Under the pieces are notes generated by a model, which did not search any database, was not told where the DNA came from, and saw only the letters and a program-made list of their open reading frames with translations. DNA of 64,000 nucleotides from Candidatus Thorarchaeota archaeon. Its GTDB lineage: Archaea > Asgardarchaeota > Thorarchaeia > Thorarchaeales > Thorarchaeaceae. A program made the translations under genes and the position numbers. How positions within the stretch are numbered: position 1 is the first letter of the stretch; every line of letters starts with the position of its first letter. Shown piece by piece: positions 1 to 64,000 of the stretch. The stretch spans positions 2,531,445 through 2,595,444 of the forward strand of contig CP070761.1 in NCBI GenBank assembly GCA_020348985.1, in the 5' to 3' direction.

Positions 1-50
1 GAACACTCCTCTCTATTGTTCTCTCACAAGGGAGGAGGAGAACAAAGGCG

Positions 51-1073
51 ATGAGACTACGCAAATTGGGTTCAGTCTTCCTAATCGCAGCCCTATTTGC
101 ACCATACTTGTTTGCGTTAGGCATAGCTCCCATGCCTGTTGCTGCTCAGAATCAAACCATTGTGTTTGACATGACGCACGGGCAATATAGCAGCTATATA
201 TTTCCTAACGAAGACACAGATCTAAAGGCCGATCTAGAGGCACTTGGGTATACTGTTGTATGGGCATGGGGCGGACTGAACGACACGATTCTCGCAGATG
301 CGGACGGCCTGATGATTGGCGGCATTTATGGCGCCACAGCTGGCTTCGCACAGGCAGAGATCGATGATGTAGCAGAATGGTTCAACGCAGGTAACAAGTT
401 CATGTGGGTTGGATCTGACTCTGACTACGCAGGCTATGCATACATCAACAACAACGCGAGTGCTATTCTTTCAGCAGTCGGTTCACATGTCTATCCCGAG
501 CCCATCTCGGTATCTGACTCTGAGTCCAACTGCAACGCTAGCTACCGTGCTGTTGCCAACGTTACAAGCAGTGATCCCTTCGTTGCTGATATCTTGGCGA
601 ACGTTGATCAGATTCTCATGCATGGTCCGACCTGTCTATATGGTAGTACTACTGGAGACGGCGCTGGTGCGGTGGATCTTAGAGACACGACCATTGCTAA
701 CGTCTACCCAGTTCTGTTCTACAGTCCTGCAGCAACAATCGGAGATTCTGATCTTGTTGCACCACTCGCTCACAGCGACGGTGACGTGGGTTCATTCGTT
801 GCTATGACTGTCGAGACCTACGCAGGAGAAGCTGGAACTGGCGTACTGATGGTGGCTGGTGCTTCACAATATGGTGACTACAAGCCCATGTACGCTGACG
901 AGTACTACGATGTGACGCTGAGCGGCCAGAACCTTGTTCCACAAGCTATCGAGTTTGGCATGGATCTTGCTCCTACTCTTACAGCAGGACTTGATTTGGT
1001 GCTAATCTTGGGTGCTGCTGGCGCCGTAGTTGTTGTAATCGTAATCGTTGCAGTGTTTATGAGAAGGAGGTAG
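51..1073 (+). CDS. Membrane-anchored surface protein with GIFT (GldG/IFT52, DUF4350-like) domain
   Basis: Signal peptide; IVFDMTHGQ...LEALGYTV...LADADGLMIGG...EIDDVAEWFNAG pattern; C-terminal TM helix followed by RRR; GGAGG RBS upstream. Confidence 0.65.
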   Translation: MRLRKLGSVFLIAALFAPYLFALGIAPMPVAAQNQTIVFDMTHGQYSSYIFPNEDTDLKADLEALGYTVVWAWGGLNDTILADADGLMIGGIYGATAGFAQAEIDDVAEWFNAGNKFMWVGSDSDYAGYAYINNNASAILSAVGSHVYPEPISVSDSESNCNASYRAVANVTSSDPFVADILANVDQILMHGPTCLYGSTTGDGAGAVDLRDTTIANVYPVLFYSPAATIGDSDLVAPLAHSDGDVGSFVAMTVETYAGEAGTGVLMVAGASQYGDYKPMYADEYYDVTLSGQNLVPQAIEFGMDLAPTLTAGLDLVLILGAAGAVVVVIVIVAVFMRRR

Positions 1074-1101
1074 TTTTCTACCTCTCCTCTCCACTTTTTT
1101 T
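1067..1101 (+). terminator. Hairpin plus T-tract terminator
   Basis: GAGGTAG-TTTT-CTACCTC stem overlapping the stop codon, followed by a T7 run. Confidence 0.5.
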
Positions 1102-1182
1102 GCCTGAGACTCCAAGGTATTCTTCATCGTGTTGTCAATGTGTCGTATGACTTAATACTGACCAAGAGCAGCACGACAGAGT

Positions 1183-3099
1183 ATGAAGAAATCAGGATTC
1201 ATTTTGACAATTCTGCTTGTATCAGTTATCCCAGCTGGGATTCTGTTGCCCATGGCAACTCCGGCAAGTGCATGGGGATTGACCACTCACATGTTCATTG
1301 TTGGCGAAACTGCAGATTATATCAGCAATCTAAGTTGGGCGGATGCCTATGACTTCTACATACCTGAGGTCCTATCAGGCTCAACAGCACCTGATTCGGC
1401 TTGGCAAGACTGGTCCAATCATCTCTACTACCCCATCGATGGGACCCATACCGCCCCAAGTGCTGCAAAGACCTGGTTTGACTACGCTAGGGACAATTTC
1501 ACATCAGCAAATTGGGAAGATGGTTTCTTCGCTTTCGGTGTGTTGAGTCACTACGTTACAGATACTTGTAACCCGATACATACTTACCTGAATTGGACTG
1601 GACATCCAGCCTACGAAGGAGACGTCAATGCCAATCTAGCCACGCTTGCTTTGTCAACTCCTTCAGAGGTCATCGTTACCAATGCGAGTCAGTTAGTTGT
1701 CGACAATGCCGTGTTCGTCAATCAATACTATAACATAATCGTTGACGCTTACCCATACTCTGAATCAACCGCTATCCAAACAAATGCAACGATTAGGTCG
1801 ATAACCGAGACTTGCATATCACGCGCTCTAAACTCGACTCTTTCGCTGTTCTTCACCCTGACTCAAGGTTTAGACGCGCCCGATGTGACCGTTGCGCTAG
1901 AATATGTTGCATTGTTCGATTTCGCGCACACAAATGACTATATTGACTACGCTGGAGAAGTGAAACTGGTCTCAGTGAATCAAACGCTTGCCCGTAGGGG
2001 CTTCGAGATGAAAAGACAGGAGTCTGCCTTCACTGCGTCCGCGCTCGCGGATGTTGACCTGTTAGTGGTCACATGTGGCCTCGACGAGTACACAACAGAT
2101 GAGATTACAGCTATCTCAAATTGGGCAGCTACGGGAAACAAGTCAATAATCGTTACGGGAAGAGGGGATTATTCTGAATATGTAGACACTGCGAGGGCAA
2201 ACGATATACTTGAAGCCGTAGGTTCCAACATTCGTGTAAACGATGACAATGTGAACATGGAAGGAACGTACCAACCGTACTACATCGACTTGACAGAAAT
2301 TCCTGACGAAGCCGAGACGGTGGGACTTACGGTTGGTGTGGCATCTATCACGTTCTACTCACCGTCGTCGCTATACTTCCTAGACGATGGACCTGTCTTA
2401 CCAATCATCTATGCGGATGCAACAGGGTACCAAGTCAACGAGCGTCCACCGGCAATCATTGTCGTTTGGGATGCACTCCAAGATGGCGTCAACGGCGAGC
2501 AGATTCCGTTGGCGGCCGTTGAAGAGGTTGGTAGTCTGAGAGTCTTGGTCACTGGAACCACATTCTTTTCAGATTTCGACTATGGCAAGACAGCAATCTT
2601 TGACAATATCGTGTTTCTGGAGAACTTTCTGGATTGGGCCATAGATAGAGACATAGGTGACATTCCAGACGAAGATGAGATTGGTCCCAGAATGGACATA
2701 GAATGGACTCCAACGAGTCCCGATGAAGGCCAGAATGTGGCATTCACTGCAACTGTCACTGACCCATCTAATGTTGATCATGTCACATTCGAAGTCTTCG
2801 ATGGCACGACAACCACAACAGCGACACCTACAATCGTTGGAGATGAGTACACCATCCAGTTGTCGGATGAATATGACGGATCAGTCCAAGTCAGAGTAAG
2901 AGCCAACGACACGGCAGGAAATGAGGCTGTTCGAGGTTACTTCACTGTAGCTTGGGGTGACGAAGTCCCAACTACGACTGGAACCACAACTCCAACTGGG
3001 CCCCCGCTAGATGATACCACTCTATACCTTATGATTGCTGCCGCAGGAGGCGCAATGATTGTACTTGCTCTCGTATTCGTTGTTATGAGGAGAAGATAG
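1183..3099 (+). CDS. Surface protein: Zn-dependent phospholipase C/S1-P1-like domain + GIFT-like domain + Ig-like domain + TM anchor
   Basis: Mature N-terminus WGLTTH, then PD, HYVTDTCNPIH and HPAYE Zn ligands; LFDFAHTND GIFT-like motif; Thr-rich linker; TM-RRR. Confidence 0.7.
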   Translation: MKKSGFILTILLVSVIPAGILLPMATPASAWGLTTHMFIVGETADYISNLSWADAYDFYIPEVLSGSTAPDSAWQDWSNHLYYPIDGTHTAPSAAKTWFDYARDNFTSANWEDGFFAFGVLSHYVTDTCNPIHTYLNWTGHPAYEGDVNANLATLALSTPSEVIVTNASQLVVDNAVFVNQYYNIIVDAYPYSESTAIQTNATIRSITETCISRALNSTLSLFFTLTQGLDAPDVTVALEYVALFDFAHTNDYIDYAGEVKLVSVNQTLARRGFEMKRQESAFTASALADVDLLVVTCGLDEYTTDEITAISNWAATGNKSIIVTGRGDYSEYVDTARANDILEAVGSNIRVNDDNVNMEGTYQPYYIDLTEIPDEAETVGLTVGVASITFYSPSSLYFLDDGPVLPIIYADATGYQVNERPPAIIVVWDALQDGVNGEQIPLAAVEEVGSLRVLVTGTTFFSDFDYGKTAIFDNIVFLENFLDWAIDRDIGDIPDEDEIGPRMDIEWTPTSPDEGQNVAFTATVTDPSNVDHVTFEVFDGTTTTTATPTIVGDEYTIQLSDEYDGSVQVRVRANDTAGNEAVRGYFTVAWGDEVPTTTGTTTPTGPPLDDTTLYLMIAAAGGAMIVLALVFVVMRRR

Positions 3100-3295
3100 A
3101 TTCACTTCGATGGGCAGAGATGAACTCTGCCCAACTCTTTCATTTCGCCGCTTGATGAGAGCTTCTGATGCAGTGGCTGTGACACCAGAGATTATTCGTC
3201 CTCATTGTAGATTTTTCGAATACCAAGCGATGCTCTATACATTCATATTAGGAAAAACCCAGACTGCAGTGAATTCGAAGCGCTGGGGTGTAGTG

Positions 3296-3931
3296 GTGTC
3301 TGAGACTGGAGTGCAGGATGGACACCCGAGTCCGATTGAGCTAGATATCATTCGGTCATTTGGGTGGTCGGTGATCGAGTTTGAAGCTACTCTCTATCAC
3401 AAATTCCTGCATCTGTCTGCAGGACGCTCTCTCATAGCTGAAGAAGACTTCAGAAGAATCCTCCGTGAAATGGAAGCCAAGGGATTCGTTGCGTCTACCG
3501 AACTGCATGGAAAACGGGCCCTCAGGAGGCTACTCATCGAAGAGGAGCTGGAGGAATCCTTGAAACCTCAAGTGCCGCTAGATGAAATTCGTCTTGCACT
3601 CGGACAGCTCGAGGCGAAGAAGAAAGAAGCGAGTGACGGTCCGCCTAGAGTCAGCGGCAATCTGGTAACAGGGGCACGAGTAATCGGGAAAGATCTATTG
3701 GAGTCTCTCGAAGAATCGTTGCTTCAAGGAAAACCAGCCGATGATTCTGATAGAGTCACTGTGCAATCCCATATTGGAAATATGCGTCGCGCTCTGTGTG
3801 ATTCTGAAGAAGCTTTGCTCGAATATGTGGAGATTCATGTTCCCGGACTTCTTCACCACGTCAAACAGCTTCTCAAAGCTAGAGGATCTGAGTTTATTCT
3901 ACTCAGTCTGCGTCTTGTGGAAGCAAATTGA
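3296..3931 (+). CDS. Hypothetical protein with probable N-terminal winged helix; paralog of the next gene
   Basis: GTG at 3296 after GGGGTG preferred over the track start 3110; aligns with 4013..4654. Confidence 0.6.
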   Translation: MSETGVQDGHPSPIELDIIRSFGWSVIEFEATLYHKFLHLSAGRSLIAEEDFRRILREMEAKGFVASTELHGKRALRRLLIEEELEESLKPQVPLDEIRLALGQLEAKKKEASDGPPRVSGNLVTGARVIGKDLLESLEESLLQGKPADDSDRVTVQSHIGNMRRALCDSEEALLEYVEIHVPGLLHHVKQLLKARGSEFILLSLRLVEAN

Positions 3932-4012
3932 AAGCACTACTGCGTATTCCCCGAAAGCTTCTTACCAGAAGACGTCAATTAGTAGATAGCACGCGCAAAT
4001 ATGGTGGGGGCT

Positions 4013-4654
4013 ATGTCTGACATTCAACTCCCCGAATCAATGGAGAAGGAGCTCGAGATTGCTATCATTCGCGCATTTGGCTCAGCTATAATCGAATTCG
4101 AAGCAGTCTTGTTCCAGAAAGTGCTCCTCCATTCAGCTCAGATGCTCATTACTGAAGATATCTTCAAAGCAAAGATCAATGAAATGGCAGACCGCGGATT
4201 TGTTGCACCATTGGAGTTTCATGGACGTCCTTGTTGGAGGAAATTGGCAACAGAGGAGGACTTAGAAGTAGAGGAGCCGTTGACCCCTGAGGAGATTCGA
4301 TCGATTCTTGAACAGGGACAGAAAGACATTCCTGTTGTTGAGAGAACTCCGAGAAGTCCGAGTGATAGGCTCGTGACCGAAGCTAGGAACATTGCCCAGG
4401 ATGTTCTGCATTTGGTCAGGGCACGAATGCTTGACGATGAGGAAAACAAGGATAGAGCAAGAAGAGAGATCATTCAGCACTTGCAGGAAATGCGAAAGAC
4501 GCTCACTGATTCAGAACAGGAGTTCGTGGAATACGTGAGAGAGAACCTTCCAGAGATCTCTGGAAGGTTGGAATTAATCCTGAAAGCCAAAGGAGAGGAC
4601 TTGATGCTTCCAGCTCTGAGGATGATTGAAGCTGGACTCAGGGACGAGTTCTAG
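4013..4654 (+). CDS. Hypothetical protein; tandem paralog of 3296..3931
   Basis: Shared IIRxFGxxxIEFEAxL...EMxxxGFVAxxExHG motif; ATG at 4013 after GGTGGGGG. Confidence 0.65.
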   Translation: MSDIQLPESMEKELEIAIIRAFGSAIIEFEAVLFQKVLLHSAQMLITEDIFKAKINEMADRGFVAPLEFHGRPCWRKLATEEDLEVEEPLTPEEIRSILEQGQKDIPVVERTPRSPSDRLVTEARNIAQDVLHLVRARMLDDEENKDRARREIIQHLQEMRKTLTDSEQEFVEYVRENLPEISGRLELILKAKGEDLMLPALRMIEAGLRDEF

Positions 4655-5724
4655 TAGCTACGCTTCGCGAGGAAGTTTGACAATTCAACTAGGAATTCCT
4701 TGTATTTGGAACTAAGTGGAGGCTTAGCTGTCTCAAGTGAGGAGTGTGCGCCAGCAAGCAGCTCGTCCATTATGTTCTTTGATACCTGCAGGGCTCCAGA
4801 TTCCTTGAATATGGTTCTAACCTGTTCAACTTCTGCCACTGACATTCCGTCTTTTCCAAGTAGTTCCTTGAGCTGCCTCTTTTGATCATCAGTCCCCAAT
4901 TCAAACGCCTGGACGACAAGCATGGTCTTCTTTCCTTCTCTGATATCTCCATCTGTCGGCTTGCCAGTCTCTGCCTCTTCTCCGAAGCTGCCGAGAATGT
5001 CATCCTGGACCTGAAATGCTTGACCTGCCTTGCGACCAAACTCACCTAGAGCTTCCAGTTGTGACTCTGTTGCATTGGCCATTACAGCCCCCATCATGAG
5101 CGCACGCTCAAAGAGTACAGCAGTCTTCATGTACACCATGTTGAGATACATATCTGGAGTTGTATCAGGATCTCTAACCATTGCAAATTCCAAAAGGACT
5201 CCGTCCACGAGATTCTGGAAGCCATATTGATAGTATTCTAGAACCTTCATCCCGATTTTAGGAGGAAGTTCCGATGAAGTAAGCATCTGAGCTCCGGTAT
5301 TGATGAGGGCATCACCACCGAGGATTGCCATAGTCATCCCAAAGTCGTCAGCCTTTGATTGATCGGTGTCGAAATTTGCTTTGAGCCAATCTCTGTATAT
5401 TACATGGAAAGTTGGGCCGCCTCTGCGTGTTTCATCGTGATCGATCAAATCATCGTGTAACAAGGACCCGTTGTGAAGTATCTCAAGAGAAAGTGCTGCT
5501 CGATATAGACGTTCAAGCTCTACTACTTCCTTTACAGCTTTGTAGCCAACCGTAATCAAGGCAGGACGAAGTCGTTTTCCGCCTCTGGTCATGTACTCTC
5601 TGATGTTATTGTAGAAAGCCGCATGAGTCTGCCCGTACCTTTCAACTTCCTTTATTCTTGAATCGAAGTATTCGTTGAGAGCTTTCTCGACTGCTTCAAC
5701 TTCCTCTATGAGTATTCTCTTCAT
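4651..5724 (-). CDS. idsA: Polyprenyl (geranylgeranyl) diphosphate synthase
   Basis: GGKRLRP, HDDLIDHDETRRG (FARM), KTA, FQVQDDILG (SARM), DIREGKKT. Confidence 0.9.
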   Translation of the reverse strand: MKRILIEEVEAVEKALNEYFDSRIKEVERYGQTHAAFYNNIREYMTRGGKRLRPALITVGYKAVKEVVELERLYRAALSLEILHNGSLLHDDLIDHDETRRGGPTFHVIYRDWLKANFDTDQSKADDFGMTMAILGGDALINTGAQMLTSSELPPKIGMKVLEYYQYGFQNLVDGVLLEFAMVRDPDTTPDMYLNMVYMKTAVLFERALMMGAVMANATESQLEALGEFGRKAGQAFQVQDDILGSFGEEAETGKPTDGDIREGKKTMLVVQAFELGTDDQKRQLKELLGKDGMSVAEVEQVRTIFKESGALQVSKNIMDELLAGAHSSLETAKPPLSSKYKEFLVELSNFLAKRSY

Positions 5725-5850
5725 CTCGACTCCTCACCGTGGGCTGCCTGCCGTGATGGGTTTCGTTCCTTTTTTAGAGTTTCTCAATTTGAGGAACAAT
5801 GCTACATCAAAAGCAGAGCTCATCAAGTCTGGATAGAATCATGCAGCTGC

Positions 5851-6777
5851 CTAAATGTATAGAGTTCCTCGTAACGTCCGAACAGCGGTTCCGCTGACTT
5901 TCACTTGCTGAATCTCATCTTGGTCTCCAATAACCTCGACGAAGACTTTCCCAGGCCTGCCCACAAACTGGCCTTGTTCAATCACAATGCTGGTGACTCG
6001 GTTCGTAGAGTCCATTATTCCCTGCTTCACCATATAGCTGCCCATGGCACCGGCCCCGGAGCCGGAGACTGGGTCTTCATAAATGCCAAGCGCAGGTGCG
6101 AAGTGACGCGCGTGAGCATCTGATGTGACTTCAAGTGTTTCTCTTGAGAAAACCTGAATTGATACATAGTCAGCGTCTTCCCGAAGTTCTTTCAGTCGAT
6201 TCCAATCCGGCTCGATTCGCTCCATTGCCCGCATGGTAGTTATTGGCACCATTAGATGTGGCGTACCAGTGCTGACGGTCTGAATGGGGTTTGGTGAAAG
6301 GACATCTGCCAATGTTAGGCCAAGAGCTTCTGCGTAGACTCTTGGATCGTAAGTCCTCATGAATTGGGGACGCTGATGAAAGATCTGAACTTCGTTGCGA
6401 CCTGTGGTCTCGTTCTTCACAATCTCTACTTCGAGGACACCTGCTTTTGTTTCGAGGCTGAACATCGCGACATCATCAACAACTTCAACATGACCTTCTC
6501 TCGTCAATGCGTGAAACGCGGCTACAGTTGGATGTCCCGAGAATGCGAGCTCAGTCTTAGGTGTCATGAAGCGGAACTTGAAATCTGCCACTTTCGACGA
6601 CGAGACAAAGACGGTCTCTCTGACATTCATTTCGCGAGCTATCTTCAGCATCGTCTCCTCATTGACACGGTCGGCACCAAGAATCACAGCGGCCGGATTC
6701 CCTCCAAAGGGAACATCCGTAAAGGCATCAACCTGAACAACCGTCAGCTCGCGTCTATGCTTCATGATTTCCCACAA
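5851..6777 (-). CDS. PhzF/diaminopimelate-epimerase-like isomerase
   Basis: QVDAFTDVPFGGNPAAV, ETVF, SGHPT, EDPVSGSG. Confidence 0.9.
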   Translation of the reverse strand: MWEIMKHRRELTVVQVDAFTDVPFGGNPAAVILGADRVNEETMLKIAREMNVRETVFVSSSKVADFKFRFMTPKTELAFSGHPTVAAFHALTREGHVEVVDDVAMFSLETKAGVLEVEIVKNETTGRNEVQIFHQRPQFMRTYDPRVYAEALGLTLADVLSPNPIQTVSTGTPHLMVPITTMRAMERIEPDWNRLKELREDADYVSIQVFSRETLEVTSDAHARHFAPALGIYEDPVSGSGAGAMGSYMVKQGIMDSTNRVTSIVIEQGQFVGRPGKVFVEVIGDQDEIQQVKVSGTAVRTLRGTLYI

Positions 6778-7003
6778 GTGCGACTTCGTCCATCACCCTA
6801 ATTAAGAATCGCATGCGGTAATTGACTACAAAGTCATCGGTTGTGTTCAGTATGAGAGTCACCTGTGAGTGTCCTATGGGAGATCATGACTATGCATCTG
6901 TCCGATAGTGAATCCCTCGGCGGGTTTCTTTTTCTCTGGTTCCTAGAATAGCAATTCAGGTTAAACACTACTACTTCATTGTATTAAAGGACGATTAGAA
7001 GGT

Positions 7004-7136
7004 GGCGGACCCATGGGAATCGTGGTAGGAGGGGGGAGTTTCGTAATTGAGGGCATGTAACGAAAAACTAGCCCACGTGTCCGCCTTTGCAGCGTTTGGC
7101 ATGTCCGAGTCATGTTCCCACTCAAACTACCAGCTG
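7004..7136 (-). ncRNA. Putative structured small ncRNA (two long stem domains), family unknown
   Basis: TATATAA at 7167-7161; hairpin 7136-7090 (CAGC/GCUG, UGGUA/UGCCA, GUUUGAGU/ACUCGGAC); stem GGCGGAC-A-CGUGGG / CCCAUG-G-GUCCGCC; G-U pairs favour the minus strand. Confidence 0.55.
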
Positions 7137-7342
7137 TGTAGTCCCACGATTGGCCCGGTCTTATATACATTTCTGCTTTCGTAAGGAAATACCCAGCGAG
7201 ATTTGCTCAACAAATCATAATCTTCTGACACATCTGAGCGTGTTTCGGTTTGGAGCCGTAACCATAACTCTGCTCAATAGTTACCGAGTGAAAAGGCGTC
7301 CATGCGTTCGACTTATGAGTCTCCTAGCCGCTGTTCAGAAAT

Positions 7343-8131
7343 ATGGGAGAAGAACCTAGAGAGCAGAATATGCATACCGTCATGGATGCTCTGGCAGAAC
7401 TCATGAAAGAGCAATCCTATGACTACATAATTGGAATCACTGGTTTCGAAACTGTGTTTTGCGCGTTGATGCCAGTCCAGCAGAAATGGCTTAGAAATCT
7501 GTGCAAAGAGAGATTCAATGACTTGGTTGAAATTGGTTCATTCGTGTCCTTCGGCATCTCGTACTATGATTCGATAATCGACACGATTAACGTCAAGAAG
7601 GGAGGCGAGACGGACTTGGATAGTTGGAATCTGTATGGTGATGAGTATTCAAGACTAAACGAGATGCTGGACACGATTGCGTCCAAGCTGGCCAGTCGCT
7701 TTGACGGGATATCTATTCCCGCAACCCTGCATGGATTGGCTGGTAAGATAGAGAATGTGACAGACTACTATGGAAGAACAATCTCTCATCGAGCTGTAGC
7801 TGAAAGAGCCGGACTTGGCTGGAGAGGTAAGAATGGACTTCTGATCAATCATAGGTTCGGATGTGCGGTACGTTTTGCATCAGTAGCGGTGACACTTCCT
7901 CTTGATGCTTCTGAGGAGGTTGAATATGCATGCGGAGATTGTACAGCTTGCGAAGATGCCTGTACTTTCATCAAGCACAGAGTCGTGCTCCCTGATTACC
8001 GCGAGAACTGTAGACGCTACATAGCCAATCTTCGTAAGAAAGGTCTGAAGAAAGATGTCTGCGGGAAATGCATTCAGGCATGTATCCGAAACGGCATTCA
8101 TGCGACCAGTTTCGAATTGAGAGCCGAGTAG
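7343..8131 (+). CDS. Epoxyqueuosine reductase QueG-like 4Fe-4S protein
   Basis: SHRAVAERAGLGWRGKNGLLI, CGDCTACEDAC, CGKCIQAC; start may be 7370. Confidence 0.8.
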   Translation: MGEEPREQNMHTVMDALAELMKEQSYDYIIGITGFETVFCALMPVQQKWLRNLCKERFNDLVEIGSFVSFGISYYDSIIDTINVKKGGETDLDSWNLYGDEYSRLNEMLDTIASKLASRFDGISIPATLHGLAGKIENVTDYYGRTISHRAVAERAGLGWRGKNGLLINHRFGCAVRFASVAVTLPLDASEEVEYACGDCTACEDACTFIKHRVVLPDYRENCRRYIANLRKKGLKKDVCGKCIQACIRNGIHATSFELRAE

Positions 8132-8227
8132 AGCATTCATTATTAGAACACAAGCTCTCTGTTGGTTCATGCAAGGTTTGCGGGAAAGATGTCCCTCTTA
8201 TGGCAATCTCATCATTCTGTATGCATT

Positions 8228-8713
8228 ATGACTGACGCCGAAATAGAGGAGAGAAAGAAACTCGTTCAGACCTTCAAGAACAGCGAGAAACGTCATGCCC
8301 GCGACAAAGCAGCCATCTTGGGCGCACTAGAGAAGAAGTTCGGTCCGGAGGTGCGCGCAATCTTCGCGGAAGAGAGATCAAAGATTATCCGTGAAGAGTG
8401 GAGAAAGATAGCAGAAAGCTCTGAAGGTGAGACCCCAGCAGATCTGATCAGAGTAATGTGGGAGCCGGTTAAGGACATGTTCCCATACGAAATAGAAAGA
8501 GAAGAAGAGGGTGAGATTCAGCTTAGAGTTTCTGGATGCATATTCTATGATGTTGCTAAGGAGGTGGGCATCGAAGGAACTTGGGGATACGACCTCTTCT
8601 GTGGTAATGATCCCTTCATAGTGGCCGGATTCAACCCGAAAATGAAGTTTGAACGTACAAAGACCCTGATGGATGGAGACGGTTATTGCGACCACTGCTA
8701 CACTCTGAAGTAG
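8228..8713 (+). CDS. L-2-amino-thiazoline-4-carboxylate hydrolase family (V4R-like) protein
   Basis: C...LFCGND...FNPKMKFERTKTLMDGDGYCDHCY; ATG at 8228 chosen as start. Confidence 0.75.
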   Translation: MTDAEIEERKKLVQTFKNSEKRHARDKAAILGALEKKFGPEVRAIFAEERSKIIREEWRKIAESSEGETPADLIRVMWEPVKDMFPYEIEREEEGEIQLRVSGCIFYDVAKEVGIEGTWGYDLFCGNDPFIVAGFNPKMKFERTKTLMDGDGYCDHCYTLK

Positions 8714-8816
8714 TTTTCAGATTCATGGAAGTCATTAAGAGAATCCTAGTCAATAGTGAAACAAGATATACCCCAGAACTCTGTTGAGAGCTGGAAGTCG
8801 AAACAGGTGAATGTGA

Positions 8817-9563
8817 GTGAACGAGCTCGATTTCGGCACAAAGCGGCTTCCAGCTCTTCTTTGTGGCTCGAGCCCCTTCATGGGTGCAGGGCAGTTTGGA
8901 CCAAAAGGGTTGGAGTGGTATCAGCACTTCTTCAATCATCCCAATCGTATGAGCGAACTTTTCTCTTACTTCTGTGAATTGGGCTTTCCCGGAGCACAGG
9001 TTATTGGATACTCCACTATAGTGGAGGCGGCTAGGCAGTCGCAACAACAGCACTCCATGAAAGTGGCGGTCTCATTACTGCCGGAGGATTGGATGCAGAA
9101 CCTGCGTGACGTTCAAGTGCTAGAGCCAGAAGTGATCTTCGTCCACGGTGCGATGACTGATGAATTCTTGCTGAATCGTGGCGATGAGCTTGTGGCTTGT
9201 TGCGACGCAATCCGTGAAGTGGGAGCGTTTCCCGGGATATCAACTCACAACCCCTATGAAACACTGACTCACATTCTATCGGATTCCAGCCACTTTGGTA
9301 GCGAATCGATTGGACTTCTGCTTCCCTTGAACCCAAAAGGATGGGGACTGGGAGCAGAAATCTCTGCGATTTCCAAGTTGGTGATGCAGCTCGATCAGCG
9401 AAACCCGATCATGGCAATGAAGGTCCTTGCAGCTGGAAGGATTCAGCCTGAAGAAGCATTGTCATGGCTCTATGAGACTGTGAATCCAACGATAGCAGCG
9501 ATTGGCGTCACAAACAAGGAGGAGGCACAAGAGCTTGCCTCTACTGTAAACAACCTTCTGTAG
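8817..9563 (+). CDS. Aldo/keto-reductase-like TIM-barrel protein
   Basis: GSSPFMG, PGISTH, IMAMKVLAAGRI, AIGV motifs. Confidence 0.6.
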   Translation: MNELDFGTKRLPALLCGSSPFMGAGQFGPKGLEWYQHFFNHPNRMSELFSYFCELGFPGAQVIGYSTIVEAARQSQQQHSMKVAVSLLPEDWMQNLRDVQVLEPEVIFVHGAMTDEFLLNRGDELVACCDAIREVGAFPGISTHNPYETLTHILSDSSHFGSESIGLLLPLNPKGWGLGAEISAISKLVMQLDQRNPIMAMKVLAAGRIQPEEALSWLYETVNPTIAAIGVTNKEEAQELASTVNNLL

Positions 9564-9624
9564 GGATTTGATCTGTCATTGCAACCGTTTATTGGTCCTT
9601 GAAGACTATTTTTTTTGACTAATC

Positions 9625-10674
9625 TTGATCTTGGAGTGTCAGCTGGCACAGCAGGGAATCCCGAAAGGTTCGTGTGAAGTCGCAACAGAAGGAGACAAAA
9701 CGGGGCGAGCCTGTGACATTACGTTGAGATATAGTGAGAAGTCTGGATATGAACGCCTGATCAAATCCCTATTGCTATCTCGACCTGAGGACTACCTCTC
9801 AATCTACCAGAGTGGATGCAATCACACTTGTCTCAAGTGTCACTCGCATGAGTTCAGTAAGGTAGCTACTGGTGAATGGATGTCAGTTGAAGACATCGCA
9901 GGTGCCGTCAAGCAGTACAAGGAGTACATCACCGTTCATGAACCGAGAGAGGCTGCGACAAGTTGGCATGCACATCGGCTTTGCAAGCATTGTGGAAGCT
10001 GTCTGATGAATAGAGAACCTTCTGCAAACTGTCCCAGGATTCTCAAGCCCGATCAAGTGGTCATAAGTCCTCAAGGATTTGGTCCGGCACGGAACATAGT
10101 GGCGTTCACTGGGGGGGACATACTTTGTCGACCTGACTTCTATACCTCAGTTGCTCGCAGAATCAAGGAGGTTTCAGATGATCTTTGGGTCTTGCTTGAA
10201 ACCAATGGATATGGACTTACTGAGAAGAATCTGGCTCAGTTTGCTGAGGGAGGGATAGATTCATTCTGGTTGGATATCAAAGCCTACTCGGAGGATGTCT
10301 ACCGCAGACTGTGCGGAACGACCAACAAACACATCCTGGAGTCTGTGAGGACAATCGTTGACTATGGTTTCACACTTGAAGTGTTGACACTCTTCATACC
10401 GGGAATGGTAGAAACTGAAGAACATGAGAAGATTGCTCAGCTAGTTGCCGACGTTGATCCAGATATTCCATTTACTCTGTTGGCATTCTTTCCTTTCTAT
10501 CAGTTACTTGAACCCGAATATAGAAGTCCAACAGCTGAAGAGATGGCCGCCAGCTACATTTCGATAAAGGAAGTGGGACTCACCAATCTGAGACTTGGCA
10601 ATCTAGGTGTCTTCGTCAAGGACCAAGAGGACATGGATTACTTGTCGTCTGAGCTGGGTCCTGGATTCTTCTAG
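9625..10674 (+). CDS. Radical SAM protein (PFL-activase-like)
   Basis: CNHTCLKC, FTGGD, ETNG, WLDIKA; extra CxxCxxC insert. Confidence 0.85.
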   Translation: MILECQLAQQGIPKGSCEVATEGDKTGRACDITLRYSEKSGYERLIKSLLLSRPEDYLSIYQSGCNHTCLKCHSHEFSKVATGEWMSVEDIAGAVKQYKEYITVHEPREAATSWHAHRLCKHCGSCLMNREPSANCPRILKPDQVVISPQGFGPARNIVAFTGGDILCRPDFYTSVARRIKEVSDDLWVLLETNGYGLTEKNLAQFAEGGIDSFWLDIKAYSEDVYRRLCGTTNKHILESVRTIVDYGFTLEVLTLFIPGMVETEEHEKIAQLVADVDPDIPFTLLAFFPFYQLLEPEYRSPTAEEMAASYISIKEVGLTNLRLGNLGVFVKDQEDMDYLSSELGPGFF

Positions 10675-10832
10675 AAGTGCTTGAATGTGATCTCTTGGAC
10701 TCACTGGTCATCCAAGAATCTAGCCAAGCCGGAGTCTGAAGTCAGTCAGATGGCAGCAAACTACCATAGCTCACGTTGATAGTTAGACACAATAATAGAT
10801 GCTGTTCAACGAATCTCTGAGGATGGAGTGAA

Positions 10833-11441
10833 TTGAACGAAATGAATCGCGGCGGTCGGCAACCCAGTGAAATCAATTGGGACGAGGTTCTGGTCTTCCC
10901 GATGGAGGAGATTAAACTTCCACCTCTGGAAAAGAGAAGTGGATGGATTCTGGACATTGGGGCTGGGGGAGAAGGGATTATTGGGCTTCTGGGAGGGACC
11001 CGGGTTGTTGGAGTAGACAAGAGCAGAACCGAGCTAGAGGAGACTAGCGATGACTCGTTAAGGATAGTTATGGACGCCAGAGACCTTGGTTTCCTAGACG
11101 GAACCTTTGAAACTGCTACACTATTCTATTCCTTGATGTACATGTCTCTTGAGACTGTGGACAACGTTCTGGAAGAAGTGAAGAGGGTCTTAAAGCCAGG
11201 AGGAGAGCTCTATATCTGGGACGCCATTGTCGAGGTACCTCCCGAAGTTGACAAGAAGTACTTTCTTGTCCAAGTGAGCGTAGTATTCCCTGATGGGAGA
11301 TTGGGCGAGGGAAGGTACGGGATGGACATTCGCAGACAAGGGATTGAGACTTTCAAAGAGATCGCACAACATCACGGCTTTGTCGTGTTGAATGAGGAGG
11401 CAAAAGAACACTCCTTCTTCCTCAGACTCAGAAAAGAATGA
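10833..11441 (+). CDS. Class I SAM-dependent methyltransferase
   Basis: ILDIGAGGEG, RVLKPGG. Confidence 0.85.
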   Translation: MNEMNRGGRQPSEINWDEVLVFPMEEIKLPPLEKRSGWILDIGAGGEGIIGLLGGTRVVGVDKSRTELEETSDDSLRIVMDARDLGFLDGTFETATLFYSLMYMSLETVDNVLEEVKRVLKPGGELYIWDAIVEVPPEVDKKYFLVQVSVVFPDGRLGEGRYGMDIRRQGIETFKEIAQHHGFVVLNEEAKEHSFFLRLRKE

Positions 11442-11503
11442 TGGGAAGAAGGAGGCACTCCGAAATGAAGGCATCCCTCGGTCGTATGGCCAACGGATTA
11501 AGA

Positions 11504-13162
11504 TTATCCAACGTATGGACTGCTAATCGAATCTTCTTCGACCTGTGATGGCTTGTCACGAGTTCTCCATTCGGATAGTGGAATCGAGAACTGATCCTCC
11601 ATCCTGGAACGGTGAATTGTGTTCATTGTGCAGAATGGAATAATCCTGCCGTCGGGAAGTGAGTAGTTCACGTCGCAATGCTGGACACGTTCAAGGTCGA
11701 AGTTGAATGGGTCCTGGAAATGCATCAGACCAATCATGATTATACGTCTCATGAACTTGGCCAATGACTCGTAATCTCCTCTGTTGAGGAAAGCACTCAG
11801 TAGATCCTTAATGATGCCTTTTCGCTTGATGTGTCTTGCGCCGGCTGCAAGCTTTGCCTTTGCCCGTTTGCTAGCAGCTCTTGCACCGTCGGCATAAAGA
11901 TTCGAAATGTCAACCAAGAGCTCGATAAACTTGTCAACATCAATCAAATTTGTGATTGGTTCGTAGTCACCATCATCGTTGATGTAGATGAAGGTAGACA
12001 TGCCACACGCGAAGTGTGTGCTAAGTTCAAGCTGTGGAGTCCCTTTCAACAGGCCAAGTGCACGACCCACAGGCATCATTGCTGGTACTGGATACCAGAC
12101 ATCAGCTGGAATCTTGCCGCCCGTCTGTTCTTCAATGAGATGGATTACGTCAGGAATCGTAATACGCATCTTCTTGCGTGCCTCATAGTCGATTCGTCCG
12201 GTGATACTGACTGGCTGGAAGTTCACACAACGAATTACATCTCGGTTCTCAACTGCGAACTCAATAATCCCGCCAACTTGATCGTCATTTACTCCGCGGA
12301 CAACAGTCGGCACAAGCACGAGTGACTCCATTCCCACCTCTCGTGCGTTTTCGATGGCCTGCTTTTTGATGGGCAGAAGATTGGACCCTCTTGCCTCGAT
12401 GTACGGCTCAGGTGTGATTCCATCAAACTGCATGTATATCGTGGACAGTCCTGCGTCTCGTAGCTCCTGGAGATATTCCTTGCTCTTGCCAACTCTGATG
12501 GCATTGCTGGCAATCTGGACATGTCTGAAACCGAGCTCCTTTGCCCAGCGAATGTACTTTGGCAAATGCTTGCTTACAGTGGGTTCGCCACCAGCAAACT
12601 GAAGCGCTGGCGCAGGAACGGGAAGGTTGCCACGCAAGTTCCTCATCATATCAAGGACTTCTTCTGGTGTTGGTTCGTAGACGTCTCCACCTTCGGCGGC
12701 AACTGCGAAGCAAATAGGACAGCGTAGGTTGCATCGGTTCGTTACATCAAGTAGTGCTAGCGCAGTGTGTGACTTGTGCTCCGGACACTGACCACAATCC
12801 TCTGGACATCCTTTCACGGTCTCTGTTCGGGGATTGTCCAGCCCGATCGACTTGTACCATTGGTTCTGAGCCTTTCGGAACATCTCTGCGTCACCCCAGT
12901 AGAGATCCACATACTCGCCGTGAGTCTCACAGCTCTTCTTGTACATGACCTTGCCATCTTCTTCGTAGACTAGCGCGTCTATCACGTGCACATTGTCATT
13001 GTCGAGAAGACAATCCGGACATATCGACTGGGTGGTATAAGGGAGCTCCCTTACAGGGTATTTCTCAATATGATACCTTGAGATGTCCTTGCCGCCGTCG
13101 GTGTGTGCAAGATCCTCCTCAGGTATGCGCTCAACTTCTGAGGTCTTCGGAGTTGTCATCAA
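11504..13162 (-). CDS. tes: Tetraether lipid synthase (Tes/GDGT-MAS, MJ0619 family radical SAM)
   Basis: SICPDC...KSCETHG, GCPEDCGQCPEH, CNLRCPICFA, HFACG, MHFQDPFNFDLERVQHC, GRIIPFCTMN. Confidence 0.85.
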   Translation of the reverse strand: MMTTPKTSEVERIPEEDLAHTDGGKDISRYHIEKYPVRELPYTTQSICPDCLLDNDNVHVIDALVYEEDGKVMYKKSCETHGEYVDLYWGDAEMFRKAQNQWYKSIGLDNPRTETVKGCPEDCGQCPEHKSHTALALLDVTNRCNLRCPICFAVAAEGGDVYEPTPEEVLDMMRNLRGNLPVPAPALQFAGGEPTVSKHLPKYIRWAKELGFRHVQIASNAIRVGKSKEYLQELRDAGLSTIYMQFDGITPEPYIEARGSNLLPIKKQAIENAREVGMESLVLVPTVVRGVNDDQVGGIIEFAVENRDVIRCVNFQPVSITGRIDYEARKKMRITIPDVIHLIEEQTGGKIPADVWYPVPAMMPVGRALGLLKGTPQLELSTHFACGMSTFIYINDDGDYEPITNLIDVDKFIELLVDISNLYADGARAASKRAKAKLAAGARHIKRKGIIKDLLSAFLNRGDYESLAKFMRRIIMIGLMHFQDPFNFDLERVQHCDVNYSLPDGRIIPFCTMNTIHRSRMEDQFSIPLSEWRTRDKPSQVEEDSISSPYVG

Positions 13163-13282
13163 TAATCGCCCCTTAGATAACTGGTTTTACCACTAAAGCG
13201 AGTGGTATTCTTAGCCAGCAGCCGATGTTTATCGCATATAAGATTTGTCCGATGACTAAGAGTATGCATAGTGAGTAAGACT

Positions 13283-13591
13283 CTAGGTGTCATTTTCCAT
13301 CGTTAGGACGTAGCCCTTTGTGAATCCACCCTTTTTTTCCAGCTTCTCCTCTCGGATTCTGTTGATCTCATCCCAAGAGACTTTCCTCAAGGCAAGAAGA
13401 GCACCAATGGCTTCAAGAATGTCTGCAATCTCTTCTGCTGTGCCAGATTTCAGAAACTCTTTGGCTTCCTCAACAATCTTTGCACGAAGCAAAACGTCCA
13501 GCTCATCTCCCGAGGCTATCCGGACATTGGCAGTCTCACCATCCGACGTAATGATTTCTGGTATCAAATCTCGAACTAGCTTCTCACTCAA
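13283..13591 (-). CDS. MazG-like NTP pyrophosphohydrolase (phosphoribosyl-ATP PPase-like)
   Basis: KLVRDLIPEII...EEAKE...EEIADILE...KKGGF. Confidence 0.85.
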   Translation of the reverse strand: MSEKLVRDLIPEIITSDGETANVRIASGDELDVLLRAKIVEEAKEFLKSGTAEEIADILEAIGALLALRKVSWDEINRIREEKLEKKGGFTKGYVLTMENDT

Positions 13592-13614
13592 GTAAGGCCA
13601 CCTCAGCCCGAAAG

Positions 13615-14298
13615 CTATCTGAGAGCTAGGACCACTTCAATCTGCTCTTTGGCCTCTTGTAGAAAGGCCTCGATGCCGGCCTTCATGTTGTCAGGCAATT
13701 CGGTTGTCCAAGGCTCTTCAGCCCCGCGAGAGGTCTCTGCTGTCATTGAACCAATAGGAAGGAAGCTTGCCTCCAATTGCCCACTGAAAGAGACTGAACC
13801 GACCCACTGGCCATTGTTGTCAACTACTTCATAGACAGGCTGGAAGTCTGCCATGTCCTTGGAGGGAATAGCCGCCCAAAAGAAGGAGATCTCTGCGAAC
13901 TGAAGCGGCTTTCCTACTCCAACAACGTAGCTGTCCATTGTGGCCTTGGCAACCTCCAAATTGTAGAGAATCCCAATCCCACAGTTCAGGCACTGGTTGA
14001 ATTCCAGACCGTCACCACTTGGCTGAACATATGCGATACCGTTCTTCTCTATATTGTCATCATTGCAGAGCATACAGACATCCAGACCCCATCTGATCTC
14101 CATCTTGTCTTCGAGCGGACCATCTCTGAATCGCGTTCGAGCTCCATCAAAAGCACTGCCTAAGACTTCTGCGCCTTCTAAATCCAACTTCTTGCGAAGT
14201 GCGCTCCACAACTCCAGGTTGTCCTGCCAAAGCACGTTGAAGACCATATCTGCCAACTTGTCTGCAGGTCTTTCCTCAAGTGAACTCATTTCCGGCAC
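13615..14298 (-). CDS. Hypothetical protein with CxxC...CxxC Zn site
   Basis: CMLC and CLNC; long ORF co-oriented with its neighbours. Confidence 0.55.
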   Translation of the reverse strand: MPEMSSLEERPADKLADMVFNVLWQDNLELWSALRKKLDLEGAEVLGSAFDGARTRFRDGPLEDKMEIRWGLDVCMLCNDDNIEKNGIAYVQPSGDGLEFNQCLNCGIGILYNLEVAKATMDSYVVGVGKPLQFAEISFFWAAIPSKDMADFQPVYEVVDNNGQWVGSVSFSGQLEASFLPIGSMTAETSRGAEEPWTTELPDNMKAGIEAFLQEAKEQIEVVLALR

Positions 14299-14352
14299 TC
14301 AGCTCCTAAAGTACGAACTAGCAGGTCTTGCTTTCGACGGCTCTCAATTAAG

Positions 14353-14547
14353 TCTTGGGCAGGCCTATCGATTCCGTTGCTTCGGCCAACGGTACTTGAC
14401 CGAACGTTTTTAACTGGGTCAACAGGACTGCAATTGTATCATACAGGGTGAGAAAGGATGGATTGCCAAATTCACTAGCGAATGTGAAAGCCACTGCAGT
14501 CCACTCTCTGATTTCAAACCTGTTCGGCTTTTGAAGAATACCCAAGA
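14353..14547 (-). ncRNA. Putative structured ncRNA or long structured leader, family unknown
   Basis: Nested helices UCUUGGGUA/UGCCCAAGA, GCCGAAC/GUUCGGU, GGACUGCAGU/AUUGCAGUCC, CCGUUG/CAACGG; three G-U pairs form only on the minus strand. Confidence 0.45.
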
Positions 14548-14598
14548 TGTCGCATTAAACGGCTGCATGGATTGTCAATACCGGAGTTGGTGATGGAG

Positions 14599-17500
14599 AT
14601 GTTCAAACCAGTACCCAATCAAGTTGATTTCGTTGCTCAGGAAATGGAAACGCTCGCCTTTTGGGAGGAGAAGCAGATCTTCGAAAAGCTGAAGAAACTG
14701 AGAGCAAAAGGGCCGATATGGTCCTTCATTGACGGCCCTATCACAGCCAACAATCCGATGGGTGTTCATCATGGATGGGGACGAACCTACAAAGACCTGT
14801 ACCATCGATTCAATTCCATGAAGGGACATCACACTCGCTATCAGAATGGCTTTGATTGCCAGGGGCTCTGGGTTGAAGTCAATGTTGAGAGAGACATGGG
14901 CTTCAAAGGTAAGCAAGACATAGAAGAGTATGGGCTGGAGAAGTTCATCATATTGTGCAAGCAGCGGGTTCTGAAGTACGCTGCAGTAATGACCCAGCAA
15001 AGCATACGTCTAGGCTATTGGATGGATTGGGATAACCTGGAAACACTCCAGAAGTTGCATGATGCACTTGGTAATGACCCAATGGCAGTCATGACAATCG
15101 AAGGTGTGGAAGGTCCTGTCACTGGCACGGTTGAGCAACTTGTAGGAAGACTTGGAATGCCTGAAGTTGGCGGATCATACTTCACTTTCTCCGAAGAGAA
15201 TAACTACACTATCTGGACTGTTCTGAAGTCTTGTCACGATCGAGGTTGGATATACAAAGGTCGAGACGTAATGCCATGGTGCGCCAGATGTGGAACAGCA
15301 ATCAGCCAACATGAGATTGTCACCGAAGGCTATAGAGAGCTAACACATCCTAGCATAACGTTGAGATTCCCATTGGTGAATCGTCCCGGAGAAAGTCTTC
15401 TGATATGGACAACGACTCCATGGACTCTGAGCAGCAATGTTGCTGCTGCAGTCGGTCCTGAACTGACCTACGTCAAGGTACGTCAAGGGAAGGAAGTACT
15501 CTATCTAAGTCGTGGGACACTTCATATGTTGAAAGGCAGTTACGAGGTTGAGGAGGAGCTGCTTGGTTTTGATATGGAGGGTTGGGTATATCACGGTCCT
15601 TTTGATGAGCTCCCAGCTCAGAAGGAAAGCGGAGTATCTGGCAAACACAAAGTGATACTGTGGGATGAAGTGGGAGAAGAGGAAGGAACTGGAATCGTGC
15701 ACATAGCTCCTGGATGCGGAGCGGAGGACTTCCAACTCTCGAAAGAACTTGATCTTGCAACAATAGCACCGCTTACAGAAAATGGAATCTTCATCGACGG
15801 ATTTGACTGGCTGTCCGGAATGAATGTCAATGCAGTTGCTCAGCCAATCTTCGAGAATCTAACAAAGAAGGGATTGACATACAAGGTTGAAGATTATACT
15901 CACAGATATCCGGTATGCTGGCGCTGCCAAGAAGAATTGGTCTTTCGTCTAGTTGATGAGTGGTTCATTTCAATGGGGAGCAAACTCGACGTGCCCTATG
16001 AAGAGGTCACCGAGGAACAGAAGAAGGCCAATCTTCGTTATCAGATAATGGAGGTTGTCATGGACGAAACCAATTGGTATCCTTCTTTTGGAAAGGAGAG
16101 GGAACTGGATTGGCTTCGGAACATGGACGACTGGATGATCTCCAAGAAACGGTATTGGGGACTTGCACTACCTATATGGGAGTGTTCGAACTGTGGCCAT
16201 TTTGATGTGATAGGGAGCAGACAAGAACTGCAGGATCGCGCTGTTGTCGGATGGGACGCATTCGAGGGACACTCACCTCATAGACCATTCATCGACAAGA
16301 TTGAGATAGAATGCAGTGAATGTGATGCAAGAATGAAACGAATACCAGATGTGGGAAATCCTTGGCTAGATGCCGGGATAGTTGCAATGAGTACAATGAG
16401 ATACAACTCAGATCGAGAATTCTGGAACAAGTGGTTTCCTGCAGAACTCATCAGCGAGAGTTTTCCAGGCCAGTTCAGGAACTGGTTCTATAGCCTTCTT
16501 GCGATGAGCACGATACTCGAACGTAGAGCACCATTCAGACACGTCTTCACCTATGCAATGCTGACTGGAGCGGATGGTAGGGAAATGCACAAGTCTTGGG
16601 GCAATATGATAGAGTTCAACGAGGCAGCCGATACAATGGGAGTCGATGTTATGCGTTGGCTCTATTGTGTCCACAGACCAGAGAAAGACCTCGCCTTCGG
16701 GTATGCTCGTGGTGATGAGGTGCGGCGACACTTTCTCATCCCTCTCTGGAATGTCTATTCATTCTTTGTCACCTACGCGCTCATTGATGGGTGGGTGCCC
16801 AAGAAGGATGTGAGGATGACGCGTAGCTTGTTGGACCGGTGGATACTCTCAAGGATGAACGAGGTCACTGAAGACGTCACAGGCTATCTGGAGTCGTATG
16901 AGCCAAACATGGCAGCAGCCGTTGTGGACCGGTTCATAGATCATCTAAGCAATTGGTATCTTCGACGAAGTCGTCGTCGCTTCTGGGTCGAGACAGGGTC
17001 GAGTGATGAAGCTGATGCAGACAAGAACGCGGCTTACGACACATTGTATAGTGTCTTAGTGAATCTCTCCCGACTACTTGCACCCTTTGTACCGTTTGCT
17101 TCTGAGGTGATACATCAGAATCTAATCTGCAGTATAGACTCTAGTGCACCAGAAAGCGTACATCATTGTGATTGGACTGTGGGTGAAGCCATTGACGAGG
17201 TCCTAAACAGAGAGATGGCACTTGTACTTCGCTTAGTCTCACTGGGTCATGCGGCAAGAAACAAAGCAAATCGTAAGCTTCGCCAGCCATTGTCTGAGAT
17301 AGCATTTGCTGTGGGACTGGACAAAGAGAGAGAGGTCGTTATGCGATATGCAGAATTGATAGGCGACGAATTGAATGTCAAGAAAGTTCGATTGCTAGAT
17401 GTTGCTGCAGAAGTAGTAAGCTATCAACTCAAACCACTGCCAAAGCAATTGGGTCAGAAGTATGGTTCTGAGTTCCCTGCACTTAGGGACGGCATTTTGG

Positions 17501-17952
17501 GTTTAGATCCCCGTGAAGCTTCAGCCCAGCTTCAAGCTGGTAAATCTATAGAAGTCAAAGTGAGCGGTAACAGGTTCGAAATATTGCCTGAAGAAGTCGA
17601 GGTGATAGTTGAAGCCAAAGAGGGCTTTTCGACAGCATCGGAAGGAGGATACCTCGCTGCTTTGACCACTGAATTGACTCGCGAACTCGAACTTGAAGGA
17701 TTAGCACGTGAATTCGTAAGACGAGTTCAAGATGTGCGCAAGTCAGCCAATCTAAACGTCAACGACAAGATAGATGTCCAATACTCCTCAAGTAAACGAG
17801 TAGCTGAGGCTGTCAAATATCATCAAGTGTACATCACAGAGGAAACATTGGCAACCAGCTTGAAGCAGGTGAAGAAGCCGACAGGAGATTTCCAAGATGA
17901 GTACAAGTTTGGTGATGAGAGACTCGTTGTAGCGATAGCTCTCAGTGAATAG
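14599..17952 (+). CDS. ileS: Isoleucine--tRNA ligase (type 2) with GVHH/EMHKS signature variants
   Basis: DGPITAN, GFDCQGL, WTTTPWTL, GTGIVHIAPG, DWMISKKRYWG, NWYLRRSRRRFW; start could be 14593 or 14572. Confidence 0.95.
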   Translation: MFKPVPNQVDFVAQEMETLAFWEEKQIFEKLKKLRAKGPIWSFIDGPITANNPMGVHHGWGRTYKDLYHRFNSMKGHHTRYQNGFDCQGLWVEVNVERDMGFKGKQDIEEYGLEKFIILCKQRVLKYAAVMTQQSIRLGYWMDWDNLETLQKLHDALGNDPMAVMTIEGVEGPVTGTVEQLVGRLGMPEVGGSYFTFSEENNYTIWTVLKSCHDRGWIYKGRDVMPWCARCGTAISQHEIVTEGYRELTHPSITLRFPLVNRPGESLLIWTTTPWTLSSNVAAAVGPELTYVKVRQGKEVLYLSRGTLHMLKGSYEVEEELLGFDMEGWVYHGPFDELPAQKESGVSGKHKVILWDEVGEEEGTGIVHIAPGCGAEDFQLSKELDLATIAPLTENGIFIDGFDWLSGMNVNAVAQPIFENLTKKGLTYKVEDYTHRYPVCWRCQEELVFRLVDEWFISMGSKLDVPYEEVTEEQKKANLRYQIMEVVMDETNWYPSFGKERELDWLRNMDDWMISKKRYWGLALPIWECSNCGHFDVIGSRQELQDRAVVGWDAFEGHSPHRPFIDKIEIECSECDARMKRIPDVGNPWLDAGIVAMSTMRYNSDREFWNKWFPAELISESFPGQFRNWFYSLLAMSTILERRAPFRHVFTYAMLTGADGREMHKSWGNMIEFNEAADTMGVDVMRWLYCVHRPEKDLAFGYARGDEVRRHFLIPLWNVYSFFVTYALIDGWVPKKDVRMTRSLLDRWILSRMNEVTEDVTGYLESYEPNMAAAVVDRFIDHLSNWYLRRSRRRFWVETGSSDEADADKNAAYDTLYSVLVNLSRLLAPFVPFASEVIHQNLICSIDSSAPESVHHCDWTVGEAIDEVLNREMALVLRLVSLGHAARNKANRKLRQPLSEIAFAVGLDKEREVVMRYAELIGDELNVKKVRLLDVAAEVVSYQLKPLPKQLGQKYGSEFPALRDGILGLDPREASAQLQAGKSIEVKVSGNRFEILPEEVEVIVEAKEGFSTASEGGYLAALTTELTRELELEGLAREFVRRVQDVRKSANLNVNDKIDVQYSSSKRVAEAVKYHQVYITEETLATSLKQVKKPTGDFQDEYKFGDERLVVAIALSE

Positions 17953-17986
17953 TAGGAACCAGATAGAAGGACTCCGAGGATGGTCT

Positions 17987-19318
17987 TCAGAAGGGGTAGG
18001 AATCTCTGATCAACAGCTCAGCAATCATGAAGTACAACTCGGCGTTCTCTTCTATAGAAGACAAAGAGACCCACTCATTTGTGCCATGGACGTTGCCACC
18101 GATAGGCCCGAAGTCAAATAGCTCTGCGCCCTGACCAGCGAAGTATCGCGAATCAGATGCTCCGAAACCTTCATTGATCTGATAGAAAACGCCAAGTTTC
18201 TCCAAGGCCCATTTTGCAGCCCGGATTAGTCTGGAGTCTGGATCCACATCTACGAAACCCGGACCCGGTATGACTTTCATAGAGAATAGGTCAAGCCTTC
18301 CTTCCAGGCTTTTTTCGAAGCTTTGATGGACAGCTTCGGCGTCATTGGTCATTGCACGAATGTCACACAGTAGAGTCCAAAGGTCATCCTGGCGGGACAG
18401 CACATTCGGCCATATCACGGTCCCTTTGTCCGATGGTCGAGTTGGGAATGATGTATATGCGATTGGCAAGAGCGACTTCATCAAATCAGTGAGCGCGCTG
18501 TCGTATATGAGCTCCTCACCAGAATCGTCCGGATGAATGAAGTCCACCTCTACCCAATCCGGAACAACATTTCTCTTCAGAAAGGGGCCTCTCACGTCTG
18601 CAACAACACTCTCAAGATTCATGTCCATGTATCGCGATGCAGCGAGCATGGCGTGACGGTCGACACCTGGGCGAAGGTAGGCAGAGTGACGAGTATCGGT
18701 TGCGAATGTCTCAGTATCGAAACGAATCGTCTCCTTCCTACCCTTCACTGAGGCTGCCTTCTGTTTGACCTTGAATTGAGTAGGCAATCCATTTCTTCGT
18801 CGATGAATGATCTGCTGTCCAATTCCATCAGCAATGACAATATAGTCTGGGAATAGTCCCTGCCTCTTCAGAAAGTCTCTCAGATGTCCCGCGCCGTTTC
18901 GGCCGCCAATCTCTTCATCACCAGTTGCAGCAATCATCATTGTACAAGGCAGGTCTACTGATGATATCTGTTTGGCCATCATCAGCATGGATGTGATGTT
19001 GCCCTTGTCATCACAAGACCCTCTACCATAGGCCCTGTCACCCTTGATCCTGAGCTTGAACGGGTCACCGTCCCATCCGTCAGCGGTGGGCACAACGTCA
19101 AAATGAGCCAAGTACAGAATCTTGAATCCACCATGGCCGTGTCGTCCGAAAGCAGTCCAGTATCCTTCAGCTTCAAGCAGTTCTGTATGGAATCCACAAT
19201 CTTCCAGTGCCTCGTTGATGTATTCAGGGCATTCTGAGGTGGGCTTGTTGTTGGGATCCCCAGTCCGGGTGTCAAATGAAACGAGCTTCTCTAGAATGGA
19301 CGAAGAATCGAATTTCAT
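17987..19318 (-). CDS. M20/DapE-ArgE family metallopeptidase
   Basis: AHFDVVP, GRGSCDDKG, DEEIGG, GASD, HGTNE. Confidence 0.85.
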   Translation of the reverse strand: MKFDSSSILEKLVSFDTRTGDPNNKPTSECPEYINEALEDCGFHTELLEAEGYWTAFGRHGHGGFKILYLAHFDVVPTADGWDGDPFKLRIKGDRAYGRGSCDDKGNITSMLMMAKQISSVDLPCTMMIAATGDEEIGGRNGAGHLRDFLKRQGLFPDYIVIADGIGQQIIHRRRNGLPTQFKVKQKAASVKGRKETIRFDTETFATDTRHSAYLRPGVDRHAMLAASRYMDMNLESVVADVRGPFLKRNVVPDWVEVDFIHPDDSGEELIYDSALTDLMKSLLPIAYTSFPTRPSDKGTVIWPNVLSRQDDLWTLLCDIRAMTNDAEAVHQSFEKSLEGRLDLFSMKVIPGPGFVDVDPDSRLIRAAKWALEKLGVFYQINEGFGASDSRYFAGQGAELFDFGPIGGNVHGTNEWVSLSSIEENAELYFMIAELLIRDSYPF

Positions 19319-19393
19319 CTTCTTTCGGTTCTCGAGAATCCATCTCTGGTCAAAAGTCTATCTTAGTGGGGATGAGCAAATGAAAGGAAGTTC

Positions 19394-19418
19394 AAGCGAC
19401 GCCCGAAAAGCGTCGCTT
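19394..19418 (-). terminator. Terminator-like hairpin after the EF-2 paralog
   Basis: Perfect 9-bp inverted repeat AAGCGACGC/GCGTCGCTT followed by a pyrimidine run on the minus strand. Confidence 0.6.
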
Positions 19419-19435
19419 CAAAGGATTGATTGGAA

Positions 19436-21652
19436 TTATGTTCGTTTGTAGATATAACGACTCCAAGAGCTTGTAGTTGGCATCTGGACCGGCATTCCTT
19501 TTCTCTCACGTATCTCGAAGATTACCTCTTCCTGCATGTTGCCGGGCAGTGGTTCGAATCCTCTGAACTCATAACCAAAGAAACTCCTTCCGGCTGTGGC
19601 ACTCCTGAACTCATCAGCGATTCCTATGGTCTCTGCAGTGGGCAAAGTTCCCTTGATTGCCACGTTCTCTTCTTCACCCTCAATAGTGACTACTTGACCA
19701 CGGTGACCAGTCAAGACCTTGATCACACCACCTTGAGTGTCTGTAGGAGTCTTGATGTCCGTATTCAAAACTGGTTCATAGAGAGAAGGATCCGCGGTTA
19801 GGAAGCTCATATTCAAACCTGAGCTTGTCATCGTGGCAATCTCACTGTAACCAGTATGAGCAGGGTCAGTATGTACTGTAGCATCAGTTATCACTGCTTT
19901 TACACCCATAATAGGTTCACGAGCAAGCGGGCCTCCGTCGCAGAACTCGTGGAATACCGTCGTCACGTAAGGCCGTATCCTATCGAATCGCTGGACACCA
20001 CTCATCTGATCTACGAGCATATTCGACTCGTAGATGTCGAGTATCTTTCTCGCTTCCTTGGCGTCCCATCCTGCTTCATCACGCAGTATTGCTGCGCGCT
20101 CACGATCCGCCTGTGTTGCTGTGATCTTCTTCTTCCGGATGAGCTCAACTGTCTTGTCATCAAGCGGCTCGAGATAAATACGAAGCCTGTTGTGTCCGTT
20201 CGGAGACTTTGTGTGGAACTCTTCACCTCTCTGGGCAATCTTCTCACGGTACACAATGATTGGCTCGGAAACGTGTATCTTGACTTGCTCATGGATGCGC
20301 TTGGTCAGAATCTCAATCTGTAGGGGATCGATTCCGTCAAGCCGATATTCACCAGACTCCTTGTCATGGAAGAATCTTGCAGTTGGATCTGCCATAATCC
20401 ACTTTCTCACGACCTCACCTAGCTTTGCAATGTCTTGCGGATCTACGGGACTAATACTCCTGCTAACAACAGGCTCGCTCACATACTCGATTGCCTCAAA
20501 TCCTTTCATTTCAGAGCCTGGTTTAACGAAGGTCTCTCCTGATGGACACATGAAACCGAATATCGACATCAAGTTGCCAGCTGGAATCTCATCCATTGGC
20601 AGGATGTCTGTAATCTCTTGAACGCCCAATCGCTTCACACGAGCATTCTGCCTCATGTTTACAAGTGTAATCTCATCGCCTGTCTTGAGAGTACCAGAGA
20701 AGACTCGGCCAATTAGAGTTGGTCGCTTGCTCTTCGGGTCAACGAATATCTTGGTAATCATCCCTAGAAGAGGTCCATTCCTGTCACATTCGAGAAGTGC
20801 TTTTCCTTCGGGAGAATCAAGATCGCCTGACCAGATTCGTGGAATCTTGTACTTCTGGGCGTCCTTTGGATTCGGCAAGTGTTCGACAATCATCTCAAGC
20901 AAGGGCTCATCGAGTGGTAGGTTCTCTCGAAGCCACATCTCGTCTCCTTCGTTGTACTTCTCAAATACAACCACTGGCTTGATTTCCTTCTTGGCCAGAG
21001 TCTTCATTGTGAATGCCCAACCAGTCTTGGCTGAACCAATTGCAACACTTCCTTTTTCGAAGCTTACTCGCCAGTCTTGCTCGAACTCCCTCGGAGTGAC
21101 CTTCTTGATAAGCTCGTTCACCTTGGCTATGATGATATCAATTCGCTCGTAGACTTTCGCAGGTGGAAGCTTCAGCTCATTGATGAGGCGGTCAACCTTG
21201 TTGATGAACAAGACTGGCTTAGCCCCTTCCCCACCTACGGCGAGGCGGATGTTGGTCTCAGTCTGCGTCATCACACCTTCAAGAGCGTCCACCAGGATGA
21301 CTACTCCATCGCTGGCACGCAACGCTCGAGAAACTTCACCTGTGAACGACAGGTGACCGGGAGTGTCGGAAAGCTGGACCAAATACTCTTCGTCACCGAC
21401 CTCGAAGTTCAGAAGAACTACTGAGGTGAAGATTGTTATGCCCCGCTCCTGCTCTTCTTCGTCAGAATCAGTCATGAGGGCCTGTCCTGCTGCGGCATCG
21501 CTCATCAGACCTGCACGGCGCATGAGGTAGTCTGTAGTTGTCGTCTTTCCGTGATCGATGTGAGCACTGATTGAGATGATTCTCTTGTGCTCATAATCAT
21601 CACTCATGATTAGTTTCTTTATCGCGTCAGGTTCCTTGACCTTGACCATCAT
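19436..21652 (-). CDS. Elongation factor 2 homolog, probably the Asgard EF-2 paralog
   Basis: AHIDHGKTT, ERGITI, DTPGHLSF, NKVD; diphthamide loop reads DPAHTG rather than HRG; not in an S12-S7 operon. Confidence 0.85.
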   Translation of the reverse strand: MMVKVKEPDAIKKLIMSDDYEHKRIISISAHIDHGKTTTTDYLMRRAGLMSDAAAGQALMTDSDEEEQERGITIFTSVVLLNFEVGDEEYLVQLSDTPGHLSFTGEVSRALRASDGVVILVDALEGVMTQTETNIRLAVGGEGAKPVLFINKVDRLINELKLPPAKVYERIDIIIAKVNELIKKVTPREFEQDWRVSFEKGSVAIGSAKTGWAFTMKTLAKKEIKPVVVFEKYNEGDEMWLRENLPLDEPLLEMIVEHLPNPKDAQKYKIPRIWSGDLDSPEGKALLECDRNGPLLGMITKIFVDPKSKRPTLIGRVFSGTLKTGDEITLVNMRQNARVKRLGVQEITDILPMDEIPAGNLMSIFGFMCPSGETFVKPGSEMKGFEAIEYVSEPVVSRSISPVDPQDIAKLGEVVRKWIMADPTARFFHDKESGEYRLDGIDPLQIEILTKRIHEQVKIHVSEPIIVYREKIAQRGEEFHTKSPNGHNRLRIYLEPLDDKTVELIRKKKITATQADRERAAILRDEAGWDAKEARKILDIYESNMLVDQMSGVQRFDRIRPYVTTVFHEFCDGGPLAREPIMGVKAVITDATVHTDPAHTGYSEIATMTSSGLNMSFLTADPSLYEPVLNTDIKTPTDTQGGVIKVLTGHRGQVVTIEGEEENVAIKGTLPTAETIGIADEFRSATAGRSFFGYEFRGFEPLPGNMQEEVIFEIRERKGMPVQMPTTSSWSRYIYKRT

Positions 21653-21671
21653 TATCAGCTCATTCGTCTAT

Positions 21672-21738
21672 GGCCTCTCCCAACCTGTTCGCTTAACGCA
21701 ATAGAAGGTCGGAGTCACCGATGGCGTCACCGGTGGCC
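21672..21738 (-). promoter_or_regulatory. Structured 5' leader of the EF-2 paralog
   Basis: TTTTAAG at 21767-21761; GGCC/GGCC closing hairpins ACCGGUG/CAUCGGU and CUCCGACCU/AGGUUGGGAG. Confidence 0.4.
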
Positions 21739-21784
21739 TGCGCGCTCACGAAAAGCGAATCTTAAAAGAATTTCGTCAGGGACA

Positions 21785-22381
21785 ATGCATGCCTTGAGTC
21801 CACATCGAATTGTCTTTGAAGAACCAATCGTGAGAACTCACGTAGGTTTAACACGGTTTCCAGATAGATGCCCCATTTGCGGATTGCGCGCAACCAAGAA
21901 AAAGCGAATCGATGCGACACCAAAGGAGCCGCCTTGGGCCAAACCGCCGACAGGACGACGACTGACAACCATTCAGAGGATACGCCTTGGACTCAAGCCA
22001 GTGACTTTCATAGTCCCGTTCTGTGAAGAGCACGTGGACATTGATTCTGGAAGAGGTCGAATGCGGGTTGCGGCGACATACTTTTTCGGCCTGGCAACTT
22101 CCATTCTCATCATAGCAATCATGTTCGTAGGTAGTGATTTGTGGCTTGGGAGGGGCGTTCCGTTTTGGGCATATCCCTTCCTAGGAATATACGCACTCTG
22201 TTTCGCAGCATTCGTTCTGACCTATCGGCCTTCGGAATTGGAGTCATCGGTGAAGGTCATCGGCTTTGACGTAAACCGCGACCATGTATTCCTGCAGTTC
22301 AAAGACAAGACTTACACCGACGAGTTTCTTTTGCTCAATAAGTCAAATGCAGAGCTTGTAAGCTGGATAGTGAGGGTCTAG
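21785..22381 (+). CDS. Membrane protein with Zn-finger (CPIC...CEEH) and two TM helices
   Basis: Cys/His motifs plus two hydrophobic segments. Confidence 0.6.
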   Translation: MHALSPHRIVFEEPIVRTHVGLTRFPDRCPICGLRATKKKRIDATPKEPPWAKPPTGRRLTTIQRIRLGLKPVTFIVPFCEEHVDIDSGRGRMRVAATYFFGLATSILIIAIMFVGSDLWLGRGVPFWAYPFLGIYALCFAAFVLTYRPSELESSVKVIGFDVNRDHVFLQFKDKTYTDEFLLLNKSNAELVSWIVRV

Positions 22382-22399
22382 CCACAACAATGAAAGGAT

Positions 22400-23194
22400 T
22401 CACTTCGTGGCTACGACAACCATTCGCTCCGAGTCTCTTGAATACGGCATCCTTGGCAGCTTGTTCTGACCGTAGAATTCGATCTTCTTGAAACCAACAT
22501 CCTCGAGGAGCTCTTTGATCTCAAGTGCGGTGTACATTCGGATATCATTGTTAGACAGTGCATCTTGATTCATCAGAACGAGTCTAGAATCCTCAATGTC
22601 AATGAACGTAGCTGGACGCCCTTTCAGCATACCAGCCTGAGCATCGAGCATATGAGGCTCACTCAGGAGATAGCCACCTTCTAGCTCGGTCCAAGTCTTG
22701 GCGAAGCGAGGGACGTTGTAGGGATTGATTAGGTCTAGTAGTAGTCTCCCACCATCGACAAGAGCTTCATGTGACTTCTCCAAAACTGCCTTGTTTTCTT
22801 CGTGATCAAAGAAGCCAAAGCTATGACTCAACAAGACTGCAGCGTGGAAGTTTTCCGAGAACGTGAGGTCACGCATGTCTCCCTTGTAGAAAGTGACCTC
22901 AATCTCTTCTTCCTTTGCTCGAGAGATTGCGACGTCCACAAGACTCTGCGCAAGATCGAAACCGGTCACCTTCAGACCATTCTTAGAGAACAGGATGCTG
23001 TGGTCCCCGGCTCCGCACGCAATATCTAGTATGAACTGATTCTGTTTCAGATCAAGAACTTGAATGCAGAAATCGACAACCATCTTGTCATACTCTGCAA
23101 TACCCTGAAGAGACCTCCTATGCCGTACCCTAAAGAGCTCGGCCCAAAACTCGTCCCAACCCAGTTCATTCTTCTCTAGAGGCACGCTCCTCAC
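22400..23194 (-). CDS. Class I SAM-dependent methyltransferase
   Basis: ILDIACGAG, GDMRDL, SFGFF. Confidence 0.85.
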   Translation of the reverse strand: MRSVPLEKNELGWDEFWAELFRVRHRRSLQGIAEYDKMVVDFCIQVLDLKQNQFILDIACGAGDHSILFSKNGLKVTGFDLAQSLVDVAISRAKEEEIEVTFYKGDMRDLTFSENFHAAVLLSHSFGFFDHEENKAVLEKSHEALVDGGRLLLDLINPYNVPRFAKTWTELEGGYLLSEPHMLDAQAGMLKGRPATFIDIEDSRLVLMNQDALSNNDIRMYTALEIKELLEDVGFKKIEFYGQNKLPRMPYSRDSERMVVVATK

Positions 23195-23304
23195 TCAGCG
23201 CCGAAGTGATTCCCAATTGTTATGAAGATTGTCATCAATGGAAATGATATCGAAGCCTACCTGAAAGGAGAATGGGGAGATGACGCCTTTGTTGACATTG
23301 AAGA

Positions 23305-23517
23305 TTAGAAGTTCTCTTCTGGTTCCTCGGAGAGCTCCTTGTCAAAGATGGACTTCCATGGGCGTACTCCATAGCAGACGACAGCAAGCGCATTTATGGT
23401 GCCGGCAAGCAGCCACAGAAAGTTAGCACTCCAGTAGAAGAACATGAAACACAATAATGTGGATATGGTACCACAAAGCAGCTCGTATCGGTACAATCGG
23501 GGCCTTTGTGTCACCAC
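23305..23517 (-). CDS. Small two-TM membrane protein
   Basis: AGAGGGGAG RBS before GTG; two hydrophobic helices; acidic tail. Confidence 0.45.
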   Translation of the reverse strand: MVTQRPRLYRYELLCGTISTLLCFMFFYWSANFLWLLAGTINALAVVCYGVRPWKSIFDKELSEEPEENF

Positions 23518-23586
23518 GAAAAACTCCCCTCTTTATGCAGCCATAGGTTACATTTGTTTCTTTCCAATAACGATAACAAAGAATAA

Positions 23587-23687
23587 GGGGGGAGACGCCC
23601 GCAAAGCTCTGTTGATCTCCGCCGGGAGGGACGTAGACTAAGGCAACAGTCGACTCAATGAGTCAAGGCATGCGGGCCTTGGTCTCC
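23587..23687 (-). ncRNA. Putative ~100-nt independently transcribed structured sRNA
   Basis: TTTATA 23718-23713 ends 25 nt before GGAGAC; ends pair (GGAGAC/GUCUCC, GCCCGCA/UGCGGGC); inner GACUC/GAGUC, CUGUUG/CAACAG, CUCC/GGAG; followed by UUAUUCUUUGUU. Confidence 0.6.
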
Positions 23688-23877
23688 AAACTGTATTACA
23701 ATCTAAACTACCTATAAATGTTCGCGTGTTGAGCAAAACCGCTGTATTTTTCGATAAATCGTCGGGTTGTTCTAATAATGCTAGTGTACAAAAATCGAGC
23801 TCAGAACTATAAGAAAAGTTACATTTTGGGTCCTGTAATGTGCCAGACCACATCGGACCACGATTGGATCTGTGTCT

Positions 23878-24492
23878 TTATTTCTCTGCCATTACCCAGA
23901 ATGGATGCTCATCACGAATCTGGATTACTCGCGACCAAATGATTCGGAATCCGGCATCTTCGATGATCTCAAGGGACGTATCTTGGTCATGGTGACTCCA
24001 GAACATTGGCTCTCTGAAATACTCCCCAATATTTTCCCACTCATTCTGGCTAAGGCTGACCAACAGACGGCCGTTCGGTTTCAGCGTTATATAGAATCTT
24101 CGAAACACTTCAGCATGCAAAGCTTTGGGCACATGAATCACAGCATATGTAGAGATTATACCGTCAAAGGTCTCAGGGTCAAACTGGAGCTTGGTCATAT
24201 CCTGAAGAAGAAATGTTGCAGCGGGGACATGTTTGCGAGCCAACTTCAGCATACTTTCGGAAATATCAATTCCGGTAACTTGGAAGCCAGAGTCGACGAG
24301 GGCACTTGCCACAGGAACACCCGCGCCGCAGCCCGCATCGAGAATGTGTCCACCTGGGGTAACTGAGCTCATGAAGTCTTCAAGAATTCGAGAGATGTCG
24401 AATGTGTCTCGTTCGGCGTGATAGAGATGGGCAATCTTGTCATAACCCTCTCTCACAATTCGGATATGGTCTTCTTCGTCCACAAGTATCAA
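23878..24492 (-). CDS. Class I SAM-dependent methyltransferase
   Basis: ILDAGCGAG, GIDISESML, LKPNG. Confidence 0.85.
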   Translation of the reverse strand: MILVDEEDHIRIVREGYDKIAHLYHAERDTFDISRILEDFMSSVTPGGHILDAGCGAGVPVASALVDSGFQVTGIDISESMLKLARKHVPAATFLLQDMTKLQFDPETFDGIISTYAVIHVPKALHAEVFRRFYITLKPNGRLLVSLSQNEWENIGEYFREPMFWSHHDQDTSLEIIEDAGFRIIWSRVIQIRDEHPFWVMAEK

Positions 24493-24528
24493 CTCAACTC
24501 TGTGGCTTACTTCACTGTGAAAAGGTGG

Positions 24529-24633
24529 TGGTAGCTCCGCCAGGATTCGAACCTAGGTCCGGTGGGCCAGAACCACCGATGCTTGACCAGTGTGCGCCCA
24601 TCGAGTCATCGACAGACTCTACACCACGGAGCT
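24529..24633 (-). tRNA. tRNA-Gln(CUG) with 29-nt D-loop intron (24590-24618) and encoded CCA
   Basis: Acceptor AGCTCCG/CGGAGCT-A-CCA; anticodon arm GGTGG-TT-CTG-GC-CCACC; GGTTCGAATCC T-arm; removing the intron restores D-loop AGTGGTCAA. Confidence 0.9.
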
Positions 24634-24688
24634 TCAAGGCGCCGGTTCGCCAAGTACTTCTAAAACCTTTTCGGTGAATCATCGAGAT

Positions 24689-25537
24689 TCAAATGCCGAC
24701 TTTGAAAATCAGGGCGTCTCTAAGAACTCGCTGAAACATTCTCAGTAGATTCTTCCCCTCAGTCGCAATGGTGTCAAAGACAGGGTATCCCTCCAGACCT
24801 AGCATTTGAAGCATGTAGTCAATCGGCAGGGCATTAGGAAGATCACGTTTGTTCAGAGAAACCACAATGGGCAGCGTTGCCATTCTGTCAGTGCCCAGAG
24901 CAATCCTGAGTTCTTGCATCGATGCGATGTTCTCGTTCATCTGTTCGGGCTGACTGTCAGCCATGAATATCAGGCCGTCGACCTCCCTCAGCACAGAAAT
25001 CCTTTGGCTGGCATGCCTTCTTTGTCCAGCCACGGTGAAAACGTCAAAGACAACCTTGTGACTAGCGGAGATAGGAACGAAGTCGAAGAATGTCGTCCGA
25101 CCTAGCTCATCATGAATCTCAACAATCTTTCCCTTGGATATAGACCTCACGTTGGCAAAGAGCCATCGCAATGCAGTTGTCTTTCCTGATAATGAAGGTC
25201 CGTAGAACACAATCTTGATGTGAATGCGACCCTCTTTGTCCCGCTTTAGGGCCCTGCCTGGTACAATCTCTGCCGCTGTCTGAGGTTCAATGTGAGCGGC
25301 CTTTGCCAAGTCTTGGGTTGCTGCTGCATCAATCTGAAGTTTCTCAGGCTCAGCTACAAGTGTACCAACAGGTGTAGGCTCTCGTCGAGTGGCTACATAA
25401 TCCGGTGGAGTGGTCAGCGGTGTAACAGTGACTTCTTCAGCTGGTGTCGAAAACTCAGGCATGGGGTCTTCTTCCGCTTCCTCCGCCTCTTTCTTGGGCT
25501 TCCTTATGCGACCTGCAAGCCTACGGAATACCGACAA
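24689..25537 (-). CDS. MglA-like small GTPase with low-complexity N-terminal extension
   Basis: KIVFYGPSLSGKTT, RTTFFDF, TVAGQ, NKRD. Confidence 0.85.
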   Translation of the reverse strand: MSVFRRLAGRIRKPKKEAEEAEEDPMPEFSTPAEEVTVTPLTTPPDYVATRREPTPVGTLVAEPEKLQIDAAATQDLAKAAHIEPQTAAEIVPGRALKRDKEGRIHIKIVFYGPSLSGKTTALRWLFANVRSISKGKIVEIHDELGRTTFFDFVPISASHKVVFDVFTVAGQRRHASQRISVLREVDGLIFMADSQPEQMNENIASMQELRIALGTDRMATLPIVVSLNKRDLPNALPIDYMLQMLGLEGYPVFDTIATEGKNLLRMFQRVLRDALIFKVGI

Positions 25538-25605
25538 TTAGCTCTCCAGATTATGTCGGACCGGTTCAATGTCTTAAACTTTCTCTGTATTCTGTGTGAG
25601 GTTTA

Positions 25606-26766
25606 GTGACCTTTATGAGCAGGACCGTTGAGACTCTCGTCATGCCGCACGGTGTTGACCGCGAGTTTGTTGCTGAGATGTTTCCGACCCTATCCAGCAT
25701 GACCTATCTGAACAATGCTTCAACGGGAATACCGCCAAAGCCCACAATTGACGCAATCAAACAGTATTTGGATAATCGAACAAAGGCAATTGGTGACTTG
25801 GATGACACTCTGAATATCCTGAAAGAAGTAAGACAGCTTCTGGCAACAATCCTTGGTGGTGACTATTCAGCCTATGGCCTCGCACCGAGTACTTCACATG
25901 GCCTCAACTCAATAGCTCACAGTATCGACTATCCAGAGGGCTCCAACATCGTACTGTGTGACCTTGAGTTTCCAGCAAGTTACATCCCATGGCAGAACCT
26001 TTGTCGACTCCGCAATCTAGAGCTTCGTGTTGTCATGTCAGAGGCGGGTCAAGCTCCTCTCGACTCTTTCAGGGAAAAGATCGATGATAGAACAAGAGTA
26101 GTCGCAGTGAGTCATGTGCAATTCGGGAGTGGATACAAATCCGATCTTGGGGCACTGGCTAGGGCTGTGCATGATGTCGGGGGATACCTTGCGGCAGACA
26201 TAATCCAGTCAGCAGGCTGGGCTGATTTGGATCTTGTCAAGGACGAGGTCGACTTCGCGGCGGGCCAGTCTGCAAAGTGGCTGATTGGACCCATCAGCGC
26301 GGGATACGTGTATGTAAGGAGAGAGGTGATGGATCAAATAACGCCCAAGTTTCTGGGATGGTGGGGCGTTGAAGATTTGACAGAGTTTGGCTATATCGAG
26401 CGAACTCCGCTCCCTGATGCCAGAATGTTTCAGGTTGGTTCTCCTTCCGTGATGTCATATGTGGGTCTGAAGGAATCGCTGACGGTTATAAACAAAGTAC
26501 CGAGTGAGATACGCGAAAGGGTAGCACTAGCAAATGCAGATCATCTTAGGAAGAGATTGACCGAGATTGATGTCCCATTCTACGATTACGGTGAGAAATC
26601 AAACTCGACGATAGTCTCGTGTGATTTGGAAGACGTCGAGAGTGTTCACAAGAAGCTGGTGGAAGCTGCGATTCATTGTTCGCCTCGCAAAGGTCGACTC
26701 CGTATCTCGCCCCACTGGTACAACACAACCAAAGAGATTGATAGATTCATAGAGCATTTGGGGTGA
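25606..26766 (+). CDS. Class V PLP aminotransferase / cysteine desulfurase-like protein
   Basis: YLNNASTG, DLEFPA, DIIQSAG, SAKWLIGP, LRISPHWYN. Confidence 0.85.
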   Translation: MTFMSRTVETLVMPHGVDREFVAEMFPTLSSMTYLNNASTGIPPKPTIDAIKQYLDNRTKAIGDLDDTLNILKEVRQLLATILGGDYSAYGLAPSTSHGLNSIAHSIDYPEGSNIVLCDLEFPASYIPWQNLCRLRNLELRVVMSEAGQAPLDSFREKIDDRTRVVAVSHVQFGSGYKSDLGALARAVHDVGGYLAADIIQSAGWADLDLVKDEVDFAAGQSAKWLIGPISAGYVYVRREVMDQITPKFLGWWGVEDLTEFGYIERTPLPDARMFQVGSPSVMSYVGLKESLTVINKVPSEIRERVALANADHLRKRLTEIDVPFYDYGEKSNSTIVSCDLEDVESVHKKLVEAAIHCSPRKGRLRISPHWYNTTKEIDRFIEHLG

Positions 26767-27452
26767 TCTCAATCTTCGAAAACATATCTGGACCAGTTCA
26801 TGTTCTTGTAAGCAGAAGCTTCGACTCCAACATTGCCTTTCTCAAATGTGAGAATCACAAAGTTCTGATTGACACCGGAACCGGAATCTACCATAGCAGT
26901 CTTGAAAGAGACCTCAATCAACTAGGAACAGAAATGTCAGACATCACGGACATCGTTCTTACTCATTGTCATATCGACCATATAGGCGGGGTCCTGCCTA
27001 TATTGGATTCTGCGTCCCCTCAGATTCATCTTCATAGGTCTGAAGCAGAGAGGATCAACGCTGGAGACATGTCACAGACTCTGGGAGACACTTTCGGGGT
27101 CGACATGCCCAGGCTTAGAATTGATGGCATCCTTGATGAGGGCGACATTCTTGAGTTTGGAGACATAAGCTTGGATGTCCTTAGCACACCAGGTCATTCA
27201 AGTGGCAGCATTTGCCTTAACATAGAAGACTTGGGTATTCTCATCACCGGGGACACGCTCTTTGCAGGTGGCAGCTTTGGGCGGGTTGATTTTCCAGATG
27301 GTGATGCAAAGAAGCTGGTGGAGTCACTCAAAAGAATCTCTGAAATGAATTTCGCGACAGCCATACCTGGACACATGAATGTGATTCGACACAATACAAA
27401 GGGTTCTGCCAGACAGTCATATGAAATGGCCAAAATGATGTTTAGGGTATGA
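26763..27452 (+). CDS. MBL-fold metallo-hydrolase (glyoxalase II-like)
   Basis: THCHIDHIGG, TPGHS, TGDTLF, PGH. Confidence 0.9.
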   Translation: MISIFENISGPVHVLVSRSFDSNIAFLKCENHKVLIDTGTGIYHSSLERDLNQLGTEMSDITDIVLTHCHIDHIGGVLPILDSASPQIHLHRSEAERINAGDMSQTLGDTFGVDMPRLRIDGILDEGDILEFGDISLDVLSTPGHSSGSICLNIEDLGILITGDTLFAGGSFGRVDFPDGDAKKLVESLKRISEMNFATAIPGHMNVIRHNTKGSARQSYEMAKMMFRV

Positions 27453-28428
27453 GAATTCGTTCGTAGATTTCATCTGCATCCATTGGTCTGGCTTTCTCGT
27501 CGGGAGTCCCAATGTCAATTCGCTTTGCCTCAAGTGCCTTGACAAGAGCGTAGACTGATTCACTATAAGGTGTTGATACATCTAGTTCCTTTGCTAGACG
27601 AATGACCTCTCCGGTAATCGCGTCAATCTCAGTCCTTTTACATGAGCAGATGTCCTGCAGCATCGAATTCGTGTTGTCTGAAGTGGCCTTTGCGGTGCCC
27701 AGTGTATACCTTATTGGATCATCAGTGCTGAGCCGAACATCAAGAGCTTCAGCAACCCTGGCGGCTTCTTCTACCAGACGGACTACGAGCTCTCGAAGGC
27801 GCATGTCACCATGAATTTCCCCGTTCTTCATCCCAGTGAGCGCAGCTATGGGATTCAAGCCACAATTCACAATCGTCTTCGTCCAGACAACTCCTTCTAT
27901 GTTGTCTGAGGGAATGACATCAAACCCTGCTCTGGAAAGTATATCCACAACTTGTTGAACGAGATTCATGTTGCTAGGAATATGGGAGCCAACCTCTGTG
28001 AGCCCCTTTCCTGTTGCCGTTACTTCACCGTCATCGGTCATCAATGCACCTACGCAGGTGGTTGCTCTTAGCACTCGGTCGGATTCGAGCGTGTCGGAAA
28101 CCAGCAGTTCGGTTCCGAGTCCATTCTGAAGACATACCACCGACGCGCCACCTTCAACCAAGTGCGCAATCTCCTGGGCAGCCGCAACCGTGTCATAGGA
28201 CTTCGTTGTAATTAGCACGATATCACAAGACTTGATATCGGATGCGTTTTCCGTCGCTTCGACATGAATCACGTGGTCTCCGAACACGCCTTTTAGTATC
28301 AGACCTCGTTCATTCACGGATTCTATGTGGCGCTTGCGGCCCACCAACGTTACTTCATTCCCGGAGAGCTTGAGTAGGCCTCCATAAAGGCACCCAATTG
28401 CACCCGATCCCATTACAACAATTCTCAT
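27442..28428 (-). CDS. panE: Ketopantoate reductase
   Basis: GSGAIG, TKSYD, LQNGLG, SMLQD...TEIDAITG; lies in the CoA cluster. Confidence 0.9.
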   Translation of the reverse strand: MRIVVMGSGAIGCLYGGLLKLSGNEVTLVGRKRHIESVNERGLILKGVFGDHVIHVEATENASDIKSCDIVLITTKSYDTVAAAQEIAHLVEGGASVVCLQNGLGTELLVSDTLESDRVLRATTCVGALMTDDGEVTATGKGLTEVGSHIPSNMNLVQQVVDILSRAGFDVIPSDNIEGVVWTKTIVNCGLNPIAALTGMKNGEIHGDMRLRELVVRLVEEAARVAEALDVRLSTDDPIRYTLGTAKATSDNTNSMLQDICSCKRTEIDAITGEVIRLAKELDVSTPYSESVYALVKALEAKRIDIGTPDEKARPMDADEIYERILIP

Positions 28429-29222
28429 TGAGCTGTCTCCTCTTTGAAATCTTGGGCTTCACTAGCCATTTCGTCAATGTGGTCTCTAATGGTCTCTAAC
28501 GATTTCTTCAGATTTGATCTGTTGTCGAATCTGTCAACAATCGCCTTTAGTTCCTTTATAGGTCGTCCCTTATGTTCACGCACGGCTTCAACCAACAATG
28601 GCATACAGCGGACTATATTGTCTACGATCGTTATATTGGAAAAGATGGCTGTTCTGCTCATCGGGTTCAAGTCGATTGTTATGACGAACTTTCCGATCCT
28701 TCGAAGTGCCTCTGTTCGGTCACCGTCTTCCAAGGGAACAAGAACCACATCAGCACTTCCTATTCCATCTGGGTCAACCCTTCTTCGATTACTAGACAAT
28801 TCAGGGATTGTCGTTGAAGGACGATCATGTGTACCAAGAACACGCTTGGCCCCAGCGCCTTTCAGCGCCTCCAAGATTGCATCCTCGCGCTCCTTGCGGT
28901 AGTAGAAGAGATTCACTTCCAACGGGGCCCCCGTCACTTCCGAAAGGAGAACTAAGTCTTCGGGGACTAGGGCGCAGACGTTGCCATTGACACTAATTAC
29001 GGGGTGATCTGCAGTGAGCATTGCAGCTGCTGCAGCATTTATGGCAAGTTTGGTGTAGCTATGAGTTCGTTCGCCAATAAGGTAGTCAAATGCCTCTCCT
29101 CGCCCGTGAGCGAGAAGCCCTGCGGTGGCAACTATGTGTCTCTGATGGCCTTCGATTACTTGCTCTCTTGTTTCGAGGGAGACTCGTCTTGGATGATCGG
29201 GGGGAATCTCTATCGTATCCAT
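28425..29222 (-). CDS. pps: Phosphopantothenate synthetase (archaeal PPS)
   Basis: HPRRVSL, AHGRGEAFDYLIGE, ISVNGN, PLEDGDRTEAL, IDLNPMSRT. Confidence 0.92.
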   Translation of the reverse strand: MDTIEIPPDHPRRVSLETREQVIEGHQRHIVATAGLLAHGRGEAFDYLIGERTHSYTKLAINAAAAAMLTADHPVISVNGNVCALVPEDLVLLSEVTGAPLEVNLFYYRKEREDAILEALKGAGAKRVLGTHDRPSTTIPELSSNRRRVDPDGIGSADVVLVPLEDGDRTEALRRIGKFVITIDLNPMSRTAIFSNITIVDNIVRCMPLLVEAVREHKGRPIKELKAIVDRFDNRSNLKKSLETIRDHIDEMASEAQDFKEETAQ

Positions 29223-30151
29223 TAGACTAAACCTCCACCGCTCTCTGTCAGATTAGTCTGTAGGATTTCTGATTCATCCCAATGGTGTTGTAGCAAAGCA
29301 GCCGCATCTGCCACCTCGTTCTCTCCACAGAAGCAAAACACTGAGTCCCCGAGCATGACCATACTAGACTTCTCATAACCCGCATCTGTGAGTTCTGCAA
29401 GAGCACCTGACACACGTTCTGTCATTAGCCCGATTTTTCCCGAGAACTCTCTGGATACGGAGATGAACTCGTCGAAGGTCGGATTCTGCAACAACTTGGA
29501 GACCGCTTTTTCTCCAGCATCGTTGACAAGACTGCGGGATTTAGGATTGGCCAGCACGTCTCTCGTTTCGAGACCGATCGAACCCGCTAACAAGACTCTT
29601 CTCGAGGCAGGTGGGGTTATGTTGATCACATCACCGTGCCCTGGGCCTCCAGGATGCCTTCGAATCTCTAGCCCACCCATTGTCTGAGCCAAGACATCAC
29701 CGAGCCCGGTCTTATTCACAATTTCTGCCAAATGGGCATACTGAGCGGCTTTTGTGGGACCTATATTCTCGTCAATGATGTGAGCAAGTGCGAGAGCGGT
29801 CCCCAAGGCTGCGGCCCCAGAAGCTCCGAAGCCCACACCGACTGGTATCGAAGATGTGTGTTGAACACTCACCTTGAACTGCATCTCGTAATCTTCCAAC
29901 AAACTTCGTACCACCGTTTCCGTCACAGGAGCTTCTATTCTCTCGTCATTGAAATCTACTATAATACCCAGTGTGTCATCTTTCACTGCTTCTACTTCGG
30001 TGATGATCCCGGCTTCTACCGAGAAACCCGCCCCCCTTGAGCCACTCATCAGAGGGTCCTCATACGTGTCGTGAATACTGAACATACCTGTGATATGTCC
30101 GGGCACAAACGCACGAGCCCTTTCTGCGTGTCTGCTCAAAGTGTTCGTCAT
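29222..30151 (-). CDS. pok: Pantoate kinase (GHMP family)
   Basis: PGHITG, GSRGAG, GFGASGA, TGLGDV, MVMLG; ATG at 30151 chosen as start. Confidence 0.9.
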   Translation of the reverse strand: MTNTLSRHAERARAFVPGHITGMFSIHDTYEDPLMSGSRGAGFSVEAGIITEVEAVKDDTLGIIVDFNDERIEAPVTETVVRSLLEDYEMQFKVSVQHTSSIPVGVGFGASGAAALGTALALAHIIDENIGPTKAAQYAHLAEIVNKTGLGDVLAQTMGGLEIRRHPGGPGHGDVINITPPASRRVLLAGSIGLETRDVLANPKSRSLVNDAGEKAVSKLLQNPTFDEFISVSREFSGKIGLMTERVSGALAELTDAGYEKSSMVMLGDSVFCFCGENEVADAAALLQHHWDESEILQTNLTESGGGLV

Positions 30152-30239
30152 GTGTTCTCTTGTAGACCACAGTATAAAGTAATCCATTACATCCAGTGAT
30201 GGGTATATACTGGTATATACATTATGCATTTTCTCGTCG

Positions 30240-31085
30240 CTACTGGCCTTGCTGCCTAAGGGGCACTAGGCTTGTATACTGCTTAACCCTCGGGTCCTTG
30301 GACTGAGCGGCGGGATATGCCCAACGAGCATCAATGTCGCGACCACTGAGATCGTAGAGATTGAAGCTTCCAGAAGACCACGTGAGCGGACTGAATCCAA
30401 GAAGTAGTGTCTGAGTTCTCCAGCTAGTAACCACTAAATGACGATTCATTCCGGCGGTAGGTGCCACGAGAAATGCGTTTGATAACTCCATCAAAAGAGA
30501 GGTACTAATCCTGTAGAAGAAGCTGTATGTCTTCCTGTGTTCTTCAGCGCCCTGATCTCGGAGGTCATTCAGGTATCTTGTGATTGTTTCATCGTGAACG
30601 GCAGGGTCAAGAACGTCTGACAATGACTCAACGTCAACGACAACTGCTGTTTCGAAGTAGTAGGCTAGAGGAAACTCTGTCAAGTGGACAATGATGAATT
30701 TGTCCTTGGTGATTGTCTCATAGAGATGCTGGAAGATGGCCTGTTTGGAGAAGAGCAGAGACGGATCGAGCTCTGCTGGCTCGAAGTTTTCGGACGCCTC
30801 CGACACTACGAGCCGAAACATATCGTCCAACATGTCGCCATCGTAACCGATTCTCACTAGGTAGTAAGGAAGGTCTCTCAAGTTCCCTCTCTTCTGCCCT
30901 GTCAATTCCAGGAAGCTGTTGAAGTCACGTAGGAAAGTCTCAACCTCATTGTCATTGTCCAACACAAAGAGAGACTGTCCGGGAGTGCCAAGAGTCGATA
31001 TGACCTTTCTGTATGCTTGAAATCTGGCCCGCTGCTCTGAATCGAGCTTGCTGAGAATGGAGTCGATGTCAGGAGATTCGGCCAA
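30240..31085 (-). CDS. Hypothetical protein
   Basis: 281-aa ORF with GAAGGTG RBS; no family recognised. Confidence 0.55.
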   Translation of the reverse strand: MAESPDIDSILSKLDSEQRARFQAYRKVISTLGTPGQSLFVLDNDNEVETFLRDFNSFLELTGQKRGNLRDLPYYLVRIGYDGDMLDDMFRLVVSEASENFEPAELDPSLLFSKQAIFQHLYETITKDKFIIVHLTEFPLAYYFETAVVVDVESLSDVLDPAVHDETITRYLNDLRDQGAEEHRKTYSFFYRISTSLLMELSNAFLVAPTAGMNRHLVVTSWRTQTLLLGFSPLTWSSGSFNLYDLSGRDIDARWAYPAAQSKDPRVKQYTSLVPLRQQGQ

Positions 31086-31310
31086 GCATACTGCACCTTC
31101 TGCTGTTATGATTGAAGGGTATCGGTTTTTGCTGTACGTATATTCTCAGGAACTCGCCTTTTGCGTCCCTGTATGCGGTGCTTCCACTAGGGGGTGCACT
31201 CTGGACATGAGGCTTGAAACCAACCCACTCATATATTCTTCGACGACCTCTATCTTCTCGACACGCTACCTTCAAATAGATTCGCTAGATGAGCACTTGA
31301 TTGAAGGCGG

Positions 31311-32567
31311 ATGACGAACATAGACATTCACACTTCAAAGCTCATCATTGGCTCGAAGAGTAGTCTGCTTGGCGGACGGTTGGTAGCCTTGTGTGTAACA
31401 GGTAGTGTGGCCGCCGTTGATTGTGTTGCCATTGCGCGCGGAATCATGCGACATGGTGCTGAAGTTCATTGTGTGATGAGCCGGATGGCCCAGAAAATCA
31501 TCCATCCATATCTACTTGAGTGGGCCACCGGAAATCCCGTCGTTACTGAACTCACTGGTAAAATCGAACATGTCACTCTTGCCGGCAAACATGAAGGTAG
31601 GGTCGACTTGGTTTTGGTCGCTCCTTCAACGGCAAACACAATAGGAAAGATCGCCAACGGAATTGACGACACTACGGTGACCACAACCGTTTCGTCGGCA
31701 ATTGGTGCCCGCATCCCCGTCGTAATAGTACCTGCAATGCACGAGTCGCTTTATGATCATCCTGCAGTGAATGAAAACATCGAGAAGCTAAGGAGAATGG
31801 GTGTGATTGTACTCGCTCCAAGAATGGAAGAAGCCAAGGCCAAGATTCCGAAGACGAACACGATAATCGATGAAGTCCTTGCTGTTCTTGGCCCCAAAGA
31901 CCTGGACGGCAAGAGGTTTGTAGTCACGGCAGGACCTAACAGAGCCTGGATTGACACTGTAAGGTTTGTCTCGAACCCGTCAACCGGTAAGATGGGAATC
32001 GCGATAACAGAAGAGCTACTTGGTAGGGGAGCAGAGGTTACACTAGTAATCGGACCTACTGTGCAGGAGCTACCGGAGAGAGCAACAACAAAGTCTGTGG
32101 AGACGGCCCAACAGATGCTAGAGGTGGTGATGGACTCCGTGACCAACGAATGTGACGCATTCATATCGTCCGCGGCAGTTCTGGACTACGTTCCGGCGAA
32201 GAAAGAACCTGGCAAGATCAGCTCGGGAGACAAGAGTCTGACACTTGAGCTTGTGCCTACAAAGAAGATTATCGATGAAGTCAGGAAAGCCCACAACAAG
32301 ATGTACATTGTCGGGTTCAAGGTAGAGTCCGGGGTCACAGATGATGAACTTGAATCTCGGGCAAGGACTAAGATAGATTCTGGTGTCTGTGATATTGTAA
32401 TTGCCAATGATTCAGAGCGAGCGGGTGTCGCCTTTGCCGGAGAAACAAACGAAGTGCTGATAGTTGGGAAGACAGGCATCATCGATAGAGTTACTCTAAC
32501 AACTAAGAGAGAAGTTGCACGTCGTATAGTAAATGTTCTAGCAAGCGAACTGCAGCAGCAGAAGTGA
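31311..32567 (+). CDS. coaBC: Phosphopantothenoylcysteine decarboxylase/ligase (Dfp)
   Basis: VTGSVAA, APSTANT, PAMH, SNPSTGKMG, AAVLDY, VGFKVE. Confidence 0.95.
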   Translation: MTNIDIHTSKLIIGSKSSLLGGRLVALCVTGSVAAVDCVAIARGIMRHGAEVHCVMSRMAQKIIHPYLLEWATGNPVVTELTGKIEHVTLAGKHEGRVDLVLVAPSTANTIGKIANGIDDTTVTTTVSSAIGARIPVVIVPAMHESLYDHPAVNENIEKLRRMGVIVLAPRMEEAKAKIPKTNTIIDEVLAVLGPKDLDGKRFVVTAGPNRAWIDTVRFVSNPSTGKMGIAITEELLGRGAEVTLVIGPTVQELPERATTKSVETAQQMLEVVMDSVTNECDAFISSAAVLDYVPAKKEPGKISSGDKSLTLELVPTKKIIDEVRKAHNKMYIVGFKVESGVTDDELESRARTKIDSGVCDIVIANDSERAGVAFAGETNEVLIVGKTGIIDRVTLTTKREVARRIVNVLASELQQQK

Positions 32568-32585
32568 TATCATATTCGTGAAGAT

Positions 32586-32960
32586 TCAGAGTATCTCTAG
32601 TAGGCTCTGCGCCATGCGCTTCATATCAACGAAGATTAGTCCAAGTTGAGCATCGGACTTTGCAAGAACAAGAAGAAGTGCATCATCACCAACTGATGTC
32701 AAGAGAGTATAGCCTTTCTCGCCTTTGACGTAGATTTCCATGAGCGCTCCACGGTCAAGCTCACCGGTGGCCTTGTCTCCTAATGAAAGCATTGCGGCAC
32801 TGATCGCTGCAATCCTCTCTTGTTCACTCTCGGGGAGTGCGGAGGATATCATCAAGCCATCTTGTGACACAAGTGCGGCGCCCTCAACGCCGGGCACTGT
32901 TTCAAAGTCCCTGATCGTTTTGTTAATCCTATCCACTCGACTGGACATGACGTCGCTCAC
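32586..32960 (-). CDS. Roadblock/LC7 (MglB-like) protein
   Basis: GVEGAALVSQDGLMISSALP...IAAISAAMLSLG...KGEKGY...LGLIF. Confidence 0.9.
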   Translation of the reverse strand: MSDVMSSRVDRINKTIRDFETVPGVEGAALVSQDGLMISSALPESEQERIAAISAAMLSLGDKATGELDRGALMEIYVKGEKGYTLLTSVGDDALLLVLAKSDAQLGLIFVDMKRMAQSLLEIL

Positions 32961-33043
32961 CCGAAATGCCTCTAGCTCAGTTTGCGCAGATTTAAAGCTT
33001 TGTCGTTGAGAGAGGTTTAGAGCTGTTGAAAAGGCGGTGTGAT

Positions 33044-36000
33044 CTATACGTCAAAGAACTCCTTGGCATCAAATCGCTCTTCTCGTTCTCGACGCCTCTT
33101 TTCAGCCTCTTTCTCTCGACGCCGCGCTTCTTTCTCCCGTTCTCGGTCCCTTTTACGGTTATCACGTGGTTTCTTACTTGATCTCTTGAGGAGAGGTTCT
33201 TGTCGCCTCCTTTTTAGAGCGGCCCAGCCAATCATGGCTGCGATGAAGACACCACCGAGAATCGCCACTGTCAAGATAGGAGAAGGACGAATGAACATGA
33301 AATCTGATATCTCAACCGTGAGCGAATCATATCCAGCCTTCATTGCCAGAATTGTGATGCTGAAGGGACCCGTCCTACCAGTTGTCCACTCTTCGGATAA
33401 TAGGATAGTGTAGGTGCCCTGTGTACCTTCTTGGACCCCCACCTCAGTTTGATTGATCAATGAGCTCACTAATGCGCCGGTTATGGGGTCACCTACCTGG
33501 TCGATCAGCGTGAAGTTTATCCTGACACGGTCCCCTTCCCAGATAACCGTCTGACTCAGGTCAATGTCCGACAGTATTATCGAGGGAGCTCGCCTCCAGG
33601 CCAACGCATTCTCTAGGGTTCTGTTCTTCTCCAGCCCTGATGGATTCGTTGTGGTAAGCCCTATTTTCCCTGTTCCGACTGTCGACGCGATTATCACTGG
33701 ATTTGTGCCATCTGTAGCCACTACGCTGAAGTTGACCCAATGTGAATCGAAATGCCCTTGGTAGTCGACAACTGGCCCCAGAGAGTTCGGCTCTGAGACC
33801 AGAGGGTGGCCATCGTCTACTACAGTAATTGTCGAACCCGTTTCTGAGCTTGCGTAGGACACCGGCCATGGTAGCCAATCTAGGTTCCCGGTTGCTCCAA
33901 GGACAATAATTGTACCGCCGTTGGTCACAAACTCGGCGATGTCCGAGGAGATTGTGTTCATTGAGTTCTCAAGTGAGTCCAGTGATGAAGGCTCCATGAT
34001 CACAATCTTGTGAAGCGAGATTAGGTTGGTGAAGTCACTGAAGTTAGTTGATTCATAGTAGTCAAAATCTGCATCGAGAGCAGCAAGTCCCGTGGGCAAG
34101 TAGTTAGAATAACCAAGCGCAGCCACTTCGTGTACACCCCTTCCAGGTATGTGACCGTCGAGAACCAATGCGAGAGGATCAACTGCGGCTATATGCGGTG
34201 TCGCGTCAGGGTTGAACAGGTATGTTTCGGGATCACCATAAAGGATCTGTTGATTGGCGTAGTCAGGGGGGTCAAGATCAATGATTGGGTCGGTATAGTC
34301 AACTGATGTTGCTGCTAGCGCTCGATTGAGAGACAAGCCAGTACTATTACCATCTACAATGTTCTCTGTGAAAATGACTGAAAGCAGTCCACCAGCACGG
34401 AAATACACTGTTCTTGGTGCTGCGATCACGCCAGCCGCGCCATGCTCCATGAGTACTCGAGGAAGTCTTGATCCTCCCAAGAGACATGCAGTCACATGTA
34501 CGATTGTCGAGCCAATGTTACCAACACTCTGTTGAAGGTCATCTGTTGTGAGAAGCACGTGTCTTGGGTTCTCCAAGGGCCAAACGTATGGATTAACGAG
34601 TCCATTGTCATCACCATCTTGTACGGTCAGAGATACCTCATACCCATAGTCTTCGTCTTCATCCCGAAGTGAGAATATACCCACACCATCGGGTCTCATC
34701 GGAGGGTCTGTTGGAAAGACAGTGAGTGTGCCGTGAGTGCTGAGAGACCAGAAACCCACTTGTGAGCGTAATGCCTCAAAGACTTCGTCAGAGCCGATGT
34801 GATATTCCACTGCAAAACCTGCAGATTCAAGCGAATCGGTGAGGTCATCCACCTGATAGATTGTGTGTAAGTTATCGTAGTTGTCCTGCTGTCTGCCTCC
34901 GTGCGTGTAAGCATAAAGCGAGAGAAGGGAGGTGTCGGCAGAGTCCGATGTTTCGAATAGGAAGCGGTGTAGGACACCTCTTGAAATCATGACAGAGGCC
35001 GTCTCCGCGGACAGGGCAGGAATCCTTCCTGGGGAGAAGTGGGTTTGAAGTGACCTGTCGAAGCTCGCTTTTAGAAGGTCAATGGGTGAGACTATGAGCA
35101 GTGTCTGAATTGAAGTTGAATTGTAGGCACCTCTGTCTGTTAGAAAGCTCTCAAACTCTTGTGCAGAGTTTCTCATTGAGTAGATGTTTGGAATGCGTTC
35201 ATCGTACCACCCATTCTCAGTACGTGTTGTATACTGATTCTGAACATAGACTTCAATCTCAGGGCCAATGAGATAAGGAGCCCACGTTTCCTCAGCACGT
35301 GTAGTTATGGTGTTGTCATCACCTGCTAGTGAGAAAACGGGCCCACCATGTGCGGCCCCGGCAAACGCAGAAGCGCTGAAGAATTCATTTCCAGTTCCTA
35401 GCGGAAGTGATACTATGACGTCCGATTGACCGGACAGTGATTGTATCATGTTGGATAGCATGGGGTAGTTAGCAATGTTGACAAACAGATACTCTGAACT
35501 CAATGAAGTCTCCAAAGAGCTGGAGTGAAAATCAAGAGGATCAACCAAAATGCAGCTAGAAACACCTAGTCGGTCGAGTGCCCATTGCGTGGCAGATGGA
35601 ATTTCCGTCGGAGTTACATAAAGCAAGGGAGAATTGAGTTGAGACGCCAGAACTGCTCCATTGGCAGCTGACTCCAAATAGGCTGTGAGATCCTGTGGAA
35701 TCTGAGAAATAGACCAAGAAAGATCTGCGTTATTCACTTCTTCTGTTGCATCCATCCAGCCGACGACTATGTTCCATTGCCCTGGCATTGGATATGAAAT
35801 CTGAATGTCCTCCCTTCCGGGTTTGGACAGTATACTGCCCACAGGCGCCCAAGCAACAAGTCTGCCACTTGGATCAACCATTGCCATGTTTAGGTCAGTT
35901 GCAGCATTGTCCCAATTGAGAGTCACGTTCAGCCAAGATGCATCTGAAGGAACATCTACAGTGTGAGTGAAACCTGGATGGTATTTGATTTCAGAATCGA

Positions 36001-36907
36001 AACTCACCGGGTCGGCGACGAAGGATTCGGGATCAATCTCCAAGGTCCACTCCCCACTCACTGTATTTGGTACCCAGAAGTAGAGCGGGACCGGGCTTGG
36101 AGCGTAATTGCGCTCTGCGAAAACCTGCCTGTACAAAGAGTAGTCCATGACAACACCATTAGGGTCCGTAAGTGTATGTACAAACAGATCGGATCCGGTC
36201 CAGTTGAACTTCCCTTCAATCCATCCCACATTGGGCGAAGAAGTGAAATCAAACGTTACGGGGTTGGGCGTCGTAGCAACTATACTGGGGGAGACAACTG
36301 AGACCTGTGCTCCCGAGAATGTATACTCATAGGAACCTTCAGTCACAGTGGGCTCTTGGAACTGATCCTGTGACAGGGCTAACACTGCCGTATCTGTGGA
36401 GGCCCATTCGGCCACAGCAAGCCTAGCTGCAATTTGACTGGAGGAGGCCCCCTTCAGCTGAGGGTATACTTGTGTTCCAATGATGCCCTGCATCTTCATG
36501 ATGTAGTTGTGACTGAAATCACCGATCCCAATCGCCTGCGTAGTGCCTCCATCTTCATCCAAGTACTCGACCCAATCCTGAATTAGCCAGCCTTCACTAT
36601 CAGATTCAGAAACATGAATGACGGGAGAGATATAGTGTGTGCCCCCATACCAGAAGGTTGCAGTTGGGACAGCGGCCATGTACGCAAAATCATCAATGTA
36701 GGAGAGGGGATCAGATTGGACTAGTGTAATTCGACGAAGTGGTACGGGGTCTGGACTATTCCGGTAGGCGGCATCAGTACGGATTGTGCCATAGCTGTAA
36801 GGCGCGGGATTTGAAGTAATATGCACAAACCCCAGAGGGAGGAATGGTGATACGAAGATAATCGCTGCAAAAAGAACCGAGATTGTAAGTCTGCCAGGAA
36901 AATTCAT
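33044..36907 (-). CDS. Large membrane-anchored multidomain protein with peptidase C25 (gingipain-like) domain
   Basis: Signal peptide; CWB2-like segments flanking two beta-sandwich repeats; STHG and TACLLG candidate dyad; ILYGDP; TM then highly charged tail. Confidence 0.65.
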   Translation of the reverse strand: MNFPGRLTISVLFAAIIFVSPFLPLGFVHITSNPAPYSYGTIRTDAAYRNSPDPVPLRRITLVQSDPLSYIDDFAYMAAVPTATFWYGGTHYISPVIHVSESDSEGWLIQDWVEYLDEDGGTTQAIGIGDFSHNYIMKMQGIIGTQVYPQLKGASSSQIAARLAVAEWASTDTAVLALSQDQFQEPTVTEGSYEYTFSGAQVSVVSPSIVATTPNPVTFDFTSSPNVGWIEGKFNWTGSDLFVHTLTDPNGVVMDYSLYRQVFAERNYAPSPVPLYFWVPNTVSGEWTLEIDPESFVADPVSFDSEIKYHPGFTHTVDVPSDASWLNVTLNWDNAATDLNMAMVDPSGRLVAWAPVGSILSKPGREDIQISYPMPGQWNIVVGWMDATEEVNNADLSWSISQIPQDLTAYLESAANGAVLASQLNSPLLYVTPTEIPSATQWALDRLGVSSCILVDPLDFHSSSLETSLSSEYLFVNIANYPMLSNMIQSLSGQSDVIVSLPLGTGNEFFSASAFAGAAHGGPVFSLAGDDNTITTRAEETWAPYLIGPEIEVYVQNQYTTRTENGWYDERIPNIYSMRNSAQEFESFLTDRGAYNSTSIQTLLIVSPIDLLKASFDRSLQTHFSPGRIPALSAETASVMISRGVLHRFLFETSDSADTSLLSLYAYTHGGRQQDNYDNLHTIYQVDDLTDSLESAGFAVEYHIGSDEVFEALRSQVGFWSLSTHGTLTVFPTDPPMRPDGVGIFSLRDEDEDYGYEVSLTVQDGDDNGLVNPYVWPLENPRHVLLTTDDLQQSVGNIGSTIVHVTACLLGGSRLPRVLMEHGAAGVIAAPRTVYFRAGGLLSVIFTENIVDGNSTGLSLNRALAATSVDYTDPIIDLDPPDYANQQILYGDPETYLFNPDATPHIAAVDPLALVLDGHIPGRGVHEVAALGYSNYLPTGLAALDADFDYYESTNFSDFTNLISLHKIVIMEPSSLDSLENSMNTISSDIAEFVTNGGTIIVLGATGNLDWLPWPVSYASSETGSTITVVDDGHPLVSEPNSLGPVVDYQGHFDSHWVNFSVVATDGTNPVIIASTVGTGKIGLTTTNPSGLEKNRTLENALAWRRAPSIILSDIDLSQTVIWEGDRVRINFTLIDQVGDPITGALVSSLINQTEVGVQEGTQGTYTILLSEEWTTGRTGPFSITILAMKAGYDSLTVEISDFMFIRPSPILTVAILGGVFIAAMIGWAALKRRRQEPLLKRSSKKPRDNRKRDREREKEARRREKEAEKRRREREERFDAKEFFDV

Positions 36908-37014
36908 TCCAAAACACCCTGCGAGATTGTCAAAATATGCGAGCGATACAATTTGACTTTTCCCGCTTAAGGATTCACATTTGACGCTGTTAGTAGACTC
37001 GCCTATGTGGACAA

Positions 37015-37911
37015 CTATTCGACATCGTCGAGTTCTAGAAGATCTTCATCGAAGTCTTCGTCTTCCATTTCATCTTCCTCAGGAAGCGCATCACGAATAT
37101 CATCTATGGCAGGCCGGAGTCGTCTACGAGTACCCTTGGGGACATCCCACATCATTTGCTCAGCCCTGTCAATGACCTCTCTGGATATGTCAAGTATTTC
37201 AGCGTTTAGGTAGCATTGAGCCGCCTCTACAAAGCATTCAGCTGCTTTTCGAACATTCCCTTGGGTCTCTGCAATTTCCCCAAGCAGGGATAGAACATCT
37301 GCAATACCTGCGTTGTCGTCCAGATCCCTATAGATCTTCAACGCTTTCCTGAATGTCTTCTCAGCTTCCTCAGTGTTCTGCTGGTCCTGATATGCATTGC
37401 CTATGTCTACAAGTGTGACGGCTACACCTTGCTCATTTTCAACTGTCTTGTAGGCTCGTTGTGCCTTCTTGAAGAAGTCCATAGCTTTGTCAAAGTCACC
37501 TTGTCCTAGACTTGCCAACGCCACACCGTACATTGCATCAGCTGCGCCGTCCTTGTTTCCAAGCTTTTGGAACAAATCCATGGCTTTTTGGCAAGTTATG
37601 ACCGCTTCAGTCCATCTCTCTAGGTTGATCTGTGCGACACCAAGATTGTACGTTGTGTCACTGATTCCGGTCTCATCCTTCAACTTCTTGTAAAGGCTCA
37701 ATGATTTCTCGAAGCAATCAAGCGCCTCTTCAAACTCTGCGACGGACATGTATACATTTCCGGCTGCATTGTAAATCCTCGCTGCGACAGTCTCCTCTCC
37801 TGCTTCTTGAGCTGCAGCGGCTTCTTCGATGAGAAGTGCCGGGTCCAAATCGTCCATATCTTGTTCGTCGTCGCTCAAAGATTTCACCAAACCTTGTTCT
37901 CTCCGGTCCAA
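37015..37911 (-). CDS. TPR-repeat protein with acidic termini
   Basis: About five ~40-aa TPR units (e.g. YNLGVAQINLERWTEA, DIGNAYQDQQNTEEAEKTFRKAL). Confidence 0.85.
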   Translation of the reverse strand: MDRREQGLVKSLSDDEQDMDDLDPALLIEEAAAAQEAGEETVAARIYNAAGNVYMSVAEFEEALDCFEKSLSLYKKLKDETGISDTTYNLGVAQINLERWTEAVITCQKAMDLFQKLGNKDGAADAMYGVALASLGQGDFDKAMDFFKKAQRAYKTVENEQGVAVTLVDIGNAYQDQQNTEEAEKTFRKALKIYRDLDDNAGIADVLSLLGEIAETQGNVRKAAECFVEAAQCYLNAEILDISREVIDRAEQMMWDVPKGTRRRLRPAIDDIRDALPEEDEMEDEDFDEDLLELDDVE

Positions 37912-37943
37912 GACACCTCGCTTTTGATTCTTTCTAAGTGTGC

Positions 37944-38645
37944 TTAGCGTCGCATGATAAGGACAGGATTCTCTAGAAAGTGCTTCACAGGATCTCTCAC
38001 GACGAAGCGTTCATCTCCAACTTCAACTTCAAGGAGCTTTCTCAATTCGAATCTTCGGAGATAGCCAACCGCTTGCTCGCGTGGGAGATTCAAATCAGAC
38101 ATTAGATTCTTCAGTCCCTTCTTCTGACCACTGAATTCTGCAAGCTTGCTGAAGACCGAACTCCACTGCATCATCGTCAGATAGAGCAAAGTCCTCAACA
38201 TGCTATCAACATTCTTTCCGGTCTCCGCCGAAACCGGTATGACAGGAAGTCCAGCTAGGAATCTCATGCTCTTTCTTAGATGATCGACAGGACGGGCTGT
38301 GTCAAGGTCCTGCTTATTTGCCGCAACAACACATGGAACTCCGGGTAGGAAGAACGCAATCTCGCGGAAGAAGAGCTTGGCGCGTGCATCAGATTCAGGG
38401 TCTACCGAATCTACGACGAAAATGATCCCGTCAGCCCCCTCACTGAGAATCTTGCGCATAGTCCTGAACCTCAAGAGTCCTGGTGTGCCGAAAAGGAACA
38501 CACTGAGCCCGTCTATGTTTGCTAGGCCATGATCCATGGCGATTGTTGTCCCTCCGCGTTCAACATTGATACAGGATCCATCAGTAATATGATAAATCAT
38601 CTTGCTCTTTCCAGATTCGAAGGGACCGGTTACGACTAGTTTCAT
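37944..38645 (-). CDS. Small GTPase (conservon CvnD/MglA-related) with C-terminal winged-helix-like domain
   Basis: GPFESGKS, TTIAMDHG, LFGTPGL, NKQD, SAETG; ATG at 38645. Confidence 0.8.
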   Translation of the reverse strand: MKLVVTGPFESGKSKMIYHITDGSCINVERGGTTIAMDHGLANIDGLSVFLFGTPGLLRFRTMRKILSEGADGIIFVVDSVDPESDARAKLFFREIAFFLPGVPCVVAANKQDLDTARPVDHLRKSMRFLAGLPVIPVSAETGKNVDSMLRTLLYLTMMQWSSVFSKLAEFSGQKKGLKNLMSDLNLPREQAVGYLRRFELRKLLEVEVGDERFVVRDPVKHFLENPVLIMRR

Positions 38646-38809
38646 ACTGCGACACCGTGCAATGCTCAAGCATGCGATAGAGTGCAAGTATCATCGCCGT
38701 TGTTAAATCCTTTTGCCGTGTTTCATTGACAGCGTTTCTGCGCAAAACATCATTGATATCGATACTGGGCTGAAAAGCTGGTGGAGAGACCGGCCGCTTG
38801 CGGCAGCAA

Positions 38810-38855
38810 TCCTCAGTCGTCATTCCGATTCATGGTTTAGAACGACTTCATAGGA
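38810..38855 (-). promoter_or_regulatory. Eukaryote-like SECIS element overlapping the selD stop codon
   Basis: UCC-UAU-GA-AGUCGU...AAA...ACGACU-GA-GGA: K-turn geometry with AUGA/GA core and apical AAA. Confidence 0.65.
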
Positions 38856-39882
38856 AATCGGTCTCAATGATCTGTACGTCATCAGCCAAACGGGCTTGAG
38901 GCGTAGGACTTGCTTTTGTAGTTACTCCCACGGACCAGCACTGTATGCCTTTCTTCTTCAGTAGATCAGAGAGGGTGCCGGCCCTTCCGGACTCGATGAA
39001 TATGAGCATCCCTCCGGCAGTCTCTGCACTCTGGCCTATTGCCAGCTTGTGTCCAAAGTATTCCGCCAGCTGAGAAGTTCCACGTATAATAGGAAGAGTG
39101 TCGATCACCACATCCACACCACTTAGGACGGCGACATTGTTTGCATGCCCAATTATCCCAAAACCCGTGATGTCCGTGGCAGCATTGACTCCTATCTCAA
39201 CCATGGCTGCTGCGACTTCGCGATTGCTTTGTGTCATCACATTAACCGCAGACTTCTCTATTCGTCGGAGTTCGGATTCATCAAACTGAGCAAGCAGGGT
39301 ATCGCGCTTCTCATCTCTCAGATCTCTGTAGGATCGCATTGCAGGTTGGATTCCTAATGGTTTTGTCAAGAGCACCGAGTCCCCTGCTTTGGCGCCAGAT
39401 GAGTAAATCACATCTTTGGGATGGGCAATCCCGAGACATATTCCACCAAATACGGGCTCGGGATTCGTTATTGTCTGTCCCCCAGTGACTTTGGAATCTA
39501 GCTTCTTCATGAAGTCAGTCATACCCTGAAGGACTCCTGCAGCTATGTCCCTTGGCAAGTGGCGAGGATACGCCATGAATGCCTGCATTGACAGAATCTT
39601 TGTCGCACCCATTGCAAAAACATCGTTAGTTGCATTGCAAGCGACGATTTCACCCTGCACACGAGGGTCATCGTGGATAGGCGTGAAGATATCGACGTTT
39701 TCTATGACTGCGACATCATCGTTAATGACTTGGACAACGGCATCCTCTCCATACTCTCTTGAACAGACAACATCGGTCGGAATCAGACCTGATGCCTGGA
39801 GGAGTAGCGTCAAATCATCCTGCTTCACCTTGCAGCTTCAGCCGTGGCTAGTGACCATTGCAGTTAGTCGCGTTTCACGCAC
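38848..39882 (-). CDS. selD: Selenophosphate synthetase, selenoprotein (Sec at codon 15, UGA 39840-39838)
   Basis: GGAGGT RBS, then GTG; reads RLTAMVTSHG-UGA-SCK in frame into DIFTP, NATNDVFAMG, LTKPLG, TDITGFG, ETAGGML. Confidence 0.92.
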
Positions 39883-40031
39883 CTGGTGTTCATACCTCCA
39901 TCCTTTTTGGACAATCACGTCCCTCAAGACAGGAGAAATGGCTGGTAATAAACTGTAATATGAGTCCGAGTTCACAAGCCTTATAGCAAGAGCTTCGAAT
40001 TCGGCACTGACTCGACTAGGTGAGATATTGA

Positions 40032-41477
40032 TTGAGGATAAGCAAGATTTCTGAAAATATTCACGAGATACCCATGGGAACACAGCAGTGTATGAGAGTC
40101 CCTGTCAAGGTGTTTGCCTCTGATGCTCTTGTGAGTAAGATGCGACAAGACGCAACATTCCAACAAGGTGCTAATGCTGCATGTCTTCCAGGAATCTACT
40201 CACATGGCATAATCCTGCCAGATGGCCATCAGGGCTACGGGTTTCCAATAGGCGGAGTTGCGGCAATCGACTACGAGAACGGAGTGATTTCGCCAGGAGG
40301 TGTCGGCTACGACATCAACTGTGGTGTCCGTGTTCTGCGGACTGATTTTGATGAGAAAGATGTTAGACCGCAGCTGAAGGAGCTTGTCAATCGTCTTTTC
40401 AACGACATCCCGACTGGAGTTGGAAGAGGCGGAAGAATCGATGTAAGAGGAAAAGGGGGAGTTGACGAAATCCTACTTAGAGGAGCTGAATGGGCTGTCG
40501 AAAACGGATTCGGGTGGAAGGAAGACCTTGAACATCAGGAAGCCGGAGGGCGAATAGAATATGCAGATCCCTCAAAGGTTTCATCTCACGCGAAGGAGAG
40601 GGGAATGCGGCAGGTGGGCACATTGGGCTCGGGAAATCACTTCCTTGAGATTCAGGTTGTCGACCAGATCTATAATGAAGAAGCGGCCTCAGCAATGGGA
40701 ATAACCCATACAGGTCAAGTGACTGTCATGATTCATAGTGGATCGCGAGGACTTGGTCATCAGGTATGCAGTGACTACATCAAAATCATGACGCAAGCAA
40801 TGCGTAAGTATAGCTTGGATCTTCCGGACAGGGAGCTCTGTAGTGCACCCACGACATCTGATGAAGGACAGGCATATCTAGGTGCGATGAGTGCCGCGGC
40901 GAATTATGCGTTTGCCAATAGACAATCGATGCTGCACTGGACTCGCGAGACGTTTTCCAGTATCTTTGGACAAGCACCAGAGGACATTGGGATGCGTCTA
41001 ATCTATGACGTCGCACACAACATGGGAAAGGTTGAGGAACACGAAATAGAAGGTAAGAGAAGAAAAGTCGTAGTCCATCGAAAAGGAGCAACGCGAGCTT
41101 TTCCGCCAGGCCATGAAGAGGTCCCGTCCAAGTACAAGAATATCGGGCAACCGGTCCTGATACCAGGAACAATGGGGACGGCATCGTATATCCTCATTGG
41201 GGACAAGCGCGGGATGGACCTGACATTTGGATCAACGGCACATGGTGCTGGCAGATTCATGAGCCGCAGTAGAGCCAAGAAGCAATTCTTTGGGAAAGAA
41301 GTGCAGAGCTCGTTAGCAGAAACCGGGATCATTGTCAAAGCAACAAAAGGCATAGTCATAGCCGAAGAAGCACCTGGTGCTTACAAGGACGTAGACGAAG
41401 TTGTAAGGGTTTCAGATGCAGTCGGAATAGCTACCAAGGCAGTAAGACTACGACCGATTGGTGTCATCAAGGGCTGA
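40032..41477 (+). CDS. rtcB: tRNA-splicing ligase RtcB
   Basis: PDGHQGYGFPIGG, GYDINCG, GSGNHFLE, HSGSRG, HRKGAT, HGAGR, EEAPGAYKD. Confidence 0.95.
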   Translation: MRISKISENIHEIPMGTQQCMRVPVKVFASDALVSKMRQDATFQQGANAACLPGIYSHGIILPDGHQGYGFPIGGVAAIDYENGVISPGGVGYDINCGVRVLRTDFDEKDVRPQLKELVNRLFNDIPTGVGRGGRIDVRGKGGVDEILLRGAEWAVENGFGWKEDLEHQEAGGRIEYADPSKVSSHAKERGMRQVGTLGSGNHFLEIQVVDQIYNEEAASAMGITHTGQVTVMIHSGSRGLGHQVCSDYIKIMTQAMRKYSLDLPDRELCSAPTTSDEGQAYLGAMSAAANYAFANRQSMLHWTRETFSSIFGQAPEDIGMRLIYDVAHNMGKVEEHEIEGKRRKVVVHRKGATRAFPPGHEEVPSKYKNIGQPVLIPGTMGTASYILIGDKRGMDLTFGSTAHGAGRFMSRSRAKKQFFGKEVQSSLAETGIIVKATKGIVIAEEAPGAYKDVDEVVRVSDAVGIATKAVRLRPIGVIKG

Positions 41478-42464
41478 TTCTTCATCACGCTCAGTAAGGG
41501 CAATATCGGCCAAGACCAAACCCACGCCAAGAATAATCACTACAAATCCGAGCATCGTTAACGCCGTGGGAAACTCACCCAGAAACACCATTGCCAGTAG
41601 TGTCGCACCAATAGGTTCTCCTAGTACTGCGGAGGACACAACATACGCGGGAACTATAGTGAGTAAGTAGTTGTTCACCGAGTGACCAAGTGCTGTTGGG
41701 AAGACCGCCAGTGCCAAGAAGATCATTACCTCGTATGGCTCAAAAACGATGAAATCAGGGGCTGCAGGAATCCCTGGCACAAATGGAGCTAGAGTAGATG
41801 AAAAGAAGAACGTGAACACAGCCGCTACAAGATAGATTGAAGATGTATAGACTGTTATGGGAATCCCCTTGGCATAGCGCCGCCCCCCTATGAAGTACAT
41901 CGCGAGAAAGACAGCACCTAGGATGGCAAGGAAATCACCACTGAGTGCCCCAATCCCCTGGGACACCAAATCACTCCATGCAAGCATGAGAGCTCCTGTA
42001 ACTGCTCCTATTATACCAATCCATGATCTGCGTCTCAATGCTTCTCCAATCAGAACTGTGGACATTATAGCTGTGAAAATCGGAGACGTGTTTACTAGAA
42101 CTACGCTAGCCGCCACTGTTGTCAAGTCAAGGGAAATGAACCAAGTTGAGAAGTGGAGTGAGAGGACTATTCCAATCAGAACCAGCCACTTTCTGTTTGC
42201 GCGAAAAGTCTGACTTCTGAAGCCTCCAAGATCCCCGTTTGCTATACCAAGCAATGCCATTACTGCGGAACCATAAAGTGCCCGCCAGAATACTACAACA
42301 ATTGCCGGCGAGTTACTAAGTCGGATGAGGATGCTCCCACTTGAAATCATCGAGACTGATAGGAAGAGGAGCAGAATCACTCGAGTGCTGCCCGTGCTGC
42401 TTCCAAGATTCTTCTGTGTCATCCTCGGGAAAGCTCCTCGCTTGTTTGTCCACACTTCACGCAT
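41448..42464 (-). CDS. DMT/EamA family transporter
   Basis: About 10 TM helices in two EamA repeats; GEPIGA motif; real start may be downstream of 42464. Confidence 0.85.
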   Translation of the reverse strand: MREVWTNKRGAFPRMTQKNLGSSTGSTRVILLLFLSVSMISSGSILIRLSNSPAIVVVFWRALYGSAVMALLGIANGDLGGFRSQTFRANRKWLVLIGIVLSLHFSTWFISLDLTTVAASVVLVNTSPIFTAIMSTVLIGEALRRRSWIGIIGAVTGALMLAWSDLVSQGIGALSGDFLAILGAVFLAMYFIGGRRYAKGIPITVYTSSIYLVAAVFTFFFSSTLAPFVPGIPAAPDFIVFEPYEVMIFLALAVFPTALGHSVNNYLLTIVPAYVVSSAVLGEPIGATLLAMVFLGEFPTALTMLGFVVIILGVGLVLADIALTERDEESALDDTNRS

Positions 42465-42934
42465 TTCAGACGACTTTCCCGAACTTCAGCTACTCCTGAC
42501 AGACATTCATTGCAGTGTCCGACTCTTAAATTCGTAATGTTGATTCCACGGAGAATAGATTCTACCTCGTCCAAGTCGGTGTACTCAAACAGTGCCTTTC
42601 CTGGTGCACCCTTTGCCATGAAGGACAATGGCTTGGATTCCGTCTGCCAGAACATAAGAATCGGTTTGGACAGTTCAAAGGCAAGCATAATCTCCATCCC
42701 GACACCCAGGGAGGGATTAGAGACCTCTGTGATTAGAAGATCGCTCCTACGGACTTCCCTAACATCTCGTTGGAATACTTCGTCAGGTTCGGCTGCAGGG
42801 AGAAACTGCGGTGCAAAGACCTCGACCTCCATTGATCTCAGGATGTCAATGACTAGTTTGTAGAAGTTGTCTTTGCGAAGCTGGCTGTGAATGATAGGGC
42901 CTGATAGATAGGCGAGAACCATGAGAACTAACAC
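42419..42934 (-). CDS. Nucleoside 2-deoxyribosyltransferase-like protein with C-terminal Zn ribbon
   Basis: YLSGPI, RD...SDLLI, PSLGVGME; CNEC...CVKC. Confidence 0.75.
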   Translation of the reverse strand: MLVLMVLAYLSGPIIHSQLRKDNFYKLVIDILRSMEVEVFAPQFLPAAEPDEVFQRDVREVRRSDLLITEVSNPSLGVGMEIMLAFELSKPILMFWQTESKPLSFMAKGAPGKALFEYTDLDEVESILRGINITNLRVGHCNECLSGVAEVRESRLKCVKCGQTSEELSRG

Positions 42935-42950
42935 AGGTCAGAGTGGTACT

Positions 42951-43310
42951 TTAGTCTGATGCTCCCGATGAACCGTGCTGGAGACCTAATTCAGTCACAG
43001 GTGGTATCGACCCATCATCTGGAATTTCATCGTAATGTCCTGACCGTCCTAGCGAAAGCTGAACCTTTCCTTTCCATTCTTTCGCCCAGCCATCGACTAT
43101 CTTGATGACTTTTCCTGCTGAAAGAGCCGTCCCCTCACCAAATCCCCATAAGGAGAGGATCAGTGTTCCAGTTTCGTCCGCAACTAGGACTTCTCTGAGC
43201 TGAGTCATTCTGCCAGTCTTTGTTCGGATCATTCGAGGCGGTGCTACTTTCATCACTCTAACAACAACATCGGTTACTGGTTTCCCGCCCTGCACCTCGC
43301 TCAGCTTCAA
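42951..43310 (-). CDS. Single OB-fold ssDNA-binding protein (crenarchaeal SSB/SOSS-B-like)
   Basis: VADETGTLILSLW, GWAKEWKGKVQLSLGRSG. Confidence 0.85.
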   Translation of the reverse strand: MKLSEVQGGKPVTDVVVRVMKVAPPRMIRTKTGRMTQLREVLVADETGTLILSLWGFGEGTALSAGKVIKIVDGWAKEWKGKVQLSLGRSGHYDEIPDDGSIPPVTELGLQHGSSGASD

Positions 43311-43430
43311 CGTTAACGCCTACATTGAACTAACCTACTACATCCAAATGAAACTTGCGGGAAGAATTCACTGGGCCCCTGTAGGCACTATACTGTTTGT
43401 CCAAAAGGAAACACGAGTCAATACTAGCGG

Positions 43431-45248
43431 CTAGGATTCGTCGTTCTTGGAGCTCTGACTGTCAAGGCGATTGTTCTCTTCAGATACACCATCATCTGTA
43501 GGTACTGTGTCGAGAATTCCCAATGCCCTTTCGAGGTCTGTACGCATCTTATCATCAAGATCTTCCAATGGCTCTACCTCGCCGTCTAGAAGTACAACCT
43601 CCTCGCAAGAGAACGCTTCGAGGGCTGTTTCGAGTTCTTCTTTGGTTGCCTTTTCAATCTCTTCCGATACTAGATCGTCTGCATCAAGAGCCTCCGATAT
43701 CAGTGCGCGTGCCATCATCGATCCGTTTGATTCATCTGCGCTTGTCTCAATTTCGCTTTCTTCGATAAGAATAGGAACTGCCTCCTCAACTTCATCGTCA
43801 GATATAGTGACTACATCAAAGTCATCAGATGCTTCTACGGGGACCATCTCTGGTGCGATTCCTTCAACAACCACATCATCTTCAACAGCATCTTGGACTG
43901 GTATCTCGATTTCACGCTCCTCCAAATCGGCTGAAAGCGCAGCATCAACTTCAATGAAGAATTCCTCAATGGCATCCATTTCTGAGACATCCGAAACAAC
44001 AGGAGATTCTTCCGTCACAGCCGCCATGTGCTCTACAATCTCTTCTGTTACAAGATCCTCATCGAAGTGTTCAATCTCATCCTCAGCACCACCAACTTCA
44101 GGTACATCGGGGATAACAGAGGGTTCTTCAGCCACTACCTCGACAGGTTCCTCGAAAATTCCCTCGGCTTCTTCTGAGTCAGGCTCCACATCGACGTACT
44201 CAATAACTTCTTCAACGATTTCGTACTCATCTGCGTCCTCAATTATCCGACCATCTTCGTCAACGAGGATTTCTTCTACAATCTCAACTGTTTCGTATTC
44301 CTCTTCAACCTCTTCTTCTGAAACAGCAGAGGCTATTACCGCAGCTGCTTCGACAGCTTCTTCTGAGAACTTGAGCAGCTCAGAGGCTGGAAGATCAGGC
44401 AACGCCACTCCGACATACTGCGCAGCAGCTGTCATTAAGATGCGAAGCATCTCATCTCGACGGCCCTTGTCAATTGCAACCATTGGATAGGTCGGAATTC
44501 CTAATATCTTCTGAACCACCTCAGGTTTCATAGCATTTGGTTTGTCTTGCTTGTTAGCTATTGCGAAGACAGGAACCTTGGGTGCATCTCGCTTTATCAG
44601 TTTGAGAATGTCTTTGCTGATTATCACATTCCTTAGGGTTGAATCGCACACGAGAATGATAACATCAGCACCGTGGAAATAAAACCGCCAGAGTGTTCGG
44701 AATCTCTCTTGGCCTGCGAAATCCCACAGAACGAGTGAGTAGTTGCCGAAACGGATGTTCTCGACAGTCTCAAGGTTGAGTGCGATTGTAGGAACGTATT
44801 GAAGGGGAGGTGTGTCACCCAGGAGGAGATGAAGAGTAGTTGTCTTCCCTGTACCGCCCTCGCCAACCAGCGCTATCTTCAGCCTAGTAACCACCGAAGG
44901 CTCGATTATCTCCTCGAATCTCTCAAGCACGCTATTTAGATCGGCTCTTTCAATCTCAATAGTAAGATCGTGGGCTGCTTTCTTGACACGGTCTTGAGTG
45001 CTGAGCTCATCTTCACCCTTGTCTGTGACAAACACAAGAATTGAATCATCATTAACTTCGCTGCCCATGAACTTGTTCTGATCGATCACCAGAGGAATAT
45101 CCTCTAGTGCGTCATGGTTTTCCGCTAGCTCCTCTCTTGTTGAAATGTATTCTTCAATCTCGCTGGCCCCCACCTCAACTGGCCAGTACTGAACAGATGA
45201 GAGAATCTCATTGTCGTCCAGTCGGATAAGGAAGGCATTATGAATCAT
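43431..45248 (-). CDS. Arf-like GTPase with N-terminal longin-like domain and ~300-aa acidic tail
   Basis: GEGGTGKTT, YVPTI, WDFAGQERFRTLW, NKQD; E/D/V-rich C-terminal half. Confidence 0.8.
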   Translation of the reverse strand: MIHNAFLIRLDDNEILSSVQYWPVEVGASEIEEYISTREELAENHDALEDIPLVIDQNKFMGSEVNDDSILVFVTDKGEDELSTQDRVKKAAHDLTIEIERADLNSVLERFEEIIEPSVVTRLKIALVGEGGTGKTTTLHLLLGDTPPLQYVPTIALNLETVENIRFGNYSLVLWDFAGQERFRTLWRFYFHGADVIILVCDSTLRNVIISKDILKLIKRDAPKVPVFAIANKQDKPNAMKPEVVQKILGIPTYPMVAIDKGRRDEMLRILMTAAAQYVGVALPDLPASELLKFSEEAVEAAAVIASAVSEEEVEEEYETVEIVEEILVDEDGRIIEDADEYEIVEEVIEYVDVEPDSEEAEGIFEEPVEVVAEEPSVIPDVPEVGGAEDEIEHFDEDLVTEEIVEHMAAVTEESPVVSDVSEMDAIEEFFIEVDAALSADLEEREIEIPVQDAVEDDVVVEGIAPEMVPVEASDDFDVVTISDDEVEEAVPILIEESEIETSADESNGSMMARALISEALDADDLVSEEIEKATKEELETALEAFSCEEVVLLDGEVEPLEDLDDKMRTDLERALGILDTVPTDDGVSEENNRLDSQSSKNDES

Positions 45249-45378
45249 CCTTCAAGGTCACCAGCCAGATTTCACAAGTCAATTGCGAATCAGCAATCCA
45301 TCTGTGTTGAGATATGGATAAATCGATTGACATGTATCTAATAGTTTGTGGTGTATATGTCCTATTGAGCGTCTGTTA

Positions 45379-45703
45379 GACTAGCTCAAATTCGTAAGTA
45401 GGAGCGGGGCTCGCCCAGCCGAAGCTGATAGTGGCGAACCGTATCCGCATCCGTGACACGCTTTCATCGGAGCATGCGAAAGAACTCAGTTCTTTATGCG
45501 CAAGTATTGGAGTGGCAATCTCGGGGAAGATGCCACAGGGGACCAATGCTTGGAAACTCGCTAGGGGGACCGTGCATTGCAGTGCGAGTTTCCATGACGG
45601 GGGGAAATCGCACATCCCGATAAGAGCAGTCAACATGAAGAGAGGCATACTGGCCTAATAACCTTACTCCCCTTCACCTAGTGGAACCGCTTGAACACTA
45701 GCC
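45379..45703. ncRNA. Large (~320 nt) highly structured intergenic element, probable ncRNA
   Basis: TGGAAACTCGC/GCGAGTTTCCA (11 bp), AAAGAACT/AGTTCTTT, GTGGCA/TGCCAC, CAGC-CGAA-GCTG, CTAGTG/CACTAG, plus end-to-end pairing. Confidence 0.55.
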
Positions 45704-45712
45704 AGGGCAGTT

Positions 45713-46873
45713 TTACCGCGGGAAGTTGTCCCTCAGTAGTCTCAGATGATGGTGGACAAGCTCCATCTGCTTTGCGTCGTCAGGAGTCTTTTCAAGCTCC
45801 ACGATTAAAGTCTGAAGGAAGTATTCGGGGAAGAATAATCGCACACGAATATCGTTAAGCAAGAAGAGCCATTTATCGTACTCGCCAGATGGTCCCTTTC
45901 TTCTCTTTTCGGAGACTACTCTGAATTTCTTTAGCGTCTGAACGGCTGTTTTGAGCTCCTTCGGAGGAATGCCCAGGGTAGCTTCTAGTTCGGATATATT
46001 CACTGGCCTACGTCGGAGGACTACTAGCGTGTCGTAGGCATCGGGATCAGCCAAGATTGAAGCAACTGATACAGTATCCTCAGGTGTCTTTTTCCATTCT
46101 GTGAGGAATTCGAGTACCTCTCGTTTGTACTCAGCGGCGAGTTCCGGATCCAGAACCTGATTTGCAGCCTCCATCGCCATCAGCGGAGGAGCACGGAAGA
46201 CTTCTAGGTCCTTTATCATGAACACACAGGTCCGGCCAATTTCGTCGACCCATTCACTCTTGACAAGTCCGAGTTCCTCAAAGGGTGAGAGGATCGAATC
46301 GACACTGACGCTTGGAAGACCAGTTACCATCTTCAACCATTCTTCTAGCTCTTCTTTGGATATGCCACCCTTCCAGAGCTTCGGAAACACGGCCCTAGAG
46401 ACTTCCTCTGAAAAGAGACGAGCTAAGCGGCTCTCATCAGCCATTCCCGCGAGCCGGATGATCCTCCTGTAGGTGTTATCAAGCTCGCCCTGCAGCTCTG
46501 CATCAGTCATAGAAATTACTGCATTAGTTATGGGTGAGACGACCGATGTTATGGCCGCCTCAAACATCTTGGGGTCTTCGCCTGTTGTAAGAAGCAGTGA
46601 GATGCAATACTGCTCCTCTTCACGAACAATACCAGTATAATATGATGCAACTTGGTATTCCTCTCCCCCAATCCTGACGCTCAGTGATGCAAAACCTGCA
46701 GTGGCGTCTCCCATGGCGTGAGATGTGAAGATCCTCATAATCTCTGTGTTCAAGTCCTCTCGGTATCCATCCGCAAAATTCGCGGGCACCTTAGTCTTGA
46801 GGACTGCTCCGATTTTGCTATCCCAATCTATCAACAAGAGGGCTACGGGCAAGTACAGTATCTCCTTGTCCAT
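45713..46873 (-). CDS. Longin/uDENN-like N-terminal domain protein with winged-helix domains
   Basis: LLLIDWDSKIGAVL...P start resembles NPR2/DENN-type longin folds; HTH-like C-terminal segments. Confidence 0.55.
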   Translation of the reverse strand: MDKEILYLPVALLLIDWDSKIGAVLKTKVPANFADGYREDLNTEIMRIFTSHAMGDATAGFASLSVRIGGEEYQVASYYTGIVREEEQYCISLLLTTGEDPKMFEAAITSVVSPITNAVISMTDAELQGELDNTYRRIIRLAGMADESRLARLFSEEVSRAVFPKLWKGGISKEELEEWLKMVTGLPSVSVDSILSPFEELGLVKSEWVDEIGRTCVFMIKDLEVFRAPPLMAMEAANQVLDPELAAEYKREVLEFLTEWKKTPEDTVSVASILADPDAYDTLVVLRRRPVNISELEATLGIPPKELKTAVQTLKKFRVVSEKRRKGPSGEYDKWLFLLNDIRVRLFFPEYFLQTLIVELEKTPDDAKQMELVHHHLRLLRDNFPR

Positions 46874-46995
46874 CCGCGGCTGAATTGCGCAACTTATCAG
46901 GAAGACACATAATCGAGCATAAAAGGATTGTCACATATCATTCCGCAAAATGAGAATTCTGCCCCTTTTTTCGACCGAAGTGTCAAGATTCCAAA

Positions 46996-47688
46996 TCATT
47001 CGATGACTTGCTTAATTGCTGAGAAAACCTCAAGAACGACAGTTTCCAGCGATTGAGTTGCATCTACGACTATGTATGTGCCATGATCTTGTTTGGACAT
47101 CTCTAAATATGCCAGACGAACACTGATTAGGCGCTCAATCTGCTCGAACTGCTCATTTCTATCGCCTTCGCGACCAAGTGCCCTCTCCAAGCCCACTTCT
47201 GCCGGCAAATCCAGGATGAATATTATGTCGGGCTCGGGAGCGCCGATTTCCTCTCGATTTCGCTCTAGTATCTCCTGCCAAGGAAGTCCTGTGCTTACTG
47301 TCTGGTATGCCCCGGTTGCAAAGAAGTATCGGTCCATCAGTACAACTTTGCCAGCCGCGAGAGCGGGCAGGATTCTATTAGCAACATTCCACTCGCGATC
47401 TCGGATGAACAGCTCCAGTTCTTCAGAAGGCGTTAGCTCGCCCTTAGGCGAACGGGCACGGATTTCTTTCCCCCACTTGCTCTCGTCTGTTGGTTCCCGG
47501 ATTCTGGTCACTTGATGACCATCTTGTGTGAGCATTTCTACTACTCGATTACAGACTGCTGTCTTGCCAGCACCATCCACTCCCTCTAGGACAAACAACC
47601 ATCCGTTGCGTTCAGCGCTCTCATGACTCATAGAGTGTAATCGCCTGTGTCCTCGACGCGGCGTATTTGTTTTAGATGCTTTGGTCAC
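46996..47688 (-). CDS. tmk: Thymidylate kinase
   Basis: LEGVDGAGKT, REP, DRYF...YQ, PDIIFILD. Confidence 0.92.
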   Translation of the reverse strand: MTKASKTNTPRRGHRRLHSMSHESAERNGWLFVLEGVDGAGKTAVCNRVVEMLTQDGHQVTRIREPTDESKWGKEIRARSPKGELTPSEELELFIRDREWNVANRILPALAAGKVVLMDRYFFATGAYQTVSTGLPWQEILERNREEIGAPEPDIIFILDLPAEVGLERALGREGDRNEQFEQIERLISVRLAYLEMSKQDHGTYIVVDATQSLETVVLEVFSAIKQVIE

Positions 47689-47774
47689 ATTTTCCGAGCA
47701 ACGCGTGCAAAGAGAACGTTTAAAGGGAGCTGTAGGTCAACATATCCTACAATAGGACAACCTATCCTACGAGG

Positions 47775-48311
47775 GTGGCCGAAATGAAGAGGAGATCTTT
47801 GTCCATCTTGCCAATTCTGATTGGTATCTGCCTAACTCTTCCGGCCCCAGGTACGGCTGTGCTAGAGGGGACAAATCATCTTTCTGCAGATGGAATCTCT
47901 TTGACAATCGATTTCGGCAACGAAACATCGATGTCTTTCCTTGATCTAAATGCAACCGACGTCCTAGAATTGATTCAATCTGTGACTGCAGTTGATGTCC
48001 TGTGGTATGGAGATCTGGCGTATGTCACAGGAATAGAAGGGATCTCCAACAGCGCATCTGAAGGCAAATGGTGGCAATACTGGGTGAACGACGAGCTTGC
48101 ATCAGTAGCCGCCAATAAATTCCTGTTGCAAGATGGAGACTCAGTGCTGTGGAGTCGTCAAGACTCGGCCGTGGGTGGGAATGCATCTCCGGATGTAACG
48201 ATGCAAACCGATACGAGCTTGGTTGCTGGAAGCGCCATTGTCGCAGTCGTAGGATTGTTGTTTCTTGGTATTCTATATGTCAAAGGATCTAGGAGTGTAA
48301 TGGCCAATTGA
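47775..48311 (+). CDS. DUF4430 (transcobalamin-like C-domain) membrane-anchored protein
   Basis: YVTGIEGI...WWQYWVND...AANKFLLQDGDSVLW; signal peptide and TM. Confidence 0.8.
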   Translation: MAEMKRRSLSILPILIGICLTLPAPGTAVLEGTNHLSADGISLTIDFGNETSMSFLDLNATDVLELIQSVTAVDVLWYGDLAYVTGIEGISNSASEGKWWQYWVNDELASVAANKFLLQDGDSVLWSRQDSAVGGNASPDVTMQTDTSLVAGSAIVAVVGLLFLGILYVKGSRSVMAN

Positions 48312-49057
48312 AGGGAAGACTTCTACTGGCAGTGTTGATCTGTCTAGGACTAGTGTGTTCTAATGCATCTGCGGCAATTGATGACTATAGTCCGCTGCTC
48401 ACATCCCCAAATGAGAATGTAATCCTGACGTGGAATGTGATAGAAACCCCGGACGTTCCGTTTTCGCTGTTTTGGGCAGGACAAGGCTTCTGGTTAGCTG
48501 AGGCCGGCAGCGAGATGAGCTTCGAGTTGCTGGAACTGCTTGATGATGATGTCGAAGGTATCCTAACAGTAGGCAACTTGACTGTGACAGCCAATAACTC
48601 GGAGATTGCACAAGACTTTGCGTTGGGGGTATGGGGTCTGACACAGTGGATGCCTGGATTGGTCGTCAAGGTTGGGGATGATAACCGAAACAATCTCAAT
48701 GCTACGGCGTACGCTGCAGCGGCCAGGTTGAGTGGCAACTATCTAAATGGTACAATGAATTCCCGCTATGAGGTTCTCACAGTTGGCGATTCAGCGTACG
48801 ATTGCATAGTCTTTGACTATGTGCAAGATCCACCGCTGTTCGGAGAGGCCCAGCAGACTCATCTTGCCTACGAAATAGAAACAGGAGTCCTTGTCCTCTG
48901 CAACACAAGCTATTCGTTCGGTACACCATACTCGCTTGTACTAGAGGTGTCTTCTCTTCCGAGTGCATCTCCCGATTTGTTGCTTCTTCTTCAGATTGCT
49001 ATCTCAGTCACTGGTGTTGTTATTGTTGTGACAATAATCGTCCTGAGAAGACGGTAA
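48308..49057 (+). CDS. Secreted protein with C-terminal TM-RRR anchor
   Basis: Signal peptide, beta-rich body, TM then RRR; overlaps the previous stop. Confidence 0.65.
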   Translation: MKGRLLLAVLICLGLVCSNASAAIDDYSPLLTSPNENVILTWNVIETPDVPFSLFWAGQGFWLAEAGSEMSFELLELLDDDVEGILTVGNLTVTANNSEIAQDFALGVWGLTQWMPGLVVKVGDDNRNNLNATAYAAAARLSGNYLNGTMNSRYEVLTVGDSAYDCIVFDYVQDPPLFGEAQQTHLAYEIETGVLVLCNTSYSFGTPYSLVLEVSSLPSASPDLLLLLQIAISVTGVVIVVTIIVLRRR

Positions 49058-49077
49058 TTGGAGTCGAGGAGATTCTG

Positions 49078-49677
49078 ATGAATCACGAGCGCCGGAGATC
49101 TGCAACTTACGGTGCAAGATGGGTGGCGATTGCATCAATAATGAGTGCGCTGGCCCTTGTAGGCAACTACTCGCTTGTGGCGGTACCCAATGTCGAGTTG
49201 GGGACAACTGTGCTCTTCATCACATCAACGAGCTTTGGACTTCCCATGGGTATTTGGTGCACACTCATTATGTCTGTAATCTTTGGAACTATCAATCCTT
49301 GGGGACCATTTGTGCCGCAGATTTGGATTACGCAGGTGATAGGTTGGGCATATGTGGCGGTAGCTGGCGGGCTTGTACGACGGATAGATAGGCCTGCTGG
49401 AACGACATACAGAGCTTCCCGCGACTTGTTCATCGTTGGGCTATTCGTGACCGCGATGTTTGATTCAATCTCGAACATTGGCTATTCACTGGCATTCTCT
49501 GTACCTTACTCTATCGCAATGATCGCGGGCTTGCCTTTCATGGCTGCACATGTGCTTTCAAACGGTGTGCTCTTTTCACTCGTCATTCCGAGAGTTGAGA
49601 GCATAATAGGAAAGGAGTTTGGACCGGCATTATGGAGTGGTACAGTAGAGAGACTTGAGGTGCTTGGCGAAGAGTAA
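49078..49677 (+). CDS. ECF transporter S component (CbrT-like, probably cobalamin)
   Basis: PNVEL motif, about 6 TM, GLPF..AHVLSN; close to a DUF4430 gene. Confidence 0.7.
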   Translation: MNHERRRSATYGARWVAIASIMSALALVGNYSLVAVPNVELGTTVLFITSTSFGLPMGIWCTLIMSVIFGTINPWGPFVPQIWITQVIGWAYVAVAGGLVRRIDRPAGTTYRASRDLFIVGLFVTAMFDSISNIGYSLAFSVPYSIAMIAGLPFMAAHVLSNGVLFSLVIPRVESIIGKEFGPALWSGTVERLEVLGEE

Positions 49678-49716
49678 AAAGTGGAACGAAGAAAGAGAAG
49701 ACGGAGTTCGAAGTAG

Positions 49717-50358
49717 TTGGCACCTTGGAGAGATGAATTCATCAAACTAGTGGAGGCAGCGGATGGACGTGTATCCCCCTCCTTTAAACCCCATCATGCT
49801 GCTGTTGCTCTTCTAATGATCGGCCGACAGCAACCCATAGGCAGGTATGAGCTCTGCGAAAACCTATCAATCGGTGAAGGAAGCGCCAGGACTCTTCTCA
49901 AACGCCTCACTGAATCGCAGTATGTTACTGCAGACGGTAAGCAGGGACAACGCCTGACTGAGAAGGGCAGTCGTCTCTTCTTAAGCGTCTCTGAAGACAT
50001 ACCATTGGGTATGTCTTTGAACTTGAGGAGCCTTGTTGTCTACGAGCATGCATATGGAAACAGAGTCGTAGGCCGTGCTGACAAAGTAGCTGATGGGGTA
50101 AGGCAGAGAGATGAGGCAATAATCCAAGGCGGATATGGTGCAGCAGGAGCAACGACGCTTGTGCACAAGGACGGTGTGCTCGTCATTCCACCGGATGACT
50201 TCGAAGCACATCTTGCGAGTATGCGTGAGGCTACTCTGATTCTCGAGAGTCTAAGACCCGAAGACGATGATGTCATCGTGATTGGATCGGCCAATGATGG
50301 GAACCTAGCTAGAGAAGTCTCTATGGCAGCGGTGATGACCCTCTTCGAAGAGGATTGA
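49717..50358 (+). CDS. wHTH protein (DUF4443-like putative regulator)
   Basis: PIGRYELCENLSIGEGSARTLLKRL; GVRQRDEAI..G..GATTL. Confidence 0.7.
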   Translation: MAPWRDEFIKLVEAADGRVSPSFKPHHAAVALLMIGRQQPIGRYELCENLSIGEGSARTLLKRLTESQYVTADGKQGQRLTEKGSRLFLSVSEDIPLGMSLNLRSLVVYEHAYGNRVVGRADKVADGVRQRDEAIIQGGYGAAGATTLVHKDGVLVIPPDDFEAHLASMREATLILESLRPEDDDVIVIGSANDGNLAREVSMAAVMTLFEED

Positions 50359-51188
50359 ATATGCAGATGGATTTGCTTGGCAACGTGCCTCAGATTGTGG
50401 TGGACATTCATGAGACCACGGGAAAACGAATGAATGCTTGCAAGCATTTGATGTCAATGCTAGAAAAAGAGGGCATCTCATACACGGTTGAAAAAATACC
50501 CATTGGAGACATTCTCGGACTTGATGGAGTCGCGATAGAGAGGAAGACTGTCAGTGATCTTGTGAATACGCTCAAAGGGAGCAGTGCAGGGGTTCCCAGA
50601 CTGACCAAGCAATTGCAAGCGCTTCTCCAATATGAAAAGCCGTACGTGCTAATCGAAGACATCCTGGCAATTAGACGGGATCCAATGAATAAGTGTGTGT
50701 ACATTCCGTTTTCATCTAAAAGAACAAAAGGAAAGCCCTACTTTGTTACCATGGAGAGGGCTAGCTACATTCATCCAAGTTCACTTGATGCCCTCGTAGA
50801 AAGCGTAGCCGAAATGGGTATCGAAGTCATCAAGGGCTTTAACGCGCTTCATTCCGCAGGGCTACTCTTCGGAATCTTGGTGGACAGGTCAGAGGCCGAC
50901 AAGAAGAAGGGCCAGAGGCTGCCTGTAATAAGGACACGCAAAGGTCTCGAGAGCCTTAACGATGAGCAGGAGTTCCTCATTGCGGGATTCCCAGGCATCA
51001 ATGTAGTAAGAGCGAAAGCACTTCTCGAAGAATTCGGTTCACCGTTCGAGGCAATAACAAGAGTTGATGAATGGACCAAAGTTCCCGGAATAGGACCCAA
51101 GACTGTGTCATCTGCAAAAAAGATGCTCTATGCTGGCTATGAGTCATCTGATTCAAAAGAGATAGATGATGAAATGAATGAGCAATAG
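50355..51188 (+). CDS. xpf: Short XPF/ERCC4 nuclease with HhH domain
   Basis: VDIHE, GD, ERKTVSDL, PGIN...VPGIGPK. Confidence 0.85.
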   Translation: MNMQMDLLGNVPQIVVDIHETTGKRMNACKHLMSMLEKEGISYTVEKIPIGDILGLDGVAIERKTVSDLVNTLKGSSAGVPRLTKQLQALLQYEKPYVLIEDILAIRRDPMNKCVYIPFSSKRTKGKPYFVTMERASYIHPSSLDALVESVAEMGIEVIKGFNALHSAGLLFGILVDRSEADKKKGQRLPVIRTRKGLESLNDEQEFLIAGFPGINVVRAKALLEEFGSPFEAITRVDEWTKVPGIGPKTVSSAKKMLYAGYESSDSKEIDDEMNEQ

Positions 51189-51283
51189 GACCCTTTTCTA
51201 TTAGATAGATATTAGATATATTTATGCTCATAGAATAGTATATATGGAATCCTGCTTGGACAGATTTCGTTGATGGTGATAAC

Positions 51284-52369
51284 ATGGGCGAAGTTCGTAT
51301 AGCAGTTGCAGGACTTGGCAATTGTGCTTCAGCACTAGTGCAGGGAGTACACTACTATCGCAATGCAAAGGCTGACGAAGAAATCCCTGGTCTAATGCAC
51401 GTCGATTTTGGGGGCTACTTCCCGAGAGACCTGAAGTTCGTCGCTGCTTTTGAGGCAAACAGGAAGAAGGTCGGACTTGATATTGCTGATGCGATCTGGA
51501 TAGAGCCCAATTGCTGCCTTAGATTTGCACCTGATGTGCCGAAAATCGGTGTGAAGGTAGTTGCAGGACCCATCTCTGACGGTGTGGCCCCACACATGAA
51601 AGAGTCCTTCTTTGCTCATAACGAGGACGTAGACCTATCCTTCGTGACGGAGGAATTGAAGAAGAGCAAGGCTGACGTGTTGGTGAACTACTTGCCAGTG
51701 GGTAGTGCTGATGGCTCCAGAATGTACGCTCAGGCAGCATTAGAAGCCGGTGTTGCATTTGTCAATGCTATACCTGAATTCATAGTGTCAGATCCAGATA
51801 GCCCAATAGGTAAAGAGTTCGAGAAGCAAGGAATTCCTATGGCCGGGGATGACATCAAGAGTCAGCTCGGTGCAACTATTCTGCACAGAGTCTTGGCCCA
51901 GCTTTTCGACAAGCGAGGTCTGATTCTTCAGAACACATATCAGCTTAACATCGGTGGAAACACCGATTTCGAGAATATGCAGGTGGAGAACCGCCTTTCA
52001 TCGAAGAGAATAAGCAAGACTGAAGCAGTCACAAGCTGTGTTGACTACGAGCTTCCTACCAAGATAGGGCCAAGCGATTATGTGCCATTTCTAGAAGACA
52101 ACAAGATCTGCTACATCAGCATGAGATCCAGAGCGTTTGGCGACCTTCCTTTGAACTTGGACCTCAAGCTGTCAGTCCAAGATTCGCCAAACAGTGCAGG
52201 GGTCATCATAGATGTCGTTAGAGCTGTGAAGATAGCACTCGATCGAGGAGTAGGTGGAGAGCTCTCCAGTATTAGCTCCTACAGCTTCAAACATCCAAGG
52301 TATCAGATTGACGACTTCGAGGCAAGAAAACACGTAGACGAGTTCATCGAAGGTAGGCGAGAACGCTAG
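51284..52369 (+). CDS. ino1: myo-inositol-1-phosphate synthase
   Basis: GLGNCASALVQG, NYLPVGS, GDDIKSQ, GGNTDF, DSPNSAG. Confidence 0.95.
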   Translation: MGEVRIAVAGLGNCASALVQGVHYYRNAKADEEIPGLMHVDFGGYFPRDLKFVAAFEANRKKVGLDIADAIWIEPNCCLRFAPDVPKIGVKVVAGPISDGVAPHMKESFFAHNEDVDLSFVTEELKKSKADVLVNYLPVGSADGSRMYAQAALEAGVAFVNAIPEFIVSDPDSPIGKEFEKQGIPMAGDDIKSQLGATILHRVLAQLFDKRGLILQNTYQLNIGGNTDFENMQVENRLSSKRISKTEAVTSCVDYELPTKIGPSDYVPFLEDNKICYISMRSRAFGDLPLNLDLKLSVQDSPNSAGVIIDVVRAVKIALDRGVGGELSSISSYSFKHPRYQIDDFEARKHVDEFIEGRRER

Positions 52370-52431
52370 TCTTGTGTGCTCCAAGTCGGGGTTCAGTGCT
52401 AGTTTGATTCCATTTGCAGATTCAAGCGCAA

Positions 52432-53001
52432 CTAAATCGTGGTCTTAGCAAGCTCTTGGAATGCCTCTTCTACGTTCTGACCGGTCAGAGCACTTGTCTC
52501 CAGATAGCCGTTGAGACCATTCTCTTCGACAAACTGCTTGCCCTCCTCCGTCGAAATGACTCGTTCACCCTCGAGATCCACTTTGTTTGCCAAGAGTATA
52601 ATGGGAATCCGTTCGTTCAGCGCATCTTCAGTTTCGGTGATCCACTTCGGCAATTCGATGAATGTGCTCTTCCGAGTGGTATCAAACACAAGCAGGGCAC
52701 CCTTGGATCCACGGTAGTACGCGGCTCTGATGAAGTCGAATCGTTCTTGTCCAGCAAGATCCCAGACGAGAAGCTTGACAACAACATCTTTACCGTTGTT
52801 CTTCTCTACTAAAACGGTCTTGACGGCGAACTGTGATCCAATCGTGACTATGTATTGCTCTGAGAACTTGTTCGTCAGGAACCGATTGACGATGGCAGTC
52901 TTTCCGCTTCCACCGGCGCCTATCATTACCACTTTGCGCATGAAATCGAATTCCGACACGTTCTCCCAAACCTCAATCATTGATTCAAATACTTGCAGCA
53001 T
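52432..53001 (-). CDS. Rab-like small GTPase
   Basis: GAGGSGKT, TIGSQF, WDLAGQERF, YYRG, NKVD, ETSA; no C-terminal Cys; true start likely 52980-52941. Confidence 0.9.
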   Translation of the reverse strand: MLQVFESMIEVWENVSEFDFMRKVVMIGAGGSGKTAIVNRFLTNKFSEQYIVTIGSQFAVKTVLVEKNNGKDVVVKLLVWDLAGQERFDFIRAAYYRGSKGALLVFDTTRKSTFIELPKWITETEDALNERIPIILLANKVDLEGERVISTEEGKQFVEENGLNGYLETSALTGQNVEEAFQELAKTTI

Positions 53002-53233
53002 ACAAGCTTTGGCTGGCCTTGTTGAAGGAGCTTGCTCTCGCTGAGTTGGCCGTGATGCTATTTAGTCTTTATTGGATTGCCCTTCTGGTTGTTGTCGGCC
53101 CTAGAGACTAGAAGCGCGACCAATAATGAGAAAACTTTCGTTGGAAGGCGCGGTATCGAGAGTATAATCCATTCATCTCGAAGGGGTTATATCAATCACA
53201 GAGAGCTGACAACTGCCGGGAGAACGTGCTGAC

Positions 53234-53413
53234 ATGCGACTGATTACTGTTAAGATGAGCGACATCTATGTGAATGGTCTTGACAAGCTAGTTGAGAGTG
53301 GCATGTACCCCTCGAGATCCGAAGCCATCAGGGTTGCGATTCGAGACCTTCTTCGAAGAGAGCTTTGGATTGATGGAGTACCAGTAATCGAAGAGTCCAA
53401 TCCAAATAGGTAG
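53234..53413 (+). CDS. Ribbon-helix-helix regulator (CdrS/CopG-like), absent from the ORF track
   Basis: MRLITVKMSDIYVNGLDKLVESGMYPSRSEAIRVAIRDLLRRELW..., 59 aa. Confidence 0.85.
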   Translation: MRLITVKMSDIYVNGLDKLVESGMYPSRSEAIRVAIRDLLRRELWIDGVPVIEESNPNR

Positions 53414-53523
53414 AATTCATGAGTCCAATCATCATCGGAATTGACCCAACTCGTACCAACAACATCTTTAGGGAATGTTCAATCAGGGGATGTCATCACG
53501 CCTAGTGCTAAGAGGTTCCAGAC

Positions 53524-54054
53524 ATGAATTGGAGGATTCTTTTCAAAAGCATCAAGTTCGCATTTCGCGCCAGGAAACGAGTCATAGTGTTCATAGTGAT
53601 CTATTCGATACTTCTTCTTGTTGTTGGGCGGGGCTTGACTAACGCCGCTGCCAGCCCGGGAGCTGAAGTACCCTGGCTATTGATGGCGTTCGTTGTTTCG
53701 ACGCTTTATGCAGTTCTGATAAGTCAGTTTAGAAGAACGGACATAGCCATCCTCAAATGCGTGTCTTGGGGAAACTCAGAGATACTTTTACTCTTGATTG
53801 GTGAGGTCGTGTTAGTTTCACTTTCTGCTTTCCTGGTGGTGTTTCAGATTAGTGTTGAAATACTTGGTTTCGCAACCTATTTCGCGATTCAGGATGCTGC
53901 GTTCATAACTGGACTGCAAGAACTGATTGCATTGCCCGCAGGACCCCTGTTCACTAGCATGTTCTACATCGTGATTCTGCAGCTTCCTGGTCTGGCATTA
54001 GCTCAGTTCAGAGCTATGAAGATACCACCAATGAGAGCACTACGGGAGGAGTAA
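53524..54054 (+). CDS. Minimal FtsX/MacB-type ABC permease
   Basis: RRTDIAILKCVSW...GE and AMKIPPMRALREE motifs; 4 TM. Confidence 0.75.
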   Translation: MNWRILFKSIKFAFRARKRVIVFIVIYSILLLVVGRGLTNAAASPGAEVPWLLMAFVVSTLYAVLISQFRRTDIAILKCVSWGNSEILLLLIGEVVLVSLSAFLVVFQISVEILGFATYFAIQDAAFITGLQELIALPAGPLFTSMFYIVILQLPGLALAQFRAMKIPPMRALREE

Positions 54055-54057
54055 AGC

Positions 54058-54747
54058 ATGCCTAATCCGATAATCCAAGTTCAGGAAGTCAACAAAGAGT
54101 ATGGTAGAGGCAAGAACACTGTTGCCGCTCTTAAAGACATAAACATCGAGATTCAGCCAGGCGATTTTGTCGCGGTGTTGGGTCCGTCAGGATGTGGGAA
54201 GAGCACTCTGCTACACGTGATGGCCGGACTCGAACAACCAACAACGGGAAGAATTCTCCTTGACGGAGTTGATGTGACGCTCATCACAGAGAGAGACCTT
54301 CCGAAAGTTAGGGCGCAGAAGATTGGTTTTGTGTTTCAGGCCTTTCTCCTCATAGAGGACTTGACTGCTTTCGAAAACGTTGAATCTGTATTGTGGCCCA
54401 GTGAAGAGCTTACCAAGCAAAAACAGGAAGAGATGGCTCTCGAGGTTCTAAGAGAAGTAGATATGCTCGAGAGACGGGATCACTTTCCACGACAGATGAG
54501 CGGTGGAGAGCAACAGAGAGTAGCGATTGCGAGAGCCTTGGTCAACAGCCCACCGATTCTGTTCTGTGACGAGCCAACAGGGAATCTAGATTCCAAGTCT
54601 GGAGAAGGCGTAATGAAGATAATCGCGAAACTAAACAAGGAACGAAAGATGACTGTCGTACTAGTCACACATAACGAAGAGCTCAGTCGCTATGCGCGTC
54701 GCACTCTCCGAATGCACGATGGTGATATAAAATCCGATAGGTCATGA
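54058..54747 (+). CDS. ABC ATP-binding protein (LolD/FtsE/MacB-like)
   Basis: GPSGCGKS, IGFVFQ, MSGGEQQRVAIARAL, DEPTGNLD, VTH. Confidence 0.92.
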   Translation: MPNPIIQVQEVNKEYGRGKNTVAALKDINIEIQPGDFVAVLGPSGCGKSTLLHVMAGLEQPTTGRILLDGVDVTLITERDLPKVRAQKIGFVFQAFLLIEDLTAFENVESVLWPSEELTKQKQEEMALEVLREVDMLERRDHFPRQMSGGEQQRVAIARALVNSPPILFCDEPTGNLDSKSGEGVMKIIAKLNKERKMTVVLVTHNEELSRYARRTLRMHDGDIKSDRS

Positions 54748-54842
54748 CTCTCCCGAGTAAGCTCGCCCAATGTACTTTTGTTCCAAAGGTTTAGAAGTGC
54801 CTAGAGCCTGACCTATGCATCCTTCATGGATGGCGCGTACAT

Positions 54843-55673
54843 ATGAGATTCTCGGACTGCCAAAAAGCGGAGAAGCTGGCGGAAGAGAGGGCTAAAGAGG
54901 GACGCAACACAGATGCGACGAATCTATTCAGCAGAGCAGGTGATTGCTGGAAGAGATGGGAATCATTCGCCAAGGCGGCGAGAAGCTATGAGCGCGCCTA
55001 TGAACACGCAATGTTATGTCAGGAGTACACTAGAGCCGCAGAATTGGTCATGGAAGCAGGCGAGACTTGGATTAAGCAGGGAGAATTTGAGAAGTTTGAA
55101 ATTGACTGCCAGATCGCTTCTGAGGCATATGTTCTTGCAACCGAAGCAGAGCGTGACCCTGCTTTGTTCGTTGAGGGTGCCTTCTGTGCCATTCAGGGCG
55201 GAGATCTCGAGATGGCCAAACAGCTGATTCATGCGGCATCAGAAACAACACGTGGACAGCAAATGGAACGCATCAACCTGGCTTTGATGTTGAGTGAGTA
55301 CGACTTTGGTGATGCGGATCGGTATATCGATGGCGCCGTCGTGAGGGTCCTGGACAGAGACGGAATACGAAGGACTCGAAGAGCATTCTCTCTTGTCTTT
55401 GCAGGCTTTGTTCGCACCTCTCTTGAATCAGAAGCCGCGGTTACTCTGGCGAGTTTGGCAGAGAGCACAGGGCTTGACACACACAAACTGAAAGAACTCG
55501 TTGAAAGAGGGATTGAGGAAGGGATTATTCCTGCGTTTCTCGATCCGGAAACGCAAGAACTTGTAGTTGATGCGGATCGCTTTGATGTGTCTAGCCTAGC
55601 GCGTCGCAAAGGACCAATAATGAGCAGAGACCTGGAAGACCCTGGTGCGTGGGACGTCGACCTTGAAGACTGA
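54843..55673 (+). CDS. SNAP-like helical repeat protein with C-terminal PCI-type winged helix
   Basis: AGDCWKRWESFAKAARSYERA repeats; VTLASLAESTGL...VERGIEEGIIPAFLDPETQELVV. Confidence 0.65.
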   Translation: MRFSDCQKAEKLAEERAKEGRNTDATNLFSRAGDCWKRWESFAKAARSYERAYEHAMLCQEYTRAAELVMEAGETWIKQGEFEKFEIDCQIASEAYVLATEAERDPALFVEGAFCAIQGGDLEMAKQLIHAASETTRGQQMERINLALMLSEYDFGDADRYIDGAVVRVLDRDGIRRTRRAFSLVFAGFVRTSLESEAAVTLASLAESTGLDTHKLKELVERGIEEGIIPAFLDPETQELVVDADRFDVSSLARRKGPIMSRDLEDPGAWDVDLED

Positions 55674-55792
55674 CCAGTGCCACAACGGTTGATTTGGCGT
55701 CAAAGCGCCTCGATTCAATCTCAGCTGGAAGCCATCTGACAAGGAAATCTTTTTAGTACGATTGACTTGTTCTCGATTGACTACGCCACTCT

Positions 55793-56020
55793 ATGCAGGT
55801 GTTGTTGATGGCTGAAGGGCTGAAATGGCTACAATGTCCCGTCTGCAAGGATTCGTTCAATTGGAAAGTCCCTGCGGATGCCCTGAAGGACGTCAAGAGA
55901 TACCCGGTTGCAGTGGTTATCAAGCACAAGGATCACTATCTCGTTTGTTATCTTGACAGTCATCAACAGCTTGCAGACACTGAGGTTGCGGCTGCGCTAA
56001 TTGAGGCGGAAGAGCAGTAG
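55793..56020 (+). CDS. Small Zn-binding protein (CPVC...HxxH)
   Basis: CPVC, RYPVAVVIKHKDH, YLD; the second Met may be the start. Confidence 0.6.
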   Translation: MQVLLMAEGLKWLQCPVCKDSFNWKVPADALKDVKRYPVAVVIKHKDHYLVCYLDSHQQLADTEVAAALIEAEEQ

Positions 56021-56059
56021 TCGGAATCGTACTCGCTCTTAGCTTTGTCTTTACGTATC

Positions 56060-56647
56060 CTATTCGACACCCATGCCCTCTAGGTCATTATCCAAAGCCC
56101 ATTCCAGAACACGGGCAGCCTGTGCACTGGCCATTCCCCAAGTCTTCAAGTTTGAAACCAAGTCGCGAATGCCGCGGACCCAGTCAACGAGAAGGGTTCT
56201 AATCCGGGCCTTGATGTTCTCATCTTCAACTTCTCGCATGAAGGGCAGGAGCTTATCGACCAAACTTTGAGAAAGGACCAGAACGGTCTCAAGCCTCGCA
56301 ATCCACTCCTCTCTGGGCAGGCCCGTCAGCGTTTGGGCGACAGACAGATGGTAGTCGTACTGCGTATCGTAGTAGCGTAGACGCCAGCTCAGTGCTTCCA
56401 CTAGTAGAGCTCTGTGCGCCGTGCTCGGAGATGTCTTAATCAAAACCGTGAGAAAGCGCTCTGTCATCTCATCCGCCGTTTGACTTGCATCGAAAAACAG
56501 AGCCATGGCTTGTTGGTACTCTTCATTTGATAGATGCTGACATGCCTCATCATGAGATGCCTTGAACCTCTCAACGAGATCGCGTGTAGAGCCAACTAAT
56601 GCGGGATCCAACAAGTTCTCGTCGATTTTCGTCATTCCCTGTATCAC
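56060..56647 (-). CDS. Hypothetical all-helical protein
   Basis: Tightly packed co-oriented ORF. Confidence 0.6.
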   Translation of the reverse strand: MIQGMTKIDENLLDPALVGSTRDLVERFKASHDEACQHLSNEEYQQAMALFFDASQTADEMTERFLTVLIKTSPSTAHRALLVEALSWRLRYYDTQYDYHLSVAQTLTGLPREEWIARLETVLVLSQSLVDKLLPFMREVEDENIKARIRTLLVDWVRGIRDLVSNLKTWGMASAQAARVLEWALDNDLEGMGVE

Positions 56648-57064
56648 CTATCGTCCCTGAAGATGTGTGACTTCAACACTCAGCATTGAGTCTAAGCTCT
56701 CAAGCCACTTGGAGAACTCCTCAATCTCATTCCTCTGTGTGGATAGGAAGTATCCCTCATAGACACATTCTTCGGATATCGGGCAGAATCCAGTCGAGTG
56801 AACCAGTTCAAGTTTCCTCTTCTTCATCTCCTCAAAAACATATCTGCCAATCTCTGGAAAGCCATTGAGGGCCATCCGCATTCGGACAATCGAGATCTCC
56901 GGAGTGGAAACTGGAATGACTCTGAGAAATCCACTTTTGGTGCTGACAACCAGAACTTTGGAGCCTTCTTCAAGGCCTACGTAAGAGGCTACTCCAGAAA
57001 TGTCAACTGTGCCGTCAATCACTTCAGTTACAGAACCTTCGGTCAGATACTTCAGATATTCCAC
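56648..57064 (-). CDS. Hypothetical protein, possibly AbrB-like plus ACT-like domains
   Basis: Short beta-rich N-terminus; HSTGFC...YEGY; overlaps its neighbour. Confidence 0.5.
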   Translation of the reverse strand: MEYLKYLTEGSVTEVIDGTVDISGVASYVGLEEGSKVLVVSTKSGFLRVIPVSTPEISIVRMRMALNGFPEIGRYVFEEMKKRKLELVHSTGFCPISEECVYEGYFLSTQRNEIEEFSKWLESLDSMLSVEVTHLQGR

Positions 57065-57327
57065 CCCAGAGCTATTTCGAGATACTTCTCACCCGCGGGA
57101 GTTATCTCGTAGCCGTCGTCATCATCTCTAACAAGGTCAAGTTCTCTCAAGACAGTTATCCTCACATCAAGACATTCCTGCGTGATAGAACCAAATCGGG
57201 TTAGTTCGTCATCCAATCGACATCCTTGGTAAATCAAGCGGAGTACGAGCTCTCCCATTTCACCAAGGAGATTCCTGGTTGAATCTATTTCTTTGCTGAT
57301 GTTAGATGCTGTCTCGTCCAATCCCAT
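57052..57327 (-). CDS. Small winged-helix protein
   Basis: LRELDLV....GYEITPAGEKYL wing motif. Confidence 0.65.
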   Translation of the reverse strand: MGLDETASNISKEIDSTRNLLGEMGELVLRLIYQGCRLDDELTRFGSITQECLDVRITVLRELDLVRDDDDGYEITPAGEKYLEIALGWNI

Positions 57328-57398
57328 CTTGGCTTTTACGTCTCCACAAATGCCCTAAAAGTAACCTATGATGTCCTCTCTTCCCTCAGGTGCCGAAG

Positions 57399-58376
57399 TT
57401 AGTCCAATGGAGGTTTGTGCTTCATCTTATATTCGTCAGTAGCTTGTGTCCAATCAACAAACTCCACTGTTGGTGGACTTGAGGCGTATAGATCTGCCCT
57501 CTGTGACTCCAATGGACGGGGTAGCATCCCTGCCATTTCAGCCATGCACATGAGCTCATTCCCATGTTCTTGTGCAAGGGATTCTATCGGGCTTAGCCAC
57601 TCTCTCCAATTTGGTGATCGAAGAAGATGATGGTCCACAATTAGTCGAGGGACTCTCTCTCCCAGCTTTCGAAGTGCCGAGATTGCAGTGTGAGCATGTT
57701 CACTGCTGAACGAGGCCAAGTAGATCGGAGGTCCACCGATAATCGTCAAATCCGAATTGCTAGAAAGGATGTATCGAAGAGTCTCGTCCACTACTGGCCC
57801 TTGGACATCCGGAGCAAAAAGGACCCGGTTGTCGGCGTGTTGTATTGTGCAACCAATAATAAACCCAAGTGGCGTGTCAGCTGGACCGTGAGGGAGCACA
57901 GAAGAAAATGTGATTCTCGTATCACCAAATTCAAACGTGGAACCATCAGCCCAATGCAACTCATTGACAATCTTGCGGACATCACGCTCGAAGTAATATC
58001 CGCGTCTTCTTTGGGATGGATTGATGTTGTCTCTATTGTCCTTGGCCAGCACAGTCTTATTCTCGAATAGCTCCTGGAACTCTTCCTTCGAACTGAAGTT
58101 GTACCTGTAGTTGGTGAATCCCGGTCTGACGTGGTCAAAGTGGTAATGACTAACAGTGACTATGTCTGCTCGATTTGCAGCATCATGAATCCGCTTCAAA
58201 GATGATTGGAGGGCGCTGTACTCTTCTGGATGAGGCTCCTTGCCTTGCCTAAAGGCAAGAGCAGCAGATGGGTCAAGCAGAATGCTCACACTAGGCGTCT
58301 GAATCATTGTGCACATGGAACGAACACCCATGCTTTCTCCAGCAATGGGGATTATCTCAATTTCATCAATGTTCAA
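57399..58376 (-). CDS. UPF0282-type MBL-fold hydrolase
   Basis: ESMGVRSM, SHYHFDH, SQRRR, PHG, DVQGP, GGPP, DHHLLR. Confidence 0.85.
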   Translation of the reverse strand: MNIDEIEIIPIAGESMGVRSMCTMIQTPSVSILLDPSAALAFRQGKEPHPEEYSALQSSLKRIHDAANRADIVTVSHYHFDHVRPGFTNYRYNFSSKEEFQELFENKTVLAKDNRDNINPSQRRRGYYFERDVRKIVNELHWADGSTFEFGDTRITFSSVLPHGPADTPLGFIIGCTIQHADNRVLFAPDVQGPVVDETLRYILSSNSDLTIIGGPPIYLASFSSEHAHTAISALRKLGERVPRLIVDHHLLRSPNWREWLSPIESLAQEHGNELMCMAEMAGMLPRPLESQRADLYASSPPTVEFVDWTQATDEYKMKHKPPLD

Positions 58377-58867
58377 GGCTTTGCCTCTCGATAGTATACT
58401 AGATGATAACCAGTTGATGTCCGTAGGAGTTCAGCTTCAAACATTGCAAAGTCGTCATCCATCTGTAGACAGGAATTGAACATGTACCAATCTGATGGTA
58501 GGAAAGACTCCTGCTTCTTGTGAACTTCTTGTGCTTTAAAGAGAGCCAATTCTCCCTCCCGATGGTTCTTGGAAAATGCCCCTATTTCGGCCATGCCTAG
58601 ATGAATCAGGAAATGAGCCAGAAGAGAGCCATTTTCGTCTACGAGACGTTCAGACACGAGTCCTTTGAAAGCATAATTCTCCACAGACGACGTAGAGGTC
58701 TCTTCAATGATTTCTCTCCTAGCGGCCTCAAGAATGTGCTCTCCAGGTTCCAACTTACCACCCACCATGCTCCAAAGATTCTCGTAAGGAGGTCGATTTC
58801 GCTTCAGGAAGAGAAAACGCCCTTTGTACCTCAAAACACTGATCGCAATGGGGACTATCTTGGTCAC
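58373..58867 (-). CDS. NUDIX hydrolase
   Basis: GGKLEPGEHILEAARREIIEET Nudix box. Confidence 0.9.
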   Translation of the reverse strand: MTKIVPIAISVLRYKGRFLFLKRNRPPYENLWSMVGGKLEPGEHILEAARREIIEETSTSSVENYAFKGLVSERLVDENGSLLAHFLIHLGMAEIGAFSKNHREGELALFKAQEVHKKQESFLPSDWYMFNSCLQMDDDFAMFEAELLRTSTGYHLVYYREAKP

Positions 58868-58992
58868 TTATCAGACCTCCAAGAACGTTGCATTATCATC
58901 CCAGATGTCCATTAGCCACTCATGCTTTAAACATAGAGTAAGCGAGCGAAGATTCAAAGCCTGGCCGACATTGAGATGATGTGTGATTCGGG

Positions 58993-60441
58993 TTGGGTAG
59001 TCTTCCTGGAAAACTTCGGAGTAGAGTACTTTCTGTCATATGCCCTACACCAGAGGAGATTAGAGACCAGCGAGCCGCGATTGATACATTGAGGCAAGCA
59101 CTTGAGCTGAGGGCAGACAATATTGGCCAGTCATACTCATTCATCGAAGCCCAAGGTTCCACGGGGAAGAAACAGACGCAATTGGCGGGTATATCAGATA
59201 TCGATCTCTTTGTTGGACTTCGCGTGCAGGACTTTCAAGACATATTCATGAAAGACCCTAAGGAGAGACACAAACATGTAGGAAAGGTCCTCGATAGCCT
59301 GGTGGATGATTGGTTTATTCCGGCCGTACAGACATTGGAGGCCACGAATGTGCAGAAGACCTACTCACAGCATCCATACTTGTCTCTCACTCTAATGGGT
59401 CTTGACGTGGACATACTCTCTTGTTTTGATATTTCTGCAGAAGCTATCGCTAATGACGGCCCGATCACTGCTGTTGATAGGACTGTTCATCACTCCAATT
59501 TCGTTGCAGAGAATCTCACGCCTGAGAAGAGGGAAGATGTGAGGCTCCTCAAATCATTCGTTCGTGCTTGTCACGCCTATGGCGACGATTGCGCAATCGG
59601 GAGGATGGGTTTCACGGGTTATTCACTTGAGCTGCTAGTCCTAGACTCTGATAGCTTCGCGGACGCGATACGAAGGATTGCACGGCTTAGAGTTGAACCT
59701 TTGGATCCAAAAGGTCGAAGCGTCGAGAAGCTTCGTAGTATTCCCTCCTTCCGTGATGACTACATACTGATAATTGATCCAACAGATCACGGAAGAAACG
59801 TAGCGTCAAGTTTCGATGAGCGAGCGGTACGATGGGTTCAACACAAGGCGAGACAGGTTGAGGAGTACTTAGAGAGAGGAATCCTAGAAGAGAATGCTGA
59901 GATTCTTATTGAAGAGGCGATATCTGAAGAGCCCCTCCCAGAGTCAGTCCGGAATCATGCTCTCTCGTTCGAGTTCCTGTCCGACGCGACAGTCCATTAT
60001 ACAGTCCAAAGGGACAAGCTTTACCGTCTGGCCAGGCGCATCTCTTCGCAACTGGAGCGGGAAGAAACTGGCGAAGTTAGATTCGGCAGGTCACTTGCGG
60101 AGGTCTACTTCGAAGGTACAAGATTTGCTTTAGGGATATTTGTTCAGAGGGCGTCAGTCTCAGAAGACTACGTCCGGCAGGGACCCCCGGTCGAGATGAA
60201 AGACGCTGCTGAGAGATTCATTCAAACGCATCCTGGGGCGTTTGAGGATGCAGGGCGATTGTGGGCTGAAGTGACCAGGAAGTGGACTGATGCGGGAATG
60301 CTGGCTAAGTACATAATCAGACATCATTCAATCAAGGGATTGACTCTAGTTTCAGAGAAAACAGCAGTATCAAGAAAAGCACTGAGAGCACTCTATGAGT
60401 ATGTCTTGCACGTAGAGAAGGACTTTACCACAGAAGAATGA
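58993..60441 (+). CDS. cca: Class I CCA-adding enzyme
   Basis: GSTGK..T.L...SDIDLFV, HPY, AVDRT..H, VRLLK, GFTGYSLELL, IDPTD..RNVAS. Confidence 0.85.
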   Translation: MGSLPGKLRSRVLSVICPTPEEIRDQRAAIDTLRQALELRADNIGQSYSFIEAQGSTGKKQTQLAGISDIDLFVGLRVQDFQDIFMKDPKERHKHVGKVLDSLVDDWFIPAVQTLEATNVQKTYSQHPYLSLTLMGLDVDILSCFDISAEAIANDGPITAVDRTVHHSNFVAENLTPEKREDVRLLKSFVRACHAYGDDCAIGRMGFTGYSLELLVLDSDSFADAIRRIARLRVEPLDPKGRSVEKLRSIPSFRDDYILIIDPTDHGRNVASSFDERAVRWVQHKARQVEEYLERGILEENAEILIEEAISEEPLPESVRNHALSFEFLSDATVHYTVQRDKLYRLARRISSQLEREETGEVRFGRSLAEVYFEGTRFALGIFVQRASVSEDYVRQGPPVEMKDAAERFIQTHPGAFEDAGRLWAEVTRKWTDAGMLAKYIIRHHSIKGLTLVSEKTAVSRKALRALYEYVLHVEKDFTTEE

Positions 60442-61559
60442 AAGAGTTTAAGGAACTAAGAAACAGTCTCGAAAGGGGAGGAAGCATGCCAAGTCGCTCG
60501 ATTGCATTCATTTCTCATCCAGAGCCCGGCCAGCATATTCAGCCATTTCCTAGACCACATCTTGAGTCATTTGAGAATCCCCTGAGAGCTCAAATGGCTG
60601 AGTTACATCTCAGGAACAGAGGGCTACTAGATGAGATGTCCGTCTTTGAGGCGGTAGAGGCGGACTCCAGTGATGTTCTCAGTGTGCATTCCGAGTATGT
60701 TCTGGACACAGCCATGCTTATGACAGATTTGGGATCCGGACAGCTGGGAGAAGCGGCCTATGCCAGCCCGGAACTATTGCGATCAGCTCTTCTTTCTACC
60801 GGAGGTGCAAAGCTGGCTGCAAATCTGGTCACTGAACCAGACTACATTCACTCGTTTTCTCTCATGAGACCTCCAGGTCATCATGCAACCTCATCAGCGT
60901 CTATGGGCCTCTGCTACTTCAACAACATCGCCATCGCAGCGAGAAGTATTCAAACAGAGGTAGGCATAAAGCGAATCTCGATAGTCGACATCGATGATCA
61001 TTTTGGCAACGGGACCGCAGAAATCTTCTATTCAGACCCTAGTGTTCAGTACATAAGCATACACGAGTATGACTATGAGAGTCTGGGTCTTGGACATTAC
61101 TATGAAGTTGGACAGGGGAAGGCTAAGGGTACAAACATCAACATCCCACTTGTTGAAATGAGTCAAGACGAGTCGTATAACTCAGCATTTGAGAGAGTAG
61201 TTCTCCCTGCCATCAAGAGTTTCAAACCGGAAGTGATTGGTGTGTCTGCTGGATTTGACGCACACTATTCGGATCCAGTGGGAAACATGAACATAGACTC
61301 AAAGACGTTTTGGTGGATTGGCCGAGAAGTGAATAGTCTTGTTCAGGACTTGAAGCTGCAGGGTTCTTTCTGGGTACTCGAGGGAGGTTACAATCCGTTT
61401 TCACTAGGACCCTGTATAGAGGCAAGTCTACGGGGCTTGGCGGGAGAGGAGACGCCTGAACTTGAAGATCAGTGCGAGAGAGTCATAAATCAAGAGTTGA
61501 TAGACGCAAACAACGAGATAATTGATGCAGTTCTTGAGACTGTCGAAGTGTACTGGTAG
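60438..61559 (+). CDS. Histone deacetylase family (Zn-dependent) protein
   Basis: RPPGHHA, GLCYFNN, DIDDHFGNGT, SAGFDAH, EGGY. Confidence 0.92.
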   Translation: MKEFKELRNSLERGGSMPSRSIAFISHPEPGQHIQPFPRPHLESFENPLRAQMAELHLRNRGLLDEMSVFEAVEADSSDVLSVHSEYVLDTAMLMTDLGSGQLGEAAYASPELLRSALLSTGGAKLAANLVTEPDYIHSFSLMRPPGHHATSSASMGLCYFNNIAIAARSIQTEVGIKRISIVDIDDHFGNGTAEIFYSDPSVQYISIHEYDYESLGLGHYYEVGQGKAKGTNINIPLVEMSQDESYNSAFERVVLPAIKSFKPEVIGVSAGFDAHYSDPVGNMNIDSKTFWWIGREVNSLVQDLKLQGSFWVLEGGYNPFSLGPCIEASLRGLAGEETPELEDQCERVINQELIDANNEIIDAVLETVEVYW

Positions 61560-61662
61560 TCGATTAGTGGTGAGAAGAAGATTTGCATCTTTGGGTGCCA
61601 AGGCTAAGATTTTAAGCGGAGCATCCTAGGCGCGCAAGAGCAGCATAATAGGTGAGAATCCA

Positions 61663-61947
61663 ATGGCCAAGAAACGAAAGTCCGGAGGGCGCGCAAAAGG
61701 CAGCTCCGGAAAGAGCGGCGCGGTCCAATGCTCAAAATGTGGACGTGTCGTTCCTGCAGACAAGGCGAAGAAATACACAAAGAGAGTCTCATCGGTCGAT
61801 CCGCAACTAGCAAGAGAACTAAGGAAGCAAGGTAGCTTCATTCCAGCGCGTCGAGTAACAGAGTACTACTGCGTTAGCTGCGCAGTTCACTCTGGCAGAG
61901 TCCAGATAAGACAGGCCAGCGAGAGAAGAACGAGAGGCAGACGTTAG
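61663..61947 (+). CDS. rps26e: Ribosomal protein eS26
   Basis: KKRKSGGR, CSKCGRVVPADKA, YCVSCAVH. Confidence 0.95.
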   Translation: MAKKRKSGGRAKGSSGKSGAVQCSKCGRVVPADKAKKYTKRVSSVDPQLARELRKQGSFIPARRVTEYYCVSCAVHSGRVQIRQASERRTRGRR

Positions 61948-62021
61948 AACTCAAACTCACGATGTCCGACCTGCTGAATACCAACCTAATGCGGAAGACA
62001 CTTGCTTAGCTGGTAGGCCAA

Positions 62022-62615
62022 ATGCCAACTTCGATAGGCCTTATTCGCTTCATCCAACTACTTCCTTCTGTGCCTGTGAGCAGTGATTTCACCCTGAGAG
62101 ACCTCCCAGGTTCTGGAAAGAGAATAGACATCCTATGTCGAGATTTGGCGGCATGCTTCGATTGGGGACCAACGACTTGGCCAAAAGAGAATCTTGAATT
62201 TGTCGCGCTATTTGAAGACAAGCTAGCAATCACCATCCGATTCCCCTCAGAGAAGACTCCGTCCGGGGAAGTAGAATGGGCCACCGTAATAGCCGATGCA
62301 CTAAGAGGGGTGGAATATGATTTTGTGTCGGTTGAACCGACAAACCTCTTGAACGTCATTCTGAAGCTAAAGAACGAACCGCAAGGCAACCTGTGGATCC
62401 TAGATGAGTCTGGGAATCCACTAGATGATGTTCTTGGCCCTATTCTATCGTCGCAGAACAGTTTTATGCTGGGAGACCATCAGGGCTTTGATTCTCGGGA
62501 CCTTGAGACCTTCGAGAATCAGGAGATTGTTAGCGTCTCTTTGGGAGATCTGAGCTATCTGAGTAGCCACTGTGTGGCTGCAATAATCTCCAAGATGGAA
62601 AGGAGGGTTGCCTGA
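62022..62615 (+). CDS. trmY: tRNA pseudouridine-54 N1-methyltransferase (SPOUT)
   Basis: DFTLRDLPGSGKRIDILCR, FMLGDHQG, VSLG..SY.SSHC. Confidence 0.8.
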   Translation: MPTSIGLIRFIQLLPSVPVSSDFTLRDLPGSGKRIDILCRDLAACFDWGPTTWPKENLEFVALFEDKLAITIRFPSEKTPSGEVEWATVIADALRGVEYDFVSVEPTNLLNVILKLKNEPQGNLWILDESGNPLDDVLGPILSSQNSFMLGDHQGFDSRDLETFENQEIVSVSLGDLSYLSSHCVAAIISKMERRVA

Positions 62616-62963
62616 GTGCCTGAAGACAAGGAAATTGAAATCTCCAAAGCCATGACAAGATTGGTCAAGAAACTGACCAAGGAGATGCTTTGGATCTACA
62701 TTCTACGATTGCTTCAAGAGAGACCTCACTATGGCTACGAGATAAAGGAGCTTGTCACAAAGAGGTTCAGTTTCTCTCCGGCAACTGTTAGTGGCTATGC
62801 CATTATTTATCGACTAACGAAGGATGGATTGATTGAAGAGCAAAGAACTGGCGACTCTCCGAGAAAGTACTATGGCATCACAGAGAAGGGACTTTGTGCA
62901 ATGAGAGAAGCAAAGGATTTCCTAGGACGCACGTTGGAAACTGTTTTTGATATTACTGAGTAG
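62616..62963 (+). CDS. PadR family regulator
   Basis: PHYGYEI, Y..IYRL..DGLI, RKYYGITEKG. Confidence 0.9.
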   Translation: MPEDKEIEISKAMTRLVKKLTKEMLWIYILRLLQERPHYGYEIKELVTKRFSFSPATVSGYAIIYRLTKDGLIEEQRTGDSPRKYYGITEKGLCAMREAKDFLGRTLETVFDITE

Positions 62964-62975
62964 GTCCCAACTGCT

Positions 62976-63908
62976 TCAGCGAAATTCCACCTTTTCTAAG
63001 AGGTACTCACTTCTTCGCGCGACCTCTTCAAGATCAACGCTAATCTTGTGGCTTTCTCTCTCAATCAGTATACTCGCAGTACATGTCGCAAAGATTCCGC
63101 TGTCCAAATGGTTGTAACCATTCAGCATCTGAGAAGCAAAAGCTGCGAGGAACGCATCACCTGCTATGGTGCAGTCCCGCGCAACTGATTCGAAACTGGG
63201 AAAGATGACAAAATCAGATCCATCGAATAGAATGCTCCCCTTTTCCCCCATCGTCACTACAGCAGTATCGCAGCCATTCTCTACAAGCATCTCAACGGCC
63301 ACGAATAGGTCGCTCTGGCCGGTTAGAGCTTCTGCTTCCTTCTCATTTACTTGGATCTGATGGACCAAACCCACAATCTCTTCCAACAGGTCATTGCCAC
63401 CAACAAGCTCAATCTTACCACCATTGGTCGTTTTCTGGAGCAGCCCTCGCGGATCAAGAATTATCCTAGCATTAGTAGCTCCTGACAACCAGTCGATGAA
63501 TTCAACATCAATCTCCCTGTGACTTGGAGTCATAAGGACTATTCTGGATTTGAGAAGCTCGGCAGGAAAGTCCGAAATCCGAATTCGATTGGCGAGCCCA
63601 ATGACCTGTAATGATTCAGAATCACCATCACTGTAATCTACTTCAAATCCGCCGGTTGCCTTTGAAGGTAAAAGCACTGATTCTGCAAATGGGTAGTCAC
63701 TGAGATCCTGCAAGAACTCTGCGCGAAAGTCATCGCCAAGGCATCCTACAATAGCGGCTTGCTCAACTCCAAGATGAGCAGCGACTCTAAACACATTGGC
63801 TGCCGATCCAGAGAGGACTCTGTCTTTCGTATCAAGCAACGGTGACACGAATCTGTTATAATGAGGGTTGCCTACGACAACCAAGTCATACGTTATCGAC
63901 GCTGTCAC
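62976..63908 (-). CDS. PfkB/ribokinase family kinase
   Basis: GSAAN, LGDD, NEKE, VTMGEKGS, DCTIAGDAF. Confidence 0.85.
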   Translation of the reverse strand: MTASITYDLVVVGNPHYNRFVSPLLDTKDRVLSGSAANVFRVAAHLGVEQAAIVGCLGDDFRAEFLQDLSDYPFAESVLLPSKATGGFEVDYSDGDSESLQVIGLANRIRISDFPAELLKSRIVLMTPSHREIDVEFIDWLSGATNARIILDPRGLLQKTTNGGKIELVGGNDLLEEIVGLVHQIQVNEKEAEALTGQSDLFVAVEMLVENGCDTAVVTMGEKGSILFDGSDFVIFPSFESVARDCTIAGDAFLAAFASQMLNGYNHLDSGIFATCTASILIERESHKISVDLEEVARRSEYLLEKVEFR

Positions 63909-64000
63909 TCCTTGGCTCCCCTATGACCTTTCTGGCGTATAGCAAACGTTGGATGACCGTGATGTGTGATAGAAGCCCGACTATCACCACGCATAGCGTG
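63886..64000 (-). CDS. 3' end of a probable CDP-alcohol phosphatidyltransferase (partial, runs off the window)
   Basis: Frame reads ...VVIVGLLSHITVIQRLLYARKV...*, resembling the last TM of AIP-synthase/PgsA-like enzymes. Confidence 0.55.
   Translation of the reverse strand, partial: TLCVVIVGLLSHITVIQRLLYARKVIGEPRSDSVDNV

Follow-up and report, generated by a model that had tools for sequence, protein, structure and literature searches.

A Conserved Structured RNA of Thorarchaeota With an Invariant C-Rich Seed, a Candidate Trans-Acting Regulator of Translation Starts

A Structured RNA Gene Lies on the Minus Strand

The stretch of DNA analyzed here (the window) comprises 64,000 nucleotides of a Candidatus Thorarchaeota genome, and positions refer to this window unless a genome position is stated. 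On its minus strand the window contains an RNA gene of 97 nt (23687-23591, predicted ends), whose 5' end pairs with its 3' end (23687-23682 with 23596-23591, and 23677-23671 with 23603-23597). The gene is preceded by an archaeal promoter (23711-23726, minus strand), which consists of a purine-rich BRE-like stretch and the TATA box TTTATAGG at 23718-23711, and is followed by a pyrimidine/U-rich terminator-like tail (23575-23590, minus strand). The parts that a preliminary description had read at this place, namely TTTATA, a 25-nt spacer, GGAGAC...GUCUCC, CCCC, and a U-rich tail, were all found in the sequence, whereby TTTATA occupies 23718-23713 on the minus strand, GGAGAC begins at 23687, GUCUCC ends at 23591, and CCCC with the U-rich tail reaches 23575. 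The TATA box is present in 78 of 80 homologous loci, 23-27 nt 5' of the aligned RNA, and a pyrimidine tail (at least 10 of 12 pyrimidines) follows the RNA in 60 of the 80. A palindromic CGA-W4-TCG element (23752-23761) precedes the TATA box by about 35 nt; it recurs in a loose form in 54 of 80 homologous loci and might be an activator site.

The RNA has a fold energy of -41.7 kcal/mol (z -4.3), which was reached by none of 200 shuffles and is lower than that of 99.8% of 3,490 intergenic windows from the same genome. Across the homologues, covariation is seen in the closing and the second helix as well as in a conserved arm (23609-23649, minus strand), in which 23649-23644 pair with 23614-23609 and which continues with a 5-nt bulge and short upper stems. 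Two-sided changes occur at 22 of 28 modeled pairs and 90.8% of the cells pair, which is more than in all shuffles and slid controls, although the underlying alignment was fitted to a hand-drawn structure and the counts lean towards that structure. The hand-drawn structure was used in place of RNAalifold on the first MAFFT alignment, which gave only 11 pairs and misaligned the ends; one row of the fitted alignment A2 (L138) proved to belong to a sibling RNA. G-U combinations clearly outnumber A-C combinations in the alignment (196 vs. 59), and this fixes the strand of the RNA as the minus strand. A side hairpin GACUC/GAGUC (23652-23664, minus strand) is of variable length and missing in some homologues; it reaches at least 4 bp in 69 of 81 alignment rows and lies outside the covariation model.

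Four of five helices that had been proposed as perfectly Watson-Crick paired (closing, second, side hairpin, and arm) are borne out, but the fifth, CUCC/GGAG, is not. It is absent from the minimum-energy fold, can be fully formed in only 52 of 81 rows, and has no two-sided change, whereby three of its four pairs are broken 10-12 times: CUCC stays invariant while GGAG varies without compensation. A 15-nt pyrimidine internal loop could not be confirmed either. For the apex, a short stem that leaves CCUCCC exposed in its loop is better supported and is possible in 74 of 80 homologues; this stem is nearly invariant and hence also unproven. The proposed three-way junction is common among the homologues but not universal.

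The RNA Is Single-Copy and Syntenic Across the Thorarchaeota Family

Homologues were detected by BLASTN across the Thorarchaeota family, and a covariance model matched a single locus in each of 80 of the family's 86 genomes, which comprise all 16 genera and 23 of 23 high-quality genomes. The source genome likewise has a single copy, whereas a genome of the same genus (G001) contains an apparent paralogue with side hairpin and seed (L168:1439-1541, plus strand). No match to this model (R1) was obtained in 125 other Asgard genomes; since R1 also missed a sister-family orthologue (genome G037, see below), this negative result is limited to what R1 can detect. In a GTDB-wide pattern scan, all model-confirmed matches fell into archaeal records, mostly named Thorarchaeota.

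The neighborhood is stable, with an MglA-like GTPase, tRNA-Gln, and creatininase upstream, and a class I SAM methyltransferase (22400-23194, minus strand; Pfam Methyltransf_25) and an EF-2-like GTPase (19436-21652, minus strand) downstream. The methyltransferase is no predicted target, and the EF-2-like gene, which scores below the aEF-2 cut-off, serves as a synteny marker. The MglA-like GTPase (24689-25537, minus strand) has a long low-complexity N-terminus. The tRNA-Gln(CUG) gene (24529-24633, minus strand) has a D-loop intron of about 30 nt and was missed by ARAGORN on the window and mis-called Leu on the genome. Elsewhere in the window (45380-45700, minus strand) lies another structured intergenic RNA, which has C-rich stretches and is devoid of the seed described below.

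Directly downstream of the element, a 70-aa membrane-type ORF (23305-23517, minus strand) is a local insertion, with no homologue in the other 80 loci and no Pfam match. The element is thus not merely the 5' UTR of this ORF, which occurs only in this genome. It could also have been the leader or riboswitch of the conserved genes behind it, since the methyltransferase follows within 1.5 kb in 71 of 76 loci and the EF-2-like gene comes next. We regard this as very improbable: the gap to the methyltransferase ranges from 38 to 990 nt and takes up unrelated insertions such as the 70-aa ORF, five loci have no methyltransferase nearby, the RNA ends in its own pyrimidine tail, a TATA-like word stands 5' of the methyltransferase in 53 of 71 loci, and the G037 RNA is oriented away from the EF-2-like gene. 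Furthermore, no complement of the seed was found in the gap between RNA and methyltransferase. A MITE with target-site duplications does not fit, since the element is single-copy in fixed synteny and no flanking duplication was seen. Because the TATA box and the pyrimidine tail recur, the helices covary, and the RNA is single-copy in 80 of 86 genomes, the existence of a structured stand-alone RNA gene is hardly in doubt.

An Invariant Seed Is Complementary to Translation Starts

The preliminary description had recognized the RNA gene but not its functional clue, which is an invariant seed complementary to mRNA leaders. This apical seed, CCUCCCGGC(G), is part of the segment CCCUCCCGGCGG (23619-23630, minus strand) that is complementary to the leader boxes. 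Its 9-nt core CCUCCCGGC is identical in 80 of 80 homologues and in the one sibling row, and CCUCCC (23629-23624) is predicted to be 79-98% unpaired. In this genome there are 12 exact copies of the 9-mer, half of which lie between genes, and it is also seen at syntenic positions of five further genomes, whereby orientation divides the sites: the G-rich sense is found at translation starts and the C-rich sense in small RNAs. A standard start codon follows only 3 of the 12 exact boxes of this genome, compared to 9% of all NNN-GGGAGG sites.

The seed complement overlies the ribosome-binding region of three conserved genes, which encode an 88-aa protein, a TPR protein, and a thioredoxin-like redoxin located before nrdD. 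The 88-aa gene (genome 309475-309738) is present in 67 of 86 genomes, and its leader contains CCGGGAGG in 64 of 64 and GCCGGGAGG in 62 of 64 cases. Here the box usually sits in a hairpin loop and ends about 11 nt before the AUG; the distribution of distances between GGAGG and AUG in this genome has its peak at 7-11 nt. The TPR leader has the box in 29 of 29 cases, and the redoxin leader has the exact box in 26 of 30; of the remaining four leaders, three retain GCCGGGAG, and the change in the other is compatible with a G-U pair. Depending on the lineage, the redoxin box coincides either with the Shine-Dalgarno (SD) sequence or with the first codons. An apparent non-AUG start (AUU, ACG, CUG, or AUA; L187:1211-1489, minus strand, and L326-L355) was noted for the redoxin gene in many genomes, in some of them with an in-frame stop just 5' of it. 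Within the window, the 8-nt seed complement GCCGGGAG also lies at 53215-53222 (plus strand) in the leader of a 59-aa ribbon-helix-helix-like gene (53234-53413); CCGGGAG is kept in only 8 of 30 orthologous leaders, and a lineage-specific target is possible.

In order to judge this conservation, three groups of SD-bearing orthologues were used as controls. In these, the four bases 5' of GGAGG agree in 30-42% of members, compared to 100% for the 88-aa and TPR genes. When the starts of 2,907 genes of this genome are ranked, the 88-aa gene comes first and the TPR gene second; the ranking is partly circular since the targets were found by motif search. The predicted net gain of binding is modest (-3 to -9 kcal/mol), and the leader hairpins of the 88-aa and TPR genes bury the last GG of the SD.

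The 88-aa protein (L183:1526-1792, plus strand) is 67-89% identical across the family and has distant homologues in other Asgard groups; in a small sample of four non-Thorarchaeales homologues the box was absent upstream of the gene. The protein has no match in Pfam or NCBIfam. Its structure model (pLDDT 79) is of the alpha-beta-alpha type; a fold match to Med17 (best Z 8.0) is within the range of common arrangements, and a HicA-like appearance was not borne out by the listed matches.

RNA and Leader Change Together

RNA and 88-aa leader are each conserved over the stretch in which they are complementary, namely 12 positions from -2 to +9, and conservation decays outside it. Duplexes of 11-14 bp are formed by RNA and leader of the same genome in 58 of 61 genomes. 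Within the family, neither side of the 9-nt core varies, so that covariation of the core is impossible there. Compensations at the edges are few, namely three U-A in one clade and two A-U (p about 0.01-0.02, uncorrected and with non-independent kin), the advantage of the cognate over the whole duplex has p = 0.065 within the family, and two leaders have an uncompensated G-to-A change.

A clearer case is provided by the sister-family genome G037, which contains a syntenic orthologue of the RNA. This orthologue is 65 nt long, neighbors the EF-2-like and creatininase genes, and has a TATA box, paired ends, a side hairpin, a U tail, and a z of -5.1. The box is also present in the leader of the 88-aa orthologue of G037. 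All three variable duplex positions are changed on both sides (C-G to G-C once, G-C to A-U twice) and three further pairs are gained, so that the cognate duplex comprises 15 Watson-Crick pairs; crossed combinations of RNA and leader with the family give 9 bp in 59 of 64 and 79 of 80 cases. The G037 RNA was found by a 9-mer search, so that the core was selected by the search and the six flanking pairs are the independent part, and the strong covariation rests on this single outgroup genome. A fourth seed-type site of G037 (L547, G037:C48:45726) is intergenic and hairpin-rich. Overall, these comparisons suggest that the RNA very probably pairs with the 88-aa leader.

A second RNA family shares the seed. 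It forms a rod of about 65-70 nt with a U-rich tail, has the same seed in 30 of the 30 best matches, is syntenic in 28 of 30 (L505-L534; e.g., L505, G005:C46:6957-7047, minus strand), and was matched in up to 59 of 86 genomes, a few of which are cross-hits. The end-paired rod and the arm helix are partly shared between both families. In the search of the 86 genomes the sibling was not found in the genus of the source genome. At -2 the sibling has a U, which is a better partner for the A that the TPR and redoxin boxes have at +9; the sibling may thus be the main regulator of these two genes, and the constraint on some leaders could stem from this same-seed RNA. The genome studied here yielded no sibling, and its TPR leader has a G at +9 that matches the 97-nt RNA, which is a single case.

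It might be argued that the shared word is a double-stranded DNA site of one protein, located within the RNA gene and close to several promoters, and that the complementarity only reflects its two strands. A single DNA motif would also produce matching boundaries and could drift jointly within a genome, and the 88-aa promoter is indeed operator-rich, being flanked by repeated CGTKTAC words. We consider such a site quite improbable, as the orientation is strict, with the C-rich sense in two RNA families and the G-rich sense in three mRNAs, and as the box follows the start codon and not the promoter (TATA 58-67 nt upstream compared to about 40 nt, in two targets). Moreover, the word sits in covarying RNA hairpins, and leaders show 23 C-to-U changes, which keep a G-U pair, versus 5 G-to-A changes, a weak signal in which edge positions dominate.

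The RNA Does Not Fall Into a Known Class

A search of Rfam 15 yielded nothing at the gathering score in the window and nothing over the element at E ≤ 10. An uncatalogued structured RNA, as had been presumed, thus agrees with the Rfam result as well as with promoter, tail, covariation, and copy number. The reported lack of tRNA and C/D-box motifs also holds: ARAGORN and Rfam were negative over the element, a T-loop word occurs in only 16 of 81 rows, box C (RUGAUGA) in none of 81, and CUGA in 24 of 81, at unconserved places. An ACA near the 3' end, as in H/ACA RNAs, was seen in only 7 of 81 rows, and an internal ACA is paired and covaries. A conserved tandem GA (K-turn/K-loop) was not found in the alignment, a SECIS motif is not conserved among the homologues, and no reading frame for a small peptide inside the RNA is conserved. 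The RsaE/RoxS family proper was rejected as there is no Rfam match.

A loose resemblance to vault and Y RNAs had been pointed out, and the RNA could accordingly be a protein-tethering scaffold, with the invariant loop as protein site and an incidental complementarity to leaders. The size and the long stem joining the 5' and 3' ends are indeed Y-like (10.1101/312249), and single-copy, near-universal retention has a housekeeping look. Nevertheless, we find a scaffold hardly credible. The Ro60/Rsr (TROVE) gene was found in 0 of 86 genomes, with controls detected in two known carriers, and the 5' strand motif GNCGAAN0-1G, which we take to be the Ro60-binding motif of Y RNA, occurs in 0 of 81 rows. 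Major vault protein matched 0 of 86 genomes, whereby no positive-control genome was matched either, and a vault internal box B-like motif was found in 0 of 81 rows. Unlike Y RNAs, the RNA has no tRNA-like domain and is conserved at the apex instead of the closing stem, and a scaffold leaves the three conserved complementary boxes and their joint change with the RNA unexplained.

Mimicry or descent from a housekeeping RNA can be regarded as largely refuted and retains next to no probability. The idea of a reduced SRP RNA arose because no SRP RNA match exists in the assembly of this genome. Yet 35 of 36 relatives have a full SRP RNA elsewhere in the genome, and at genome 2781409-2781508, where a close relative has SRP RNA, the assembly has a gap; most rRNA is likewise unassembled here. 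The symmetric loop of SRP helix 8 (CAGG/AGCA type) occurs in 1 of 81 rows. An antisense partner in helix 8 was rejected, as helix 8 varies and the seed does not; in Thorarchaeota SRP RNA (L053-L069) helix 8 often has a UGGC tetraloop instead of GNRA. Matches to 16S, 23S, 5S, SRP, and RNase P RNA are of chance length or unconserved; those to 16S rRNA measure 8-9 nt, which is chance length, and the invariant CC stays unpaired in rRNA matches. In some relatives the last 12 nt of tRNA-Asn are identical to the seed segment, but the seed core is present in only 5 of 10 tRNA-Asn genes read and absent from that of this genome. The tRNA-Asn(GUU) genes (L157, L171, L296-L325; genome 1354698) have at least one intron, at varying places (anticodon, T-loop, D-loop).

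A Proposed Model for Seed-Mediated Control of Translation

The gene, its strand, the stems, the invariant seed, the conserved boxes, and the joint change are based on comparison of homologues; expression, physical pairing, repression as the outcome, and any help by LSm proteins are what we infer from them. On this basis we favor, with a probability of about two thirds, a trans-acting small RNA that masks SD sites within a regulon of several RNAs and several targets, whereby repression as the outcome of pairing is held to be probable to the same degree. The RNA would be transcribed from its own TATA promoter, and the end-paired rod would probably shield it from nucleases and display CCUCCC in the apical loop. 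The loop would then make its first contact with the G-rich box (C)CGCCGGGAGG, which target mRNAs have where translation begins and which often lies in a hairpin loop. The weak apical stem would melt to give a duplex of 11-15 bp over the SD GGAGG or the first codons, which would block 30S loading and possibly accelerate decay. The main target would be the 88-aa gene, with the TPR gene and the thioredoxin-like gene before nrdD as further targets. As the predicted binding gains are modest, a chaperone may be needed; each genome has three LSm genes, and assigning them this role is a guess. There are precedents for such a mode of action, since an unpaired UCCC of RsaE blocks initiation (PMC2790875) and sRNA162 of Methanosarcina mazei has been proposed to mask a ribosome-binding site (PMC3510493).

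If pairing is real, it might also serve another end than repression, for example to guide a nuclease or modifying enzyme, to stabilize the mRNA, to load ribosomes, e.g., at the non-AUG starts of the redoxin gene, or to have the leaders soak up the RNA as sponges. For a small RNA seed, a pairing of 11-15 bp is long and fixed; the conserved rod and arm helix, partly present in the sibling, would suit a protein handle; no standard start follows the redoxin box in many genomes; and the RNA would open leader hairpins that bury the last GG of the SD. We think these outcomes, taken together, rather unlikely, because in each of the three targets the duplex lies over GGAGG itself or over the first codons, the arrangement seen in known repressors, because the analysis turned up no partner protein, and because the neighboring methyltransferase is a generic class I enzyme. 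In a bolder version of the regulon, several structurally distinct small RNAs would share one seed, read a dedicated, co-evolving box in many mRNAs, and guide a protein effector, such as LSm, a nuclease, or a ribosome adaptor. This is a speculative proposal and in our estimation an unlikely one; if true, it would mean that Thorarchaeales, close prokaryotic relatives of eukaryotes, follow a logic resembling that of microRNA seeds.

In its presumed way of working, the RNA is like the C-rich-box small RNAs of Firmicutes and LhrC, yet it is a member of none of those families. In Staphylococcus aureus, several RNAs, including RsaE/RoxS and the RNAIII loops, share a UCCC motif (PMC2790875). The Thorarchaeota RNA likewise has a conserved C-rich motif, unpaired by computation, and complementarity to the ribosome-binding regions of trans-encoded mRNAs was found as well, so that the result to be expected is repressed initiation. 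In contrast to RsaE/RoxS, it is archaeal and fully end-paired, has no relationship in sequence or Rfam, and uses one long seed (9 invariant, 11-15 paired positions) for which the targets have a dedicated box. LhrC1-5 of Listeria monocytogenes are multicopy small RNAs whose CU-rich sites impede translation of a target mRNA (PMC4132741). Sibling RNAs are thus common to both systems and the Thorarchaeota pair shares one seed, but the LhrC copies are near-identical with three redundant sites each (PMC4132741), whereas the Thorarchaeota families (97 nt and about 65-70 nt) differ in structure, lie at separate loci, and have one identical seed each. With sRNA162 the RNA shares the archaeal origin, action in trans, and a pairing over the ribosome-binding site, which is a prediction in our case. 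sRNA162 pairs via an unstructured linker (PMC3510493), whereas the Thorarchaeota RNA would use an apical loop on a rod, and unlike sRNA162 it is kept across a family and its sister family with several conserved targets.

In the literature searched, the coverage of which is incomplete, we found neither a description of regulatory small RNAs in Asgard archaea nor a published account of this RNA. Archaeal small RNAs with known targets are few and mostly narrow in range. The RNA described here is retained in a family and its sister family and has named candidate targets and a co-evolving duplex of 12-15 bp, so that post-transcriptional control in an uncultured Asgard lineage becomes testable in vitro and with heterologous reporters. 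The 88-aa candidate target is a highly conserved protein outside the Pfam and NCBIfam families. As the redoxin gene heads the anaerobic ribonucleotide reductase operon, this target would link the RNA to dNTP supply. Besides the three conserved genes, the genome contains further seed-complementary sites: one at genome 1270837 (minus strand) lies before an ORF for a zinc-ribbon-like product of 72 aa, one is an inexact match preceding a gene for 590 aa, one is located in a hairpin and recurs in G005, and two have no classification, whereby the sites other than the first lie at genome 2756809 (plus strand), 2357557, 2217379, and 1410010.

Follow-up and report, generated by a model that had tools for sequence, protein, structure and literature searches.

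A conserved, highly structured RNA, very probably an independent non-coding RNA gene, in a spacer between two genes of Thorarchaeaceae

Background

The window analysed here (the whole stretch of DNA, 64,000 nucleotides long) contains two minus-strand open reading frames (ORFs), one of them coding for a protein with a GTPase domain, which are separated by a spacer of 464 nt. Read in the direction of the two genes, the spacer carries a promoter-like box followed by a sequence of about 250 nt that can be folded into a series of helices (Table 1). Hardly any large structured RNAs have been reported from Asgard archaea, which among known organisms are the closest relatives of eukaryotes.

A preliminary description, made from the sequence of the window alone, had marked a multi-helix RNA of ~320 nt in this spacer, left its strand ambiguous, and proposed either a novel large non-coding RNA (ncRNA) or a very divergent housekeeping RNA. 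In this work we followed up this candidate by homology searches, covariation analysis and comparison of its gene context. We conclude with high confidence that the spacer contains a separate gene whose product is a stable and highly structured ncRNA of approximately 250 nt, encoded on the minus strand, transcribed from its own BRE/TATA-type promoter (45670-45654) and belonging to no described RNA family; the ends of the transcript are inferred. We further discuss how such an RNA might act.

Methods

Two covariance models were used for the homology searches. The first, R1, was built from 9 sequences; the second, R2, represents the minus strand and was built from 13 sequences with 37 base pairs. 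Covariation was evaluated on a 51-sequence alignment, using the structure stored with the model alignment for the pair counts. This alignment was fitted to the R2 structure and its sequences are related, so the figures lean towards the structure.

The assembly is 86% complete, and its 'single contig' consists of about 131 pieces joined by 100-N spacers. The public sequencing runs were kept as contigs, from which strand, ends and level could not be read; parts of the stretch left uncovered by them prove nothing.

Results

Extent and promoter of the RNA

Table 1. Features of the spacer and of its flanking genes (positions in the window)
Feature	Position	Strand	Remarks
Downstream ORF	43431-45248	-	605 aa, Arf/Roc/Ras-type GTPase domain; flanks the spacer on the left
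Spacer	45249-45712		464 nt, between two minus-strand ORFs
Upstream ORF	45713-46873	-	386 aa, no Pfam family; flanks the spacer on the right
BRE/TATA-like box	45654-45670	-	GGAGTAAGGTTATTAGG (minus reading); conserved upstream of the RNA
RNA	45381-45634	-	R2 match 45381-45632, 163 bits, E 4e-50; fold z = -4.33
H1, 5' strand	45608-45621	-	AUCGGGAUGUGCGA; closes the multi-branch 5' domain; 13/13 modelled pairs change on both sides, 92% of cells pair
J1/2	45594-45607	-	UUUCCCCCCGUCAU; C-rich single strand with the nearly invariant CCCGUC
H2	45552-45593	-	10 bp (45584-45593 with 45552-45561) and a 22-nt loop carrying ACGGUCCCCC; 7 of 9 modelled pairs changed on both sides, 94.8% of cells paired
H2 loop motif, plus-strand form	45564-45571	+	GGGGGACC, equal to ACGGUCCCCC on the minus strand
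H3 and H3a, compound hairpin	45502-45551	-	present in the fold of the window sequence; only 2 pairs in the model
H3	45543-45551 with 45502-45510	-	conserved C.A mismatch
Internal GGUCCCC of H3	45538-45544	-	coordinates on the plus strand
H3a	45512-45536	-	apical hairpin, length variable between genera
J3/4	45496-45501	-	GCGCAU, part of the nearly invariant ACUUGCGCAUA
H4	45480-45495	-	variable hairpin, missing in one genus (g4)
H1, 3' strand	45466-45479	-	UCGCAUGCUCCGAU; partner of 45608-45621, 14 bp
Invariant stretch before the 3' hairpin	45445-45454	-	ACGGAUGCGG; plus-strand form CCGCATCCGT
3' domain, H6/H7/H7a	45401-45452	-	long hairpin; in helices 5-7 (H6/H7), 11/11 pairs change on both sides, 93-96% of cells pair
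H6	45445-45452 with 45401-45407	-	one bulged U
H7	45433-45440 with 45408-45415	-	
H7a	45416-45427	-	apical cUUCGg loop on the minus strand
3' tail	45381-45400	-	UACUUACGAAUUUGAGCUAG; pyrimidine/U-rich tract after H6 in most homologues (51 loci)

On the minus strand the upstream gene is followed by a T-run, the conserved box and the RNA. The box, with the consensus AAC(C/T)AGRAAG(G/C)TTC(A/T)TATG, was found in nearly all of the 51 loci. In the shortest loci its end lies 17-22 nt from the conserved core of the RNA, and the other loci have a variable extra 5' hairpin in between. This box resembles the promoter boxes of stable RNA genes in the same family: in 17 family genomes the box of the SRP RNA gene reads ..(A/C)A(A/T)(C/T)GTTTTTAGG and lies ~22 nt before the 5' end, and that of the RNase P RNA gene of this genome reads GAGAAGTTCTTAATG. 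Applying the spacing of the SRP RNA box, we infer that the transcript starts near 45632-45636. The stretch from the RNA to the GTPase gene contains another conserved promoter-like box, which reads ..GATTATCTCATAAG on the minus strand.

The pyrimidine/U-rich tract that follows the last helix is the likely termination zone. The 3' end was placed by this tail and is inferred as well, no 3' end having been mapped. The RNA thus delimited, from about 45634 to 45381, measures approximately 250 nt, not the ~320 nt (325 positions) of the preliminary description. Across the homologues the model matches were 195-268 nt long, with a median of 232 nt.

Predicted fold and covariation

The 254 nt of the minus strand fold with a minimum free energy (MFE) of -92.5 kcal/mol, which none of 200 dinucleotide-shuffled sequences equalled, and the MFE structure contains all helices listed in Table 1. 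Those reported initially (45551-45561 with 45584-45594, 45479-45495, 45503-45550 and 45416-45427) are likewise all present in the sequence; H1 and the long 3' hairpin H6/H7 are additions of the present analysis. In the 5' domain, H1 closes a junction with three arms, namely H2, H3/H3a and H4. A variable linker or hairpin connects H4 to the invariant ACGGAUGCGG, which precedes the 3' hairpin.

Standard base pairs occupied 94.0% of the 1774 cells (37 pairs, 51 homologues), compared with 79.4 ± 0.5% after shuffling of the partners between the sequences, and only 35-48% when the partners were slid by 1-3 columns. Changes on both sides were seen in 33 of the 37 pairs and amounted to 283 cells versus 76 expected, and the covariation score was 0.473 versus 0.210; none of 500 shuffles reached any of the five measures. 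These compensated pairs are found in both domains (Table 1). In L089 and L092, which diverge most among the homologues, the sequence of H2 is entirely different, and its pairing is fully compensated. A plain MAFFT alignment, not fitted to the structure, displayed the same covariation pattern in its H1b and H2 columns. RNAalifold recovered only H2 or spurious long-range pairs from diverse MAFFT alignments and succeeded only on a 13-sequence subset.

A few short stretches hardly vary among the homologues. CCCGUC is present in 47 of the 51 RNAs (0.10 per RNA in shuffled sequences) and UUGCGCA in 43 of them (0.02 in shuffles), both with invariant columns in other alignments (A6 for CCCGUC). GGUCCC occurs on average 2.0 times per RNA (range 0-4) versus 0.08 in shuffles, and the shorter UCCC 3.5 times versus 1.4; ACGGUCCC sits in the 22-nt loop of H2. 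Unless a tertiary fold buries them, GGUCCC, CCCGUC, UUGCGCAU and ACGGAUG are expected to be single-stranded.

Three additional pairings between such segments were considered and not retained. A pseudoknot of CCGU with ACGG involves invariant bases only, and one genus breaks the pairing without compensation. Another, of UUGCG in J3/4 with CGCAA in the H2 loop, is lost in genus g5. Neither of the two is excluded. A two-state pairing of the 5' strand of H2 with the H1/J1-2 segment is not conserved: its mean duplex energy is -3.8 kcal/mol versus -10.4 kcal/mol for the native helix, with a mean z of -0.7 and z < -2 in only 10 of 50 sequences.

No match to described RNA families and no sign of a coding function

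The preliminary description had named a significant Rfam hit as an observation that would refute a novel RNA. The search was run and no family matched: Rfam 15 gave no match at gathering score over the whole window, and none of its 4227 models matched the RNA at E <= 10 when region 45150-45850 was scanned on both strands with permissive filters. The sole row at E <= 10 in that region was a fungal snoRNA at 45172-45256 (16.5 bits), which lies within the GTPase ORF and is attributed to chance. ARAGORN found no tRNA in the window, and a full-text search of a paper library for non-coding or structured RNAs of Asgard archaea or Thorarchaeota returned no description of this RNA.

Guide RNAs were considered by eye only, on the 51 sequences. 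H/ACA guides have a hairpin that contains a pseudouridylation pocket and is followed on its 3' side by an ACA box, and C/D guides carry C (RUGAUGA) and D (CUGA) boxes that form a K-turn; neither a conserved ACA after hairpins nor conserved C or D boxes were seen. A protein-coding function was rejected. The small ORFs that overlap the RNA, of 90 aa on the minus and 75 aa on the plus strand, have no Pfam match, ORFs over the RNA switch strand between genomes, and indels do not come in threes.

Distribution

Of the 86 family genomes scanned, this one among them, 78 had an R1 match, and R2 matched 78 of the 85 others, covering 15 of 16 genera, most of them with one full-length match. BLASTN alone detected homologues in four genera. 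With the filters switched off, two nearly complete family genomes that lacked a filtered match were re-examined: the first has a copy (24.9 bits), placed on a short contig of its own, and the second a very divergent candidate at the syntenic place, with a perfect 13-bp H1. R2 had no match in the single genome available from the sister family, the only other family in the class, and in 124 genomes from 25 further families of the phylum only rows at chance level were obtained (E >= 0.015 per genome).

The RNA was therefore not found outside one Asgard archaeal family, as far as genomes were searched, and within this family its distribution is that of a housekeeping gene, with essentially a single copy per genome; genome G002 has two shorter loci that resemble paralogues. 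From the public names on the neighbouring protein (Candidatus Thorarchaeota) we infer that the family is Thorarchaeaceae in the GTDB naming.

Expression

Twenty public runs hold part of the stretch, 19 of them DNA and one an RNA library, a marine-sediment metatranscriptome. The contig from the latter carries a 142-nt insert between adapter remains, corresponding to 45479-45620 with 99% identity and a depth of 5.6; it ends inside the RNA and reaches neither flanking gene. This single contig is only a weak hint of expression, since contamination by DNA is possible.

The upstream protein

The structural model of the 386-aa protein, predicted with good confidence (pLDDT 89), comprises an N-terminal alpha/beta domain and two helix-and-strand units. 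Its best matches in the PDB, all weak (E 1e-3 to 1e-2), are longin/winged-helix subunits of GATOR1, SEAC and FLCN-FNIP. The model may thus point to a longin plus winged-helix, NPRL2/FLCN-like architecture, which is suggestive only, and it gives no sign of RNA binding.

Discussion

An RNA that may act in trans as a scaffold

The helices of this RNA drift by compensation while five short single-stranded stretches stay frozen, which led us to propose that the former serve as a scaffold. The frozen stretches, that is CCCGUC, two to three GGUCCC(C) in loops, ACUUGCGCAUA and ACGGAUGCGG, would be displayed by the freely compensating helices to a partner in trans, the repeated GGUCCC being the foremost of them. 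This partner would most likely be a protein, with which the RNA would form a ribonucleoprotein (RNP). Less likely, the RNA might be a decoy or regulator that binds G-rich RNA, in the manner of small RNAs with C-rich loops. We favour a protein over an RNA target because the genome shows no excess of words complementary to the conserved loops. Both the action in trans and the partner are inferred, and the scaffold mechanism by itself is tentative, somewhat short of an even chance. Taken jointly, an independent ncRNA gene and a product acting as a scaffold in trans provide the best explanation of the data, one that we consider reasonably probable.

A more far-reaching possibility is that the RNA works exclusively with the products of the flanking genes, as a subunit or regulator of a small-GTPase switch made up of the longin plus winged-helix protein and the Arf/SRbeta-like GTPase. 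Its logic would be analogous to that of the SRP RNA, which accelerates the GTPase cycle of SRP and its receptor (SRP-SR). Were it true, one Asgard family would possess an RNA-regulated longin-GTPase system, and with it a new way of regulating small GTPases. Alternatively, the RNA could represent a new class of RNPs or ribozymes found only in this lineage. We regard these readings, even taken together, as improbable.

The RNA could also be a free-standing ribozyme, or catalytic RNA of a new class, with the invariant nucleotides of its junctions forming the active site. Large multi-helix RNAs with few invariant junction nucleotides and freely covarying helices are what such a function would predict; this pattern of conservation is typical of ribozymes and of RNP RNAs alike. 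However, neither a known signature nor an Rfam match supports catalysis, the candidate pseudoknots rest on invariant bases or break without compensation in some genera, and a GGUCCC copy number of 1 to 4 looks more like repeated binding sites. A ribozyme is thus possible but improbable, at about one chance in ten in our view.

Is the RNA part of a neighbouring mRNA?

Two further explanations would place the RNA in cis. According to the first, it is a riboswitch-like or protein-binding leader of the Arf-like GTPase gene, in which the junction closed by H1 would be the sensor and H6/H7 with the U-rich tract the terminator platform. A GTPase homologue does lie downstream on the same strand in 47 of the 50 other loci, mostly at a distance of 70-250 nt, a 3' hairpin followed by a U-rich tract resembles an expression platform, and an alternative pairing is possible between CGCAU in J3/4 and AUGCG of H6. 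This alternative pairing, however, uses invariant bases only, so that no evidence from covariation is possible. Moreover, the promoter-like box ..GATTATCTCATAAG intervenes before the GTPase gene; a distance of ~1.1 kb and an identity of only 40-47% set the GTPase homologue apart in g7, g5, g12 and part of g11, and in g7 a gene on the opposite strand lies between it and the RNA. Finally, the sister-family genome keeps the orthologous gene pair (62% identity) 124 AT-rich bases apart without the RNA. A riboswitch is expected in a 5' UTR, with no intervening promoter and a constant downstream gene, and this is not met here. Because of the sister pair devoid of the RNA, the distant GTPase genes and the second box, we read the RNA as a family-specific gene located between partner genes, and not as a leader that the GTPase needs. 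A leader function is accordingly held to be unlikely.

According to the second, the RNA belongs to the 3' UTR of the mRNA of the longin plus winged-helix protein, as a processing element that stabilises or localises the transcript or as an autoregulatory binding site. The upstream gene is present on the same strand in all of the 50 other loci, with 80-90% identity across genera, and the RNA follows it directly, usually 100-280 nt away. This linkage would fit a role in cis too. Furthermore, winged-helix domains are able to bind RNA, as exemplified by La and SelB. Against such an element, the stop codon is followed first by a T-run and then by the conserved BRE/TATA-like box before the RNA is reached, the sister-family orthologue of the upstream gene lacks the element, and the gap reaches 800-1250 nt in a few loci. 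We consider this explanation no less doubtful than that of a leader.

The strand of the RNA

Our attribution to the minus strand is based on sequence comparison and has no read-level RNA data behind it. It was assessed against the reverse reading, in which the functional transcript would be the plus strand, with purine-rich loops and a promoter near 45354. The plus strand is indeed purine-rich (G>C, A>U) in all homologues, many loci have T-runs after the promoter box on this strand, and the C.A mismatch of H3 becomes a conserved U.G pair when read from it. Yet the modelled pairs on the minus strand include 236 G.U against 17 A.C (194 against 17 without one invariant U.G pair), and the unfitted MAFFT columns, when read on the plus strand, contain 25 A.C versus 2 G.U in H2 and 15 versus 8 in H1b. 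By this asymmetry, the intermediates between A-U and G-C are wobble pairs on the minus strand only. Over the same 254 nt the plus strand reaches a z of only -1.98 and its MFE structure loses H2, the TATATG at 45354, which had been suggested as a plus-strand promoter, is not conserved, and the conserved box at 45670-45654, read on the minus strand, matches the stable-RNA promoters of the family at the expected spacing. Apical cUUCGg loops also recur in several genera on the minus strand. The MFE of the two strands, compared over 49 homologues, gave no preference (mean difference 0.6 kcal/mol). We take the functional strand to be the minus, so that the ambiguity initially left open is resolved by the wobble counts, the UUCG loops, the promoter box and the fold z; a plus-strand transcript is very unlikely.

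Significance of the RNA

RNAs of such size and fold, with strong covariation and few invariant nucleotides, are rare, and those found in the past have proved to be ribozymes or RNP cores. The present one is carried by nearly every genome of its family, with a promoter of the stable-RNA type, and lies within a eukaryote-like gene pair. The two covariance models and the 51-sequence alignment are a basis for the deposit of a new RNA family, and the RNA is a concrete target for experiments in Thorarchaeaceae enrichments. Even if it were only a lineage-specific regulatory RNA, the annotation of some 80 genomes would be improved and a false lead to a missing SRP RNA removed.

Comparison with RNase P, SRP and other structured RNAs

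The spacer RNA is neither an RNase P RNA nor an SRP RNA. That it might be a strongly diverged form of RNase P RNA, of an RNase MRP-like RNA or of SRP RNA was suggested by its size, which fits, and by the failure to find Archaea_SRP in this assembly, but this can be practically ruled out, as no Rfam model, including those for RNase P, MRP and SRP, matched at E <= 10, its 5' and 3' ends are not paired with each other as they are in RNase P and SRP RNAs, and, in a check proposed by the preliminary description, RNase P RNA was located elsewhere in this genome and SRP RNA elsewhere in its relatives. A full-length archaeal RNase P RNA is encoded in the same genome, at G000:C1:992421-992761 (160.1 bits, cut-off 84). 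Of 41 relatives, 39 gave a match to the SRP model RF01857, in each case on a different contig from the spacer RNA (in G001, for example, SRP RNA is on C36 and the spacer RNA on C81), and the relatives with a separate SRP RNA include both other genomes of the same genus.

In this assembly itself Archaea_SRP was not found even at E <= 10, nor did the SRP RNA of the same genus match as a DNA query. This absence carries no weight, because the assembly is fragmentary and incomplete. The inference that an SRP RNA is missing and that the spacer RNA must take its place was thus ruled out by the assembly gaps and by the SRP RNA elsewhere in relatives.

The signature motifs are missing too, as had been noticed at the outset. 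A hallmark of RNase P RNA is the P4 pseudoknot formed by the conserved regions CR-I and CR-V; neither the fold nor the covariation model contains a P4-type pairing of conserved regions or a terminal P1 stem, and no GAGGAAAGUCC- or ACAGAA-type motif occurs in the RNA. Of the SRP traits, no helix-8 GNAR tetraloop, no AGCA/GGAA internal loops and no long helix 5 were seen on either strand. Of the two initial proposals, the very divergent housekeeping RNA is hence rejected, and the novel large ncRNA is supported by the lack of an Rfam family, by covariation and by family-wide conservation.

Some general likeness to these RNAs remains. Like archaeal RNase P RNA (RF00373), the spacer RNA is a single-copy, promoter-driven, multi-helix stable RNA in the range of 250-350 nt, with conserved junction nucleotides, covarying helices and a similar promoter box in these genomes; it differs in that it does not match the model, that a canonical RNase P RNA is encoded elsewhere in this genome, and that it is limited to one family. 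With archaeal SRP (7S) RNA (RF01857) it shares size, single copy, and the type and spacing of the promoter, but again it does not match the model, and the true SRP RNA is found at another locus in relatives.

The small RNAs of the RsaE/RoxS type, whose C-rich loops pair with G-rich sites, likewise display repeated UCCC-containing motifs in loops, whereas the spacer RNA is much larger, has a more elaborate fold and carries the longer GGUCCC motif. We know of no archaeal precedent for small RNAs with C-rich loops of this type.

In its general character the spacer RNA is reminiscent of OLE, raiA, HEARO, GOLLD and ROOL, which likewise are of unknown function and narrow distribution among taxa, and combine a complex fold of more than 200 nt with strong covariation and few invariant nucleotides. 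In sequence and structure it is unrelated to them, since all are represented in Rfam and none matched. These RNAs are bacterial, whereas the RNA described here is archaeal, from an Asgard lineage, and is tied to one syntenic position.

Genomic setting of the RNA gene

The RNA gene lies on the minus strand in the spacer between genes encoding a 386-aa longin/winged-helix protein (upstream) and a 605-aa Arf-like GTPase (downstream). In G025, the single genome representing the sister family of the Thorarchaeaceae, the orthologues of these two genes are separated by only 124 bp of AT-rich sequence that includes TATA-like runs, which makes the RNA gene look like an insertion confined to a single family.

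The upstream protein, which has 80-90% identity between genera, does not match any Pfam family. Its AlphaFold model (pLDDT 89) consists of an alpha/beta domain at the N terminus followed by two helix-and-strand units, and its best matches, which are weak, are longin/winged-helix subunits of GATOR1, SEAC and FLCN-FNIP. Homologues with approximately 30% identity carry the name Njordarchaeota in the public records. In the downstream protein the G domain is located between an N-terminal part of approximately 120 residues and a long C-terminal part, neither of which has a Pfam match; SRP receptor beta was an additional weak Pfam match of this protein. In genera g7, g5, g12 and part of g11 the nearest GTPase homologue lies approximately 1.1 kb from the RNA (downstream flank in the RNA sense, loci L049, L050, L052, L064, L066, L074, L065, L083 and L092), and shows only 40-47% identity across the first ~120 residues; this means that a gene has been inserted or that the homologue is a different paralogue.

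Features of the RNA locus and of related loci
Feature	Location	Strand	Remarks
386-aa protein gene	window 45713-46873	minus	no Pfam family
605-aa GTPase gene	window 43431-45248	minus	Arf/Roc-type G domain, residues 122-260
Promoter-like box	near window 45308-45327		ahead of the likely start of the 605-aa gene
Hairpin	window 45364-45384		8 bp, 2-nt bulge (GAGCGTCTGTTAGACTAGCTC); immediately past the U-rich tail of the RNA
Extra locus 1	L011:1400-1700 (G002:C112)		~100 nt near-identical to the RNA
Extra locus 2	L012:1400-1700 (G002:C304)		~100 nt near-identical to the RNA
Divergent RNA member	L111:904-1187 (G017:C90)		score only 24.9 bits
Sister-family gap	L104:2647-2770 (G025)		124 bp

Additional loci and a divergent member

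Two additional loci were found in G002, a genome of the same genus (MAG contamination rating, 7%). The stretch that they share almost exactly with the RNA comprises the H2-loop ACGGUCCCCC and the entire H3 module through CUUGCGCA. Their flanks are unlike those of the RNA, yet conserved from one to the other, and these loci may represent a paralogue of the RNA that is shorter, or a repeat of chimeric origin. The divergent member in genome G017 has a larger H3 insert; its contig starts within the upstream gene, which ends approximately 750 nt before the RNA. The hairpin beyond the U-rich tail was not seen in a second genome from this genus that was checked, and may be a local terminator feature.

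SRP RNA and stable-RNA promoters

No Archaea_SRP match or SRP-like DNA was found in a search of the whole source assembly (G000, the window being G000:C1:2531445-2595444), whose nominal single 3.16-Mb contig is composed of approximately 131 pieces linked through 100-N spacers. Most likely, the piece bearing the SRP RNA gene was left out of the assembly. At the SRP loci of the family (L023-L042), the promoters contain a purine-rich BRE-like stretch and GTTTTTAGG or CTTTAATTC, the end of the box being located ~22 nt upstream of the SRP RNA 5' end. The RNase P RNA gene is also preceded by a comparable box (L002:1431-1500). The stable-RNA promoters of the family are recognisable, and this pattern could be used to spot more unannotated RNA genes.
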